From: an uncultured Candidatus Binatia bacterium
GTDB taxonomy: Bacteria > Desulfobacterota > Binatia > UBA9968 > JAJDTQ01
Direction of reading: 5' to 3'
DNA: 64,000 nucleotides
Assembly: GCA_965215605.1 (NCBI GenBank)
Contig: OZ244070.1
Coordinates: 2,752,001 to 2,816,000 of the forward strand
The notes under the pieces: model-generated
What the model saw: the letters and a program-made list of their open reading frames with translations, nothing else
Told to the model about the DNA's origin: nothing
Database searches by the model: none
Part shown: positions 1-64,000 of the stretch, piece after piece
Numbering within the stretch: position 1 is the first letter of the stretch
Layout: each line of letters starts with the position of its first letter
Made by a program: the position numbers and the translations under genes

Positions 1-91
1 CGGATCGCCATTGCGCGCGAATCCGCGTAACCCGATCCGGTGGGCTGCGCCGGACTTCCGGACCGACACCACGAAGACAGGGAGGTTCATC

Positions 92-1108
92 ATGCAGGTC
101 TACTATGACCAGGACGCGGATCTGAGCCGGATACGCGACCGCAAGGTCACGGTGCTCGGTTATGGCAGCCAGGGGCACGCGCATGCCAGCAATCTGCGCG
201 ACTCGGGCGTGGACGTGGTGGTGGGGCTGAGGCGCGACAGCGCGTCCTGGGCCAAGGCGGCGGATGCCGGCCTGACGGTGATGGAGACGGCCGAGGCCGC
301 CGAAGCGGGCGACGTGGTCATGGTCCTGCTGCCCGACGAGCTTCAGGGCGACGTCTACCGGGACGTCATCCGGCCCGGCCTCAAGCCGGGCAACTACCTG
401 GCCTTCGGGCACGGTTTCAACATCCATTTCAAGCGCGTGGTGCCTCCCGAGGACGTCAACGTCTTCATGGTGGCGCCCAAGGGGCCGGGCCATCTGGTGC
501 GGAGCGAGTTCGAGCGGGGCAGGGGAGTGCCGTGCCTGCTGGCGGTCGAGCAGGATCCCACCGGGGACACCACGTCGGTGGGCCTGGCCTATGCCGCCGC
601 CATCGGCGGCGCCCGCGCCGCGGTCATCGAGACCAGCTTCAAGGACGAGACGGAAACGGATCTGTTCGGCGAGCAGACGGTGCTGTGCGGCGGCCTCACC
701 TCGCTCATCCAGGCGGGCTACGAAACCCTGGTGGAGGCGGGCTATCCGCCGGAGATGGCCTATTTCGAGTGCTGTCACGAGGTCAAGCTGATCGTCGACC
801 TGATCTACGAGGGCGGCTTGGCCAACATGCGGTACTCGGTGAGCAACACCGCGGAATACGGCGACCTTACCCGCGGCAGCCGCATCGTGGACGACGGCAC
901 GCGCAAGGTCATGAAGGAGATCCTGGCGGACATCCAGTCCGGAAAGTTCGCCGACGAGTGGATGAACGAGCACCGTGCCGGCTCCCCGCGCTTCAACGAG
1001 TTGCGCCAGTCCTCCCGGAGCCACCCCATCGAGAAGGTGGGCGAGCAGCTCCGGTCCATGATGCCGTGGCTGGCCGAGAACCGGCTGGTGGACAAGAGCA
1101 AGAACTGA
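92..1108 (+). CDS. ilvC: Ketol-acid reductoisomerase
   Basis: [17 protein letters not shown] and [10 protein letters not shown] motifs; ATG at 92 after GGAGG SD (the ORF-track start at 11 is an extension). Confidence 0.97.
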
Positions 1109-1761
1109 CGCGGGCTGCCACCGGATACAAGGACAAGGGAGACACTCCCATCGGCATCGCAAGAGAAGGCTACCGGTTCGTGTTTGCCGCGCTGGGGCTG
1201 GCGGCCGCGGCGCTGGCCGTGGGCTGGCTGGCCGCGGGTGCGGCGCTGGCGGCCGTCGCCGTGGCGGTGGCGGCGTTCTTCCGCGATCCGGAACGGGTGG
1301 CGCCCGACGGCGAAGGGATCGTCGTGTCGCCGGCGGACGGCAAGGTCGTGGACGTCGGCGAGTCCTCGGAGGCCGGGGACCGCAGGCTCAGCATCTTCCT
1401 GTCGCCTCTGGACGTGCACATCAACCGGGCGCCCATGAACGGGCGAGTGACGGATGTCCGCTATCGGACGGGGCACTTCCTGGCAGCCTACAAAGGCAAG
1501 GCGTCCGACGAGAACGAACGCAACGCCGTCGAACTGGTGGATGACTCCGGAAGGACGCTCCGTATCGTCCAGATCGCCGGCTTCCTCGCGCGCCGGATCG
1601 TCTGCTACGTGGGCCGTGGTGATTCGTTGAAACGGGGCGAGCGTTTTGGCTTGATCATGTTCGGTTCCCGGGTGGACCTCCATCTCCCGGGGAACGCCGC
1701 CGTCGAGGTCCACGCGGGCCAGCGGGTCCGCGGCGGCGAAACCATCGTGGCCAGACTCTGA
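1105..1761 (+). CDS. psd: Phosphatidylserine decarboxylase proenzyme (short type)
   Basis: [25 protein letters not shown] and FGSR self-cleavage motif; adjacent to pssA; start uncertain (CTG at 1105 overlapping the ilvC stop). Confidence 0.9.
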
Positions 1762-1775
1762 CCGCCGAGAGTTTC

Positions 1776-2609
1776 ATGGAACGCTCCGAGAAGGGCGACG
1801 CGCCGTTCAAGAAGGTCCGCCTGATTCCTCCGGGGAAGATGCGGCGGCGCATGAGGCGGCGGAATCCGTCCAACCGGATTCGCCGGGGCATGTACCTCCT
1901 GCCCAGTCTTATCACCGCGGGCAATCTCTTGTGCGGCGTGTTCGCGATCTTCGTGGCCTTGAACGGCGAGTACCACCTGGCGGCCATGTTGATCGTGGCC
2001 GCACACCTGCTGGATGGGATCGACGGCGCCGTGGCGCGGCTGACCCACACCACCAGCCAGTTCGGCGTCGAGTTCGATTCTCTGGCCGACGTGGTGTCCT
2101 TCGGCGTGGCCCCGGCGGTGCTGGTCTACGTGTTCGCGCTGGCCCCCTGGGGGACCTGGGGCGGCCTCGGCACTGCGCTGTTCGCGGTTTGCGGCGCGCT
2201 GCGGCTGGCACGCTTCAACGTCCAGACCCTGACCGCGGAAAAGAGCTACTTCACCGGATTGCCGATCCCCGCGGCCGCCGGCATGATCGCGGCCACCCTC
2301 TTCATGTACCTGATGCTGGGGCTCGAGGACACGGGCAGCAAGCCGGTGGTCTTCACCGTCATCGCCTGTGTCCTGGCCGGCCTCATGGTAAGCAACTTCC
2401 GCTATTTCAGCCTGAAACAGCACCACTTCAAGAAGCGCAGCACCGTTTGGCTGTTGCTTTCCGCGCTGGCAGTCATTATACTGACCATCGCTATGTGGCA
2501 GATCGTGTTGTTCTCGGCGTTATTAGCCTACACCCTATCGGGCCCCCTGTTGGGGCTGCTCGCCGTGCGGAAGCGACGGAGGGACGCACAGGCACTCTTA
2601 CAAGCCTGA
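1776..2609 (+). CDS. pssA: CDP-diacylglycerol--serine O-phosphatidyltransferase
   Basis: CDP-alcohol phosphotransferase motif DGxxAR...G...DSLAD, RLARFN, FTGLPIP; hydrophobic. Confidence 0.95.
   Translation: MERSEKGDAPFKKVRLIPPGKMRRRMRRRNPSNRIRRGMYLLPSLITAGNLLCGVFAIFVALNGEYHLAAMLIVAAHLLDGIDGAVARLTHTTSQFGVEFDSLADVVSFGVAPAVLVYVFALAPWGTWGGLGTALFAVCGALRLARFNVQTLTAEKSYFTGLPIPAAAGMIAATLFMYLMLGLEDTGSKPVVFTVIACVLAGLMVSNFRYFSLKQHHFKKRSTVWLLLSALAVIILTIAMWQIVLFSALLAYTLSGPLLGLLAVRKRRRDAQALLQA
2454..2482 (+). promoter_or_regulatory. sigma70-like promoter inside pssA, putative leuA promoter
   Basis: TTGCTT (2454-2459), 17-nt spacer, TATACT (2477-2482); locally AT-rich codons inside a GC-rich gene. Confidence 0.6.
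2493..2609 (+). other. Putative Leu-rich leader peptide nested in-frame in the pssA C-terminus
   Basis: ATG at 2493 just after the internal promoter; MWQIVLFSALLAYTLSGPLLGLLAVRKRRRDAQALLQA, 10 of 38 residues Leu, including TTA x3, TTG x2 and CTA. Confidence 0.5.
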
Positions 2610-2637
2610 ACGAAACGAACCTCAGCTTGCATGATCC

Positions 2638-2673
2638 AAACTCCCGCCGGGCATTCCGCGGGAGTTTTTTTTT
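2638..2673 (+). terminator. Intrinsic terminator (attenuator-like) immediately upstream of leuA
   Basis: AAACTCCCGC-N10-GCGGGAGTTT stem running into a T9 tract that abuts the leuA SD. Confidence 0.85.
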
Positions 2674-2686
2674 GAGGAGGGAGAAC

Positions 2687-4239
<1,553 letters not shown>

Positions 4240-4243
<4 letters not shown>

Positions 4244-5334
4244 GTCACAAGATCACGGTGCTTCCGGGCGACGGCATCGGCCCGGAAGTGGTGGCCGAAG
4301 CCATGGCCGTGCTGGCGCAGGCCGGCGACATCTTCGGCTTCAGCATCGAAGCGGAGGAGGGGCTGGTGGGCGGCGCGTCCATCGATGCCCACGGCAAGCC
4401 CCTCACCGACGAGGTCCTGGCCATGACCAAGTCCAGCGACGCGGTGGTGCTGGGAGCCATGGGCGGACCCAAGTGGGACGGCCTCGACTACTCCATCCGT
4501 CCCGAGCGAGCCTTGCTGGCGTTGCGCCAGGAGCTCGGGCTGTTCGCCAACCTGCGTCCGGTCAAGCTGTTCGCGCCGTTGGCGCAGGCCTCCACCCTCA
4601 AGCCCGAGGTGGTGGAAGGCACGGACCTCATCGTTGTACGGGAGTTGACCGGGGGCATCTACTTCGGGCAGCCCAAGGGCGTCACGGCGGAACCGGACGG
4701 CACCGAGCGGGGCGTCAACACCCTGGTCTACACCACGCCGGAGATCGAGCGCATCGCCCGGGTGGCCTTCGAGGCCGCCCGCAGACGCCGCGGCCGGGTG
4801 ACCTCGGTGGACAAGGCCAACGTGCTGGAGTCGACGGAACTGTGGCGCAAGGTCGTGACCCGGATCCGCGACGACGAAGGCTACGGCGACATCGAGCTCG
4901 ACCACGTGCTGGTGGACAACTGCGCCATGCAGCTCATCCGGGACCCCAGGCAGTTCGACGTGATCGTCACCACCAACATGTTCGGAGACATCCTGAGCGA
5001 CGAAGCGGCGATGCTCACCGGTTCCATCGGCATGTTGCCGTCCGCGAGCCTTGGCGGCAAGGTGGGCATGTACGAACCGGTGCACGGCAGCGCTCCGGAC
5101 ATCACCGGGCAGGACAAGGCCAACCCCCTCGCCACCATCCTCACGGTGGCGCTCATGCTGCGCCACTCCTTTGACCAGGGGGCCGCCGCGGACTGCATCG
5201 AACAGGCGGTGGAGCAGGTGCTGGAGGCCGGTTACCGCACCCCGGACATCGCCGACGGAAAGGGCTCGCTGGTGGGCTGCAAGGAAATGGGCGCCCTGGT
5301 GCGGCAGGAAATCGCGGCCGGCCGCGCGGCGTGA
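4240..5334 (+). CDS. leuB: 3-isopropylmalate dehydrogenase
   Basis: [27 protein letters not shown]; ATGA overlap with leuA. Confidence 0.97.
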
Positions 5335-5341
5335 CACGACG

Positions 5342-6367
5342 ATGACGGGCAAAGAGAAATACAACGTCGCCGTGGTGGGAGCCACCGGGGCGGTGGGCGA
5401 GGAGTTGCGGAAGATTCTCGAGGAGCGCCTGTTCCCCGTGGGCACCCTGCGGTTGCTGGCCTCCGAGCGCTCCGCCGGCCAGCGCCTCGGTTTCTCCGGC
5501 CGGCAGATCCCGGTGGATGTGCTGGACGAGGATTCCTTCGAGGACATCGACATCGCATTGTTCTCGGCGGGGGGTTCGGTGAGCGCCAAGTACGCCCAGG
5601 CGGCGGTGGACGCCGGCGCCGTGGTCATCGACAACACCAGTTTTTTCCGGATGGACGAAGACGTCCCGCTGGTGGTGCCGGAGGTCAACGCGGACAAGAT
5701 CGCCGACCACGTCAACCGGGGCATCATCGCCAACCCCAACTGCTCCACCATCCAGATGGTGGTGGCGTTGAAGCCGCTGTACGACGCCGCGGGCATCAGC
5801 CGCATCGTGGTATCCACCTATCAGTCGGTTTCCGGGGCCGGCCGGCGGGCCATGGAGGAGCTCGGCAAGCAGACCGCGGCGCTGTTCAACGGCCAGGACG
5901 TCGAGTGCGAGCAGTTCCCGCACCAGATCGCGTTCAACTGCATCCCCCACATCGACACGTTTCTCTCAGACGGTTACACCAAGGAAGAGTGGAAGATGAT
6001 CCAGGAGACGCGCAAGATCCTGGACGACCCGGAGATCCGCATCACCGCCACCGCGGTGCGCGTGCCGGTGTTCTGCAGTCATTCGGAATCCATCAACGTC
6101 GAGACCCGCAGCAAGCTCTCGGCGGGCGAGGTCCGCGCCATCCTCAAGGAGGCGCCCGGCGTGCTGCTCCAGGACGACCCCGAGGGCAATGGCTATCCGC
6201 TCGCCACCGAGGCGGCCGGCACGGACGCCACCTGCGTGGGGCGCGTCCGCGAGGACGATTCGGTGGAGAACGGCATCCACCTGTGGGTCGTGGCCGACAA
6301 CCTGCGCAAGGGCGCGGCCCTGAACGCCGTGCAGATCGCCGAGATCCTGATCCGGGACCACCACTGA
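5342..6367 (+). CDS. asd: Aspartate-semialdehyde dehydrogenase
   Basis: GATGAVG, NPNCST, DNLRKGAALN. Confidence 0.97.
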   Translation: MTGKEKYNVAVVGATGAVGEELRKILEERLFPVGTLRLLASERSAGQRLGFSGRQIPVDVLDEDSFEDIDIALFSAGGSVSAKYAQAAVDAGAVVIDNTSFFRMDEDVPLVVPEVNADKIADHVNRGIIANPNCSTIQMVVALKPLYDAAGISRIVVSTYQSVSGAGRRAMEELGKQTAALFNGQDVECEQFPHQIAFNCIPHIDTFLSDGYTKEEWKMIQETRKILDDPEIRITATAVRVPVFCSHSESINVETRSKLSAGEVRAILKEAPGVLLQDDPEGNGYPLATEAAGTDATCVGRVREDDSVENGIHLWVVADNLRKGAALNAVQIAEILIRDHH

Positions 6368-6473
6368 CACTTCCGCCGAGGAAAGCATTCGCCTCCACCA
6401 TCCCGTCCGTTCCCGAAACCCGTGGACCGTCCGCTCCCGCGCCGACCCCCTGGCCGCTCCTCAGGAAACCTGC

Positions 6474-7241
6474 ATGAACGTGCGACTGACCCTCGAATAC
6501 GACGGCACCGAATACCAGGGCTGGCAGGTCCAGTCCGGCGGGCCGACCGTTCAAGGCGTCCTGGAGGAGGCTCTTGCCGTGCTGCTGAAGCGCAAGGTGC
6601 GCGTACGAGGTTCCGGACGGACCGATGCGGGCGTTCATGCGCTGGGCCAAGTGGCGGATTTCACGTGTCCCGACGCCCGCGACCTCACCGGGCTCCAGCG
6701 GAGCCTCAATGCCCTCACCCCCGACGACATCACGGTGAAGGCCGTCGAGGAGGCGGCCCCATCCTTCGACGCGAGAAGGGATGCGACGAATCGGGTCTAC
6801 GAGTACCGGCTCTGGAACCACCCTTGGCGGTCGGTCTTCAACGATCGCTACTCTTGGCATGTCCGGAGGCCGTTGCGCGTCGACGCCATGGCCGGGGCCT
6901 TGGCTGCTCTCGAAGGGGAGCACGACTTCTCGTCCTTCCGCGCCGCCGGCTGCGGCGCCGTCACTGCGACCCGGCGGATCTACCGCAACGGACTGTACCG
7001 TTGGGAGGATCACTGGGTCTATCGTATCGAGGCCACCGGTTACCTCCGCCACATGGTGCGGAACATCGTGGGCACCCTGGTGCAGATCGGGCTGAACGAG
7101 AGGGATGCCGGCGATCTGCCGGTATTGATGGACAGCCGTGACCGTAGGCTGGCCGGCCCCACCGCGCCCGCACGGGGCCTCTTCCTGGTGGAGGTCTCCT
7201 ATGGTCCGTCCCCATCCCTCCGCCGGGATTCCACCCCGTAA
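6474..7241 (+). CDS. truA: tRNA pseudouridine(38-40) synthase
   Basis: YDGTxYxGWQ, GRTDAGVHA, HMVR, TAPARGL. Confidence 0.96.
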   Translation: MNVRLTLEYDGTEYQGWQVQSGGPTVQGVLEEALAVLLKRKVRVRGSGRTDAGVHALGQVADFTCPDARDLTGLQRSLNALTPDDITVKAVEEAAPSFDARRDATNRVYEYRLWNHPWRSVFNDRYSWHVRRPLRVDAMAGALAALEGEHDFSSFRAAGCGAVTATRRIYRNGLYRWEDHWVYRIEATGYLRHMVRNIVGTLVQIGLNERDAGDLPVLMDSRDRRLAGPTAPARGLFLVEVSYGPSPSLRRDSTP

Positions 7242-7293
7242 GCGATCCGCGCCCGGAATGACGAATCCAGGCCGCACGACCACCCGTCAGCCG

Positions 7294-7365
7294 GCCATCC
7301 CGGTCAAGCCCCCGGGACGACCTTGGGTCCGCCCTCCGGCGTCCCGGGGGCTTGACCGGGATGGC
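7294..7365. repeat. Perfect 26-bp inverted repeat (REPIN-like hairpin)
   Basis: GCCATCCCGGTCAAGCCCCCGGGACG (7294-7319) and its exact reverse complement (7340-7365), 20-nt loop; shares the GGTCAAGCCC core with other local repeats. Confidence 0.85.
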
Positions 7366-7466
7366 TTTGCGGATGCCCGGAACGACGGACCGGACACCTG
7401 CGGCCCTTCGGTATTCGTTTCACGAGACTCCGCGTTCACCGTGCCTGCCGCCTGCTTCGCTTGAGC

Positions 7467-7495
7467 TTGAATTAGCACCGGCTGATGGCTATAAC
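7467..7495 (+). promoter_or_regulatory. sigma70-like promoter for leuCD
   Basis: TTGAAT, 17 nt, TATAAC; AAGGAG SD and ATG follow. Confidence 0.5.
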
Positions 7496-7520
7496 TTTCC
7501 GCCAAGGAGAAAACTGATCC

Positions 7521-8918
7521 ATGTCGGAACGTACACTTTATGACAAGGTCTGGGATGCCCATGCGGTGACGACGCTGCCCACCGGACAAACCCAGCTCTT
7601 CATCGGATTGCACTTGGTTCACGAAGTCACCACCCCGCAGGCGTTCGACATGATGCGGGAGCGGGGGCTTTCCATCGCCTATCCGCAACGGACTTTCGCC
7701 ACCGCCGATCACATCATACCCACCGATACCCAGGTCCGGCCCTTTGCCGACGAGCAGGCCGAGGCGATGATGGCGGCGCTGGAACGGAACGTCCGTGACT
7801 TCGATATCGAGTTCTACGGCCTGGGAAGCGACCGGCAGGGCATCGTCCATGTCATCGGCCCCCAACTCGGTCTGACCCAGCCGGGAATGACCTTGGCCTG
7901 CGGCGACAGCCACACCAGCACCCACGGCGCCTTCGGGACCCTGGCCTTCGGCATCGGCACCAGCCAGGTCCGTGATGTGCTGGCCACCCAGACCCTGTCC
8001 ATGGACCGGCTCAACGTGCGGCGCATCAACGTCAACGGCAGCCTCCCCCTCGGGGTGCACGCCAAGGACGTGATCCTGACCATCATCCGTACGCTCGGGG
8101 TCGGCGGCGGCAAGGGCTTCGCGTACGAGTACGGCGGCGCGGTGCTGGATGCCATGAACATGGACGAGCGCATGACCGTGTGCAATATGAGCATCGAGGG
8201 CGGGGCGCTGGTGGGTTACGTGAACCCCGACAGCACCACCTTCGACTACCTGCTGGGACGGCCTTTCGCGCCCAAGGGCGAAGCCTTCGACCGCGCCATG
8301 GCGTACTGGCGCGCCATGGCGTCGGATCCCGACGCCCGCTATGACGACGTGGTGGAGATCGACGGCTCGGCCATCGAGCCGACGGTCACTTGGGGCATCA
8401 ATCCCGGGCAGGCGGTGGGCGTGCTCGAAAACCTGCCTCGGCCCGAGGAACTGCAGGACCCCAAGACGGTCGAGAAGGCCTACCAGCACATGGGTTGGGA
8501 ACCGGGCGCGCCGATTCTCGGAACTCCCATCGATGTGGCGTTCATCGGTTCCTGCACCAACTCCCGGTTGTCGGACCTGGTGGCCGCGGCGCGCGTCGCC
8601 AAGGGGAGGCTGGTATCCTCAGACGTGCGGGCGCTGGTGGTGCCGGGCTCGGTAGAAGTGAAGAAACAGGCGGAGGCGGCCGGGCTCGACCGCGTCTTCA
8701 CCGAGGCGGGCTTTCAATGGCGGGAGGCCGGCTGCTCCATGTGTCTGGCCATGAATCCCGACAAGCTCGACGGCCGCGAGGTGTGCGCCTCCTCGTCGAA
8801 CCGCAACTTCATCGGCCGCCAGGGGAGCCCGGGCGGGCGGACGCTGTTGATGAGTCCCGCCATGGTGGCGGCGGCCGCCTTGAACGGCAAGGTCGTGGAC
8901 GTGCGCGAGTACAACTGA
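7521..8918 (+). CDS. leuC: 3-isopropylmalate dehydratase large subunit
   Basis: [30 protein letters not shown]. Confidence 0.97.
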
Positions 8919-8929
8919 TCGGGAGTCCC

Positions 8930-9550
8930 ATGAGCGAGATCAAGCAGGTAGGCGGCAGGGCGGTGGTGGTCCGTGGCCACGATATCGATACCGATCGGAT
9001 CGTGCCGGCCCGCTACCTCAAGGAGATCACCTTCAGCCGGATGGGTGAATACCCGTTCATCGACGAACGGCACGACGCCGACGGTAACACGGTGAAGCAC
9101 CCGTTCAACGAGGCCCGCTTCCAGGGCGCCGAGATACTGGTGGTCAACCGCAACTTCGGCTGCGGGTCGTCACGGGAGCACGCGCCGCAGGCGCTGTACC
9201 GCTGGGGGATCCGCGCCGTCGTCGGCGAATCCTTCGGCCCCATTTTCGCCGGCAGCAGCGTGCTGCTGGGCATGCCCACGGTGATGGCTTCGCCGGAGGA
9301 TGTCGGGCGGCTCATGACACTGGTGGAGTCCGATCCCCAGGTGGAATTGACGGTGGACCTTGAGGCCCGCAAGGTCCGCCTGCCGGACGGCAGCGACATC
9401 GACATCGACATCAGCGAAGGGCACCGCAACGCCCTGACCACCGGCACGTGGGACTCCACGGCCCTCCTGCTCGGCAACATGGATGAGGTGGCCCGGACCT
9501 CCGAGAAGCTGCCCTACACCAAGAACTTCGAGGGGCCGGCGCCGCTGTAG
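8930..9550 (+). CDS. leuD: 3-isopropylmalate dehydratase small subunit
   Basis: DIDTDRI, NFGCGSSREHAP. Confidence 0.95.
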   Translation: MSEIKQVGGRAVVVRGHDIDTDRIVPARYLKEITFSRMGEYPFIDERHDADGNTVKHPFNEARFQGAEILVVNRNFGCGSSREHAPQALYRWGIRAVVGESFGPIFAGSSVLLGMPTVMASPEDVGRLMTLVESDPQVELTVDLEARKVRLPDGSDIDIDISEGHRNALTTGTWDSTALLLGNMDEVARTSEKLPYTKNFEGPAPL

Positions 9551-9587
9551 CGTGCTGTGCCGGTCCCGGCGCCTCCCACCCCACCCC

Positions 9588-9615
9588 CTGGACCCGGGTC
9601 AAGCCCGGGGTGACG
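9588..9615. repeat. REP-like palindrome (CTGGA...TCAAG...TGACG family)
   Basis: CTGGACCCGGGTCAAGCCCGGGGTGACG; similar copies at 23740 and 63458; supplies the stop codon of the converging LLM gene. Confidence 0.75.
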
Positions 9616-10519
9616 ATTCGATCTGCGGCAACACCTTCTCCACGAACGTGTCTAGTTGCGCCAGGTCGGCGATGGCCAGGCCGATGATCAGGGTCTGGAG
9701 GCCGCCGGCGAAGATCCGGTTGATGCCGTCGGCGCACGCGCCGGCGCTCCCCACCAGCATGTACTTCTCCACGTCCATCCGCACCTTGCCGTAGTAGCGG
9801 ATGAGGTAGTTCTCGCACGCTTCCACCGCCTTGCTCTTGTCGTCGTCGATGGCGATGAAGGTGAGTCCGGCCTTCTCGATGCTGTCGGGGTCCCGTCCGG
9901 CGGCGCGGGCGTGGCCGCTGATCTTGTCCCACACCGTGTCGAAGTCGTGCACGGCGTTGCTGCCGCAGATGTAGCCGTCGGCCAGCCGCCCGACGCGCTT
10001 GAGAACGGCCTCGGCGGTGCCTCCCATCCAGATGGGAGGGTGAGGCGACTGGACGGTGTCCGGGCCGAAGCGGGTGCTGTGAAGGTCGAAGAACCGGCCG
10101 TGGTGCTCCACCTCTTCCTCGGTCCAGAGCCGCTTCATGAGCGCGAGAGACTCCTCGGCCCGGGTGCCACGGTGGTCCCAGGGGACCTCCACGGAGCTGA
10201 AATCGCTTTCCCGGCTGCCGAAGCCGATGCCCAGGGTCATCCTGCCGTTGGACAGAAAATCCAGGGTGGCCACGGTCTTGGCCAGCAGTGCCGGATGACG
10301 CAGCGCCGAAAGCAGCACCGATGTCCCCAGCCGGATGTTCTCGGTGGCGCCGGCCACGGCCGCCAGCACGGTCAGCGCCTCAAGGTTGTCATAGGCGATG
10401 CGGTCGATGGTCCAGAACGAATGCAGGCCCGCCTGGTCGCATTTTCGCGCCATGGCCGTGACGTAGCCCGGCTCTATCTGAGGGGCCGGATTGACGAAGC
10501 AGATGCCTAGGTTTCCCAT
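9599..10519 (-). CDS. LLM-class (luciferase-like) flavin/F420-dependent oxidoreductase
   Basis: IRLGTSVL, HPALLAK, LDFLSNGR, PPIWMGG, LADG. Confidence 0.88.
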   Translation of the reverse strand: MGNLGICFVNPAPQIEPGYVTAMARKCDQAGLHSFWTIDRIAYDNLEALTVLAAVAGATENIRLGTSVLLSALRHPALLAKTVATLDFLSNGRMTLGIGFGSRESDFSSVEVPWDHRGTRAEESLALMKRLWTEEEVEHHGRFFDLHSTRFGPDTVQSPHPPIWMGGTAEAVLKRVGRLADGYICGSNAVHDFDTVWDKISGHARAAGRDPDSIEKAGLTFIAIDDDKSKAVEACENYLIRYYGKVRMDVEKYMLVGSAGACADGINRIFAGGLQTLIIGLAIADLAQLDTFVEKVLPQIESSPRA

Positions 10520-10749
10520 GGTGAAACGATCCTTTCCTGGAGTGGAGGGGTTCGCCGCCGCCAACCCCTCCACGTTTTGCCCGTATCCGAACTTGTGAAC
10601 GAGGATACCAGTCGTAGTAGTCGTTTTCCCCGATTCCCGCAACGGAACCGGGTGCCGTGAGAGGACGGAAGTCACCTGCGACAGCTTGACAGCCTCCCCA
10701 GACCTAGATATACCCCTGTGGATTTTCCAAGGGGCAGAAGGGAGTTCCT

Positions 10750-12282
10750 ATGCTGGAAGCCGCCACCGTGGCGTTTGAGAACCTCCTGGTTCCGACCCGG
10801 TTGGGGTATCTGTTGATCGGCGTGCTGATGGGGCTGGCCCTGGGGGCGATCCCCGGCCTTGGGGGCCTTGTTGGGCTCGCCATCCTTCTGCCCTTCACCT
10901 TCGACATGGACTCCTTCGAGGCCTTCGCCATCATGATCGGCCTGATCTCGGTGACGAGCACCTCGGACACCATCCCCTCGGTGCTCTTCGGCGTCCCCGG
11001 CACTTCGGCGTCCCAGGCCACTATCCTCGACGGCCATCCAATGGCCAAGAAGGGCGAGGCCGGGCGCGCCTTCGGCGGCGCCTACATGGCCTCGCTCATG
11101 GGCGGTGTGTTCGGCTCGCTGGTGCTGGCGCTCTCCATTCCGGTGCTCCGCCCCATCGTGCTCGCGTTCGGCTCTCCCGAGTTCTTCATGCTGGGTCTTC
11201 TGGGCATCTCCATGGTGGCCGTGCTGAGTGGCACCGCGCCGGTGAAGGGGCTCGTCGCCGGCGCCCTGGGCCTGTGCGTGGGCATGGTAGGCATGGACCC
11301 GCAGACCGGCGTGCTTCGCTGGGTGTTCGGACAACTGTACCTCTGGGACGGCGTGCCCCTGGTGCCGGTGGCCCTGGGCATCTTCGCCATCCCCGAGATC
11401 GTCGACCTGACCATCCGGGGCACGCGCATCGCCGACGTGCCCAAGGAGCGGCTCAAGGGCGTCATGGCGGGGATTCGGGATGCTTTCCGTAACTGGTTCC
11501 TGGTGCTGCGTTGCGGCGTGGTGGGAGTCTTCGTCGGCGCCATCCCCGGCTTGGGCGCGTCGGTGGTGGACTGGTTCGCCTACGGCCACGCCATACAGAC
11601 CGAGAAGGGCGCCAACGAGACCTTCGGCACCGGCGACGTGCGCGGCGTTCTGGCGCCGGAGGCCGCCAACAACGCCAAGGAAGGGGGAGCGCTCATCCCC
11701 ACCATCGCCTTCGGCGTGCCGGGCAGCGCGTCCATGGCGTTGCTGCTCGGGGCCATGACCATCCAGGGGCTGACCCCTGGCTCCGCCATGCTCACCAAGG
11801 ATCTGGCAGTCACCTACACGATGATCTGGAGCCTGGCCATCGCCAACATCTTCGGCACCATCCTGTGCATGCTGCTGACCAATACCCTGGCCAAGATCGC
11901 CATGGTGCGGATCAATCTGTTGACCCCGCTGGTGGTGGTCGTCGTTATCCTGGCGTCGTTCCAGGCCACCCGGCACTGGGGCGACCTGTGGTCGCTGCTG
12001 TTCTTCTCACTGCTCGGTTGGTTCATGAAGCGGTTCAGTTGGCCGCGGCCGCCGCTGATCCTGGGGCTGGTGCTGAGCGGCATCATCGAGAACTACCTCT
12101 TCATCTCCATCAGCCGTTATGGCGCGACATGGATGCTGCGTCCCATCGTGCTGATTGTGATGGTGCTCATCGCCGCCAGCCTGTACTACGGCATTCGCAA
12201 CGCGCGCAAGGCGCAGGAGTTGCAGCAGACGCGCGAGGGGCAGATCGGGCGCGAACAAAGCGGGGAAGCCGATGAAGTTTAA
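10750..12282 (+). CDS. Tripartite tricarboxylate transporter large permease (TctA family)
   Basis: GAIPGLG, PGTSASQATILDGHPMAK, PEAANNA; highly hydrophobic. Confidence 0.92.
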   Translation: MLEAATVAFENLLVPTRLGYLLIGVLMGLALGAIPGLGGLVGLAILLPFTFDMDSFEAFAIMIGLISVTSTSDTIPSVLFGVPGTSASQATILDGHPMAKKGEAGRAFGGAYMASLMGGVFGSLVLALSIPVLRPIVLAFGSPEFFMLGLLGISMVAVLSGTAPVKGLVAGALGLCVGMVGMDPQTGVLRWVFGQLYLWDGVPLVPVALGIFAIPEIVDLTIRGTRIADVPKERLKGVMAGIRDAFRNWFLVLRCGVVGVFVGAIPGLGASVVDWFAYGHAIQTEKGANETFGTGDVRGVLAPEAANNAKEGGALIPTIAFGVPGSASMALLLGAMTIQGLTPGSAMLTKDLAVTYTMIWSLAIANIFGTILCMLLTNTLAKIAMVRINLLTPLVVVVVILASFQATRHWGDLWSLLFFSLLGWFMKRFSWPRPPLILGLVLSGIIENYLFISISRYGATWMLRPIVLIVMVLIAASLYYGIRNARKAQELQQTREGQIGREQSGEADEV

Positions 12283-12808
12283 GGCCAACCCTGGGGCGTT
12301 GTTCACCGTCGTCGTCCTGCTGCTGATGGTCGGCCTGGTGATCACCGCCAAGCAGTGGCAATACCAGGCGCGGCTGTTTCCATGGACCATCGGCATTCCC
12401 ACGATGCTGCTATGTTTCCTGCAGCTCGGCCTGGACCTGTTTCGCGGCAAGGACGGAGACCAGGACGTGGCGGGCATGATGGACCTGCCGGTGGACCGAA
12501 GCGTTCCGGTGGCGGTGGTGGTCAGGCGCGCCATCAACATTTTCGCATGGATCGTCGGCCTCTACCTGTCCATCTGGATCATCGGGTTCATCCTCAGCGT
12601 CCCGCTCTTCCTGCTCCTCTACTTGGGCATTCAGGCCGGCGAGTCGTGGAAGGTCGCCGTGACCTACATGCTGGTGATGATGGTGTTCATGATCGGGGTC
12701 TTCGAGATGGTGTTGCACATCCCGTGGCCGCCGGGCTTGATTAACGGGCCGCAAGAGTTCATTCTGGGGCTGGTGGAAAGGTACTTGTCGGGTCTGGTTC
12801 CCATTTGA
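12272..12808 (+). CDS. Tripartite tricarboxylate transporter small permease (TctB family)
   Basis: ARLFP motif, 4-5 TM segments, LHIPWP C-terminus; overlaps the TctA gene. Confidence 0.85.
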   Translation: MKFKANPGALFTVVVLLLMVGLVITAKQWQYQARLFPWTIGIPTMLLCFLQLGLDLFRGKDGDQDVAGMMDLPVDRSVPVAVVVRRAINIFAWIVGLYLSIWIIGFILSVPLFLLLYLGIQAGESWKVAVTYMLVMMVFMIGVFEMVLHIPWPPGLINGPQEFILGLVERYLSGLVPI

Positions 12809-12840
12809 TTGCGGGGCCGGAATTTGGGTCAAGATGGCAC

Positions 12841-12870
12841 TTGACATTTGCCGCAAGGCTTACGTATAAA
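12841..12870 (+). promoter_or_regulatory. sigma70-like promoter
   Basis: TTGACA, 18 nt, TATAAA upstream of the 12917 ORF. Confidence 0.55.
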
Positions 12871-12916
12871 AAGAGCCGTCTGGATCAGCGGAGAAAAAAC
12901 CAAAGGGAGGTAGCGT

Positions 12917-13315
12917 ATGGCAAGGAAGAGTCTAGTCGGTTTGGCGGCGGCCTTGGGAGCGTTGTTTCTGCTGTCGACGGTCGCTATGGCAATGGGCCCC
13001 AAGCTCATGGTTGACGTGGGCGACGTGAAGAAGGGCCGGCTGCAGGTCAAGATCTCCGCGGAGGGCCTCAAGGCGGGCCAAGAGGTGGGCATCCGCACCA
13101 TGATGGGCGGCGTGCTGTCGGACGTGAGCTTCCTGGCGAAGCCTGCGGTCGAGAAGGCGGACGACAAGGGCATGGTGGCCACCACGTGGGGGATCCGGGG
13201 ACGGACCATCAAGCGGCTGCTGAAGCCCGGCGACCACGAGGTCATGCTGGTGGATGCGGACGGCAACACTTTGGCCAAGGCCAAGCTGTCGATTCCCAAG
13301 CCGGCCAAGAAATAG
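12917..13315 (+). CDS. Small secreted hypothetical protein
   Basis: Strong SD GGGAGG, signal peptide ending AMA, typical high-GC3 codon usage; no recognised domain. Confidence 0.75.
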   Translation: MARKSLVGLAAALGALFLLSTVAMAMGPKLMVDVGDVKKGRLQVKISAEGLKAGQEVGIRTMMGGVLSDVSFLAKPAVEKADDKGMVATTWGIRGRTIKRLLKPGDHEVMLVDADGNTLAKAKLSIPKPAKK

Positions 13316-13403
13316 GTTTGCATGCGGAAGGAGCGTCCCTGGTCTCGTGCCAGGGACACTCTTCATGCAGGTCGGCTCCGGCAGGAGCGGCCGTCAATTA
13401 CAG

Positions 13404-13447
13404 ACGGGCTGAGGATCTCGGTTTGAACTCGAGTCCTCAGCCCGTTT
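13404..13447 (+). terminator. Stem-loop, probable terminator or processing hairpin
   Basis: ACGGGCTGAGGA / TCCTCAGCCCGT 12-bp arms followed by a short T run. Confidence 0.5.
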
Positions 13448-13527
13448 GCGTTCAAGGCCCGGCTTTGCCCGGATGATCGGGTGGGGTCCCGGCGGCTGGT
13501 GGCCGCTGTGGAGGAGGTAAACGGATC

Positions 13528-14610
13528 ATGAAGCGATCGAGAGTGGCGAGTTGGTGCACCGTGTTCTTTCTAATGTTCTTCGCCGTGTTGACCACGACGG
13601 CGGCGGCCAAGACCATAACCATCCTGATCGGCTATCCGCCCGGCGGAGGCCACGACATCGAGGCGCGCGTCATGGGGCGCTACCTCGGAAAATACCTTCC
13701 CGGAAACCCGAAGGTCATCGTCCAGAACATGCCGGGTGCCGGCGGCATGATCATGTCGTCCTACGTCTACAACCGGGCCAAGCCGGACGGGAACACCATC
13801 GGCCTCTTCGGCAGCAGCCACGGACTGCAGGCGGTGCTGGCGCCGCCGGAAATGGTCAAGTACGATCTTTCCAAGATGCCGATCATCTGGTCCGTTGCCG
13901 GCATCCAGGTTCATCTGACACGGGACTTTCTCGGAGCGAAAAACGCCAACGATCTGTTGACCAAGGTCGACCGTTCGAAGATCGTCGTGGCGGGCCGCTC
14001 CAAGCAGGGCTCCTCGTGCCTGCGCGGCCAGTTGGCCCTGCGGCTCCTGGGCGTCGAAAAGTACACGGCGGTGTGCGCCTATGGGGGAACGTCACCCATC
14101 AGGGCCGCCATGGAACGGAGCGAGGTGAGTTACTTCGTGGCCAGCGACGCTCACCTGGTGGGCGGCGGCGCCTTCGTGGACCTGCACAAGCGCGGCCTGG
14201 TGTTCCCGATGTACCAGAGCGGTATCCTCAAGGCCGATGGGAGCATCGCGCGGTCCGCCACGGTCAAGGGGGACGTCCCCACGCTTTACGAGGTGTTCAA
14301 GGCGGCCCACAAGAAAGAGCCTTCGGGCCCCGATTGGGAGGCGTGGCGCGCCATCGGGCTGGGTATCTCGAATCTGACCCGCACCCTGGTGCTGCCTCCG
14401 GGCATCGCCGCGGCCAAGGTCGGGGAGTTGCGCGAGGCGGTGGGGAAGATGTCCAAGGATCCGGGTTTCGTCAAGGACTGGGAGAGGGTCTTCGGCCAGA
14501 AGCTCGCTCCGGTGCTGGTGACGCCGAAGGATGCGTCCAAGATCCGCGACGAGACCATGGCGCCCGCCGAGTGGCAGACTCATCTCCGCAAGTTCGTCGG
14601 CGTCAAGTAG
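13528..14610 (+). CDS. TTT substrate-binding protein (TctC/Bug family)
   Basis: Signal peptide, GYPPGGGHD, QNMPGAGG, KPDGNTI. Confidence 0.88.
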   Translation: MKRSRVASWCTVFFLMFFAVLTTTAAAKTITILIGYPPGGGHDIEARVMGRYLGKYLPGNPKVIVQNMPGAGGMIMSSYVYNRAKPDGNTIGLFGSSHGLQAVLAPPEMVKYDLSKMPIIWSVAGIQVHLTRDFLGAKNANDLLTKVDRSKIVVAGRSKQGSSCLRGQLALRLLGVEKYTAVCAYGGTSPIRAAMERSEVSYFVASDAHLVGGGAFVDLHKRGLVFPMYQSGILKADGSIARSATVKGDVPTLYEVFKAAHKKEPSGPDWEAWRAIGLGISNLTRTLVLPPGIAAAKVGELREAVGKMSKDPGFVKDWERVFGQKLAPVLVTPKDASKIRDETMAPAEWQTHLRKFVGVK

Positions 14611-14662
14611 CGTCCGTGTGAACGGAGAGGTGTCCCATCGGTTCTCGCAAAGGAGAAATCTC

Positions 14663-15760
14663 ATGACCTTACGAAAAGTGTTGTTGTTCGTGTGCTGTGC
14701 GATGCTGGGGATTCTCGCCTTCGGCCCGGCGCATGCCTTCACCGAAGGCAAGAGAATACAGATCCTTTCCGGCTATTCTCCCGGCGGCGGGCACGATACC
14801 GAAGGCCGGCTCATCGCCCGCCGCATCGGCAAGTACCTTCCGGGCATGCCCAAGAAGGTGGTCAAGATCAACATGCCCGGGGCGTCCGGTCTGATTCACG
14901 GCGCCTACACTGCCCACAAGGCCAAAAAGGACGGCCTCACCTGGTCCATCATGGGCACCACCCACCTGAGCAGTTCGGTCCTGAAGGAGCCCAAGCCCAA
15001 CTTCGACCTGACGAAGATGCCGTCGATCTACTCCACCAGCGGCGCCTCCGCCGCCATCGTCCGGGACTTCCTCAAGGTCAAGACCGGTCTCGAGCTGACC
15101 AAGATCGATCCCAAGACAATCGCGGTTTCAGGGCGCTCCATCACCGGATCGTCCTTCCTGAACGACGCCATCGGCCTGGACCTGCTGGGCATCAAGGGCT
15201 ACAAGTTCGCCGTGGGTTATCCCGGCACCGCCCAGATGGCCCTTGCGTTCCTGTCGGGAGAGGTCTCCTACGTCGGCGGCACCGGGCTCCATCACGTGCT
15301 TGGCAGCGGGGGGCGGTACTATTCCTCCATCCAGGAGGGGGTCGCCGTCGCCATCTGGCAGGGCGGCGTGTTGACTCCCGACGGGAAGGTCATCCGTTCT
15401 CCCGGCACCGACATCCCGACCTTCGAGGAGGTCTACAAGCAGGTGCATGGCAAGGCCCCCTCGGGCCCGGCGTGGGAGGCGTACAAGCTGACCGGCCCGA
15501 CCCTGCGGACCCTGAACCGTACGCTGGTGGTGCCTCCGGGCACGCCGGCGGACCGCGTGGCCGCCATCCGGGCCGCCTTCGACAAGATGTACTCCGATCC
15601 CGTCTACGTGAAGGAGTGGGAGAAGATTTTCGGGCTCAAGCTCGACTACATCAAGGGTCCCGACGCGGACAAGGTCACCAAGACCCTGCTCCGGCCCTCG
15701 CCGGGGTGGGACTATCTCAAGAAGGAGTACATCCCCGCGCTGCTGGCGCGCAAGAAATAG
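14663..15760 (+). CDS. TTT substrate-binding protein (TctC/Bug family), second paralog
   Basis: Signal peptide, GYSPGGGHD, NMPGASG, PPGTP; SD AAGGAG. Confidence 0.88.
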   Translation: MTLRKVLLFVCCAMLGILAFGPAHAFTEGKRIQILSGYSPGGGHDTEGRLIARRIGKYLPGMPKKVVKINMPGASGLIHGAYTAHKAKKDGLTWSIMGTTHLSSSVLKEPKPNFDLTKMPSIYSTSGASAAIVRDFLKVKTGLELTKIDPKTIAVSGRSITGSSFLNDAIGLDLLGIKGYKFAVGYPGTAQMALAFLSGEVSYVGGTGLHHVLGSGGRYYSSIQEGVAVAIWQGGVLTPDGKVIRSPGTDIPTFEEVYKQVHGKAPSGPAWEAYKLTGPTLRTLNRTLVVPPGTPADRVAAIRAAFDKMYSDPVYVKEWEKIFGLKLDYIKGPDADKVTKTLLRPSPGWDYLKKEYIPALLARKK

Positions 15761-15841
15761 ACCAACAATAGACCAACCCCATTGCCGTCCGGCGCGGTTC
15801 GCGCGCCGGACGGCAATGAATTCCCGACGGCGAAACATCTT

Positions 15842-17224
15842 ATGAAAAAGGACATACGCACCTGGATCGACCAGTTGCGGGGCGCCGGTGTGCTCGACAC
15901 CATCTCGAAGCCGGTGGATCCGCGGACGCAGATGGGCGCGCTCCTGTGGCAGTCCCGTGAGCGGGCGCTGCTCTTCGAGAACCTCGACGGCTATCCGGGC
16001 TGGCGCTGCCTCGGGCAGGCGCCGGGCGACGTGCGGCTGGCGCCGCTGGCCTTCGGCTGCGACCGCAACGAGATGGTGCCGGAGTTCGTCCGGCGTACGC
16101 AGACGGCCGGCACTACCCGCTTGGTATCCTCGGGTCCGGTCAAGGAGCGCGTGCTCAAGGGCGACGAGGTGGACATCACGAAGATGCCCATCCACCAGTG
16201 CGGCATCCGGGACGGCGGCCCCTTCATCTCCGCGGGGCTGATGATCTCCAAGGATCCGGACACGGGCCACCGCAACCTGAGCTTCCACCGCCTGCAGATG
16301 AAGGGACCCCGGAAGACCGGCATCCTGCTCTATCCGCGCCATGGCTGGGCCAACTACCAGAAGCACGAATCCAAGGGCGAGGGCATGCCCGTGGCCTTCA
16401 TGATCGGCCACCACCCCATGTATTACTTCGCCGCCGCCACCACCACGGACTACGGCCGGGACGAGTTGACCATCGCCTCGGGGCTCTTGCAGGAAGAGGT
16501 CGAGATGGTGAAGTGCGAGACCATCGACATGGAGGTGCCGGCCCAGGCCGAGGTGGTGCTGGAAGGCGAGATCCTGCCCCACGTGCGCGAGGAGGAAGGC
16601 CCCTTCAGCGAGTTTCAGGACTACTACCTGGCGGGCGCGGGCCAGAACCCCGTGTTCCAGGTGAACGCCATCACCATGCGCGGCGACGCCATCTTCAAGA
16701 ACATCCAGAACGGCGCCGAGGTGGAGGGCTGCGTCTATCACAAGGTGCCCATGTCCGCCCAGATCCTCCGGCGCATAAGGAGCGTCGGCGGCGGTGCCCA
16801 GGTGAAGAACGTGCTGGCGTTGCCGGGCATCTTCGGCATCGTCGTGCAGATGAACGCCCGCTACTACGGCGAGGCCAGAAATGTCCTCATGGCCGCGCTT
16901 TCCAGCGAGTACCAGCATCCCAAGGTGGCCATCGCCGTGGACGAGGACGTGGACATCTTCAACTATGCCGACGTGTTGTGGGCGATCTCCACGAGAGTGA
17001 ACCCGGCGGAAGACATCATCACCATACCCGGCGCGAAGGTCCACGCCATGGACCCCTCGTGCCAGGAAGTGGGCAAGCCCGGCGCGCCCGGCTGGCACCG
17101 GGTCGGCGGCAAGGTGATGATCGACGCCACCAAGCCGCCGGAGTGCGACCCGGCGCGGCGGTTCGAGTTCGAGCGCCTGCAGCCCATGGGCGCGGGCCAG
17201 GTGCGATTGGAAGATTTTCTCTAG
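15842..17224 (+). CDS. UbiD-family (prFMN-dependent) (de)carboxylase
   Basis: DGGPFI, NLSFHR, EEEGPFSEF, VDEDVD, WAISTR, IDATK. Confidence 0.92.
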   Translation: MKKDIRTWIDQLRGAGVLDTISKPVDPRTQMGALLWQSRERALLFENLDGYPGWRCLGQAPGDVRLAPLAFGCDRNEMVPEFVRRTQTAGTTRLVSSGPVKERVLKGDEVDITKMPIHQCGIRDGGPFISAGLMISKDPDTGHRNLSFHRLQMKGPRKTGILLYPRHGWANYQKHESKGEGMPVAFMIGHHPMYYFAAATTTDYGRDELTIASGLLQEEVEMVKCETIDMEVPAQAEVVLEGEILPHVREEEGPFSEFQDYYLAGAGQNPVFQVNAITMRGDAIFKNIQNGAEVEGCVYHKVPMSAQILRRIRSVGGGAQVKNVLALPGIFGIVVQMNARYYGEARNVLMAALSSEYQHPKVAIAVDEDVDIFNYADVLWAISTRVNPAEDIITIPGAKVHAMDPSCQEVGKPGAPGWHRVGGKVMIDATKPPECDPARRFEFERLQPMGAGQVRLEDFL

Positions 17225-17309
17225 CAGCCTGTCCGGCTGGCGGGCGTAGGAGCGACCCGCGATCGCCCGTGCACGCGCCCGCCACCATGGCCGGAAGAAG
17301 GAGCCCAGA

Positions 17310-18050
17310 TTGAGCGACGTGGCCATCATTTCCGGCGGCGGCAACGGCATCGGCCGTTGCGTCGCGTTGCGTTTCGCCCGAGCGGGCATCGCCGTCGCCA
17401 TCGCCGACGCGGACCGGGAGGGAGCCGACAGGGTCGTGGGCGAGCTGACCGCCGCCGGGGCGCAGGCCCGGGCCTACTCCGTCGACGTGACCCGTGCGGC
17501 GGAGATCAAGGACGTGGTGGCGCAAGTCCGCGCGGGTCTCGGCAGCGTCGACATCCTCTGCAACCTGGCCGGCGGCACCATCCACACCAAAGCGGTGGAG
17601 GACCTGTCCTGGGCCGAGTGGCGCGAGGTGCTGGACGTCAACCTGAAGGGGACCTTCCTCTTCTGCCGCGAGGTGGCTCCGCTGATGATGGAGCAACGGC
17701 GCGGCCGCATCGTCAACACCGCGTCCAATTACGGCCTTACCGGCTGCGCCTTGCGCACGCCCTACTCGGCGGCCAAGTCCGGCGTCATCGGGTTCACCAA
17801 ATCCTTGGCACGGGAGCTGGGAGCGTACGGCGTGCTGGTCAATACGGTCGCCCCGGGCCCCACGGATACCCCGCGGGTGCTGGCGAACGCCGCCCCCGGG
17901 TCCCGAGAGGCCTGGAAGCCGCTGATTCCCCTGGGCCGGACCGGCCAGCCGGAGGACATCGCCGAAGGCTTCTATTTCCTCGTGAGCCCCGAGAACACCT
18001 ACATCACCGGGTACACGCTCAACGTCAACGGCGGCGTGGTGATGAACTGA
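17310..18050 (+). CDS. Short-chain dehydrogenase/reductase
   Basis: GGGNGIG, YSAAK, NTVAPG; TTG start after AAGGAG. Confidence 0.9.
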   Translation: MSDVAIISGGGNGIGRCVALRFARAGIAVAIADADREGADRVVGELTAAGAQARAYSVDVTRAAEIKDVVAQVRAGLGSVDILCNLAGGTIHTKAVEDLSWAEWREVLDVNLKGTFLFCREVAPLMMEQRRGRIVNTASNYGLTGCALRTPYSAAKSGVIGFTKSLARELGAYGVLVNTVAPGPTDTPRVLANAAPGSREAWKPLIPLGRTGQPEDIAEGFYFLVSPENTYITGYTLNVNGGVVMN

Positions 18051-18150
18051 ACGGATTCGACGAACGGATATCCGTGGACTCGGCCGTCGCGGATGAATCC
18101 CTTGAATCCGGGCACCAGACGCGCTAGCTAATATCCTCGGTGCCCTCAAC

Positions 18151-18306
18151 CCGGCTGCGGCAAGTTCCGGGGTCGTTTCACCTTACGGTTCCCGTCCCAG
18201 GCAGGTCGCATTAGCGGAGCGAAACCGAGCGCAGGACTTTGATGTCTTGTCGGGTGACGCCTTCGGCCAACCCGGCCGACAGGGAAGGACCTTGTTGCCG
18301 CGCCGG
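18151..18306 (+). ncRNA. Candidate structured RNA (rod-like) in the intergenic region or 5' leader
   Basis: Ends pair (CCGGC-T-GCGGCAA with TTGCCGC-GCCGG); nested helices CGTC/GACG, GGCAGG/CTTGTC, GCATTA/TGATGT; family not recognised. Confidence 0.35.
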
Positions 18307-18355
18307 CCGGGAAGGCGCCACCGGGCAGAGTTCGGAATCAGGAGGAAGAACAGGC

Positions 18356-20464
18356 ATGGCCGAAGCGAAAGACTACATCATCGGTATCGACACGGGCGGA
18401 ACCTTCACGGACGTGGTCGTCATGTCACCCGGCGGGGAGGTGTGGACCGCCAAGGCGTCGACGACACCGGACGAGTTCTCCCGTGGCGTCATGGACGCCC
18501 TCACCGAGGCCGCGCGGGTGCTGGACGTGGACCGCGCCGACCTGCTGAAGCAGGCGGTGCTGTTCAAGCACGGCAGCACCGTGGCCACCAACGCGCTGAT
18601 CACCCGCACCGGCGTGAAGGTAGGCTTCATCACCACCCGCGGTTTCGAGGACACCACCGAGATCATGCGCGCCATCGGCCGGGTGGACGGCCTCTCCGAG
18701 GAGGAGATCCGCCACGCCACCTGGGTCACCAAGCCGGACCCCCTGGTGCCGCGCGAGCGGGTTCTGGGGGTGCGCGAGCGCATCGACTACCGCGGCGAGG
18801 TGGTGGTGCCGCTGTCCCGCGAGGACGTGATGGAGGCCATCCGCAAGCTGGTGGACGAGGAGGGGTGCGAAGCCATCGCGGTGAGCCTGCTCCACGCTTG
18901 GGCCAACTCCAGGCATGAGGACGATGTCCGCGCCCTGACCCTGGAGGCCGACCCGTCACGCAAGGTGTTCTGGTCCTTCGGCAGCGAGCTGGCCCAGGTG
19001 GCGGGCGAGTATGCCCGCGCCAACACCGCCATCATCAACAGCTTCCTCGGCCCAACCGTCGACCGCTATCTCGGCGGCCTCCAGACCAAGCTCGAAGAGG
19101 GCGGCCTGGAAGGGCCGTTCCTGATCATGCAGGGGAACGGCGGCGTGGCCCACCGCACCCACGCAACGCCGGTGTCCAACCTCCAGTCCGGACCCGCCGG
19201 CGGCGCCATCGCCTCGGCCTATGTGGCCGGCCTGCTGGGCCACCCCAACGTCATCACCGCGGACATGGGCGGCACCAGCTTCGACGTGGGCCTCATCACC
19301 GAAGGTTACTGGCGCTACGCCGCGGAGCCCATCGTCGAGCGCTTCCGCATGCTGCAGCCCATCATCGACATCCAGTCCATCGGCGCCGGCGGCGGCACCA
19401 TCGCCCGGGTCGACGAGGAGACCGGCCGGCTGCTGGTGGGCCCCCAGAGCGCGGGCGCGAGCCCGGGCCCGGTCTGCTACGATGCCGGCGGCGAGGAGGT
19501 CACAGTCACCGACTGCGACCTGGTGCTGGGCATCATCGACCCCGCGTACTTCCTGGGCGGCCGCAAGTCCCTGAACAAGGAAAAGGCCGAGAAGGTGGTG
19601 GAGGAGAAGATCGCCAAGCCCTTGGGGCTGAACAACGTCGAGGCCGCCGCCGGGGTCTACGACATCGTCAACAGCAAGATGTCCGACCTCATCCGCCAGC
19701 AGGTGGTGCGCACCGGACACCTACCCGAAGAGTTCGTGATCTACGCCTTCGGCGGCGCCGGACCGGTTCACGCCGGCGGCTTTTCCGCCGAGCTCGGCAT
19801 CAACCAGATCTACATCTTCCCCACCTCGCCGGTGTTCTCCGCTTTCGGCGTGGCCTCGGCGGACGTCATCCACACGCGGGTGATCACCTGCCAGTACATT
19901 TTCCCGGCCCAGCCGGAGGGGCCCAACGAGCGGCTCGACACCATCGAGAAGGAGCTCGGCGAGGCCATGACCGGCGAGGGCTTCAAGGCCGACCAGGTGG
20001 AGTACCGCCGGTTCTTCACCATGCGCTACCGGCGGCAGACCGCCGGCGTGGAGATCCTGTTGCCGTGGGATCGCATGACCGACGCGCGGCTGCAGGAGCT
20101 GCAGCAGATGTTCGAGACGAAGTACGAGGAGCTCTACGGCGTGGGCGCGGGCTACACCAAGGCCGGCATCGAGATCAGCGCCATCCGGGTGGACGCCGTC
20201 GGCCTGGTGACCAAACCGGAGCTGAAGCCGCAGCCGGTCGAGAAGGGCGACGGCTCTCAGGCCGTCAAGGGCAAGCGGAACGTTTACTTCACCCGGCCGG
20301 AGCGCAGCTTCATCGAGACCCCGGTGTACGACAACGCGCTGCTCAAGGCGGGCAACGAGGTGGCCGGGCCGGCCATCCTGGAGCTGCCCTTCACCACCAT
20401 CCCGGTACCGCCCGGCGCGCGGGTGACGGTCGACCCGTACCTGAACCTGGTGATGGAAATCTAG
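18356..20464 (+). CDS. Hydantoinase/oxoprolinase A family (acetone carboxylase beta-like ATP-binding subunit)
   Basis: GIDTGGTFTD, HGSTVATN, SGPAGG, DMGGTSFD, GAGGG, FGGAGP. Confidence 0.93.
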   Translation: MAEAKDYIIGIDTGGTFTDVVVMSPGGEVWTAKASTTPDEFSRGVMDALTEAARVLDVDRADLLKQAVLFKHGSTVATNALITRTGVKVGFITTRGFEDTTEIMRAIGRVDGLSEEEIRHATWVTKPDPLVPRERVLGVRERIDYRGEVVVPLSREDVMEAIRKLVDEEGCEAIAVSLLHAWANSRHEDDVRALTLEADPSRKVFWSFGSELAQVAGEYARANTAIINSFLGPTVDRYLGGLQTKLEEGGLEGPFLIMQGNGGVAHRTHATPVSNLQSGPAGGAIASAYVAGLLGHPNVITADMGGTSFDVGLITEGYWRYAAEPIVERFRMLQPIIDIQSIGAGGGTIARVDEETGRLLVGPQSAGASPGPVCYDAGGEEVTVTDCDLVLGIIDPAYFLGGRKSLNKEKAEKVVEEKIAKPLGLNNVEAAAGVYDIVNSKMSDLIRQQVVRTGHLPEEFVIYAFGGAGPVHAGGFSAELGINQIYIFPTSPVFSAFGVASADVIHTRVITCQYIFPAQPEGPNERLDTIEKELGEAMTGEGFKADQVEYRRFFTMRYRRQTAGVEILLPWDRMTDARLQELQQMFETKYEELYGVGAGYTKAGIEISAIRVDAVGLVTKPELKPQPVEKGDGSQAVKGKRNVYFTRPERSFIETPVYDNALLKAGNEVAGPAILELPFTTIPVPPGARVTVDPYLNLVMEI

Positions 20465-20491
20465 GAGCCTGCGCCGCACAAACGGGTGGCA

Positions 20492-20523
20492 CTCGTCATT
20501 CCCGCTTTCGCGGGAATGACGAG
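20492..20523. repeat. REP-like palindrome (GTCATTCCCGC family)
   Basis: CTCGTCATTCCCGC-TTTC-GCGGGAATGACGAG, perfect 14-bp arms; related copies at 34893 and 56333. Confidence 0.85.
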
Positions 20524-20556
20524 CAGAGATTCCGTGTAACAGATCAGGAGAGACTG

Positions 20557-22782
20557 ATGGAACCGACAGCGGTTGATCCCATTCGTTACGAGATGTACTT
20601 CCACCGGCTCTGGGCCATCGGGGAAGAAGGCCGCATGACGCTGCAGCGCGTCACCGCCTCTCCCATCGTCGCCCAGGGCGGCGAGTGCATGAGCTCGTTC
20701 TACGACGCCCAAGGCGTCATGGTGCTGGCGTGCTCCGGCCACCTGCGGTTCGCGGCGGCCACCTCCCAGGCCATCAAGAACATGATGGAGTACTTCCAGG
20801 AGTCGCCCGGCTTCTACGACGGCGACCAGTTCTTCTTCAACGACCCCTATGTGGCCGGCTCCCACACCTACGACATGATGGTCATCAAGCCCATCTTCCA
20901 CGACGGCGAGCTGATCGCGTGGACCGCCACCAGCACCCACACCGCCGACACCGGCGGCGTGCTGCGAGGCGGCGCGCTGGAGGTCTTCCACGAGGGCATC
21001 TGCATCAGCGGCCTGAAGATCGTGGAGAAGGGCGAGTTCCGCGAGGATGTGTTCCGCACCCTCACCGGCATGTGCCGGGACCCGCAGTACGTGGGGCTGG
21101 ACATGAAGGCCATGATCGCCGGCAACAACGTCTGCGCCGACCGCTACCTCGGGCTGGTGGACAAGTTCGGCCCGGAATTCGTCGAGGCCGCCGGCCGGCG
21201 CATGATCGAGGACTCGGAGGCCAAGGCTCGGGCCAAGCTGCGCTCGCTTCCCGACGGCACCTGGGTGTCACGCGAGTACGTCACCACCCTGGATCGCAAG
21301 TCGCGCAAGGCCGTGGCCCAGCAGCTCTACTGCACCATGACCAAGAAGGGCGACGAGCTGGAGTTCGATCTCGAAGGCACCAGCCCGCAGACGGACACCG
21401 ACCACAACTCCACCTTTCCCAGCACCGCGGCGCACATCACCCTGGCGCTCACCAACGCACTCTTCTGGGACGTGCCCTGGAGCGACGGCAAGATGCGGCC
21501 GGTGACCCTCAAGGTGCCGGAGGGCTCCATCCTGAACTGCACCTTTCCGGCGGCCTGCGGCGCGGCGCCGCGGGTGGGCAACGTGCTGGTCTCCACCATC
21601 TGCGAATGCGTCTCCAAGATGCTCTACGCCGCCGGCCGGGCGGACGACGTCAACGCCTCCACCACCGGCAACCTCGCCTACGCCGGCGGGCCCGGCTACT
21701 TCTACGGCGGCCATACCCGGGACGGCATCCGGGTGGCCCAGGGACTATACGACATCCACGGCGCCGGCATGGGCAGCGCGCCGCTTCGGGACGGCGTCAA
21801 CACCGGCGGCCACATGAATATCCCCTCCGCCGGCATCAGTGACATCGAACGCATCGAGATGCAGTACCCGTTCCTCTACTTCACCCGGGGACACAATCCC
21901 GACGGCAGCGGCTTCGGGAAGTACCGCGGCGGTCTCGGCAGCTACCGCGTCTACTGGATCTACGGCTCCCAGGACTGCAGCGTGGACTACAAGCCCTACG
22001 GCGGCGTGGCCCAGGGCGGTTACGGCCTGTTCGGCGGCTATCCCACCGGCAAGAGCGTGCTGCGCTACATGGTGGACGCGGGCATGGAGTTGCTCGACCG
22101 GGTCAAGGACGGCGAGTACCCGGACGGCGCCGGCATGCGGGACGGCACCTGGGGCAAGGTGGTCCATCCCGACGGGGTTCCGGAGCGTGTGATGTTGCCG
22201 GAAGGCAGCCTCCTGATCGACTACGTGGCCGGCGGCGGCGGCTTCGGCGACCCGCTGGAACGTGATCCGACTCTGGTGCTGCGGGATTTCGGCCGCGGCT
22301 GGCTCACTCCCAAGATCGGCGAAGAGGTGTACGGCGTGGTGCTGGCCAAGGACGGCGGGTCCGTGGACGCGGCGGCCACGCAGAGCCTGCGGGAGCGCAT
22401 CCGGGCCGAGCGCCAGCAGTTCGGGGCTCCGCCGTCCGGGAAGACCTCGGCGCTGGATTCCGGTCAGGCGGCGGAGTATGACTCGGTGCTGCGCTTCCAC
22501 GCCAGCCTGGAGATTGCCCGGCGGAACGGGCAGCACGCCATCCGCTGCGTCCACTGCGGGCATCTTTACTGCGGCCCCGAGGAGAACTACAAGAACTACG
22601 CGCTGCGGCGCATCTTGGACCTGAACGACTACATGGAGGACGCCCTGCCTTCCGGCGAGCCCTACATCGGCGAGTACCACGAGTACAGTTGTCCGGGCTG
22701 CCGGGTGCAGTTGCAGGTGGATCTGTTCTGCCCCGCCATGGGCGGCGATCCGATCCTGTGGGATACGCGTATCGACGTATGA
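20557..22782 (+). CDS. Hydantoinase B / acetone carboxylase alpha-like subunit fused to a C-terminal acetone carboxylase gamma-like zinc domain
   Basis: NDPY..GSHTYD, HTAD, GKYRGG, GGGGFGDP; C-terminal RCVHCGH...NYK...EYSCPGC...LQVD. Confidence 0.88.
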   Translation: MEPTAVDPIRYEMYFHRLWAIGEEGRMTLQRVTASPIVAQGGECMSSFYDAQGVMVLACSGHLRFAAATSQAIKNMMEYFQESPGFYDGDQFFFNDPYVAGSHTYDMMVIKPIFHDGELIAWTATSTHTADTGGVLRGGALEVFHEGICISGLKIVEKGEFREDVFRTLTGMCRDPQYVGLDMKAMIAGNNVCADRYLGLVDKFGPEFVEAAGRRMIEDSEAKARAKLRSLPDGTWVSREYVTTLDRKSRKAVAQQLYCTMTKKGDELEFDLEGTSPQTDTDHNSTFPSTAAHITLALTNALFWDVPWSDGKMRPVTLKVPEGSILNCTFPAACGAAPRVGNVLVSTICECVSKMLYAAGRADDVNASTTGNLAYAGGPGYFYGGHTRDGIRVAQGLYDIHGAGMGSAPLRDGVNTGGHMNIPSAGISDIERIEMQYPFLYFTRGHNPDGSGFGKYRGGLGSYRVYWIYGSQDCSVDYKPYGGVAQGGYGLFGGYPTGKSVLRYMVDAGMELLDRVKDGEYPDGAGMRDGTWGKVVHPDGVPERVMLPEGSLLIDYVAGGGGFGDPLERDPTLVLRDFGRGWLTPKIGEEVYGVVLAKDGGSVDAAATQSLRERIRAERQQFGAPPSGKTSALDSGQAAEYDSVLRFHASLEIARRNGQHAIRCVHCGHLYCGPEENYKNYALRRILDLNDYMEDALPSGEPYIGEYHEYSCPGCRVQLQVDLFCPAMGGDPILWDTRIDV

Positions 22783-22824
22783 CGCCGGACGTTCGGCATT
22801 TCACCCGACAGTTCGGGGGGATTC

Positions 22825-22851
22825 GTAGGGGCGGGTTTCAAACCCGCCCGT
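22825..22851. repeat. GTAG-type REP
   Basis: GTAGGGGCGGGTTTCAAACCCGCCC; degenerate copies at 50184, 46252 and 17246. Confidence 0.75.
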
Positions 22852-22885
22852 GCCCGGCCTGGCGCCGGAACACAGGGAGACTTCG

Positions 22886-23656
22886 ATGAGCGACGACAAC
22901 AAGATCGTAACCGGATTGGGCAAGGCCGAGTTGCATCGCGTCCTGGTCCGCAACATCGACCTTACCAAGGATATCCTGGGCAAGCTCAGCTTCGGCCAGA
23001 TGACCTTTCTGATGCTGGTGGGGCGGGTCCCCTCCGAGAACGAAGGGCGGATGACCGACGCTTTGCTCAACGTCCTGGTGGAGCACGGCATGGTGGGCAA
23101 CATCGTCGCGGCCCGCTTGACGGTGTCCACCGCGCCGGAGGCGATCCAGGGAGCCGTGGCCGCGGCGCTGCTGGGAGCCGGCAGCGTGCATCTGGGCTCG
23201 TCGGAGTATTGCGCCAAGATGCTGCAGGATGCGCTGCCGCTGGACAGCGGCGATGCCGATCTGGCGGCGGCGGCCGAGGGCGTGGTGGAAGACCACTCCA
23301 ACCGCAAGCAGCGGGTCGCCGGCATCGGCCATGCCACCCACTCCGAGGGCGACCCCCGCGCCGACCGGCTGTACGAGATCGCCGCCGAGACCGGCGTGCG
23401 CGGGCGCTACTGCGAGTTCCTGGAAGAAATCAAGAAGGCAGCGGAGGCGCGCCACAACCGGGGCCTGCCCATCAACGTCACCGGCGCCATCGCCGCCATC
23501 GCCTCGGACATGGGGCTCCAGTGGCAGATGGCCAAGGCCTTCGCCCTCATCGGCCGCACCCTGGGAGCCATGGCCCACATCGGCGAGGAGCTCCGCAACC
23601 CCATGCACCGGCGCATCAGCAACCTGGTGCGTTCCAACCTGTCCTACGAGCCGTAG
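22886..23656 (+). CDS. Citryl-CoA lyase-like protein (citrate synthase fold)
   Basis: EHG, GSVHLG, GIGH...DPR, PINVTGA; about 256 aa. Confidence 0.85.
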   Translation: MSDDNKIVTGLGKAELHRVLVRNIDLTKDILGKLSFGQMTFLMLVGRVPSENEGRMTDALLNVLVEHGMVGNIVAARLTVSTAPEAIQGAVAAALLGAGSVHLGSSEYCAKMLQDALPLDSGDADLAAAAEGVVEDHSNRKQRVAGIGHATHSEGDPRADRLYEIAAETGVRGRYCEFLEEIKKAAEARHNRGLPINVTGAIAAIASDMGLQWQMAKAFALIGRTLGAMAHIGEELRNPMHRRISNLVRSNLSYEP

Positions 23657-23739
23657 GGCAACGTGTCGTCCGGGCGGTGCCGTTCCACCGCCTGACCCGG
23701 CGTTACAGCCTGCGGGTGCGGACCGGCCGTGCTCCGCCT

Positions 23740-23760
23740 CTGGCCCCGGGTCAAGCCCGG
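23740..23760. repeat. REP-like palindrome
   Basis: CTGGCCCCGGGTCAAGCCCGG between converging genes, same family as 9588. Confidence 0.65.
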
Positions 23761-26187
23761 CTACTCCAGCGCCCCGTCCTCCCTGAGCTGCCGGATGCGG
23801 GCGTCGTCGTAGCCGAGCACGTCCCGCAGGGTCCGGTCGGTGTCCCGGCCGAGGTCGGGGAAGATCCAGTCCTGGGCCATGTCGCTCCGGGTGAAGCGGA
23901 TGGGAAGGCAGGGCAGGGTGAGACGCCCGAAGCGCGGGTTGTCGTGGGTCCCGAGAAAGTCGCGGGCCTGGAGGTGTGGGTCGTTCGTCACCAGGTCGGC
24001 GCCGTTCTGCACCGCCCCGCAGGGGATCCCTTCCCCCTGCAACAGCCGCATGACCTCGTGGCAGTCGCGCGTGCGGGTCCAGTCCTCGATGACGGCGTCC
24101 AACTCGGCGCGGTTCCGGACCCGGTTCTCCACGCTTCCGAACCGCGGTTCGCCGGGCAGTTCCGGCCGTCCGATGGCCGCGGCCAGCCTGTCCCACTGCG
24201 CGTCGTCCTCGGTAGCGATGACGCACCAGCGGTCATCGCCCTTGCAGGCGTAGATGCCGTAGGGGGCGTGGTAGGGGGACCCGTTGCCCACCGCTATGGG
24301 TTCGGTGTCGGTGTTGGCGGCCTGGATCATGGCGGTGCCGATGAGGAACGCGGCCGCCTCCGCCTGGGCCAGATCCATGGCCATTCCCCGGCCGGTGCGC
24401 CGGCGGTAGAGCGTCACCGCAACGGACAGGATCGCCGCCACCACCCCGGAGACGTAGTCCGGCAGCACGGTGCCGGACCCCACGGGAGGATTCACCTCCG
24501 CGGACTCGTTCCACAGCCAGGTGAAGCCGGTGAAGCCGGTGATGATCGTCCCCAGGGTCAGGGAGTCCTTCTTGGGGCCGGTGGCGCCGAGCCCCGGCAT
24601 TCGCAGGGTCACGATGTCGGGCTTTTGCTCCACCAGGTGCTCGTAGTCGAGCCCCAGGCCCGGCATCACCCGCGCCGCGAAGTTGTCCAGGACCAGGTCG
24701 CAGTGTTGGGCCAGTTCCCGGATCAGGGCGGGTCCTTCGGGATGCTTGAGGTTCACGGTGACGGAGCGTTTGTTCCGGTTGAACTCCAGAAAACGCGCCG
24801 ACGCGTTGGGGTCGTCCCCGGTGCCGAAGAAGCGGAAGGGATCGAGCCCGCCCTTGGCGGATTCCACCTTGAGCACCTCCGCGCCCAGGTCCGCCAGCAG
24901 CATCATGCCGAAGGGGCCTGCCAGCACGTGGTCGAAGCTCAGCACCCGCATGCCCTGTAGCGGCAGGCCCTGACTGTTTGGGTCCACCTCCCCGGAGGCG
25001 CCGGCCGCGGACGCATCGGCATCTCCGGCACGCCTTGCCCCGGACCAGACGTCCCGCGCATCCTGGGCGATAGGCCGTGGAGGCTCCACCTTGGGCCGCG
25101 ACCCACTGAACAGGCAGGGAAGGGCCGGCTGGGTCAGCGAGGTCCCGTCCGGGTAGGGCACCTCCTGGACGAAGCGCCGTCCTTCCACGTGCGGGTCCCG
25201 GAGAAAGCCCAGCGGCGGGTTCACCGGCAGGCACGGGATGCGGTTGGACTGGAGACGGTGGGTCAGCTCGTCCATGGAGTACTGGCGGGTGAACTCGCTC
25301 ACCGCGGGGTTGATGACGTCGGCGCGGGATCGCCGGAAAAGGTTGTTGAGGTATTCGGGCGCGTCGAATTCCTCGGGGTGGCCGGGCCAGATGTCGAGGA
25401 ATCTCTGCCAGTGCTGCCGGCTGACATACATGTAGGCGTAGCCGTCCCGGCACGGAAATATCCTGGCCGGCGCCACGTGCTGGTGCTGGCTCCCGGCCCG
25501 GGTGTGGACCTCCTGCTCGTTGGCGTAGAGCCGGACCATATGTTCCTGGGTGGCCAGCGCCTCCTGCATGGACACGTCGATCCAGTCGCCGGCGCCTGTG
25601 CGCTCCCGGCGATGGAGCGCCGACACGATGCCCAGGGCGGCCATGAGGCTGCCGAAGTAGTAGGCTTGGGTCTCGGGGGGCACGCACGGGGGCTTGTCCG
25701 GATCGCCGGAGATGGACATGAGCCCGCACATGGCGAACACCACGAGGTCGTTGCAGGCGAAGCCGCTGTGGGGCCCCCACTGGCCGAAACCGGTGATGGA
25801 CGCCATGATCAGCGCGGGATTGATCTCCCTGAGCCGGTCGTAGTCAAGCTCGAGCCCGGCCAGCCATCCCGGGGCGCCGCTTTCGATGAGGATGTCGGCC
25901 TCGCCCGCCAGCGCCCGCAGCCGGTCGCGCCCCTCGGGCGTTTGCAGGTCCAGCTCCAGGATGCGCTTGTTGGCGTTCAGGTGGGCAAACGCAAGGCTGG
26001 TCTCGCCCACGAAAGGGGGCAGCCGCCGCACCGGGTCGCCGCCGGGCGGCTCGATCTTGAGCACCTCCACCCCGAGGTCGGCGAGGAAGCGCCCGCATAT
26101 CTGGCCCTTGCGGTCCGTGAGGTCCAGCGCCCGGTAGCCCTCCAGCAGCCGGGGGGCGCCGCCGTTTCCTGGTTCGTCCTTGGCCAT
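23761..26187 (-). CDS. Family III CoA-transferase, two fused CaiB/BaiF domains
   Basis: Two LADLGxEVLKxE and NxNKR repeats; putative catalytic Asp region LPDY in the second domain. Confidence 0.92.
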   Translation of the reverse strand: MAKDEPGNGGAPRLLEGYRALDLTDRKGQICGRFLADLGVEVLKIEPPGGDPVRRLPPFVGETSLAFAHLNANKRILELDLQTPEGRDRLRALAGEADILIESGAPGWLAGLELDYDRLREINPALIMASITGFGQWGPHSGFACNDLVVFAMCGLMSISGDPDKPPCVPPETQAYYFGSLMAALGIVSALHRRERTGAGDWIDVSMQEALATQEHMVRLYANEQEVHTRAGSQHQHVAPARIFPCRDGYAYMYVSRQHWQRFLDIWPGHPEEFDAPEYLNNLFRRSRADVINPAVSEFTRQYSMDELTHRLQSNRIPCLPVNPPLGFLRDPHVEGRRFVQEVPYPDGTSLTQPALPCLFSGSRPKVEPPRPIAQDARDVWSGARRAGDADASAAGASGEVDPNSQGLPLQGMRVLSFDHVLAGPFGMMLLADLGAEVLKVESAKGGLDPFRFFGTGDDPNASARFLEFNRNKRSVTVNLKHPEGPALIRELAQHCDLVLDNFAARVMPGLGLDYEHLVEQKPDIVTLRMPGLGATGPKKDSLTLGTIITGFTGFTWLWNESAEVNPPVGSGTVLPDYVSGVVAAILSVAVTLYRRRTGRGMAMDLAQAEAAAFLIGTAMIQAANTDTEPIAVGNGSPYHAPYGIYACKGDDRWCVIATEDDAQWDRLAAAIGRPELPGEPRFGSVENRVRNRAELDAVIEDWTRTRDCHEVMRLLQGEGIPCGAVQNGADLVTNDPHLQARDFLGTHDNPRFGRLTLPCLPIRFTRSDMAQDWIFPDLGRDTDRTLRDVLGYDDARIRQLREDGALE

Positions 26188-26201
26188 GTCCGCTTCCGCC
26201 G

Positions 26202-27020
26202 CTACGACTTCTTCGCGTCGGGCTTCTCGTAGGCCACGCTGCCGCCGCCTTTCTGCGACTGCAGATAGCCCTCCACGTCGTTCAGCGGATTGGTGTACAC
26301 GCGCATGCGGTGGGAGATGATCTCGTCCACCAGGAGCCCGCGGCTGTTGTCCAGGTCCATGGCCGTGTAGGCGGCGATCTTGGCGTGTTCCAGGGTCGCC
26401 GGGTGGCGCGTGGCGATGGTGGCGGCGAATTCCCGCACGAACGGGATCAGCTCCTTCTCCGGCACCGTCTTGGACACCAGTCCCAGGCGCTCGGCCTCGG
26501 CGCCGTCCAGGTTCTCGCCGGTGAGCTGGATGTAGAAGGCCTTCTTGAAGGGGATGCCGCTGCGGAAGAGCGTCGGGGTGGCGGTGGCGCCGTAGCTTCC
26601 GCGGATGATCTCCGGCATGCCGAACTGTGCCGTGTCCGCGGAGATGGCCAGATCATGGCCGTTCACCAGCACCAGTCCGCCGCCCAGCGCCCAGCCGTTG
26701 ACCGCGGCCACGGTGACCTGGGGGGCCTGGCGCAGCAGCGTGACGATCTCCCGGGCCGAGCCGCCTTCGTAGAGCCGGCGCTTGCCCTGCCACGAGGCCC
26801 GCAGGTCGTACAGGTCCAGGCCCGAGCTGTAGGCGTTGCCGGACCCGGTGGTGACGATGCAGCGGATATGGTCGTTCACCGACAGGGTCTTGAGGCTGTC
26901 GGCCAACTCGGCCAGCAGCTTGCGGCTCAGCGCGTTCTTTCGCTCCGGCCGGTTGAGGGTGATCCAGGCGACGCCGGTTTCCTCGTCTATCTCCTCGATG
27001 ATGGTTTCCCTTTCAGCCAC
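26202..27020 (-). CDS. Enoyl-CoA hydratase/isomerase (crotonase) family, hydratase-lyase-like
   Basis: LNRPERKNAL, SSGLDL, VNGWALGGG, FGMPEI. Confidence 0.9.
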   Translation of the reverse strand: MAERETIIEEIDEETGVAWITLNRPERKNALSRKLLAELADSLKTLSVNDHIRCIVTTGSGNAYSSGLDLYDLRASWQGKRRLYEGGSAREIVTLLRQAPQVTVAAVNGWALGGGLVLVNGHDLAISADTAQFGMPEIIRGSYGATATPTLFRSGIPFKKAFYIQLTGENLDGAEAERLGLVSKTVPEKELIPFVREFAATIATRHPATLEHAKIAAYTAMDLDNSRGLLVDEIISHRMRVYTNPLNDVEGYLQSQKGGGSVAYEKPDAKKS

Positions 27021-27038
27021 GGGTTTCCTCCAATCTGG

Positions 27039-28064
27039 TCAACGGGCGCCGAACCGTTCGCGCCAGGAATCCACACACGTCGGGTTCACCACCGTCTCCG
27101 GCACCTGGCCCGACAGCACAGTGAGGATGCTGTCCGCCGCCATGCGCTCGCCGGAGACCTGGGACTGCGGGTTGGTGCCGATGATGTGCGGGGTCATGAT
27201 CAACCGCTCGGGGTCCACCTGCCGGATGGGGTCCGACATGGGCAGCGGCTCCTCCTCGAACACGTCCACGGCCGCGCCGGCGATGACGCCCTCGTTCAAC
27301 GCCCGCGCCAGGTCCTCCTGTTTCACCACGCCGCCGCGGCACGTGTTCACCAGGTAGGCGGTGGGCTTCATCGTCTTGAGCTCGGCCATGGTGATGAGCC
27401 CGCGCGTCTCTTCCGTGAGCGGCGTGTGCAGGGTCACGAGGTCGGACTCCCGGAGCACCGTGTCCAGCGACACCAGCTCCACCCCCAGGTGCTGCACCGA
27501 CTCCTGGCTGACGTAGGGGTCGCAGCCGATGAGCCGCATTTCCCAGGGCCCCAGGCGCTTGGCGACCTCCTTGCCAACCCGTCCGACGCCGACCATGCCG
27601 ACGGTTCGGCCCACCATCAGGTTGCCCCGGTGCTCGTTGCGCTTCCAGCCGCCCTCGCGCAGGAGCTGCTGATTGTGCACCAGCCGCTTGAACAGCATGG
27701 ACATGAGCCCGACGGTGGCCTCGGCCACCCCCGTGAAGTTCTCCCGCGCCGGGCTGTTGCACACCAGGATGCCCAGCTCGGTGGCGCCGTCCACGTCGAT
27801 GGTCTCGTAGCCGATGGCCGCCTTGATCACCGCCCGCAGCTTCGGGCAGCGGGCCAGCACCGCGCCGCTGATGAAATCCCGCTGGGCCGCCCAGACGGCG
27901 TCGCTGTCGCCGATCAGTTGCACCAGCTCGTCTTCCGTGTAGCGGTGCTTGGGAAACTCGTCCTGGTCCTTTCCCAGCACGAGCTCGCACCCCGCCTCCT
28001 CCAGCACGTCCCGCCCCGCCGACAGCTTGTGCGGCGCCGGGATACAGACCTTGTTGCCTTGCAT
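27039..28064 (-). CDS. D-isomer-specific 2-hydroxyacid dehydrogenase
   Basis: GVGRVG, LVNTCRG, DVFEEEP, TPHI. Confidence 0.92.
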   Translation of the reverse strand: MQGNKVCIPAPHKLSAGRDVLEEAGCELVLGKDQDEFPKHRYTEDELVQLIGDSDAVWAAQRDFISGAVLARCPKLRAVIKAAIGYETIDVDGATELGILVCNSPARENFTGVAEATVGLMSMLFKRLVHNQQLLREGGWKRNEHRGNLMVGRTVGMVGVGRVGKEVAKRLGPWEMRLIGCDPYVSQESVQHLGVELVSLDTVLRESDLVTLHTPLTEETRGLITMAELKTMKPTAYLVNTCRGGVVKQEDLARALNEGVIAGAAVDVFEEEPLPMSDPIRQVDPERLIMTPHIIGTNPQSQVSGERMAADSILTVLSGQVPETVVNPTCVDSWRERFGAR

Positions 28065-28242
28065 GGTGACTCCGAGCGTTGAGGCCGGCTCCTTGAGCCG
28101 ACCGGTCTAGAGGCGATAGAGATGCCGAACAGGTTTCTCTTGCGCGTGCCCGCCGGCATCGACTACGGTTGGTCTTCTCAATGAGGGCTCCCTCCAGGCG
28201 GTGTCCGGCCGGATTGCGAAATGACCCGCGGGTTCACGAACG

Positions 28243-28272
28243 AATCTATGAGACGCCGCACGGGGGTGTCAA
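28243..28272 (-). promoter_or_regulatory. sigma70-like promoter for the minus-strand dehydrogenase/crotonase/CoA-transferase operon
   Basis: Minus strand TTGACA (28272-28267), 18 nt, TAGATT (28248-28243). Confidence 0.45.
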
Positions 28273-28338
28273 GACTGGTCCGGTTCCGGGAGCCGCGCCC
28301 CGGGAAGAACGCTTTCACGCCAACCCACAGGAGTTCGC

Positions 28339-29511
28339 ATGAAGATCACCGACATCACGATCCTGCGGCTACGCGCGCCCATGGGCGCCATGGGCCGGGT
28401 GGAGAGCCGCACAGGGGTGCGGACCCACCGGTATGGATTCCTCGTGGAGGTCCATACCGATGAGGGAGTGACCGGCGTGGGGTCGTGCTCCGGCAACGGC
28501 CTGGTGCTGGAAACCATCGTCACCCACGTGCTCAAACCGCTACTCGTCGGCATGGACCCCTTGGCCATCGAGGAGGTCTGGGACACGGCCTATTTCCGCG
28601 CCGGCGTTCGCGCCTTCGGCTCCAGGGGGGTCGGTGTGGTGGCTCTCAGCGGCGTGGACATCGCCTTGTGGGACATCGCCGGCAAGGTGAAGGGCGTGCC
28701 GGTGTACGAGCTACTGGGCGGCAAACGCCGGGACCCGGTGGAGGTCTATGCCACCGCGCTCTATCCCGAGGAGACCGGCGCCGCGGTGGAGAAGGCCGAG
28801 AAGCTGGCGGAACGCGGCTTCCACGGCATCAAGATCAAGGTGGGCTTCGACTTGGCCCAGGACGTCGGGATCGTCAGCGCCGTGCGGTCGGCCCTGGGAC
28901 CCGATTTCCCGCTCATGACAGACGCCAACCAGGGCTACGGGCTGGACGTGGCCTTGGCCGCCGCCGCGGCGTTCGAGAAGCTCGGCATCGGCTGGCTGGA
29001 GGAGCCCCTGTTCATGGAGGACGTGGCCGGCCACGCGCAGCTCAAGGCCCGTTCCGGCGTCCCCGTGGCCCTGGGCGAGAACCTCCATACCCGCTTCGCC
29101 TTCGAGTCGTTCATGGCCCGCGACGCCGTCGACGTGCTCCAGCCCGACGTCGCCCGGGCCGGCGGCATCAGCGAGGTGCGCACCATCGCCGCCCTGGCCG
29201 CCCAACAGGGCCTCCCGGTCTCGCTCCACACCTACGGCGACGGCATCGCCCTGGCCGCCAGCCTGCATCTGGCCGCCGCGCTGGACAACAGCGCCGTCAT
29301 GGAGTTCGACTACAACGAGAACCCGCTCCGCAGCGGCCTGCTCCTGGAGCCCCTGGAGCCCAAGAACGGCGTCATGCGCCCGCCCGACGCCCCCGGCCTC
29401 GGCGTCACCCTGGACCCCGAAGCGCTCCAGCGCTACCACTTCGAGGGCGGTGGAGACCTTGCGCTCTGGCGGCGGACGTTGCGCGATGTGGCGGAGTCTC
29501 CCCGTGATTGA
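28339..29511 (+). CDS. Mandelate racemase/muconate lactonizing enzyme family
   Basis: DIALWD, KIKVG, DAN, WLEEP, GEN, QPD. Confidence 0.92.
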   Translation: MKITDITILRLRAPMGAMGRVESRTGVRTHRYGFLVEVHTDEGVTGVGSCSGNGLVLETIVTHVLKPLLVGMDPLAIEEVWDTAYFRAGVRAFGSRGVGVVALSGVDIALWDIAGKVKGVPVYELLGGKRRDPVEVYATALYPEETGAAVEKAEKLAERGFHGIKIKVGFDLAQDVGIVSAVRSALGPDFPLMTDANQGYGLDVALAAAAAFEKLGIGWLEEPLFMEDVAGHAQLKARSGVPVALGENLHTRFAFESFMARDAVDVLQPDVARAGGISEVRTIAALAAQQGLPVSLHTYGDGIALAASLHLAAALDNSAVMEFDYNENPLRSGLLLEPLEPKNGVMRPPDAPGLGVTLDPEALQRYHFEGGGDLALWRRTLRDVAESPRD

Positions 29512-30007
29512 CGCCGCCTACTGGATTGACCATCTCAGCCTCGAACCCCATCCCGAAGGCGGCCACTTCAAGGAGATCTATCGGTCCCCGGTCGCGGTGC
29601 CGGACGGGGTGCTGCCGGGCTACGACGGTCCCCGCGACCTCGGCACCTCCATCTATTTCCTGTTACGGGACGAAGAGTTCTCCGCCCTCCACCGCATCAA
29701 GCAGGACGAACTGTGGCACTTTTACGCTGGCTCGAGTCTGACCGTGCACATCATCGACGCCGCCGGCGATTACGCGCCTATCAGCATGGGCCCGGATCCG
29801 GAGGCGGGCCAGTGCCTGCAAGCGCTGGTGCCCGGCGGCTGGCTGTTCGGCGCCTCCCTGGACGGCGGCGAGGGCTACACCCTCGTGGGTTGCACCTGCG
29901 TCCCCGGCTTCGACTTCGCCGATTTCGAGATGCCCCCGAGGGAAGAGTTGCTCGGGCGCTACCCGCAGCACCGCGAGCTCATCCACCGACTCACGCGCGC
30001 TTCGTGA
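29504..30007 (+). CDS. Cupin domain protein (DUF985/Cupin_5 type)
   Basis: LEPHPEGG, TSIYFLL, DELWHFY, PGFDF. Confidence 0.88.
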   Translation: MIDAAYWIDHLSLEPHPEGGHFKEIYRSPVAVPDGVLPGYDGPRDLGTSIYFLLRDEEFSALHRIKQDELWHFYAGSSLTVHIIDAAGDYAPISMGPDPEAGQCLQALVPGGWLFGASLDGGEGYTLVGCTCVPGFDFADFEMPPREELLGRYPQHRELIHRLTRAS

Positions 30008-30062
30008 TTTGTTGCCGAAGCGTTAGACTTGGAGAGAATCAAGTTACGGGGGAGAGCGACTC

Positions 30063-30926
30063 ATGACCACCAAACGCGAAGTGCGCATCGGCTGTGTCCA
30101 GACGCCGGCGCTGGCGACCTTCGACGAGGCCATCGAAGCGGCCCGCCGTCTGGCCGGCGACGCGGTGGCGGCTGGCGCCGAGTTGGTGTGCCTGCCCGAG
30201 TTCTGCGGCGGCCTCGCGACCGAGAACGGCGTGCTCAAGCCCCCGGCCGCGCCGGAATCGAGCCACCCGGTGCTGGAGGCGTTGCGCGCCTTCACCCGCG
30301 ATGCCGGCGTGTGGATGCTCATCGGCTCCGTGGCAGTGGACGGGCCCGGCGGCCGCCTCATCAACCGCGGCTTGCTGGTTGACGACACAGGGGCCGTCCG
30401 CGCCCGCTACGACAAGATCCATCTTTTCGACGTCGACCTCTCCGAAACCGAGCGCTACCGTGAGTCCGCGGTCGTCAGTCCCGGCCAGCATGCCGTGGTG
30501 GCGGACACCCCTTGGGGCCGCCTCGGCATGACCACATGCTACGACCTGCGCTTCCCCCACCTCTACCGCTCGCTCGCCCAGGCCGGTGCCGAGATCCTGG
30601 CGGTGCCCGCGGCTTTCACCAAGGTCACTGGAGAGGCTCACTGGCACGTGCTGAACCGCGCCCGCGCCATCGAGAACGGCACCGTCGTGGTGGCTCCCTG
30701 CTCCGTCGGCCCCGTGCCCGGGGGTGGCGCGGTCTACGGCCACTCGCTCATCGTCTCCCCCTGGGGCGAGATCCTCGCCGAGGGCGGCGACGGCGTCGGG
30801 GTCATCGTCGCCGCCGTCGACATGGAGAGCGTCGCCAGCGTCCGCGAACGCGTGCCGAGCCTGCGGCACGACCGGCCCTTCAGTCAGCCAGCCCATCCGT
30901 TGCCGGATCGACGTTCGGTGGCGTGA
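30063..30926 (+). CDS. Carbon-nitrogen hydrolase (Nit1/deaminated glutathione amidase-like)
   Basis: E-K-C triad: LPEF, YDKIHLFD, CYDLRFP; RARAIEN. Confidence 0.9.
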   Translation: MTTKREVRIGCVQTPALATFDEAIEAARRLAGDAVAAGAELVCLPEFCGGLATENGVLKPPAAPESSHPVLEALRAFTRDAGVWMLIGSVAVDGPGGRLINRGLLVDDTGAVRARYDKIHLFDVDLSETERYRESAVVSPGQHAVVADTPWGRLGMTTCYDLRFPHLYRSLAQAGAEILAVPAAFTKVTGEAHWHVLNRARAIENGTVVVAPCSVGPVPGGGAVYGHSLIVSPWGEILAEGGDGVGVIVAAVDMESVASVRERVPSLRHDRPFSQPAHPLPDRRSVA

Positions 30927-30944
30927 CGGGCCGTCGCAAGCGAG

Positions 30945-31439
30945 TTGCTCGTGAAAGAACTGATCATCGTACGGCACGCCAAGTCGAGCTGGAAGGACGC
31001 CGGCCTCGCCGATCGCGAAAGGCCTCTCAACAAAAGGGGTGAACGCGACGCGCCCGAGATGGGGGCACGGCTGGCACGGCGCAAGTACAGGCCGGATCTG
31101 ATCGTGTCGAGTCCGGCGGTACGGGCTCTGACGACGGCGCGGATCATCGCCAAGACGCTCGGCTACCCGCGCAAGGACATCGTGGTAAACGACCGGCTTT
31201 ACGGCGCCGGCATCGTCGAACTGCTCGATGTGATCCGCAACACGGACGAGTCTGTGGCGACACTGATGTTGTTCGGCCACAACCCCGGGCTGACCGAGCT
31301 GGCCAATCACTTGGGGCTACGGCCGATCGCGAACCTGCCCACCTGCGGCGTGCTGCATCTCAGGTTCCATCCCGACACTTGGTTCGTCGTCGGACATGTC
31401 CTGGGCGGCGAGGTGCTGTTCGACTTCCCCAAAAGTTAG
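30945..31439 (+). CDS. SixA-like histidine phosphatase
   Basis: RHAKSSW, RPLN, SSPAVRA, GHNP. Confidence 0.9.
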   Translation: MLVKELIIVRHAKSSWKDAGLADRERPLNKRGERDAPEMGARLARRKYRPDLIVSSPAVRALTTARIIAKTLGYPRKDIVVNDRLYGAGIVELLDVIRNTDESVATLMLFGHNPGLTELANHLGLRPIANLPTCGVLHLRFHPDTWFVVGHVLGGEVLFDFPKS

Positions 31440-31571
31440 CCCACGCGTCACTCCACGCTTCTCAATTTCCCCGCCACGAATTTGTGGGGAACGCTCCCCA
31501 TGGTGTGTGCCTTTTGTCAACGTCTGTATTCGCCCGCGTGTTGCCCTTCCAGCCGTTCCAGGTGTCGCGCC

Positions 31572-34727
<3,156 letters not shown>

Positions 34728-34733
34728 GGTTCT

Positions 34734-36311
34734 CTACTCCACCTTCCCGTGCAGGAACCAGCCGCGCCGCTTGGAGTCATAGTAGATCCACAGCCACGGG
34801 CCCTCGCCGTCACGGATGAAGTGGTACTCGCGGTGCACGCCGGCGCCGGACCCCCACCATCCTCCGGAGATGATGTAGGGGCCGGTCGAAGACGTCATTC
34901 CCGCGAAAGTTTGCCCTCGACCCCGATCGGGGGCGGGAATCCTGGATTCCCGCCTTTGCGGGAATGACGGAGAGAGGTGTGGGGATGACGATGCGGGTGT
35001 TGCCGTTCCCGTATCCATGTGGAGTCTTGACGCAGTCTTGTGCGGAAGCCGGACGGGCTTGGGGAAGAAACGCCGCACCAGCGGGCGCAGCCGGACCGGT
35101 CGCGGCCTCGGCGCCGGCACGTCTTCCATGGGCTCCCAGGTGAAGCGCGCCTCCGGAAGATGCCCGGCACGGGGCCGCGCCCGCAGCAGCGCGCCGTCGC
35201 CGAACCGGGCGCGCAGCCGCGCCAGTGCACGATTCGCCGCGTCGCGGTCGCGCGCGGCGCCGTCACGGAAAAGCTCTCCCTGCCGGATACCCGGCGAACT
35301 CCCCTGGAGTTCCATGAGGATTTCCGTCACCCCGGCCGGCAGCTCCGTGGCTTCCATGCGGAGCCGCAGCAACTCCAGGATCTGCGCCCGGTCCAGGGTG
35401 GGTCGGGCCGGCCGCAGGGTCTCGGCCTTCTCCGACTTGTCGTCCAGCCGGAGCTGGAGGAGGAGGGCGGTCATCACCTCGTGCCGCTGCTCCAGCGCTT
35501 CAAGCAAAGGCTCCAGCAGCTTCTCCATGAGCACCGTCAGCCGCTGGCGGTCGCTCTCCGGGTAGTCCAGGAAGATCCCCGCGGCGGTGGGCTCGGACGG
35601 CGCCTCCGGATGGAGCGGGCTCCACAGGTCGCCCGTGGCCAGCCGGTGGAGCCGGTGGGCTTCCCGTCCCAGCCGCGAGCGCACCTGGGACGCGGGCAGG
35701 TCCAGGAAGCCGCCCAGGGTGTGGATACCGAGCCGGGCCAGGAGGTCGCGGACCTTGGGGACGAGGTCGAGACGTTCGATCCGGACGTCGCGGACATGTT
35801 TGTGCTCTTCCTCGGGCGTGCGGAAGACCACGACCCGGTCGCTGGCCCTGGCCGCGGCATAGCTGCCGAAACGAGAGAACCCTACGGCCACGGTGTTGCG
35901 AAGGCCGGCGCCGTCGAGGTCGCCGTGGATGAGCCCGGCCCATTCCTCCAGGCGGGGATGGAGCAGGGAAAGCCCCGAGGCCCCGAGCCAGAACACACCG
36001 GGCTCGTCCCGGGAGGGCTCCACCTCGGCGGCGAAGCGCCGCAGGCGTGGAACCAGGCCGGCCACGGCCTTGTCGATGGCCAAGGGGGCAATGACGTCCG
36101 CCCGGAGATGGCGCGAGAGCGCGAGCCCCGCGCCATAGCTCATGCCCGGGAGGATGCACATGGCCCGCGCCCGCCGGTTTACCCAGAGGATGGTCCCCTG
36201 GGCCTTGTCCCGGTCCACCACCGCGGCGGGATGGTCTTTCCAGTCCGGATGGTCCCGGAGCAGCAGTTGCAGGGGAAAGGCTGCAAGGTCAACACAGGCC
36301 ATCCGTTCCAC
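34734..36311 (-). CDS. imuB: ImuB (inactive Y-family polymerase)
   Basis: Lies between imuA and dnaE2; HLPE, GPY..SGGWW, REY, WFLHG; GTG start inferred. Confidence 0.88.
   Translation of the reverse strand: MERMACVDLAAFPLQLLLRDHPDWKDHPAAVVDRDKAQGTILWVNRRARAMCILPGMSYGAGLALSRHLRADVIAPLAIDKAVAGLVPRLRRFAAEVEPSRDEPGVFWLGASGLSLLHPRLEEWAGLIHGDLDGAGLRNTVAVGFSRFGSYAAARASDRVVVFRTPEEEHKHVRDVRIERLDLVPKVRDLLARLGIHTLGGFLDLPASQVRSRLGREAHRLHRLATGDLWSPLHPEAPSEPTAAGIFLDYPESDRQRLTVLMEKLLEPLLEALEQRHEVMTALLLQLRLDDKSEKAETLRPARPTLDRAQILELLRLRMEATELPAGVTEILMELQGSSPGIRQGELFRDGAARDRDAANRALARLRARFGDGALLRARPRAGHLPEARFTWEPMEDVPAPRPRPVRLRPLVRRFFPKPVRLPHKTASRLHMDTGTATPASSSPHLSPSFPQRRESRIPAPDRGRGQTFAGMTSSTGPYIISGGWWGSGAGVHREYHFIRDGEGPWLWIYYDSKRRGWFLHGKVE
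34893..34969. repeat. REP-like palindromic element inserted in-frame in imuB
   Basis: CGTCATTCCCGCGAAAG...GCGGGAATCC-TGGATTCCCGCCTTTGCGGGAATGACG. Confidence 0.8.
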
Positions 36312-36936
36312 GGCAAGACTCCATGTGGCTCCATCCCGGTGCACCGCGCTTGTCCTTGACCATGCGGATTTCCCAGTCGAAGCGGCTGAAGGCGGTTCTC
36401 GAAATCCTTCCTTCACCGTGAAGCGACACGAGCGGTCCCAGCGAGGGCGCGCCCCTCTTCTTGCGGGTGAGGCAGAGGAGCGCCGCGTGGTGCTTCCGGG
36501 CCAAGGCCGCCAGGCGGCTCTGGACCGCCATGTGCATCCGTGTCTCGGCCTTCAGGTCCAGCACCACCAGGCCGAACGCGCCGGAGCGCAGTAGCTGGTC
36601 GGCCGCGCGGGACGCGGCGAGAGCATCGGGGACCCGGACCACCGGCAGGGCCTCGAGATCGATGCCCCACTCGGCGAAATCCGGCGGAAAGAAGATCGAG
36701 TTGCCGAAGCCGATCCACGCCGCGGGCTCTCCCCGCTGCTGGGCCTGGAGGATCAACGCAGCCGCGGCGGTGAGGGAAGGGGCCGCGCCCGAGTCCGACA
36801 TTTCGGTGAGCCGTCCGGCCAGGGAGGACAGGTTCCATGCCCTCGGGGTCTCGCGGACAGGCCGGCGCCGTGGCGTCGCGGGGGCGGCGCCCGAAGCCGG
36901 TATGGCGTCGTGAGTCTTTTCGGCGAAAACGTCCAT
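36289..36936 (-). CDS. imuA: ImuA (RecA-like)
   Basis: GRLTE, FFPPD, LLRSGAFGLVVLD; first gene after lexA. Confidence 0.85.
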   Translation of the reverse strand: MDVFAEKTHDAIPASGAAPATPRRRPVRETPRAWNLSSLAGRLTEMSDSGAAPSLTAAAALILQAQQRGEPAAWIGFGNSIFFPPDFAEWGIDLEALPVVRVPDALAASRAADQLLRSGAFGLVVLDLKAETRMHMAVQSRLAALARKHHAALLCLTRKKRGAPSLGPLVSLHGEGRISRTAFSRFDWEIRMVKDKRGAPGWSHMESCRGTDGLC

Positions 36937-37023
36937 GAAAGCTCTCCGTGTCCCGCAAAAGGCAAAGGATCGGGCGCCGGGAACACGTTGCCCCGGATGC
37001 CGCGCCCATGCGATCCTTCGGGT

Positions 37024-37626
37024 CTATCCTTCCAGATAGCGTCTCACCTCCACCACCTTGCCCAGGACGGTGCACTCATCGGCCCTGGGAACGATGGTTG
37101 CGAAAGCCGGGTTCTCCGGGTGTAGCTCGATCCGGCTCCGGCGCAGCCGGAGCCTCTTGATGGTGGCCTCGTCGCCCACCAGGGCCACGACGATGTCGCC
37201 CGAGGCGGCTTCCGCCTGCTGCCTCACGACGACGATGTCGCCCGGAAGGATGCCCGCCCCGGTCATGCTCTCCCCCTGGACCCGGAGCCCGAACACGTCT
37301 TCCGAGCCCCGTGACTGGACCGGGATGTAGCCTTCGCATTCCTCGATGGCTGCCCGCAGCCCGCCCGCCTGCACCCGTCCCAGCAGCGGCACGAACAGCG
37401 TCCCGGGCTCCCGGGGCAGACGATAGCCCCTGGATTTCCCGTGCGCCTTGACCAGCCGCCCCTCGGCCACCAGCCGCTCCAGATGCTGCCGGGCGGTCTG
37501 CACCGCCCTGAACCGGAACGCCTCCTGGACCTCCCGCACCGTGGGAGGAAGCTCCTCCAGGGTCCGCCTGCGCACGAACCGGTAAACCTTGTCACGGGTC
37601 TCTCCCGGTGGAGTGAAGGGTGTCAT
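37024..37626 (-). CDS. lexA: LexA repressor
   Basis: PTVRE helix, VQAG cleavage site, GESM catalytic Ser, ATIK catalytic Lys. Confidence 0.93.
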   Translation of the reverse strand: MTPFTPPGETRDKVYRFVRRRTLEELPPTVREVQEAFRFRAVQTARQHLERLVAEGRLVKAHGKSRGYRLPREPGTLFVPLLGRVQAGGLRAAIEECEGYIPVQSRGSEDVFGLRVQGESMTGAGILPGDIVVVRQQAEAASGDIVVALVGDEATIKRLRLRRSRIELHPENPAFATIVPRADECTVLGKVVEVRRYLEG

Positions 37627-37636
37627 GAGGATGCAC

Positions 37637-37658
37637 ATACCAGACTTTTGTCTGGTAT
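37637..37658. promoter_or_regulatory. Putative LexA operator (perfect palindrome)
   Basis: ATACCAGAC-TTTT-GTCTGGTAT, about 10 nt upstream of the lexA ATG. Confidence 0.65.
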
Positions 37659-37696
37659 ACAAGAAGAATAGACTGGCGTGAAACTCGCCGCTGCCG

Positions 37697-37820
37697 TCAC
37701 TTCGCGGCGTCTACCGTGCGGACGTGTCCGTGAGCAGCGTCGGCGAGGATCGCGTCGTCGGCGGTCAGGAGCCCTGGGTCGTCGTTGACGACCCAGATCA
37801 ACGCATGGGTGTCGAATCAA
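37697..37820 (-). pseudogene. Internally deleted PIN-domain (VapC-like) toxin remnant
   Basis: Minus-strand frame reads DTHALIWVVNDDP (PIN N-terminus) joined to LLTADDAILADAAHGHVRTVDAAK* (PIN C-terminus); start degraded. Confidence 0.6.
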
Positions 37821-37912
37821 GGCCCTTACACCACAAGGAAAGCCGAGCACATGCACAGCATCTTGATTGCATCGCAATCCCCGCTTAAATTGACAACCAT
37901 GGGAGGACGAAC

Positions 37913-37969
37913 ATGGCGAGCATCACGATCCGCAATCTCGACGACGAGGTGAAGACGCGCGCTCGATGA
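37913..37969 (+). pseudogene. Truncated FitA-like ribbon-helix-helix antitoxin
   Basis: GGAGG SD then MASITIRNLDDEVKTR, cut at the junction with the IS3 remnant; upstream palindrome GATTGC-ATC-GCAATC (37865-37879). Confidence 0.7.
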
Positions 37970-38630
37970 AGATGTTGTCCATGCACCGGCCCCTGCCGTC
38001 CATGGAGATGGCGACGCCGGCGTCCTTGAGCACGGAGGTGAACTCCAGGCTGGTGAACTGGCTGCCCTGGTCGGTGTTGAAGATCTCGGGAGGGCCGTAG
38101 CGTTCCAGAGCCTCTGAGAGGGCCTCGACACAGAAGCGGGCATCGAGGGTGTTCGACAGCCTCCAGGAGAGCACCCGGCGGGTGGCCCAGTCCATCACCG
38201 CCACCAGGTACAGGAAGCCCTTCTGGACAGGGATATAGGTTATATCTGCGGTCCACGCGTGATTGGGCCGTTCGATGGCGACCCCCTTGAGCCGATAGGG
38301 GTAGACCCGGTGCTCGGGATGCGGTCGGGTGGTCCGCGGCGCCTGGTAGATGGCCTGGAGACCCATCAGGCGCATCAGACGCCGCACCCGGTGACGACCC
38401 ACACGGTCGCCCTCCCGCCACAGATGGCGGACCATCTGGCGGCTGCCGTAGAAGGGGTACTCCAGGAACAGCTTGTCGATCCGGCGCATCAGCGCCAGAT
38501 TCTCCGCGCTCTCGCCCTTGGGCCTGTGGTACACGGAGGATCGACTCACTCGAAGCAGATGGCATTGACGGCTCAAGCTGAGCTTGGGATGGCCGGGCTC
38601 GATCATCCCCCGGCGCTTCTCCCGGCTCAC
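37961..38630 (-). pseudogene. IS3 transposase OrfB (rve integrase), C-terminally truncated
   Basis: YGSR, WTADITY, NTDQGSQF, DNIFIER, then the break; GTGA overlap with orfA. Confidence 0.88.
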
Positions 38631-38908
38631 CACTTGAGCCCTTTGGCCAAAAAATCCCGCTCCACCGTCAACTCCCCGATCTTCGCGTGCAGGTCCCGAA
38701 CCTCCCCCTCGTGGTCGCCCCTCGTCCGCTCCGCACCCTTCGTGAAAACCTCCTTCATCCCCTCCACCGCACGCTGCTTCCACGTGCTCACCTGGTTCGG
38801 ATGAACCTTGTGCCGCACAGCGATCTCCTGGATCGTCTTGTCCCCCCGCAGCGCCTCCAGCGCCACCTTCGCCTTGAACTCTCCGCTGAACCTTCGTCGT
38901 GTGCTCAT
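38627..38908 (-). CDS. IS3 transposase OrfA (HTH)
   Basis: FKAKVALEA, VHPNQV..WK, KIGELTVERDFL. Confidence 0.92.
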   Translation of the reverse strand: MSTRRRFSGEFKAKVALEALRGDKTIQEIAVRHKVHPNQVSTWKQRAVEGMKEVFTKGAERTRGDHEGEVRDLHAKIGELTVERDFLAKGLKW

Positions 38909-39085
38909 TGCGTATCCCTCCCTAAGTCGGTGGAATACACCTTAGCAACCTGTCCGATTTTCCAGGACCACCTCAGTCTGCCGCCTCCCTATCCTCCCGA
39001 TTCGCACCCCACGGCCTGATCTGCTAAAAATTTTCCAATCTCGCTCCGAACCCCACGAACAATCCCGGGGCCGGGAGGATGCAGC

Positions 39086-40018
39086 TTGATCGAGGTCGAG
39101 GGTCTCACCCGAAAGTATGGTGATCTGGTGGCGGTGGACGATGCTTCCTTTTCCATCGGGAAGGGGGAGGTCGTCGGCCTGCTGGGGCATAACGGCGCCG
39201 GCAAGACCACCATCATGCGCATGCTCACCGGCTACATCGAACCCACCGCCGGGTCGGTGGTCATCGACGGCATGCCGCTTTACGACGCGCGACTGAGCAT
39301 CCAGCGGAAGATTGGCTATCTGTCCGAGAACGCTCCGCTTTATCCGGACATGTCGGTGGTGCGCTATCTCGAGTACGTGGCCGACCTGCGCGGGGTCCCG
39401 CGCGCCGGCCGTCCGTCCGTGCTCAGGCGGGCGCTGGAGCGGACATGGCTGACGGACCGGGCGCTGGATCCCGTGGGCACGCTCTCGAAGGGCTACAAGC
39501 AGCGGCTGGGAGTGGCCCAGGCCATCGTGCATGAGCCGGAGATCCTGATCCTCGACGAGCCCACCAACGGTCTGGACCCCACGCAGATCTTCCAGATGCG
39601 GTCGCTGGTCCGGGACTTGAGCGAGAACGCCACCATCATCGTCTCCACGCACGTCCTTCAGGAGGTGGAGGCGATATGCGAACGGGTGATCATCATGGTG
39701 CAGGGACGCATCGCGGTGGATGCCCGGCTGAGTGAGCTGCAGCAGTCCCACCGGCTGGTGGTGGGGCTCGGCAATCCGTCCGACGAAGCGGCGGAACGGC
39801 TCGGGGAGCTTCCGGGAGTGGGGCTGGTGTCGCCGGCGGAGGGGCCGCGCGGAGAGAGCTACGCCCTGGATCTCGAGGTTCCCGTGGACGAGGTGGCTCC
39901 CGGCGTGGCCAGGGAAGCGGTCGAACGCGGCTGGGATCTCTTTCGCATGAGCGAGGAGGCCCGTACCCTGGAGACCGTGTTCCGCGAGGTAGGGGAGAGA
40001 GGCGGCCATGTCCGGTAG
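39086..40018 (+). CDS. ABC transporter ATP-binding protein (GldA-like)
   Basis: GHNGAGKTT, LSKGYKQR, ILDEPT, STH. Confidence 0.93.
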   Translation: MIEVEGLTRKYGDLVAVDDASFSIGKGEVVGLLGHNGAGKTTIMRMLTGYIEPTAGSVVIDGMPLYDARLSIQRKIGYLSENAPLYPDMSVVRYLEYVADLRGVPRAGRPSVLRRALERTWLTDRALDPVGTLSKGYKQRLGVAQAIVHEPEILILDEPTNGLDPTQIFQMRSLVRDLSENATIIVSTHVLQEVEAICERVIIMVQGRIAVDARLSELQQSHRLVVGLGNPSDEAAERLGELPGVGLVSPAEGPRGESYALDLEVPVDEVAPGVAREAVERGWDLFRMSEEARTLETVFREVGERGGHVR

Positions 40019-42908
40019 CATCTGGAGCATCGCCAGGAAGGAGTTCTCCACCTATTTCTCTTCGCCGGTGGCGTTCATCTTTCTGGGGACGTTCTCGGCC
40101 GTGTGCCTGTTCATCTTCTTCTGGGTCGAGCAGTTCTTTGCGCGCAACATCGTCGATGCAAGGCCGTTGTTCGAGTGGATGCCGATCCTGCTCATCTTTC
40201 TCAGCGCGGCCCTGACCATGAAGATGTGGAGCGAAGAACGGCGCATGGAGACCCTGGAGTTCCTCTTCACCATGCCGGTCAAGACGCTCCATCTGGTGCT
40301 GGGCAAGTTCCTGGCCTGTCTGGGGCTGGTGGCCATCGCCCTGGCGCTGACCCTGGGCGTGCCGGTCACCGTTTCGTTCATGGGCCCCCTCGACTGGGGC
40401 CCGGTGCTGGGCGCCTACACGGCGTCGCTGCTGCTGGCGGCCGCCTACTGCTCCATCGGCCTCTACATCAGCGCGCGTAACGAGAGTCAGATCGCCAGCC
40501 TCATCCTCACCACCGTCATCGGCTTCGTGTTCTACCTGTTGGGGTCCCTGACGTTCGGTTTTCTGGCGGGCGTCCAGTGGGCCGAATACCTCGGTCTGGC
40601 CGCCACGGGCGTCCGCTTCGAGTCCATCACCCGGGGCGTCCTGGACCTTCGGGACATCTACTACTACGTCAGCATCGTCGGCGTATTTCTCGCCTTGAAC
40701 GTCTTTTCCCTGGAGCGGCTGCGGTGGTCGCGGGAGGGCCAGAAGACGCGCCACCGCGCCTGGCGGGCCGTGACTGCGCTGGTGGTGCTCAATTTCGTCC
40801 TGGCCAACTTCTGGCTCCACCGCGGACTGACGGCGCGCGCGGACCTCACGGCGGGAAAGGACTACTCCATTTCCCAGGCGACCCGGGACCTCGTCGCCCA
40901 GTTGCAGGAGCCGCTGCTCATCCGGGGTTACTTCAGCGCCCGCACCCACCCGGTGCTGGCGCCGCTGGTGCCCCGGATCCGGGATACCATTCGCGAGATC
41001 GAGTCCATCGGCGGCGGCCGCGTGCGCACGGAGTTCGTGGACCCACGGGAGGAGCCCGGTCTCGAGGAGGAGGCCAATCAGCGCTACGGCATCCGGCCGG
41101 TCCCCTTCCGGACAGAGGACCGCTACCAGACTTCGCTGGTCAACTCGTACTTCGACCTGCTGATCCAGTACGGCGACAAGCACGAGGTGCTGCGGTTCCA
41201 GGATCTGATCGAGATCAAGGGCGGGCGGACGGGAACCGACGTGCGCCTTCGGAACCTCGAGTACGATCTGGCCCGGGCCATCAAGAAGGTGCTGTACGGC
41301 TTTCAGGACATTGGTGCGCTGTTCGCCGGCATCGATCAGCCGGTGGAATTCCGGGGATATGTCTCGTCGGTGGACAAGCTGCCGAAGTCCATCGCGCCCT
41401 TCAAGCGCCACTTGCTGACGTCGCTGAGGGAACTCCGCAAGGAATCGGAGGGAAAGTTCAATTACGAGATCATCGATCCCGAGGCCAAGGGTGTCGCCGA
41501 GCAATTGGCCCAACAGTACGGCTTCCGGCCCATGGCGGCGGGACCCTTCGATCCGAAACGCTTTTATTTCTACATGGTCATGAAGAACAACGGCAACACG
41601 GTGCAGGTGCCCCTGCCCGGGAAGCTGAACCAGGAATCCGCCAAACGGAGCGTGGAGTCCGCGCTCCGCAGGTTTGCCCCTGGGTTCATCAAGACCGTCG
41701 GCTTCCACACCCCGCCGCCGGAGCCCCGGCAGCCGGGAGCGCGTTTCCAGCCGCCGCCCCGGCAGTTCCGGTTCGTGCTGCAGAAGCTCAGGCAGAACTA
41801 CCGCCTCGCCGAGGTGGACCTCAAGTCCGGGCTGGTGCCGGAGAACGTGGATCTGCTGCTGCTCGCGGCACCCAAGGAGCTGACGCCGAAGCAGCGGTTC
41901 GCCGTGGACCAGTTTCTCATGAAGGGCGGCTCCGTGGCGGTGTTGACCTCGCCCTACACCGTGGCACGCACCCCGGCCGGTCTCGCCGCCAGCCGCCACA
42001 CCTCGAACCTCGAACCGCTGCTGGAGCACTACGGCGTGACGGTGCAGAAGACCCTGGTGCTGGATCCACGGAACGAGCCCTTCCCGGTGTTCGTGAACCG
42101 CAAGGCGGGCGCCTTTACCGTCCGTGAGCTGCAGCTCGTGCCGTATCCCTACTTCGTCGACGTCAGGGGCGAGGGCCTGAACCAGGACAACCCCATCACT
42201 TCCCGGCTGCCCCAGTTGACCCTGAGCTGGACCTCGCCGCTGACTCTTCCCGAAGAACAGCCCGGCGGCGTCACCGCGACGACGCTGCTTTCCAGCTCCG
42301 GGGAGTCCTGGGTCTCGAGCTCCCTGAAGGTGCATCCCGATTTCAAGGTCCACCCGAAGCTTGGGTTCGAGAAGGAGGGACAACCCAAGGGATGGGTGCT
42401 GGCAGCGGTGGTGGAAGGCAGTTTCCGTTCCTACTACGCGGGCAAGGAATCGCCGTTGCTGGCCAGGGAAGACGGCGGTGAAGAGAAGCCGACGCCGCCC
42501 GAGGGCGGCGAGGCCGCGGAGAAGAAGGACGGCGAGGAGGAGCCGGTGGTGACCGGCATGATCGAAAAGTCGCCGGAGTCGGCCCGAATCATCCTGGTGG
42601 GTTCCAATGATGCTTTCACCGACCAGACCCTCCAGTTGTCACGCGCGGCAAACAACGACCGGTTCGTGAACTCGCTGCAATTCCTGGAGAACGTGGCGGA
42701 CTGGGCCTTGGAGGACCGCGCCCTGCTGTCCATCCGGAGCCGCGCCCACTTCGCCCGCACCCTCGTGCCGATGACCCGCGAGCAGAAGGCCTTCTGGGAG
42801 TACCTGAACTACGGCATCGTGCTGATGGGCTTGGCGTTGATCTACGGCGGCTACCGGTATCATCTGCGCCGCCTGCGCGACTCATACGAGAGAATGCTGA
42901 CGGCGTAG
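40008..42908 (+). CDS. ABC-2 permease fused to a GldG-like auxiliary domain (GldF-GldG fusion)
   Basis: ARKE..YF.SP and EER...TLE.L.T.P permease; DLT....YSIS, DQFLMKGG and C-terminal TM of GldG type. Confidence 0.88.
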   Translation: MSGSIWSIARKEFSTYFSSPVAFIFLGTFSAVCLFIFFWVEQFFARNIVDARPLFEWMPILLIFLSAALTMKMWSEERRMETLEFLFTMPVKTLHLVLGKFLACLGLVAIALALTLGVPVTVSFMGPLDWGPVLGAYTASLLLAAAYCSIGLYISARNESQIASLILTTVIGFVFYLLGSLTFGFLAGVQWAEYLGLAATGVRFESITRGVLDLRDIYYYVSIVGVFLALNVFSLERLRWSREGQKTRHRAWRAVTALVVLNFVLANFWLHRGLTARADLTAGKDYSISQATRDLVAQLQEPLLIRGYFSARTHPVLAPLVPRIRDTIREIESIGGGRVRTEFVDPREEPGLEEEANQRYGIRPVPFRTEDRYQTSLVNSYFDLLIQYGDKHEVLRFQDLIEIKGGRTGTDVRLRNLEYDLARAIKKVLYGFQDIGALFAGIDQPVEFRGYVSSVDKLPKSIAPFKRHLLTSLRELRKESEGKFNYEIIDPEAKGVAEQLAQQYGFRPMAAGPFDPKRFYFYMVMKNNGNTVQVPLPGKLNQESAKRSVESALRRFAPGFIKTVGFHTPPPEPRQPGARFQPPPRQFRFVLQKLRQNYRLAEVDLKSGLVPENVDLLLLAAPKELTPKQRFAVDQFLMKGGSVAVLTSPYTVARTPAGLAASRHTSNLEPLLEHYGVTVQKTLVLDPRNEPFPVFVNRKAGAFTVRELQLVPYPYFVDVRGEGLNQDNPITSRLPQLTLSWTSPLTLPEEQPGGVTATTLLSSSGESWVSSSLKVHPDFKVHPKLGFEKEGQPKGWVLAAVVEGSFRSYYAGKESPLLAREDGGEEKPTPPEGGEAAEKKDGEEEPVVTGMIEKSPESARIILVGSNDAFTDQTLQLSRAANNDRFVNSLQFLENVADWALEDRALLSIRSRAHFARTLVPMTREQKAFWEYLNYGIVLMGLALIYGGYRYHLRRLRDSYERMLTA

Positions 42909-42930
42909 CCTTGATGGAAGGGTTTTCCGC

Positions 42931-43857
42931 GTGGGCCGATCAATCAAGCTCTTGCTGCTGTTGCTGATCCTCCAGGCCGGTCTGACGGTGTGGGTCAACC
43001 TCCCGGGCGACGACACCGGCGCCTTCGAAGCGGACAAGCCGCTGCTGACCGTGGACCGCGGCAGCATGGACGCGGTGACCATCGAGCGGCAGGACAAGCC
43101 GACGCTGCGCCTCGCCCGCAAGGACGGCGGCTGGGTGTTGGCTGACAAGGGCGACTTTCCGGTGTTGCCCGCCAGGTTCGAGGAATTCGCGGACAAGCTC
43201 CTCAACGCCAAACGGTCTTGGCCCGTGGGCAAGACGCTGGTGGCGGCCAGGCAGTTCAAGGTGACGCCGGTTGGTTTCGAACGGCGGGTGCGGTTCCTCC
43301 AGGGGACGGAGGTGCTGGGGGACGTCTTCCTCGGCTCATCGCCGGGGTTCCGCAGGGTCCACGCCCGTCTCGACGGCGACAACCACACCTACGCCATCGA
43401 CTTCAACGCCTTCGAGGCTCCGGCGGAGGCGGAACAGTGGTACGATACCGAGCTCCTCAAGACGGCGGCGGAGGAAATCGTCCGCATCGATCTGGGGGCC
43501 TACGCGTTGAAGGCCGGCGACGGCGGGTTCGAGGTGGAGGGGCTGGGGGAGAACGAACGGACCGATGACGAAGGGGTCCGAAAGGTCGTGGAGGGCGTGT
43601 CGGAGGTGGGTTTCATCGACGTCGTTTTCAAGGACGGCAAGAAGCTCTTCGACGCCGGCAAGCGGATGCTGAAGTACACCATCGAGAGGAAGGAAGGACC
43701 GCCGGTCACCCATACGGTGGTAGCCCCGGAGGAGGGTGACGACTACCTCCTCAAGAGTTCCGCGCATCCGCACTACTTCAAGGTGGCCCGGAATCGGTTC
43801 GACGAGTTGCGCGACATGAGCCGGGTGCAGTTGGTCAAGGGCGCCGAATCAGGTTGA
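42931..43857 (+). CDS. DUF4340-like periplasmic protein
   Basis: N-terminal anchor, repeated domain, usual position after GldG-like genes. Confidence 0.75.
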   Translation: MGRSIKLLLLLLILQAGLTVWVNLPGDDTGAFEADKPLLTVDRGSMDAVTIERQDKPTLRLARKDGGWVLADKGDFPVLPARFEEFADKLLNAKRSWPVGKTLVAARQFKVTPVGFERRVRFLQGTEVLGDVFLGSSPGFRRVHARLDGDNHTYAIDFNAFEAPAEAEQWYDTELLKTAAEEIVRIDLGAYALKAGDGGFEVEGLGENERTDDEGVRKVVEGVSEVGFIDVVFKDGKKLFDAGKRMLKYTIERKEGPPVTHTVVAPEEGDDYLLKSSAHPHYFKVARNRFDELRDMSRVQLVKGAESG

Positions 43858-43936
43858 CAGGGCGTCCGGTGGTCGGATACCTTCCACGGATCAACCGACT
43901 CGACCCAGACGCCACGGAACCACGAGGAGACACACC

Positions 43937-44572
43937 ATGAGCGCACGTCCCATGCCGACCCAGGAAAACGAATCGTCGGCCGCCAAGCGGTTCATCGCGG
44001 CGATACGACAACTGCACGCAGACGAGCCGGACGTGGACAAACGCTGGCAGGAGATGGGGTCGCTTCTGGGCGGGCTGCTGTCGGATCCCAGCGTGAAGGC
44101 ACAGTCCGAGCAATGGCCGGACTGCGATCAGGGCGGACTGTCCGCGGCCGAGGGCGGCCAGCGGGCGCAGAACCTTCTCCTCTATGAGGATCTGGACCAT
44201 GGATTCGTCATCAACGGGTTGGTGAAGGCGCCGGGAACCCGCACCAGCATTCACGATCACGCCCACAACTGGACGCTGTACGGGGTGCTGGACGGGCGCG
44301 AGACCATCGAGCGCTACGAACGGCTGGACGATGGCTCCAAGCCGGACTACGCCGAGGTCCGCAAGACCGAGAACGCTCAGGTGGGGCCGGGCAAGATCGA
44401 CTTGGTGCGCCCGTGGCAGATTCACGCCGAGCAGAGCGGGGAGGAGCGCACCGTGGCGATCATCGTGCGAGCCGAGAAGCCCGGCGGTTTCCTCCAGGGC
44501 CGCTACGACCCCGAGACCTGCAAGTATTGGCAGGGATACGGGCCGACGCAGATCCCGTTCGAGTTCGAATAG
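43937..44572 (+). CDS. Cupin protein, cysteine dioxygenase-like
   Basis: IHDH..W..YGV, YERLDDG, IHAE; SD AGGAG; upstream TTGACA-18-TACCTT. Confidence 0.78.
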   Translation: MSARPMPTQENESSAAKRFIAAIRQLHADEPDVDKRWQEMGSLLGGLLSDPSVKAQSEQWPDCDQGGLSAAEGGQRAQNLLLYEDLDHGFVINGLVKAPGTRTSIHDHAHNWTLYGVLDGRETIERYERLDDGSKPDYAEVRKTENAQVGPGKIDLVRPWQIHAEQSGEERTVAIIVRAEKPGGFLQGRYDPETCKYWQGYGPTQIPFEFE

Positions 44573-44791
44573 CCCGCGACGGGGCGCCGTGATTGACGCC
44601 GACGGTCACCTGCGCGACACGTGTCGAGAAGTACATGGTGGCGCCCGCCGTTCACCAAGTTTCCCCCCACCCGCGTACTGGCTGACCGAGGGGACCGTTG
44701 CGTTGCTCCGGTAGCGAGGCGACGTTTCGGAGTCCGCGAAGGCCCGAATTCTCGAGGAAAATGCCCGCAAATGCGACGGCTGTGAGCAAAG

Positions 44792-44820
44792 TTGACAAGC
44801 AGGTTTACACAGAGTATCCT
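44792..44820 (+). promoter_or_regulatory. sigma70-like promoter
   Basis: TTGACA, 17 nt, TATCCT upstream of the lytic transglycosylase gene. Confidence 0.55.
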
Positions 44821-44847
44821 AAGCTCATGCTTTTAAAGGGGTTCTGC

Positions 44848-46245
44848 ATGACACGCTGCTTCGTCGTCCTCGCGAGTCTTTTTTTTCTCCTTCTCAGCGG
44901 CTTGTCATACGCTCCGGCCGCGTCGGCGCGGGGTCCCGTTCCAGCGAAAGCGGATCCGTTCTTCATCCCTTCCGGGCTCGAGCCGGCCGTCGAGTTCTGG
45001 AAGGCCATCTTCCTCGACTACGACTCGAACGAGCTGGTGTTCTTCGACCCCAAGAACATGTCGAAGATCCACCAGGTGGTGAAGGTCAGGAAGGGCGCCA
45101 GCACACGGCGGGTGGTGCGTTCCGTGCGGGCGCGGCTCAACCGGCGCGGCATCCCGGGGCATCGGATCAAGGCGCAGCGGGGGATCAGCGAGCGTTTCGC
45201 CGCGGGCGTGCGGCGGTCCGGCCGCTACATGGAACACATGCGCAAGGTCTTCGCCGGCCGCGGACTCCCGGTGGAGCTGGCCTATCTGCCGCTGGTGGAA
45301 TCCTCGTTCCGGAACGACGCGCGTTCGTTCCGCGGCGCCGTGGGCATGTGGCAGTTCATGCCCGGCACCGGACGCATTTACATGCGCGTGTCGCGGTCGC
45401 TGGACGAACGCAGGGATCCAATGGAAGCGACCCGTGCGGCGGCCCGTCTGCTGCAGCATAACTACCGGAAGCTCCGGACCTGGCCGCTGGCCGTGACCGC
45501 TTACAATCACGGCCGCGCCGGCATGCAGCGGGCGGTGCGCCAGGTGGGCACCCGGGACATCGTCACCATCATCCGCCGCTATCGGAGCCGCACTTTCAAG
45601 TTCGCGTCCAGTAATTTCTATGCGGAATTCCTCGCCGCCGTGCACATCATGCGTGACGTCGAGCGGCATCTGCCGCACGTCGAGTTCGATCAACTGGTGC
45701 ATTTCGACGAGATCAGCCTCCACAGGCGGGTGGCGGTGTCCTCGCTGCTTCGCGACAGCCAGGTCTCCCGGGCGGAGTTGCTCAGGTGGAATCCGGCTCT
45801 CAGCCGCCACGTTTCGTGGCTACCCAAGGGCTACCGGCTCAAGGCGCCGAAACGGGAGGGGCACCGGTTCCGCAGCGCGTTGTCGGGCATTGGCCCCGAG
45901 GCGTCGTTTCCGTACCACGTCGTAAGTCGAGGCGACACGCTCTCCGAGCTGGCCAAGGTCTACGGCACCTCGACCCATGCCATCCAGTCCGTGAACGGCT
46001 TGAGAAGCGCCCATCGTTTGCGCGTGGGACAGCGGCTGGAGATCCCGTCACACACGGGCCGGGTGTCGGAGAAGGCGGCGTCCCGGCCGAGGGTCTATCA
46101 CCGGGTACGGCGGGGCGAGACCCTTTCCATCATCGCCGACCGTTACCGAGTGTCGCTGGCGGTTCTCCAACGCGCCAACTCCATCCGCAACCGGCACCGG
46201 ATCCGGGCGGGACAGCGCCTCAGAATCCCTGGAACCCAATCCTGA
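44848..46245 (+). CDS. Membrane-bound lytic murein transglycosylase (MltD-like) with two LysM domains
   Basis: LPLVESSF, GMWQFM, AYNHG; two GxTLS LysM repeats. Confidence 0.9.
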   Translation: MTRCFVVLASLFFLLLSGLSYAPAASARGPVPAKADPFFIPSGLEPAVEFWKAIFLDYDSNELVFFDPKNMSKIHQVVKVRKGASTRRVVRSVRARLNRRGIPGHRIKAQRGISERFAAGVRRSGRYMEHMRKVFAGRGLPVELAYLPLVESSFRNDARSFRGAVGMWQFMPGTGRIYMRVSRSLDERRDPMEATRAAARLLQHNYRKLRTWPLAVTAYNHGRAGMQRAVRQVGTRDIVTIIRRYRSRTFKFASSNFYAEFLAAVHIMRDVERHLPHVEFDQLVHFDEISLHRRVAVSSLLRDSQVSRAELLRWNPALSRHVSWLPKGYRLKAPKREGHRFRSALSGIGPEASFPYHVVSRGDTLSELAKVYGTSTHAIQSVNGLRSAHRLRVGQRLEIPSHTGRVSEKAASRPRVYHRVRRGETLSIIADRYRVSLAVLQRANSIRNRHRIRAGQRLRIPGTQS

Positions 46246-46347
46246 CCGAACGCGGGCGGATTTGAAGCCCGCCTGCCTCCAACATCTCGTCGGCGCATCG
46301 TTGTCGCTAGGGCTTCCACGGCCGATGCGATATAATGGCCCGAGGTT

Positions 46348-47169
46348 ATGTACCAGAGCCTTCTCCAGGCCACGGCCGGATTCTATCTTCTGGCGGCAGG
46401 CGCGTTCATCCTCTACCTGTTTTCTCCGCGGGAGACCCTTTCCCGGGTGGGTCAGGGCCTTTTGCTGGCAGGCTTCATCGGCCATGCGATCAAGTTCGCG
46501 TTCCTCTTCCACGAGGCCGGCTTCCCCGCGCTGGCCCAGACCGCCGCCACCCAGTCCTTCTACGGCTGGCTGATGGCGGGGGTGTACCTCACGGTGCAGC
46601 TCCGCTACCGGCTTCCCATCCTGGGGTGCCTTGTGGCGCCCTTGGCCTTTCTCATGTCCCTGAGCTCGATTGCGCTGGGGGAACCCGGCCTGGAGACGCC
46701 GCCGGCGCTGCTGACCTACTGGCTGCCTCTGCACGTGACCCTGGCGCTGCTGGGGAACGCGGTGTTCGCGCTGGCGTTCGCCGTGAGCGTGGTCTACCTG
46801 CTGCTCCGGCGCCAGCTCAAGAACAAGCGGATGACCGGCTTGAGCCGGGCTTTGCCGGCCCTCGAGACGCTGGACCGCCTCAACAAGATCTCACTGGTCT
46901 GGGGGTTTCCGTTCATGACCCTGGGCATCCTCACCGGCAGCGTGTGGGCGCACGCTCAGTGGGGCACCTATTGGTCCTGGGACCCGCGCCAGATCACCTC
47001 CGCCCTGACTTGGCTGCTGTACGGGATCCTCCTCCACGGCCGCCTGACCGCGGGCTGGCGCGGCAGGAAGGCGGCGATCTGGACCATTGCGGGCTTCATG
47101 ATCGTCCTCGGCTACTTTCTCTGGGGAGACGTCCTGTTCCTGACCCGTCACGGAGGCCGTTTTGAGTGA
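46348..47169 (+). CDS. ccsA: Cytochrome c biogenesis protein CcsA/HemX family
   Basis: WA...WG.YWSWDP (WWD domain); upstream of hemA; TATAAT at 46331. Confidence 0.9.
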   Translation: MYQSLLQATAGFYLLAAGAFILYLFSPRETLSRVGQGLLLAGFIGHAIKFAFLFHEAGFPALAQTAATQSFYGWLMAGVYLTVQLRYRLPILGCLVAPLAFLMSLSSIALGEPGLETPPALLTYWLPLHVTLALLGNAVFALAFAVSVVYLLLRRQLKNKRMTGLSRALPALETLDRLNKISLVWGFPFMTLGILTGSVWAHAQWGTYWSWDPRQITSALTWLLYGILLHGRLTAGWRGRKAAIWTIAGFMIVLGYFLWGDVLFLTRHGGRFE

Positions 47170-48460
47170 GGCGGGACGACAGATCCTCGTGGTCGGGGTG
47201 AACCACCGGACGGCGCCCGTGGAGGTCCGCGAGCAGTTCGCGTTCTCCCCCAAGCGCCTCAACGGGTCGCTCCACGATCTCGTGGCGCTTCCCTCGGTGG
47301 ACGAGGGCGCGATCCTGTCCACGTGCAACCGGGTGGAGGTGGTGGCCGTGGCCCGGGACGGCGGAACGGGCGTCGCCGAGATCGGGGACTTTCTCAGGAG
47401 CCAGCCGGGCGTCCGCATCGGCCCCGCCGCCGACCAACTCTACCAACACGCCCGCAAGAGCGCGGTGCGGCATGTTTTCCGGGTGGCGTCGAGCCTGGAT
47501 TCCATGGTGGTGGGGGAGCCTCAGATACTCGGGCAACTCAAGGAGTATTATTCCATCGCGCAGGAGGCCGGCACCGTCGGCAGCATCCTGCACCGTCTCT
47601 TCCATCGCTCCTTCTCGGTGGCGAAACGGGTGCGGCAGGGCACCGGCATCGCCAACCGGCCCGTTTCCGTCGGGTCCGTGGCCGTGGACCTGGCCAAGCG
47701 GATCTTCGACAGGCTGGAGGAAAAGACGGTAATGGTCATCGGTTCCGGGGGCATGGGCGAGTCGCTGGTCCGGCATCTGGTGGAGAACGGCGTGCGCGGC
47801 CTGATGATCACCAACCGCACTTTCGAGAAGGCGGTGGAATTGGCGGATCGCTTCGCGGCGAGCCCCATCCGTTTCGAGGACTATGCCCGCTACCTCAAGC
47901 TGGCCGACGTGGTCATCGGCTCGGTGGAATCGGAGACGGCGCTCATCACGCGCGAGACCGCGGCCGAGGTGCTTCGGGAGAGAAAGCAGGACAACATGTT
48001 CCTCATCGATCTCGGCGTGCCCAGGAACTTCGACCCCCTCATCAACGGCCTGGACAACGTGTACCTCTACCACGTCGACGATCTCACCGACGTGGCCCGG
48101 GAGAACCTCAAGGGGAGGGAGAGCGAGGCGGACAAGGGAGAGCTGATCGTGGACCAGGAGGTGGAAACGTTCTACCAATGGTTTGCCTCGCTGGACCAGG
48201 TCCCCACCATCGTCGCACTGAGGCGAAAGCTCGAGGGGATCCGGCAGGGTGAGCTCAGGAAATCCCTGGAGTCGAACCTCAAGGATGTCTCCGACCGGGA
48301 ACGCAAGGCGATCGAAGACCTGACCGGAGCCATCATCAACAAGATCCTCCACGCCCCCTTCACGCGGCTGAAGGAGCGTCCTGACGAGGATGCCGCCTAT
48401 GACGATACCGTCCGGATGCTGTTCGATCTGGACAAGGAGCCGGGGCGGGACGATCCGTGA
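47162..48460 (+). CDS. hemA: Glutamyl-tRNA reductase
   Basis: HRTAP, STCNRVE, LDSMVVGEPQILGQ, DLGVPR. Confidence 0.97.
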   Translation: MSEAGRQILVVGVNHRTAPVEVREQFAFSPKRLNGSLHDLVALPSVDEGAILSTCNRVEVVAVARDGGTGVAEIGDFLRSQPGVRIGPAADQLYQHARKSAVRHVFRVASSLDSMVVGEPQILGQLKEYYSIAQEAGTVGSILHRLFHRSFSVAKRVRQGTGIANRPVSVGSVAVDLAKRIFDRLEEKTVMVIGSGGMGESLVRHLVENGVRGLMITNRTFEKAVELADRFAASPIRFEDYARYLKLADVVIGSVESETALITRETAAEVLRERKQDNMFLIDLGVPRNFDPLINGLDNVYLYHVDDLTDVARENLKGRESEADKGELIVDQEVETFYQWFASLDQVPTIVALRRKLEGIRQGELRKSLESNLKDVSDRERKAIEDLTGAIINKILHAPFTRLKERPDEDAAYDDTVRMLFDLDKEPGRDDP

Positions 48461-50187
48461 CCATGGAAAGTATCCGCATCGGCACCCGGCGCAGCCGGCT
48501 GGCCCTCGTCCAGGCGGAATGGGTCCGGGGCCGCATCCGGGAACGTCATCCGGGCGCCGTGGTGGAGGTGGTGACCATCACCACCAGCGGCGACCGCTTC
48601 CAGAACGTGCCCATCGAGCAGATCGGCGACAAGGGAGTGTTCATCAAGGAGATCGAGGAGGCGCTCCTGGACGGCAGCATCGACGTCGCGGTGCATTCCA
48701 TGAAGGACTTGCCCACCGAGATCCCGGAGGGATTGGCCATCGCCGCGGTGCCGGAACGCGAGGATCCCAGGGACGCGCTGATCAGTCGCGTTGCAGGGAG
48801 CCTCGCCGAGCTTCCCGCCGGAGGCCGGGTCGGCACCGGCAGCCTCAGGCGGCAGGCCCAGGTGCTGCACCACCGCCCGGACCTCGAGGTGGTGCCCATG
48901 CGCGGGAACGTGGATACGCGGCTGGCCAAGCTCGAACGGGGCGAGGTGGAGGCCCTGGTGCTGGCGCTGGCGGGGTTGAAGCGGCTGGGCCGGGAGGGCG
49001 AGGCCACCGAGTTGCTGCCTCCCGACACGTGGTTGAGCGCGGTGGCCCAGGGGGCTCTGGGCTTGGAGACCCGGCGCCACGAGGTGGAACGGCTGCGCTT
49101 TCTGAACCACGGGCCGTCGGCGTTGGAGGTGGAGGCCGAGCGGGCCTTCCTGCGGCGCCTGGAAGGAGGGTGTCAGGTGCCGGTGGGGGCCCGGGCGGTG
49201 GCGGGTCGGGAGGGGGTGACGCTTGCGGGGATGGTGGCGGAGGCGTCCGGCCGGCAAATCTTCCGCGGCGAGATTGCGGGCGCGGGAGTTGATGCGGCGG
49301 CGCTGGGGACCCGGCTGGCCGAGAGGCTGTTGGACGAGGGAGCCGGCGCCGTGCTGAGAGCCACGGGCATGAACGATCCGGCGAGGGTCAAGTCCGGCGG
49401 CGCGCGGCTCTCTGGACAGCGGATCCTGATCACCCGTCCGCGCGAGCAGGCCGGCGCTTTCGTCCGCGGCGTCGAAGCCCTCGGAGCCCGGGCGGTGGTC
49501 TTTCCCACGGTGGAGATCCTGCCGCTCCGGGAAGCCGGCGCCCTGGACGAGGCCGTCCGCAGGCTCCCGGAACAGGACTGGGTGGTGTTCACCAGCGCCA
49601 ACGGCGTCCGGCACTTCCTGGCGCGCTGCGAGGCGTTGGGATGCGCCGACAGCCTGAAGGGGCTTCAGGTGGCGGCCATCGGTCCGCAGACCGCCCGCCT
49701 GCTGGAAGACAACGGCCTTCCGGTGACCCTGGTGCCCGAGGAATTCCGCGCGGAGGGTATACTGGCGGCCCTCGGCCCGGAGCGCGTCCGGGGCCGCCGT
49801 TTCCTGCTCGCGCGGGTGGCGGGCGCCCGGGACGTGCTCCCCGAGACGCTGCGCCGGTGGGGCGCGACGGTGACGGTGGTGGAAGCCTACCGGAACGAAC
49901 CGGTGCGGCACGGCGCCGGGCGGCTGGCGCGGCTCCTGGCGCAGGTGGACTGGGTCACGTTCACCAGTCCGAGCACGCTGACCGCTTTCATGGATCTGCT
50001 CGAGCAGGCCGGGACGGGATTCCCGGCGGCGGCCCGGGTGGCCTGCATCGGCCCCATCACGGCCAATGCCGTCCGTGAGCGTGGCCTGGCGGTGGACGTC
50101 GAGGCCCGGGAATACACCGTGGCGGGCCTGATCCAGGCTTTGGTAGAATGCACGGCGCGCGTGGATGAACACGGAAGGAATGTGTAG
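48457..50187 (+). CDS. hemC: Fused hydroxymethylbilane synthase / uroporphyrinogen-III synthase (HemC-HemD)
   Basis: GTRRS.LA, AVHSMKD, GGCQVP; then ILITRP, FTSANGV, FTSPS, CIGPIT in one frame. Confidence 0.92.
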   Translation: MTMESIRIGTRRSRLALVQAEWVRGRIRERHPGAVVEVVTITTSGDRFQNVPIEQIGDKGVFIKEIEEALLDGSIDVAVHSMKDLPTEIPEGLAIAAVPEREDPRDALISRVAGSLAELPAGGRVGTGSLRRQAQVLHHRPDLEVVPMRGNVDTRLAKLERGEVEALVLALAGLKRLGREGEATELLPPDTWLSAVAQGALGLETRRHEVERLRFLNHGPSALEVEAERAFLRRLEGGCQVPVGARAVAGREGVTLAGMVAEASGRQIFRGEIAGAGVDAAALGTRLAERLLDEGAGAVLRATGMNDPARVKSGGARLSGQRILITRPREQAGAFVRGVEALGARAVVFPTVEILPLREAGALDEAVRRLPEQDWVVFTSANGVRHFLARCEALGCADSLKGLQVAAIGPQTARLLEDNGLPVTLVPEEFRAEGILAALGPERVRGRRFLLARVAGARDVLPETLRRWGATVTVVEAYRNEPVRHGAGRLARLLAQVDWVTFTSPSTLTAFMDLLEQAGTGFPAAARVACIGPITANAVRERGLAVDVEAREYTVAGLIQALVECTARVDEHGRNV

Positions 50188-50210
50188 GGGCGGGTTTCAA
50201 GGCCGTCCGT
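50184..50210. repeat. GTAG-type REP (degenerate) supplying the hemCD stop codon
   Basis: GTAGGGGCGGGTTTCAAGGCCGTCCGT, similar to 22825. Confidence 0.65.
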
Positions 50211-50247
50211 GCCGCGGCGGACCGCACCCGATACCAGGAGGCAATCC

Positions 50248-51216
50248 ATGGCATTTCCCGTCACCCGACCGCGAAGACTCCGGCGAACCGGCCTGTTGCG
50301 CGATCTGGTGCGCGAGACCGCTCTGAGTCCGCGGGACTTCATCTACCCCCTGTTCGTGTGTACGGGGCGCGACCGGGAGCAACCGATCGCCTCCATGCCC
50401 GGCGTCGCCCAGCTTTCCGTGGACCGCGCGGCCAAAGAGGCGGAGGCCGTGTGGCGCATGGGCATTCCCGGCGTGATCCTGTTCGGCATCCCCGAGACCA
50501 AGGACGCCGTGGGCTCGGAAGCCTACGCCGAGCACGGCGTGGTGCAGGAAGCGGTCCGGGCCATCAAGGACAGGGTCCCGGACCTGTTGGTGATCACAGA
50601 CGTCTGCCTGTGCGAGTACACCGACCACGGCCACTGCGGCATCATCGAGGACGGAGAGGTGGCCAACGACGCCTCCCTGGAGCTGCTGGCGCGGGAAGCC
50701 GTGTCCCACGCCCGGGCCGGGGCGGATGTCGTCGCTCCTTCCGACATGATGGACGGCCGGGTGGGGGCGATTCGCTCCGTGTTGGACGGAGAAGGTCTGG
50801 AGAACGTGGTCATCATGGCCTACGCCGCCAAGTACGCGTCGGGTTTCTACGGCCCGTTTCGCGAGGCCGCGGAATCGACGCCGCGGTTCGGCGACCGGCG
50901 TTCCTACCAGATGGACCCGGGCAACAGCGACGAGGCGCTGCGGGAGGTGGAGGCGGATATCGCCGAGGGCGCCGACATCGTCATGGTGAAGCCCGCGCTC
51001 TCGTATCTGGACGTCATCTCGCGTGTGAAACGGCGCTTCAACCATCCCACCGCCGCCTACAACGTGAGCGGCGAGTACGCCATGATCAAGGCCGCGGCCC
51101 GGAACGGCTGGATCGACGAGAGCACGGTGGTGCCGGAGGTGCTGCTGTCCATCAAGCGGGCCGGCGCCGACCTGATCCTCACCTATTTCGCCAAGGACAT
51201 GGCGGCGGGACTGTAG
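50248..51216 (+). CDS. hemB: Porphobilinogen synthase (Zn-type)
   Basis: [31 protein letters not shown]. Confidence 0.97.
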
Positions 51217-51235
51217 CGCGCGAAATCCGGGCGGT

Positions 51236-51511
51236 TCATTCCATCCGTCCCAGCAACCGGCGTACTTCCTTTACTCTGTTCCGGAGGGTCTTCTCGCACT
51301 CGGGTTCGCGTTCCGGGGTGTGCACCTGCGCTTCCGAGAGCCGGAAGAGCAGCACCCGGGCGCCCCGGGTCAGGCGGATGACGTAGGTGTTGGAGTCCGC
51401 GTCGTGATAGGACTCCAACGCTTTTACGGTGTCGTCCTCCGAGCGGATGATGGCGTTGGCCCATGCCTCGAGGTCCGGGAGGGCCGCTTCCCCGACGTGT
51501 TGCGTAATCAT
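51236..51511 (-). CDS. Small hypothetical protein
   Basis: 91 aa, co-oriented just downstream of cytochrome c'; GGAG upstream. Confidence 0.55.
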   Translation of the reverse strand: MITQHVGEAALPDLEAWANAIIRSEDDTVKALESYHDADSNTYVIRLTRGARVLLFRLSEAQVHTPEREPECEKTLRNRVKEVRRLLGRME

Positions 51512-51524
51512 GCGGGCGGCGGGG

Positions 51525-51971
51525 CTAGCTCCGCTTCTTGGGCTTCCGGAACGGCCGGTGACAGCTTCCGCAGGCGTTCCTGCCGAAATTCTTGACCAGC
51601 TCGGCGGTGTCCTCGCCGGCCCGGGCCTTGGCGGCGATGGCTTGGGCCAAGGCTACGGCGTTCTTGGCCGCCTTGGTGAAATCGTCCCATTGCTCCCAGA
51701 TCTCCGGCTTGGAGCGCGAGCCGTCTGCGCTTCCCTTGGGAAAGGTGTCGGCGTTGATCTTGCCGAAGGCCACCGCCAGCTTGTCGGCGCTGGCAGCCGT
51801 CGCCGCCGCGTCGGCGGCGGAACGCAGGGCCTTGCTCGCCGCGCCGATGCCTTTCATCAGTTCCTGGCGTTCCGCGATGATCTTGTCGAACTTCTGGGCC
51901 GAAGCCGCGCCCGGACCCGTCATCAGGAACATCCCTGCCGACAGGACCAACAGCCAAGATGATTTCCGCAT
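51525..51971 (-). CDS. Cytochrome c' (class II)
   Basis: Signal peptide, RQELMK, FPKGS, EIW..WDDF, C-terminal CGSCH..FR. Confidence 0.9.
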   Translation of the reverse strand: MRKSSWLLVLSAGMFLMTGPGAASAQKFDKIIAERQELMKGIGAASKALRSAADAAATAASADKLAVAFGKINADTFPKGSADGSRSKPEIWEQWDDFTKAAKNAVALAQAIAAKARAGEDTAELVKNFGRNACGSCHRPFRKPKKRS

Positions 51972-51985
51972 GGGCCTTTCCTCCG

Positions 51986-52771
51986 CTATTGCTCGAACTC
52001 GTGCTTCTGAAGCTCCCGGATGAGAGCCGTGAGGTTGGGGTCGCTGTTGACCACGTCGTTCACCTTGTTCTGGAACTCGCCCGCGGCCCGCTCCAGCGGG
52101 CTCGTGTCGATGCGTATTCCGAGCCATTGGGTCAGCCGGAGGACCAGGGCCAGAGCTCCCCGCGGGTTGGGAGACGGCGCCAGGTAGTGCGGCAGCGCCG
52201 CCCACAGGCTCACGTGCGGCACTTTTTCCTTTCGGAAGGTGTCTGCGAGGATCCCGACGATGCCAGTGGGCCCTTGGTACCGGGAAGGCGTGAAGTCCAG
52301 CTCCTTCATCAAAGCGGGGTCCGACGAGAACCCGTTCAGGGGCACCGGCTTGGTGTAGAGCACCTCGTCCAGAAGGGCTCCCAGGGTGATGATGCGGGCG
52401 ACCTTCCACTCCCGGGCGAGGTCCAGGATGGTCCGGGAGAACGACTTCCAGTGCAGGTGCGGCTCCGCGCCGGATGCAAAAATGAAGTCCCGGTCGAGCT
52501 CGTTGCCGGTTTTGTAATAGTGAAAGTCGTAGGACGGCCACTCGATCTCGCGCTGTCCGTCCACCAGACGGACCTGGGGCCTTTGGACCGAGAAGTCGTA
52601 GTAGTCTTCGGGGTCGACCTTCGCTAGCTCCGAGGCCAGGAGCTGCTCGATCAGGTACCGGACCGCGGAGGTGGCCGACGATCCCGCGTCGCTCCAGCCC
52701 GAGAACGACAGGATCAGGAAAGGTTGCCGCAAACGGGGCCGGCGAATGTAGGATACGGCGTCGGAAGCCAT
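51986..52771 (-). CDS. PAC2-family (proteasome assembly chaperone-like) protein
   Basis: FSGWSDAG, YYDF...RP, EPHLHW, YQGPTG, WAALPHY, PNP. Confidence 0.85.
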   Translation of the reverse strand: MASDAVSYIRRPRLRQPFLILSFSGWSDAGSSATSAVRYLIEQLLASELAKVDPEDYYDFSVQRPQVRLVDGQREIEWPSYDFHYYKTGNELDRDFIFASGAEPHLHWKSFSRTILDLAREWKVARIITLGALLDEVLYTKPVPLNGFSSDPALMKELDFTPSRYQGPTGIVGILADTFRKEKVPHVSLWAALPHYLAPSPNPRGALALVLRLTQWLGIRIDTSPLERAAGEFQNKVNDVVNSDPNLTALIRELQKHEFEQ

Positions 52772-52942
52772 GGTTGTTCTCTAGCACATCTCTTCGTGGC
52801 TGCACCAGCCGGGGCGGGCTTCATCCAGGTCCATTCAAGAGTCCGGCGCTCCGTTTCCGTCATTCCCGTGGCCGGGCGGATCTGGTAGAAAGTCGACGGG
52901 GTCCGGGCTTCCTCGCGACGATCCCTCGCCGGTAGACCGGTC

Positions 52943-55153
52943 ATGCGCGATTCGACCCCCCCATACGATACCCTGCTGTACGGACGCGATGCGACGCAGG
53001 GGGTGGTGGGTGTGGAGCTCGACGGCAATCGCCACATCCGGATCTTCTCCAGGACCTTGTCCGGGGTGGCTTCCAGGACGGTTCCGTTCGAGCCGTTCTT
53101 CTGGTTGACGTCCGAGGACAGGATCGCAGGATGGAAGGGTCCGTGCCGGATCGAGCCGCTGTCGGGGACGGGCGTGTTCCGCCGGTTGGCCTGTTTCCCC
53201 GACGTCGAGAGCCTGGAGTCGGCGAAATCCTGGCTCCAGCGCAAGAGCGGCAGAAGCCTCGGTGCTCCCGGCTCGCCCTGTCTGTACCTTCGCGACCTCG
53301 TGCAACAGTATCTCCTTTGGTCCGGGACCACCCAGTTCCTCGGCATGGGCTTCGACCGCCTCGTCCGCATGCAGATCGACCTGGAGGTGTATCGCACGGA
53401 CGGGTTCGAGTTTCCCAATCCGCACCGGGAAGGTGACCGCATCACCGCCGTGGCCATGTCGGACAGCACCGGTTGGGAGCGTCTCATATCCGGCCGGGAA
53501 CACGACGAAGCCGGGATGCTGGCGGAAATGGTCCGGGAGATCCGTGCCCGCGACCCGGACGTGATCGAGGGCCACAACATCTTCCGCTTCGACCTGCCTT
53601 ACATTGAAGAGCGCGCGCGGCGGTACGGCGTGGACCTGACGGTCGGCCGGGACGGCAGCGTGCCCCGGCACGGCCGGGCGCGGTTCGAGGCCGGCGACCG
53701 GGTGATCCCGTATCCCGACTACGCCATCCACGGACGACATGTCATCGATACCTGGTTTCTCGCCCAGCGCTACAGCGAGGCGAATCCCGAGCTCAAGCGG
53801 AGCGGCCTCAAGGACGTGGCCCGCCATTTCGGTGTGGCCGCCCGGGACCGGACCTATATTCCGGGCGAAAAGGCGAGTTGGTACTTCGATCATGATCCCG
53901 ACACCCTGTTCCGCTACGCCCTCGACGACGTGCGCGAGACCCGGGCCATATCGGCGGTGCTGTCGCCGGGTTGCTACGTTGAAGCGCGGGCCTTTCCGTG
54001 CCGTTACCAGCAGACGGCGCTGGTGAACGGCCCGGCCAAGATCGAAGGCCTCCTGCTCAGGGAGTATCTTGCCCGGCGGCACTCCGTTCCCGCCCCGATG
54101 GCCCAGGAGCCGGTGCAAGCGAAGTACACGGCTCTGAAGGTCAGGGGGGTCTCGCGGCCGGTGATTCGTTGCGATGTCACGGCCGTGTACCCGGCGGTGA
54201 TGGCGGCCGGCGATTGCCGTCCGAGAACCGATGATCTCGGAGTCTTTCCCGAACTGCTGCGTGGGTTCCGGGAGTTGCTGGAACGAGCCGTGCCGGCGGC
54301 CGATGCCGCGCCCCCGGAGGATTCTTCCCGTTTCGTCGCCACGGCGCGTTCCGGCCTCAAGGCGGTGCTGGAGTCGTTCCAGGACTACCTGGCGTGGCCC
54401 GGGGGGCACTTCAACGACTTTGACGCCGCGGACCGTGTGATCCGAGCCGGCAGAGAGATCGTCCGCGGCCTGGCGGCGGGGCTGGAGGAACGCCACGCCC
54501 GGGTGGTCACGGTGGACGCCGGCGGCATCTACTTCGTCCCCCCGGCCGGGTGCGCCGGGGCTGCGGAAGCGCTGTTGGCGGCGGCCTCATCGTCGTTGCC
54601 CTGGAAGGTGGAGCTGCCCTTCGAGCGCTATCGGGCGGTCTTCTGCCGCGGGCCGGAGAATCACGCCTTGCTGGACGAGCACGACGATCTTTTCCTCGCT
54701 GGCCCCGATCTGAGCTTCCGCGGGCTCGAGCGCTACCGGCGCCAGTGGCTGGAGGAGATGCTCAGGCTCCTGCTGGAGGGGCGCAAGGGCGAGGTGACGG
54801 CGCTCTACGAGCGGTATCGCGAGGACATCACGAATCACCGCCTCGACCTGTCCCTGCTGAAGCGGACCGAAACCCTGCGGGAATCGCTCGACGACTACCA
54901 GATGAAGGTCAAGGGCGGGAAGCAGCATCCCCGCGGCGCCTACGAGGTAGCGCTCCGGTCGGACCGGGAGCACCTGCCCGGAGATCAGGTCTCCTGTTAC
55001 GTCGCCGGGGAAGGAGCCAACGTCATGGTAAACGAAAACTGCCGGCACGTCTCTGATTGGGATCCTGTCAGCCCCGACGAGAACGTGGATTACTACAAGG
55101 CCCGGCTCCGCGAACTGTACGAGCGGTTCGGCCCGTTCGTCGAGAACGAGTGA
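52943..55153 (+). CDS. Family B DNA polymerase-like protein with intact 3'-5' exonuclease and degenerate polymerase site
   Basis: Exo I DLE, Exo II GHNIFRFDLPY, Exo III YALDD; polymerase motifs altered to DVTAVYP, KAVLESFQDY and VDAGG. Confidence 0.85.
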   Translation: MRDSTPPYDTLLYGRDATQGVVGVELDGNRHIRIFSRTLSGVASRTVPFEPFFWLTSEDRIAGWKGPCRIEPLSGTGVFRRLACFPDVESLESAKSWLQRKSGRSLGAPGSPCLYLRDLVQQYLLWSGTTQFLGMGFDRLVRMQIDLEVYRTDGFEFPNPHREGDRITAVAMSDSTGWERLISGREHDEAGMLAEMVREIRARDPDVIEGHNIFRFDLPYIEERARRYGVDLTVGRDGSVPRHGRARFEAGDRVIPYPDYAIHGRHVIDTWFLAQRYSEANPELKRSGLKDVARHFGVAARDRTYIPGEKASWYFDHDPDTLFRYALDDVRETRAISAVLSPGCYVEARAFPCRYQQTALVNGPAKIEGLLLREYLARRHSVPAPMAQEPVQAKYTALKVRGVSRPVIRCDVTAVYPAVMAAGDCRPRTDDLGVFPELLRGFRELLERAVPAADAAPPEDSSRFVATARSGLKAVLESFQDYLAWPGGHFNDFDAADRVIRAGREIVRGLAAGLEERHARVVTVDAGGIYFVPPAGCAGAAEALLAAASSSLPWKVELPFERYRAVFCRGPENHALLDEHDDLFLAGPDLSFRGLERYRRQWLEEMLRLLLEGRKGEVTALYERYREDITNHRLDLSLLKRTETLRESLDDYQMKVKGGKQHPRGAYEVALRSDREHLPGDQVSCYVAGEGANVMVNENCRHVSDWDPVSPDENVDYYKARLRELYERFGPFVENE

Positions 55154-55175
55154 ACCGCGGCTCCGGCACTGTTCA

Positions 55176-55205
55176 TTGACCACGCGGCCCGTTACGGCCT
55201 ATAAT
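55176..55205 (+). promoter_or_regulatory. sigma70-like promoter
   Basis: TTGACC, 18 nt, TATAAT upstream of the 55250 gene. Confidence 0.55.
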
Positions 55206-55249
55206 ACGTAAGTTTCACGTTACGAGAGGCAGCAAACAGGAGGTGCTTG

Positions 55250-55939
55250 ATGGAGCTCGTTGAATTCTTACTGCGTTGGGTGCATTTGCTGGCTGGTGTC
55301 ACCTGGATAGGCTTGCTGTACTACTTCAACTTCGTTCAGACGCCGTTCTTCGCCGAGACCGAAGCAGGGACCCGCAGCGGCGCCATACAGAAGCTCGTGC
55401 CCCGGGCCCTTTGGTGGTTCCGCTGGGGCGCCATGTTTACCTTCCTGGCCGGCATTCTCATGTGGCTCATCAAGCTGGGGCAGTTCGGCGGGGACTTCTT
55501 CATCATCGGCTACGGCATGGCCATCACCATCGGCGGCACCATGGGAACCCTCATGTTCCTCAACGTGTGGCTGGTGATCTGGCCCAATCAGCAGGTGGTC
55601 ATCGCCTCCGCCAACAAGGTGGCCGAGGGCGGTGAGCCGCTTCCGGACGCGGCCAGCAAGGGCCAGTGGGCCGGGTTCGCCTCCCGTACCAACACGATGC
55701 TCTCCATCCCCATGCTGTTCCTCATGGGCGCGGCGAGCCACTATCCGCACGGCGAGTCCGGCGGCGGCGCAGCGGTTTTCTGGATCGTCAGCCTTGCGAT
55801 CATCGCCATCGTCGAGCTGAACGCGCTGGTGGGTAACGCGGGTGGAGGCACCAAGAAACTCCTGACGTCCATTCCGGGCGTGATCTGGAGCGGCATGGTC
55901 CTCACCGCGATCTTCTGGATTCTTCTGGAGATTGCGTAA
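55250..55939 (+). CDS. Membrane protein of the urate oxidase N-terminal (PuuD-like) family
   Basis: RWVHLLAGVTWIGLLYYFNF, WFRW, NVW.VIWPNQ, SRTNT.LSIP. Confidence 0.85.
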   Translation: MELVEFLLRWVHLLAGVTWIGLLYYFNFVQTPFFAETEAGTRSGAIQKLVPRALWWFRWGAMFTFLAGILMWLIKLGQFGGDFFIIGYGMAITIGGTMGTLMFLNVWLVIWPNQQVVIASANKVAEGGEPLPDAASKGQWAGFASRTNTMLSIPMLFLMGAASHYPHGESGGGAAVFWIVSLAIIAIVELNALVGNAGGGTKKLLTSIPGVIWSGMVLTAIFWILLEIA

Positions 55940-55944
55940 GCCCC

Positions 55945-56280
55945 CTACGGCTGCGTCAGATAAGCAGCGATGTCAGGAATCCTTTTTCTCAGTTGGGGGT
56001 AGGTGGGCATGGCCTTGGTCGTCCGTTGGGGCTTGTAGTCCGGCGGGTAAGTCTTGCGCAGGACCTTGGCCTCCAGCAACTCCACTGACGATCCCTTGAT
56101 CGGCGGCCCCTGGGAGCCCGGCTTGCCCGGATCGGCATTGTGACACACGATGCAGGTCGCGAGGTAAAGCCGCCTCCCTCGGGCCGGATCCGGTCCCGTT
56201 ACTTCCTCACGCTTCTCGCCGCAGGCGCTCAACAGCGCCGGGACAAGGAAAGCCGCCAGTATCAAACCGAGTCTGCGCAT
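55945..56280 (-). CDS. Monoheme cytochrome c lipoprotein
   Basis: Lipobox LSAC, CIVCH, GPP, distal MP. Confidence 0.85.
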   Translation of the reverse strand: MRRLGLILAAFLVPALLSACGEKREEVTGPDPARGRRLYLATCIVCHNADPGKPGSQGPPIKGSSVELLEAKVLRKTYPPDYKPQRTTKAMPTYPQLRKRIPDIAAYLTQP

Positions 56281-56332
56281 TTCTTCGTCGAATTCCTTGC
56301 CATTTCCCTCCGCCCTTCCCGCTCTCCCCTCC

Positions 56333-56440
56333 GCCATTCCCGCGGAAACGGGAACCAGGGGCGCTACAGCGACGTTTCCCCGCCTCGCCCACCTGGATTC
56401 CCGCCTTCACGGGAATGACGGAGGGGAGAGCGGAAATGAC
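56333..56440. repeat. REP-like cluster (TTCCCGC/GGGAATGAC family)
   Basis: CCATTCCCGCGGAAACGGGAACC and CTGGATTCCCGCCTTCACGGGAATGACGG, flanked by TTCCCGCTCTCCCCTCCG / CGGAGGGGAGAGCGGAA arms. Confidence 0.75.
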
Positions 56441-56468
56441 GATCCGGTTGTGGTTGCCGCGGAGGGGG

Positions 56469-57836
56469 CTAGTCGGCGGCCACCGGCTCGCGCATGGTCA
56501 CGAACTCTTCCGCGGCGGTGGGATGTATCCCGATGGTCCGGTCGAAGTCGGCCTTGGTGGCGTTGCAGGTGAGCGCCACGGCCAGTCCCTGAATGATCTC
56601 GCCGGCGTCGGCCCCCACCATGTGGCAGCCCACGACCCTGTCGCCGGCACGTTCCACGATGAGCTTCATCATGGTCTGTTCGTCCCGTCCGGACAGGGTG
56701 TGCTTGAGCGGCCTGAAAGCGGACCGGTAGACGTCCACCTCGCCACAGTGCTCCCGGGCAGCTTCCTCGGTGTATCCCACCGTTCCCACCGGCGGCTGGC
56801 TGAAGACCGCGGACGGGATGTTCCGGTAGTCCATTGGCCCGACGTCGCCCTTGAAAAGCACCCGGGCCAGGATCATGGCCTCGGCAATGGCTACGGGGGT
56901 AAGCTTGACCCGGTCCGTGACATCGCCGAGCGCGTAGACCGACGGGACGTTGGTCTGGAAATTCTCGTCGACCACCACCGCGCCGTTGCGGGCGAGCTCG
57001 ACGCCGAACTCCTCGATGCCCAGGCCGCGGGTATTGGGCAGCCGGCCGGTGGCGAACATGACCGCGTCGGCCTCCAGCGTCTGGCCGTCCTTCAGGGTGG
57101 CCGTCAGGTTCTTGCCGTCCCGCTCGATGCCGGCGATATCCGCGTTGAACCGGAGGTCGACGCCCTTCTTGCGCATCTCGCCGGCAAGAGTGTTCCGGAC
57201 GTCGATATCGAACCCGCGCATGAACAGCGGGCCACGATAGAGCTGGGTGACCTCGGCGCCAAGGCCGTTGAAAATGCCGGCGAACTCCACGGCGATGTAG
57301 CCGCCGCCCACGATGACCACACGCCGGGGCATCTCCTTGAGTTGGAACGCCTCGTTGGAGGTGATGGCGTGCTCCTTGCCAGGGACGTTCGGAACCGTTG
57401 GCCAGCCGCCGGTGGCCACGAGAATGTTGGCGGCGGTGACCTTCTTGCCCGCCACCTCCACGGTATGCGGGTCCAGCACCCGGGCCCGGGACTCGAACAG
57501 CTCGACTCCGTGGCTCTGAAGGAGGCCGCGGTAGATCGAGTTGAGGCGCGCTATCTCCTCGTCCTTGTTCCGGATCAGCGACGGCCAGTCGAAAACGCGC
57601 TCGCCCACGGTCCAGCCGAAGCCGGCGGCGTCCTCGAAGTCGTCGCCGAAGTGGGAGCCGTAGACCAGCAGCTTCTTGGGGATGCAGCCGACATTGACGC
57701 AGGTGCCGCCCAGATAGCGTTCCTCCGCCACCGCCACCCGGGCGCCGTAGGCCGCCGACATGCGGCTGGCGCGCACGCCCCCCGAGCCCGCGCCGATGGT
57801 GAACAGATCGAAGTCGTAGCTTTTTTCCGAGCTCAA
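56469..57836 (-). CDS. gor: Glutathione-disulfide reductase
   Basis: [39 protein letters not shown]. Confidence 0.96.
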
Positions 57837-58744
57837 AGGATGCCTCCCTCCGGCGACTGATGGAACAGAAAGGACGCCCCCAGGGCTACCGCTCCCGGCA
57901 CCCGCAGAGCGTCGTTGTCCGGAGTCTCGTAGGGGATGCCGGCCTCGTCAAGGTGGCGGCGGGTGGCCGCGAGATCGTCGATGCGCATAGACACCTCGGC
58001 GATATAGGGGGTGCAGGGCAACTCCCGTTCCGGGTAGAGCGTGCGAAAGCGCCCGGCCTGGACGAAGACGACTCTTCCTTCCTGGAGCCCCATCTCCCAG
58101 GTGCCGGCCTTCTCCACCGGCTCCACGCCGACGAAGCGGCAGAAGCGCTCGGCCGCCTCCCGCGGATCGTCCACGCACACCAGCACGCCGGTGAGCGCGG
58201 CGACGCCGTTGGGCTGGTGCTGGTAGCGGGGCTGCCATACCAGTTCCGGCGTGTGGTGGGTGACGATCTGGATGCGGCCCTCCGGCATCGCCTCCGGCGG
58301 CACCCGGATGACCGAGAAACGGCAGGTCTCCTCTCCCGTGTCCGTGGGCACCGGTCGCGCCAGTCGCACCAGCGGCAGCGGCCTGAAACCGTCCCGGTCG
58401 ATGCGTTCGTGGTTTTCCTCGGGCTGGTTGGCCGCGAACGCGATCAGGTGCCATCCCGGATAGCGGTCGAGCTGCGCCCGGAGCTGGCGCGAAAGCGGCG
58501 TGTCCACGGTGGGTCCGAGCATCTCGAGGTAGCCCTGGCGGAAGATGGCGCACTGGTTGCCGGTGCCGCTGGGGGTGGGCGCCACGCCGGGCTCGGTGCT
58601 GGCCATGTGCGCCACGAACGGCGTCAGGGAAAACCCCATCTCCTGGAGCCTCCGGGGGGAGACGTCGAAGTCCGGGACGAAAAGCCCCACGTGGTCGAGG
58701 TAGACCTCATGTCCCTCCGGGACGAGCCTGCTAGCCGCCATCAA
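57833..58744 (-). CDS. VOC/glyoxalase-like protein
   Basis: LDHVG, GF.LTP, GTGN, GYLE, H.TPELVW, PNG. Confidence 0.82.
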
Positions 58745-58756
58745 CGCTCCATGGGT

Positions 58757-59635
58757 TCAGGATTTGGCCACAACCTCTGTCAACCGGTCGAACTGGTCCG
58801 GCGCCAGGGTCGCGGGCTTGAAGATCAACTCGTCGGTGCCCAGTTCCCGATGCAACGCAATGGCGTTGCGGATGGCCTCGGGGGTGGAGAGGTTGGCCCG
58901 GGCCAGGCGGGCCTCGAGGCGCGCGGGATCGCCGCCGTAGTAGTCCCCGAACGCGCCCCGCAGGGCTTCCTCCGCCCCCGGTCCCAGCGCCGCCAGCACC
59001 GACGCGACGATGCGCGGGCGGCCGCCCCGGCCGTGGCGCTGCCACGAGTCATTCACCTGTTGGAGGACGCCCCTGGCCCACTCCGGGTCCAGCGCCCCGC
59101 CTCCCATGACGTAGCCGTCGGCGTATTTTCCCACCCGGTCCAGCGCCCGCGGCGCGGTGCCGCCGATGAGAAGCTCCGGGCCGCCGGCCTGGGCCGCCTC
59201 GGGCCCCACGGGCCGCTGCGCGCCATTGACGACTTCCCCGCGCCAGATCCGGCGCATGAGCTCGAGTTGACGATTGAAGCGGCGGCCGCGGTCGTGAAAA
59301 CCGGAAGGAGCCACCATGGAGTCATCCTCGCGGCTCCCCACGGCGATGCCGAGGCTGAGCCGTCCGCCGGAGATGGCGTCGATGGTGGCCGTCTGCTTGG
59401 CCAGCACGCCGGCCCGTCGCAGCGGCCCCACCAGCACCGCGGTCATGAGCCGTATGCGCCGGGTGGCGGAAGCGAGGGCGGCCAGCATGATGAGCGGCTC
59501 GTAGTTGTCGTAGGCCAGCCGGTCGATGACCGCGAAGCTCGAGTAGGGACCCTGGTCCGCCTTGCGCGCCAGCGCCGCCACGGCCGGCCAGCTATCCCTG
59601 GAGGTTTTGAATGGCAGTCCGATGCCTATCTTCAC
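58757..59635 (-). CDS. LLM-class oxidoreductase
   Basis: IDRLAYDNYEP, IRLMTAVL, IDAISGGR, GGP.LLIGG; GTG start inferred. Confidence 0.87.
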   Translation of the reverse strand: MKIGIGLPFKTSRDSWPAVAALARKADQGPYSSFAVIDRLAYDNYEPLIMLAALASATRRIRLMTAVLVGPLRRAGVLAKQTATIDAISGGRLSLGIAVGSREDDSMVAPSGFHDRGRRFNRQLELMRRIWRGEVVNGAQRPVGPEAAQAGGPELLIGGTAPRALDRVGKYADGYVMGGGALDPEWARGVLQQVNDSWQRHGRGGRPRIVASVLAALGPGAEEALRGAFGDYYGGDPARLEARLARANLSTPEAIRNAIALHRELGTDELIFKPATLAPDQFDRLTEVVAKS

Positions 59636-59842
59636 GGTGTCTGCTGGCTCCCTTCGGGCGTTCGACGGGGCCAAAAGCCCCTGAATCAAACGTATCCAAT
59701 ACCAAGGACTCCCGCAACTCGGACCCGTCGCCCGGGACCCCCAAACGGTTGACGCGGCTGGTGCAAAAAGTGATATTCAGGCTTCGAATCGGAATGAGCC
59801 TCGAACTTCGAGGGCGCTTCAAAGCTTGGGGAGGAGCACCGC

Positions 59843-60358
59843 GTGGCCGATGATCCCGGACCCGCACTGATACTCGAAGGCCTCAAGGAGGCGGGCGTCG
59901 ATCTTGTCGCGACCCTGCCCGACATCAACCTCCACGCGCTGCTGGAGCGGGTGGCGACGGATCCGGACATCACCCACGTGCCTCTCTGCCGCGAGGAGGA
60001 AGGCGTCGGCATCTGCACCGGCGGCTATCTCGTGGGCAAGAAGTGCGCGCTGATCATGCAGAACGGCGGGCTGTTCAACAGCGTCAACGGCATCGTTTCC
60101 ACACTGCTGCAATACAACCTGCCGCTGCTCCTGTTGATTTACTATGCCGGGGACGTGGGCGACCGTTCGTTCAGCACCAACGGCGCCATGACCCAGCCGG
60201 TCCTGGACGCGCTCGGCATCCGCCATTTCATTCTGCGGGACCCGGCCGAGGCCAAGACGCTGATCAAGCGGACCCAGGTGCTGACCCAGGACTACAAGCG
60301 GCCCGTGGCCGTGTTGCTTACCAAGGACGTGCTGGGCCGGCGGCGCCCGGGAGAATAA
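59843..60358 (+). CDS. ThDP-dependent decarboxylase alpha subunit (sulfopyruvate decarboxylase ComD-like)
   Basis: LPD, REEEGVGI, MQNGG. Confidence 0.85.
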   Translation: MADDPGPALILEGLKEAGVDLVATLPDINLHALLERVATDPDITHVPLCREEEGVGICTGGYLVGKKCALIMQNGGLFNSVNGIVSTLLQYNLPLLLLIYYAGDVGDRSFSTNGAMTQPVLDALGIRHFILRDPAEAKTLIKRTQVLTQDYKRPVAVLLTKDVLGRRRPGE

Positions 60359-60384
60359 CGGACGCGGCGGGGACGGATGAATCC

Positions 60385-60996
60385 ATGAAACGCATTGAAT
60401 GTTTCAAGGTCATGGCGGATTTGGCGGGGGACGCCCTGGTGGTGACCGGCGCCGGCGGCAATACCGTCGAATGGTACGCGTGCCGGCCGGGCGACGGCAA
60501 CTTCCGTGTCCGGACCATGGGGCTGGTCTCCTCCATCGCCCTGGGCATGGCCCTGGGGCTGCCGCACCGGCGGGTCATCGCCATCGACGGCGACGGCTCG
60601 CTCCTCATGAACCTGTGCAGCCTGCCCACCATCGCGCGCAAGAACCCGCCCAACCTGACCCACGTGGTGCTGGACAACCAGGTCTACGAGGCTTCCGGGG
60701 AGATCGATACGGCCACCGGGGCGGGTGCCGACCTCGTCGGCATGGCGCAGGCGGCCGGAATCCGCAGAGCCTCCTGGGCGGAAAGTCCGGACGAGCTGCG
60801 GACGCTCTTCGCCGAGGCGCTGGAAGGCCGGGACGCCACTTTCATCGGACTCAAGGTGGAGACGTCCCGCAGCGAGGTGCCGCCGTATCCCATGGACGAG
60901 GTGGAGAACAAGTACCGGTTCATCCGTCATGTGGAGCAGACCGAGGGCATGAACATTCTCAGCATGCCCATGCCGGTCAGCTTTCTGAAGGATTGA
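60385..60996 (+). CDS. ThDP-dependent decarboxylase beta subunit (ComE-like)
   Basis: MGLVSSIALG, GDGSLLMN...DN ThDP motif. Confidence 0.87.
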   Translation: MKRIECFKVMADLAGDALVVTGAGGNTVEWYACRPGDGNFRVRTMGLVSSIALGMALGLPHRRVIAIDGDGSLLMNLCSLPTIARKNPPNLTHVVLDNQVYEASGEIDTATGAGADLVGMAQAAGIRRASWAESPDELRTLFAEALEGRDATFIGLKVETSRSEVPPYPMDEVENKYRFIRHVEQTEGMNILSMPMPVSFLKD

Positions 60997-61036
60997 ACCA
61001 CAGACCGACACCGTAAAGCACCATCGAGGCTGCAAC

Positions 61037-62035
61037 ATGAACATCGACTGTCATGCGCATTACGTACCGCCGGCCGTGTTGGAACGGCTCCGCAAGGACG
61101 GCTCGTCCTTCGGGGTGGAGGTGGGGGAGGAGACGCCCGCGGGGCCGCGCCTGCGGCTGGGGGGCAGGCCCCTGGCCCGGCCCATCCTGGCGCCGGCCAC
61201 GGACCTGCCGAAGCGGGTCCATACCGTGCACGAGACCCGTCTGGACCGGCAGATCCTGTCCGCGTGGATGGACATCGTGGGCTACATGCTGCCGGTGGAG
61301 CAGGCGGTTGGCTGGAGCCGCATGCTGAACGACGCCATGCGCGAGGCGCTGGCGGACGGCGACAAGGACGGGCTGTTCCGGGGCACGGCCACCGTGCCGC
61401 TCCAGGACGGCGCGCGGGCCGCGGAAGAGCTGGAGTATGCGGTGAAGGAGTGCGGGCTCATGGGCGCCATGATCGGCTCCAACGTTGACGGCGCGAACCT
61501 CGACGATCCGGGGCTGGAACCTTTCTGGAGAACCGCCGAGCGTCTTGAGGTGCCGCTCATCATCCACCCCTTGAACCCCTTGGGCATCGACCGGCTGGGC
61601 AAGTATTTTCTGACCCACATCGTGGGCCTGCTGGCCGACACCACGGTGGGCGTGGCGTGCCTCTACTTCGGCGGCGTGCTGGACCGCTTCCCGGACCTGA
61701 AGATCATCCTCTGTCACGGCGGGGGTTTCCTGCCGTACCAGTTCGGCCGCATGACCCGCGGCCGGGAGATCCAGCCGGAGATCCAGAAAAACACGGCGAT
61801 GATGGGCCGGGACGTGCTGCGCTGGTTCTACTACGACACCATCGTGTTCGAGCCGGACGTGCTGGAGTTCCTGATAGCCGAGGTGGGCGCCGAGCACGTG
61901 CTGCTGGGCAGCGACTGCCCGTTCGGCATCGGCGACCTCAGGCCGCTGGATATCATCGACAGGATTCGTCTGGACCAGGCCGACAAGGACAAGATCCTGG
62001 GCGGCAACGCGGAGCGGCTGTTCGGCACGGACTGA
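61037..62035 (+). CDS. Amidohydrolase_2 family (ACMSD-like metal-dependent decarboxylase/hydratase)
   Basis: DCHAH, IHP, HGGG, YDT, GSDCPF. Confidence 0.88.
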   Translation: MNIDCHAHYVPPAVLERLRKDGSSFGVEVGEETPAGPRLRLGGRPLARPILAPATDLPKRVHTVHETRLDRQILSAWMDIVGYMLPVEQAVGWSRMLNDAMREALADGDKDGLFRGTATVPLQDGARAAEELEYAVKECGLMGAMIGSNVDGANLDDPGLEPFWRTAERLEVPLIIHPLNPLGIDRLGKYFLTHIVGLLADTTVGVACLYFGGVLDRFPDLKIILCHGGGFLPYQFGRMTRGREIQPEIQKNTAMMGRDVLRWFYYDTIVFEPDVLEFLIAEVGAEHVLLGSDCPFGIGDLRPLDIIDRIRLDQADKDKILGGNAERLFGTD

Positions 62036-62070
62036 TCGCCGCCCGCCGGTAGCGACAACGGAGACACCGT

Positions 62071-63426
62071 ATGAAGGACCTGCGGTCGTTCATGGAGCGT
62101 CTGGAAGACGAGGGCCCCGAGGAACTGCTGCACATCCGCAAGCCGGTGCGGCCCGAGCACGACGTCACCAGCCTGCTGATGGAGCTGGAGTCCTCCGGCC
62201 GCTACCCCACTCTTTACGTGCACGAGGTGCAGGGCTTCTCGATGCCCGTGATCACCAACCTCCACGCCACCCGCAGCCGTTTGGCCATGGCGCTGGACGT
62301 GGACGCCAACGATCTGGTGGAGGAGTACCGCCGGCGGGAAGCCAGCCCGGTGGAGCCCGGCCTGGTCGGGGACGGGCCGGTCAGGGAGGTGGTGCGGACA
62401 GGGGCGGACGTGGACCTGGGCGAGATCCCGCTGTTGACCCACTTCGACATCAGCACCGCCCCCTACGTGACCGCGGGCATCGTCGTCGCCAGGGATCCCG
62501 TGAGCGGGGTGCGGAACCTCAGCTTCAACCGGGCCATGATGGTGGAGCGGAACCGGCTGCGCATGCACCTCGCGCCCGGGATGCACCTGATGCGCTGCGC
62601 GCGCAACGCCGAGGAGAGGGGCGAACCGCTGGACATCGCCTTCATCGTGGGGGTCCATCCGGCCTTTGCCATCGGCGCCCTGTCGCTGGCACCCTTCGAC
62701 GTGGACGAGTACGAGGTCATCGGCGGCATGATGGAGCAGCCGGTGCCGCTGGTGCGGTGCCAGACCGTTCCCCTCGAGGTCCCGGCCCACGCGGAGATGG
62801 TGTTCGAGGGGCGGATCCTGCCCAACGTGCGCGAGGAGGAGGGGCCCTTCGGCGAGTTCACCGGCCACGCGGTGGGGGTGCGCAGGAACCACGTGGCCGA
62901 GATCACCGGCGTCACGTCGCGGGGAAAACCCCTCTACCAGGATATTTTCACCGGCCACTCGGAGCAGCGGCTCATGGGTTCCATCCCCCGGGAGGCGGCG
63001 ATCTTCAGGGCGGTGAAGGCGGTGGCCGGCGGCACCCGGGCGGTGCACATGCCGCCCTCCGGCAACTGCCGGTTCCACTGTTACATTTCCCTGGACAAGC
63101 GCTCCGACGGCGAAGTCCGCAACGCGGTGATGGCGGCCATGGCCACCGACCTCTATCTGAAGCTGGTGATCGTAGTGGACGGCGACGTGAACGTCTACAA
63201 CGAGCGCGACGTGATGTGGGCGGTGGCCAATCGTGTGCAGGCCGATGCCGATACGCTGGTCATTCCCCGTTGCCAGGGCTCGGAGACCGATCCGTCCAGC
63301 GGCCAAGGGGGCTTGACGGCCAAGATGGTCATCGACGCCACCAAGAAACGGAAGGACTTCCCCAAGCGGCTCGCCGTGCCCGACGCGGTGCGCGAACGGG
63401 TCCGGTTGGAGGATTACGTCGGATAA
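62071..63426 (+). CDS. UbiD-family (de)carboxylase, second paralog
   Basis: NLSFNR, EEEGPFGEF, VDGDV, WAVANR, IDAT. Confidence 0.92.
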   Translation: MKDLRSFMERLEDEGPEELLHIRKPVRPEHDVTSLLMELESSGRYPTLYVHEVQGFSMPVITNLHATRSRLAMALDVDANDLVEEYRRREASPVEPGLVGDGPVREVVRTGADVDLGEIPLLTHFDISTAPYVTAGIVVARDPVSGVRNLSFNRAMMVERNRLRMHLAPGMHLMRCARNAEERGEPLDIAFIVGVHPAFAIGALSLAPFDVDEYEVIGGMMEQPVPLVRCQTVPLEVPAHAEMVFEGRILPNVREEEGPFGEFTGHAVGVRRNHVAEITGVTSRGKPLYQDIFTGHSEQRLMGSIPREAAIFRAVKAVAGGTRAVHMPPSGNCRFHCYISLDKRSDGEVRNAVMAAMATDLYLKLVIVVDGDVNVYNERDVMWAVANRVQADADTLVIPRCQGSETDPSSGQGGLTAKMVIDATKKRKDFPKRLAVPDAVRERVRLEDYVG

Positions 63427-63457
63427 CACGGCGGGGGCGCCTTACCGGCCCACGCCC

Positions 63458-63487
63458 CTGGACCCCGGATCAAGTCCGGGATGACGG
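63458..63487. repeat. REP-like palindrome
   Basis: CTGGACCCCGGATCAAGTCCGGGATGACGG, same family as 9588. Confidence 0.75.
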
Positions 63488-63513
63488 CCTGGGGGTTGTC
63501 AAGGAGGTACACG

Positions 63514-64000
63514 ATGGCAGAAACCAGCAGGGCGGCAACGTTGCTCGCTCCGAACAAGCTCGAGATCCGGGAATATCCCATACCCGATATTCCGGACGAC
63601 GGAGGATTGCTGAAGGTCGAGATGGGCGGCGTCTGCGGCTCCGACGTGAAGTACTACCACGGCCGCATCAACCTGCCGCTGCCGATCATCCTGGGCCACG
63701 AGATCCTGGGCCGTGTTGAGAAGCTCGGCTCCAAGGCCGAGAAGATCCACGGCGTCAAGGAAGGCGACCGCGTGATCATGAAGGGCGCCATCGGCTGCGG
63801 CCGCTGCTCCGACTGCCGCCGCAACGCCCAGCGCTTCTGCAGGAACCGCACCAACTACGGCGGCCGCACCACCTCCGCCAACCCGCCGCACTTGTTCGGT
63901 GGGTTCGCGGACTACCTCTACCTGGCGCCGGACGTGCTGATGACCAAGATCAGTGAAGACCTGTCGGCGGAGGCGGCGTCCCTCATCGGCTCGGTCATGG
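63514..64000 (+). CDS. Zinc-dependent alcohol dehydrogenase (partial, runs off the window)
   Basis: SD AAGGAGG; VCGSD, LGHE, CGRCSDC...C structural zinc; absent from the ORF track because it is open-ended. Confidence 0.9.
   Translation, partial: MAETSRAATLLAPNKLEIREYPIPDIPDDGGLLKVEMGGVCGSDVKYYHGRINLPLPIILGHEILGRVEKLGSKAEKIHGVKEGDRVIMKGAIGCGRCSDCRRNAQRFCRNRTNYGGRTTSANPPHLFGGFADYLYLAPDVLMTKISEDLSAEAASLIGSVM

Follow-up and report, generated by a model that had tools for sequence, protein, structure and literature searches.

The leuA gene described here is probably controlled, with leuB and what follows it, by a ribosome-mediated leucine attenuator whose leader frame would be the 3' end of the preceding gene, pssA, with no mini-gene dedicated to the task. 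We reached this reading from sequence comparison and RNA folding. The features that would serve as sensor and switch occur together at the pssA-leuA junction and are conserved, in an arrangement kept in dozens of related uncultured bacteria. An initial annotation of the locus had proposed a leucine attenuator built inside pssA, with the tail of the enzyme doubling as the leader peptide. The core of that proposal is favored by the comparative evidence, which comprises rare codon forms that affect leucine alone and accompany the terminator, a conserved antiterminator strand, and a sequestering hairpin at the last leucine codons; some of its details did not hold, as described below.

The window, by which we mean the whole stretch of 64,000 nucleotides that was analyzed, carries the gene order ilvBNC-psd-pssA upstream of an intrinsic terminator and leuA, leuB, asd, and truA downstream of it. 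The pssA product matched TIGR00473 with an E value of 1.5e-42 (145 bits, against a cutoff of 107), and leuA encodes the first committed enzyme of leucine biosynthesis. The spacer between the two genes is 77 nt long, and the regulatory features that fall within pssA lie in its last ~50 codons (Table 1). Leucine control of asd and truA, downstream of leuB, would be odd.

Table 1. Coordinates of the genes and candidate regulatory features at the pssA-leuA junction
Feature	Position	Strand	Remarks
pssA	1776..2609	+	CDP-diacylglycerol--serine O-phosphatidyltransferase, 277 aa; NCBIfam TIGR00473 and ORF list
Promoter-like site TTGCTT-17-TATACT (candidate for leuA)	2454..2482	+	Inside pssA; 8/12 consensus
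Leucine sensor tract (candidate)	2508..2561	+	8 Leu in 18 codons
Hairpin P1	2559..2583	+	2559-2568 with 2573-2583; candidate anti-antiterminator or pause hairpin
Antiterminator strand CGGAGGGA (candidate)	2577..2584	+	Codons Arg-Arg-Asp; complements UCCCGCCG, 2642-2649
Stop-spanning hairpin	2601..2629	+	2601-2609 with 2622-2629; -6.2 kcal/mol
pssA stop codon TGA	2607..2609	+	31 nt ahead of the first terminator stem pair
Intrinsic terminator (candidate attenuator)	2638..2673	+	Stem 2641-2650/2656-2664; A-tract 2638-2640; T x9 2665-2673
leuA SD GAGGAGGGAG and ATG start	2674..2689	+	SD from 2674, ATG at 2687
leuA (2-isopropylmalate synthase)	2687..4243	+	NCBIfam NF002086, E 4e-231; predicted regulated gene

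A classical attenuator typically has a short leader ORF that is dedicated to it and has a start of its own; this junction has none. No separate leader ORF was found in the 77-nt spacer, where the sole ORF has 14 codons, none of them for leucine, and an ATG that is not kept in relatives. We also considered the +2 frame across the junction as an alternative leader and rejected it, as it is merely the open leuA frame and is not leucine rich. No leader-peptide attenuator was seen upstream of ilvB or upstream of leuC. An Rfam scan of window positions 1 to 9000 at E values up to 10 gave chance-level matches only, with no T-box (RF00230) and no Leu_leader (RF00512), and a scan of four related loci (L078, L050, L033, and L023) at E values up to 0.01 gave no match, T-box included.

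The terminator sits in mid-operon right before the leuA SD, where the initial annotation had placed it. Nine pairs, with one bulged C, join its 5' arm (C2641 to G2650) to its 3' arm (C2656 to G2664), the stem is lengthened by pairing of A2638-2640 with U, and the folding energy is -18.2 kcal/mol. It was not listed by a scan for consensus promoters and terminators; our guess is that the bulged C probably explains the omission. The terminator adjoins the leuA SD, with no room for a promoter between terminator and gene, and leuA can therefore be transcribed only through it. The terminator sequence is single copy in the genome. When its pattern was run against 401 genomes sampled from the phylum, a sample that says little about how the terminator is distributed, five genomes had a match, and only in G000 and G291 was the match adjacent to pssA or leuA; the matches in the other three were unrelated hairpins.

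To place the junction in a comparative frame, we assembled 57 pssA-terminator-leuA junctions, consisting of the window and 56 related loci. They fall into two clades, a close one and a distant one, with PssA identities of 78 to 94% and 52 to 59%, respectively. Of the 212 relatives found, 80 loci were kept, and 24 pssA homologs that are not followed by the terminator (L057 to L080; 23 usable rows) served as controls. The 57 loci are relatives of one another, and counts over them are not independent. The pattern CTCCCG-YYGG-loop-CCGCGGGAG-T-run was found at all 57 junctions, near-invariant, with 99% of stem cells paired and seven of the nine pairs invariant, while the loop sequence was unlike between the two clades. 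The distance from the pssA stop to the CTCCCG arm was 26 to 35 nt at every junction. In some distant-clade loci an additional conserved stretch downstream could also pair with the terminator arm and loop.

We then looked at the leucine codons ahead of the terminator. Read from an in-frame ATG at 2493, the end of pssA is a 38-codon peptide with 10 leucines (three TTA, two TTG, one CTA, two CTG, and two CTC codons) that closes at the pssA stop, 28 nt before A2638, just as the initial annotation had described it. Within the candidate sensor tract, which encodes a hydrophobic helix and should be translated, as its frame belongs to a real gene, the leucine codons are TTG (2508), TTA (2520 and 2523), CTA (2535), CTG (2547), TTG (2550), CTG (2556), and CTC (2559); the last 34 codons of pssA hold three TTA codons, the third at 2598, and one CTA. 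The genome has a GC content of 66%, and codon counts over 2306 long ORFs confirmed that the TTA, CTA, and TTG codons are rare in this DNA, as had been claimed: they make up 0.52%, 1.95%, and 8.4% of leucine codons, respectively. At least three TTA codons within 30 codons were found in just 4 of these 2306 ORFs, a set that excludes pssA itself, which was lost to an overlap filter. We considered those four as similar systems, but by eye they looked like ORFs extended from stop to stop or read in the wrong frame, or like a low-GC gene, and none resembled the arrangement described here.

The rare codons are kept at the related junctions. Each of the 57 has between one and five TTA or CTA codons in the sensor tract, and all 24 close relatives have three to five in the 20-codon tract, with the rare codons shifting among the leucine positions. 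Compared with the rest of pssA plus leuA, the last 40 codons of pssA are enriched in TTA at 50 of the 57 junctions (Fisher p < 0.05 per locus). In the close-clade tract, 98 of 201 leucine codons (49%) end in A or T, against 21 of 265 non-leucine codons (8%), and in the body of pssA in the same clade the count for leucine is 43 of 653. The control homologs, which have no such terminator, lack the rare codons: their tails never hold two or more TTA, even though locus GC content falls as low as 42%. Because the TTA at 2598 lies inside a conserved part of the stop-spanning hairpin, its 5' arm, and is replaced in relatives by GTA, ATA, CTA, GCC, or CGA, we read it as probably structural and not as a sensor codon.

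The candidate antiterminator strand, CGGAGGGA, forms seven pairs and one A.G mismatch with UCCCGCCG in the terminator 5' arm. At -13.6 kcal/mol, compared with -18.2 kcal/mol for the terminator, this duplex is weak, as the initial annotation had judged the antiterminator to be, and in the window it does not stand out: among 770 other coding windows, 106 equal or exceed its pairing with the terminator arm. The partner that the annotation had named pairs less well than UCCCGCCG and was replaced by it, whereas the second hairpin that it saw across the stop does exist. The sequence CGA CGG AGG GA is invariant in 22 of the 24 close relatives; CGA accounts for 2% and AGG for 10% of arginine codons, so that rare synonymous choices are held in the antiterminator strand. 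A complement of the terminator 5' arm lies within Arg-Arg-Glu codons at all 57 junctions, and in the distant clade the homologous strand is a 10-nt complement, a perfect one at L033, for example. Across the loci, 84% of 558 antiterminator cells pair, against 30 to 50% with the partner slid. One antiterminator pair exchanges among G-C (25), A-U (18), and G-U (13), a covariation that is mostly a single difference between the clades. The Arg-codon strand is the best-pairing 24-nt window of pssA plus leuA in 27 of the 57 loci, 25 of them in the distant clade.

Two hairpins accompany this strand. P1 has an energy of -11.3 kcal/mol and is also predicted by RNAalifold, and its 5' arm starts with the last leucine codon. 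In the 24 close relatives 99.5% of its 216 cells are paired and the hairpin is invariant, with zero covariation. At the corresponding position the distant clade folds another hairpin, in which 87% of cells are paired, eight cells show C-G/U-A exchanges, and a TTA codon falls within the 5' arm. The stop-spanning hairpin is paired in 91% of 191 cells in the 24 close relatives, compared with 14 to 37% when slid, again with no covariation, and it would lie inside the antiterminator loop. An upstream hairpin (2539-2562) that competes with P1 in some constrained folds was dropped, as half of the relatives have TGG in place of the GGG at 2553 on which it depends. RNAalifold also paired 2509-2517 with the leuA SD, mostly through G.U pairs.

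From these features we infer an order of events, a response to leucine, and the transcript and start that a sensing ribosome might use. Polymerase would arrive on the ilvBNC-psd-pssA transcript, possibly also from the internal promoter at 2454-2482, and would have to cross the terminator at 2638-2673 for leuA to be expressed. A ribosome in the pssA frame would meanwhile encounter the leucine tract (2508-2561), rich in rare TTA, CTA, and TTG codons. With charged tRNA-Leu plentiful, the ribosome would continue to the stop at 2607; P1 (2559-2568 with 2573-2583) would re-form behind it and sequester the antiterminator strand, the terminator would fold, and transcription would halt. With tRNA-Leu scarce, the ribosome would stall at the last leucine codons (2547-2561) and cover the 5' arm of P1. 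The freed CGGAGGGA (2577-2584) could then pair with the terminator 5' arm (2642-2649) before the 3' arm exists, and with the antiterminator formed the polymerase would read into leuA.

Constrained folding is consistent with much of this scheme. With a ribosome placed on the last leucine codon, 50 of the 57 loci were predicted to pair five or more of the eight arm nucleotides with the antiterminator strand. The window behaved in the same way as those 50, and the antiterminator pairing appeared in its fold when a ribosome was set over 2541-2572. Sequestration of the antiterminator strand behind a ribosome at the stop was predicted in just 36 of the 57 loci; the 0/57 that these folds returned for a ribosome placed there follows from the way they were set up and is not evidence. 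A ribosome waiting at the stop leaves the antiterminator strand physically uncovered, so the "off" state would rest on the kinetics of P1. That a ribosome stalled on the leucine codons would open P1 is a prediction of the folding model. The rarest codons of the window (TTA TTA at 2520-2525 and CTA at 2535) lie 22 to 40 nt upstream of P1, and for that reason a ribosome stalled at 2520-2537 would leave P1 uncovered; the codons that adjoin P1 in the window are CTG, TTG, CTG, and CTC.

The initial annotation had also drawn attention to a promoter inside pssA, which it called near-consensus, and to the in-frame ATG that follows. The site is present and its position is conserved, but it agrees with the consensus at only 3/6 plus 5/6 positions (8/12), below the threshold of our scan, in which it went unlisted, and the description as near-consensus had to be given up. 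The pattern TTG-N20-TATANT, picked post hoc, occurs once in the 64-kb window against an expectation of 0.03. Both hexamers, the proposed -35 and -10 elements, draw on rare codons (ATT ATA) and are unchanged in all 24 close relatives. The distant clade has TTG(G/C)TT-17-TA(C/A)ACT at the homologous place, and the control homologs (L057 to L080) lack the motif there. A weak internal promoter at 2454-2482, in a position kept in both clades, is a plausible candidate on the sequence. The methionine at 2493 fared less well. Its conservation across the junctions is confined to the close clade, and the methionine seen in the distant clade belongs to the ancestral PssA sequence and occurs in the controls too.

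We weighed other explanations for the junction. One, which we consider unlikely, is an unregulated or leaky intercistronic terminator that ends the ilvBNC-psd-pssA transcript fully or partly and fixes a lower level of leuA-leuB expression; the rare leucine codons would then serve, for example, slow membrane insertion of the last helix, and the complementarity of the arginine codons would be a coincidence of GC-rich DNA. The number of coding windows that equal or better the window duplex is in keeping with such a coincidence, but for 25 of the 27 distant-clade loci from L029 to L055, nothing else in ~2.3 kb of coding DNA matches as well as the complementary strand. Likewise, a hydrophobic helix needs many leucines anyway, yet the rare-codon bias is restricted to leucine codons and to terminator-bearing loci. 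The close-clade structures are without covariation, as a leaky terminator would allow, but the arginine codons are fixed at rare synonymous choices. A strong constitutive terminator, moreover, would starve leuA, because no promoter fits after it.

A second explanation, which we hold to be improbable, is a translation-coupled switch that is not specific for leucine and that responds to any slowing or uncoupling of ribosomes at the end of pssA, so that general starvation or membrane-insertion stress would link leuA to translation status and not to tRNA-Leu charging. The geometry of terminator, P1, and antiterminator would apply equally to such a switch, and the sensing ORF encodes a real membrane protein, so that other influences may change how fast it is translated. 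The shift to rare forms is nevertheless seen in leucine codons only, the Ile, Val, Ser, Gly, and Pro codons of the tract remaining GC-ending; the regulated gene would be that for the first committed leucine enzyme; and a related locus, L078, has a plain leucine-rich leader. A factor-dependent attenuator, in which a protein, small RNA, or tRNA reads the conserved terminator stem-loop or its flanks and the pssA codons sense nothing, is very unlikely: the terminator is kept in sequence and not just in structure across clades whose PssA proteins are ~55% identical, and the extra arm and loop partner in part of the distant clade would suit it, but the stem must pair with two partners, terminator and antiterminator, which would account for its sequence conservation, the loop differs between the clades, the Rfam scans described above returned neither T-box nor Leu_leader, and the leucine-specific rare codons would be left unexplained.

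Returning to the leucine attenuator, we see about even chances that some 50 codons of pssA answer to four constraints at once (the PssA helix and basic tail, the promoter, the leucine tract, and both switch strands) and that ribosomes finishing PssA report tRNA-Leu charging to the polymerase. Attenuation through a leader peptide is a textbook mechanism, and in the attenuators known to us the sensing frame is always a dedicated mini-gene in the 5' leader. In the full-text literature, with few subscription journals covered, we found no paper that joins pssA, leuA, and an attenuator and none that unites attenuation, a leader peptide, leuA, and the Deltaproteobacteria. If our reading is right, this would be a known mechanism in a new placement: the codons that sense leucine and the antiterminator strand would both form part of the gene for a conserved enzyme. 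It would be a clear example from nature of dual or triple coding, in which protein, codon-rate signal, and RNA switch share one stretch, and would show how a regulatory device can be made to fit a gap of 77 nt between genes. It would also mean that the 3' ends of ordinary genes can conceal amino acid attenuators, and that mid-operon switches of this kind escape searches confined to 5' UTRs and mini-ORFs. The system would be compact and testable, since synonymous swaps should alter regulation and leave the protein unchanged.

The enterobacterial leu attenuator (leuL, RF00512) and its counterparts trpL, hisL, thrL, and ilvL likewise have a terminator directly before the first biosynthetic gene. 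The leuL class shares with the junction described here clustered leucine codons biased to rare synonymous forms and, as predicted here, mutually exclusive antiterminator pairing, the antiterminator strand being sequestered by a hairpin upstream. In contrast to that class, the sensing frame here is the C terminus of a 277-aa enzyme and no dedicated short ORF, the eight leucines are scattered along an 18-codon part of a membrane helix and do not form a consecutive run, and the stop falls outside segment 2, between the antiterminator strand and the terminator. Nor does the junction match RF00512 in sequence or structure. Rare CUA codons are found in the Salmonella leu leader, and rare leucine codons are a paradigm feature of the enterobacterial leu leader (PMC1183508).

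Two other systems act on the same gene. In Geobacter, a T-box lies upstream of leuA (Gmet_1265 / GSU1906), through which uncharged tRNA-Leu leads to antitermination (PMC2700814). It controls the gene that we propose to be regulated here, and by the logic proposed here, but the T-box binds tRNA directly through a leader of ~300 nt, whereas our spacer has 77 nt and no detectable T-box. In actinobacteria, the LEU element that precedes leuA (Seliverstov et al. 2005) is a leader with leucine codons combined with RNA structure (PMC1262725). It resembles our junction in tying a leucine-codon leader to RNA structure before leuA; it differs in having a pseudoknot in which leucine codons pair with the SD, a dedicated uORF, and no terminator switch of the present kind.

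To our knowledge, the attenuator of ampC is not an amino acid sensor and is not read through the codons of frdD. In the E. coli frd-ampC region, the downstream promoter lies inside the last upstream gene and the terminator of the upstream operon is the attenuator of the downstream gene (PMC11838884). The frd-ampC layout is the one that the initial annotation proposed here, where the internal promoter is only predicted.

A further comparison comes from the related locus L078 ("Candidatus Binatus sp."). Its pssA-leuA spacer is 272 nt long and has its own promoter-like site, a 27-codon ORF with seven leucines, and a terminator. L078 and the window are alike in that, at the same junction, a leucine-rich translated tract and then a terminator precede leuA, and in both an ATG follows a -10-like hexamer by ~10 nt. 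The difference is that the L078 leader is a separate, classical ORF, and its pssA tail has no TTA and a single CTA. If our reading is correct, one junction would have carried three different leucine sensors in related lineages: an embedded one, a dedicated leader, and a T-box.

The genes of the window run in the order ilvC (partial, at the window start), psd, pssA, leuA, leuB, asd, truA and leuC, as assigned from NCBIfam matches and the ORF list. The source genome (4.06 Mb, 65.8% GC; the window is C1:2752001-2816000) also carries ilvB and ilvN upstream of ilvC. The initial annotation had placed an intrinsic terminator in mid-operon, before leuA, with no separate leuL ORF. Every sequence feature that it listed was found at its coordinates, although two details, the promoter match and the antiterminator pairing, were overstated. 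Folding confirmed the terminator stem, and the 77-nt spacer between pssA and leuA lacks any Leu-rich ORF. Since the leuA Shine-Dalgarno sequence begins directly where the terminator T-run ends, there is no room for a promoter between the two.

Features of the pssA-leuA junction and neighboring genes (window positions)
Feature	Position	Details
psd	ends 1761	NCBIfam/ORF list
pssA	1776-2609	NCBIfam/ORF list
Leu codons of the putative sensor tract	2508-2561	within pssA
P1, candidate sequestering hairpin	2559-2568 with 2573-2583	-11.3 kcal/mol; close clade 99.5% paired, invariant
Candidate antiterminator strand	2577-2584	within pssA tail
Stop-spanning hairpin	2601-2609 with 2622-2629	over pssA stop
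Terminator stem	2641-2650/2656-2664	one bulged C; A-tract 5', nine T 3'; -18.2 kcal/mol
leuA	2687-4243	NCBIfam/ORF list

A PssA search found 212 relatives, of which 80 loci were kept, and in 56 of these (L001 to L056) leuA lay behind pssA with the same terminator. Among public loci, the closest come from metagenome-assembled genomes whose titles read Candidatus Binatia, Syntrophobacterales or Deltaproteobacteria. We distinguished a close clade (L001 to L022 and L056; PssA 78 to 94% identical, spacer 72 to 78 nt) from a distant clade (L023 to L055; PssA 52 to 59% identical, spacer 75 to 236 nt). The other 24 loci served as controls, with the row for L062, whose frame was mis-assigned, excluded from tail counts. 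Two controls (L075 and L080) have a pssA-leuA gap of 12 to 14 nt without a hairpin, and leuA does not follow the pssA homologue in the Geobacter/Trichlorobacter-type loci. All loci are related by descent, so the counts below overstate independence.

Across the 57 junctions (the window plus L001 to L056), the terminator is kept as sequence (CTCCCG-YYGG-loop-CCGCGGGAG-T-run), with 99% of 505 alignment cells paired and seven of nine pairs invariant, and the pssA stop always lies 26 to 35 nt upstream of it. L004 differs from its clade in lacking the stop-spanning hairpin and in having a second CTCCCG copy between the pssA stop and the terminator arm. In L050 the spacer reaches 236 nt because the conserved terminator is separated from leuA by roughly 170 additional bases (L050:3395-3570), which include a long hairpin and look like an inserted repeat. 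In L033 (3300-3369) and most of L029 to L055, a GGGCCAACGG-like sequence 3' of the terminator is complementary to the 5' arm and loop. It pairs in 78% of cells, against 25 to 46% when slid (alignment A2, columns 147-156 with 192-201), and tracks changes in the loop, for example GGCUU with AAGCC. This third alternative pairing would perhaps keep the terminator open or affect leuA translation; the spacer of the window's clade is too short for such a partner.

A 38-codon in-frame peptide from the ATG at 2493, with 10 Leu codons, had been pointed out, together with its rare Leu codons. Both features are present. The ten codons are three TTA, two TTG, one CTA, two CTG and two CTC, and TTA, CTA and TTG account for 0.52%, 1.95% and 8.4% of Leu codons in the genome (from 2306 long ORFs, a set outside which pssA itself falls through the overlap filter). 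The five tRNA-Leu anticodons have one gene each. Three TTA codons within 30 codons were found in only 4 of the 2306 ORFs, which by eye were either a low-GC gene or ORFs that were extended or read in the wrong frame. The final 40 pssA codons are enriched in TTA relative to the rest of pssA plus leuA in 50 of the 57 junctions (per-locus Fisher p<0.05), and in 22 of 24 close-clade loci that remainder has no TTA at all. A 20-codon tract holds three to five TTA or CTA codons in each close-clade sequence and one to five in the distant clade, where 28 of 33 have at least three. No control tail (24 loci, L062 disregarded) has more than one TTA, at locus GC as low as 42%.

Within the close clade the rare codons move among Leu positions: 2520 is TTA in 16, CTA in 4 and TTG in 3; 2535 is CTA in 18 and TTA in 6; and 2550 is TTA in 12, CTA in 6, TTG in 3 and CTG in 3. 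Selection seems to favor rarity itself rather than a particular sequence or a single tRNA. Only Leu codons show the bias toward A/T endings: in the close clade such codons make up 98/201 tract Leu, 21/265 tract non-Leu and 43/653 pssA-body Leu codons, and in the distant clade 102/154, 116/321 and 110/708, respectively. At position 2598, the window's third TTA, other loci have GTA, ATA, CTA, GCC or CGA, and the codon falls in the stop-spanning hairpin's conserved 5' arm; a sensor role for it is unlikely.

The pssA tail had also been said to contain a strand complementary to the terminator 5' arm. Such a strand is present within conserved Arg-Arg-Glu codons, but a better pairing is available than the one named. 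In the distant clade CC-RR-CGGGAG faces CUCCCG-YY-GG (ten pairs), and in the close clade CGG-A-GGGA faces UCCC-G-CCG (seven pairs and one mismatch). Jointly aligned, 84% of 558 cells pair, compared with 30 to 50% for a slid partner, and one pair exchanges G-C (25), A-U (18) and G-U (13), mostly as a difference between clades. CGA CGG AGG GA occurs in 22 of 24 close relatives, although elsewhere in these genes 2% of Arg codons are CGA and 10% are AGG; in the 33 distant-clade loci, CGC, the commonest Arg codon, appears just once at the three tabulated positions. By these counts, the antiterminator codons are held at unusual synonymous choices. In a duplex scan, the strand was the arm's best partner in all of pssA plus leuA in 25 of the 27 loci L029 to L055 and in 27 of the 57 junctions overall. 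The window's duplex (-13.6 kcal/mol) is equaled or bettered by 106 of 770 other coding windows, so that support for the putative switch there comes from homology and the fixed codons and not from duplex energy. In L012 and L019, of the close clade, a Lys-to-Glu change (CGG GAG, codons -13/-12 from the pssA stop) creates a perfect CGGGAG, the best arm-pairing window of their own pssA plus leuA (-20.4 kcal/mol), unlike in other close-clade loci.

Just upstream is a hairpin predicted to be capable of sequestering this strand: P1 in the close clade and, at the same place in the distant clade, another hairpin (GGUGCUU/AAGCACC; 87% paired, C-G/U-A exchanges in 8 cells), with a usually-TTA codon after Trp-Cys in its 5' arm. 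Folds were constrained by placing a ribosome footprint on the final Leu codon and ending the transcript before the terminator 3' arm; in 50 of 57 loci, at least five of eight arm nucleotides then paired with the antiterminator strand. The window's arm paired likewise with the ribosome at 2556 or 2559. With the ribosome at the stop, the strand was predicted to be sequestered behind it in 36 of 57. A ribosome stalled at the rarest codons of the window (2520-2537) would sit too far upstream to cover P1; TTA or CTA at 2547-2556 is more frequent in relatives than in the window. RNAalifold also paired the UUGUUCUCGG codons (2509-2517) with the leuA Shine-Dalgarno region (2675-2683) in 24 of 24 close relatives, mostly by G.U, possibly by chance.

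The sequence proposed as an internal promoter, TTGCTT-17-TATACT, is present but is not near-consensus, matching 8 of 12 positions and falling below the scan threshold. TTG-N20-TATANT occurs once in the 64-kb window, against 0.03 expected for a pattern picked after the site was seen. Neither hexamer varies among the 24 of 24 close relatives, against 6 variable positions among the 17 of the spacer, and the -10 hexamer is made of rare Ile codons (ATT ATA). At the homologous place the distant clade has TTG(G/C)TT-17-TA(C/A)ACT despite different residues (Ile-Ile, Ile-Thr, Ile-Lys), and the control homologues have nothing similar there. Synonymous sites of the close clade show a drop in entropy at codons -60 to -41 and -10 to -1. 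A putative internal promoter in pssA is plausible, its chances about even. The ATG at 2493 proved to be restricted to the close clade; the distant-clade Met (...I-M-F-F) is an ancestral PssA residue also seen in controls. Across both clades no conserved internal start is evident, so the simplest sensors would be ribosomes that complete full-length PssA.

Elsewhere in the locus, a perfect stem of about 25 bp followed by TTTG (7293-7366; region fold z = -5.1) after truA is likely a strong terminator closing the leuA-leuB-asd-truA unit. Between it and leuC lies TTGAAT-17-TATAAC (about 7468-7496), around which no leader peptide before leuC was seen. Upstream of ilvB (G000:C1:2749440-2749763, in the source genome) a 68-codon ORF (MIASVLDQDPELRKYY...) accompanies a good promoter-like site, TTGACA-17-TACATT; no Ile/Val/Leu leader peptide or terminator was seen in that region.

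Judged from the comparative evidence, the pssA-leuA arrangement is real, conserved and beyond chance. Its likeliest function, which we propose with moderate confidence, would be a leucine-sensing attenuator with the end of pssA as leader, a reading that can be checked by synonymous codon swaps. The logic is that of classical leader-peptide attenuation, and rare Leu codons are the paradigm feature of the enterobacterial leu leader (PMC1183508). Classical attenuators, however, have a dedicated short leader ORF, which was sought at this junction and is absent; the arrangement would be a known mechanism in a new form. Rfam Leu_leader and T-box models gave no match in window positions 1-9000 at E up to 10 or in four relatives (L078, L050, L033 and L023) at E up to 0.01; in Geobacter, leuA is under T-box control (PMC2700814). 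A full-text search, covering few subscription journals, turned up no account of an attenuator built into pssA or into the C terminus of any upstream enzyme. The layout of predicted promoter and terminator has a known precedent in E. coli frd-ampC, where a promoter lies inside the upstream gene and the upstream terminator acts as attenuator (PMC11838884). At the same junction in a control, L078 ('Candidatus Binatus sp.'; 3335-3612), a 272-nt spacer holds a promoter-like TTGACT/TACAAT, a separate 27-codon ORF (MYCNLLPELLLSLALTG..., 7 Leu) starting about 10 nt after the -10-like hexamer, and a GC-rich hairpin with a T-run. By sequence, these elements together are a classical dedicated Leu leader, and its -10-to-leader-start spacing resembles the window's.
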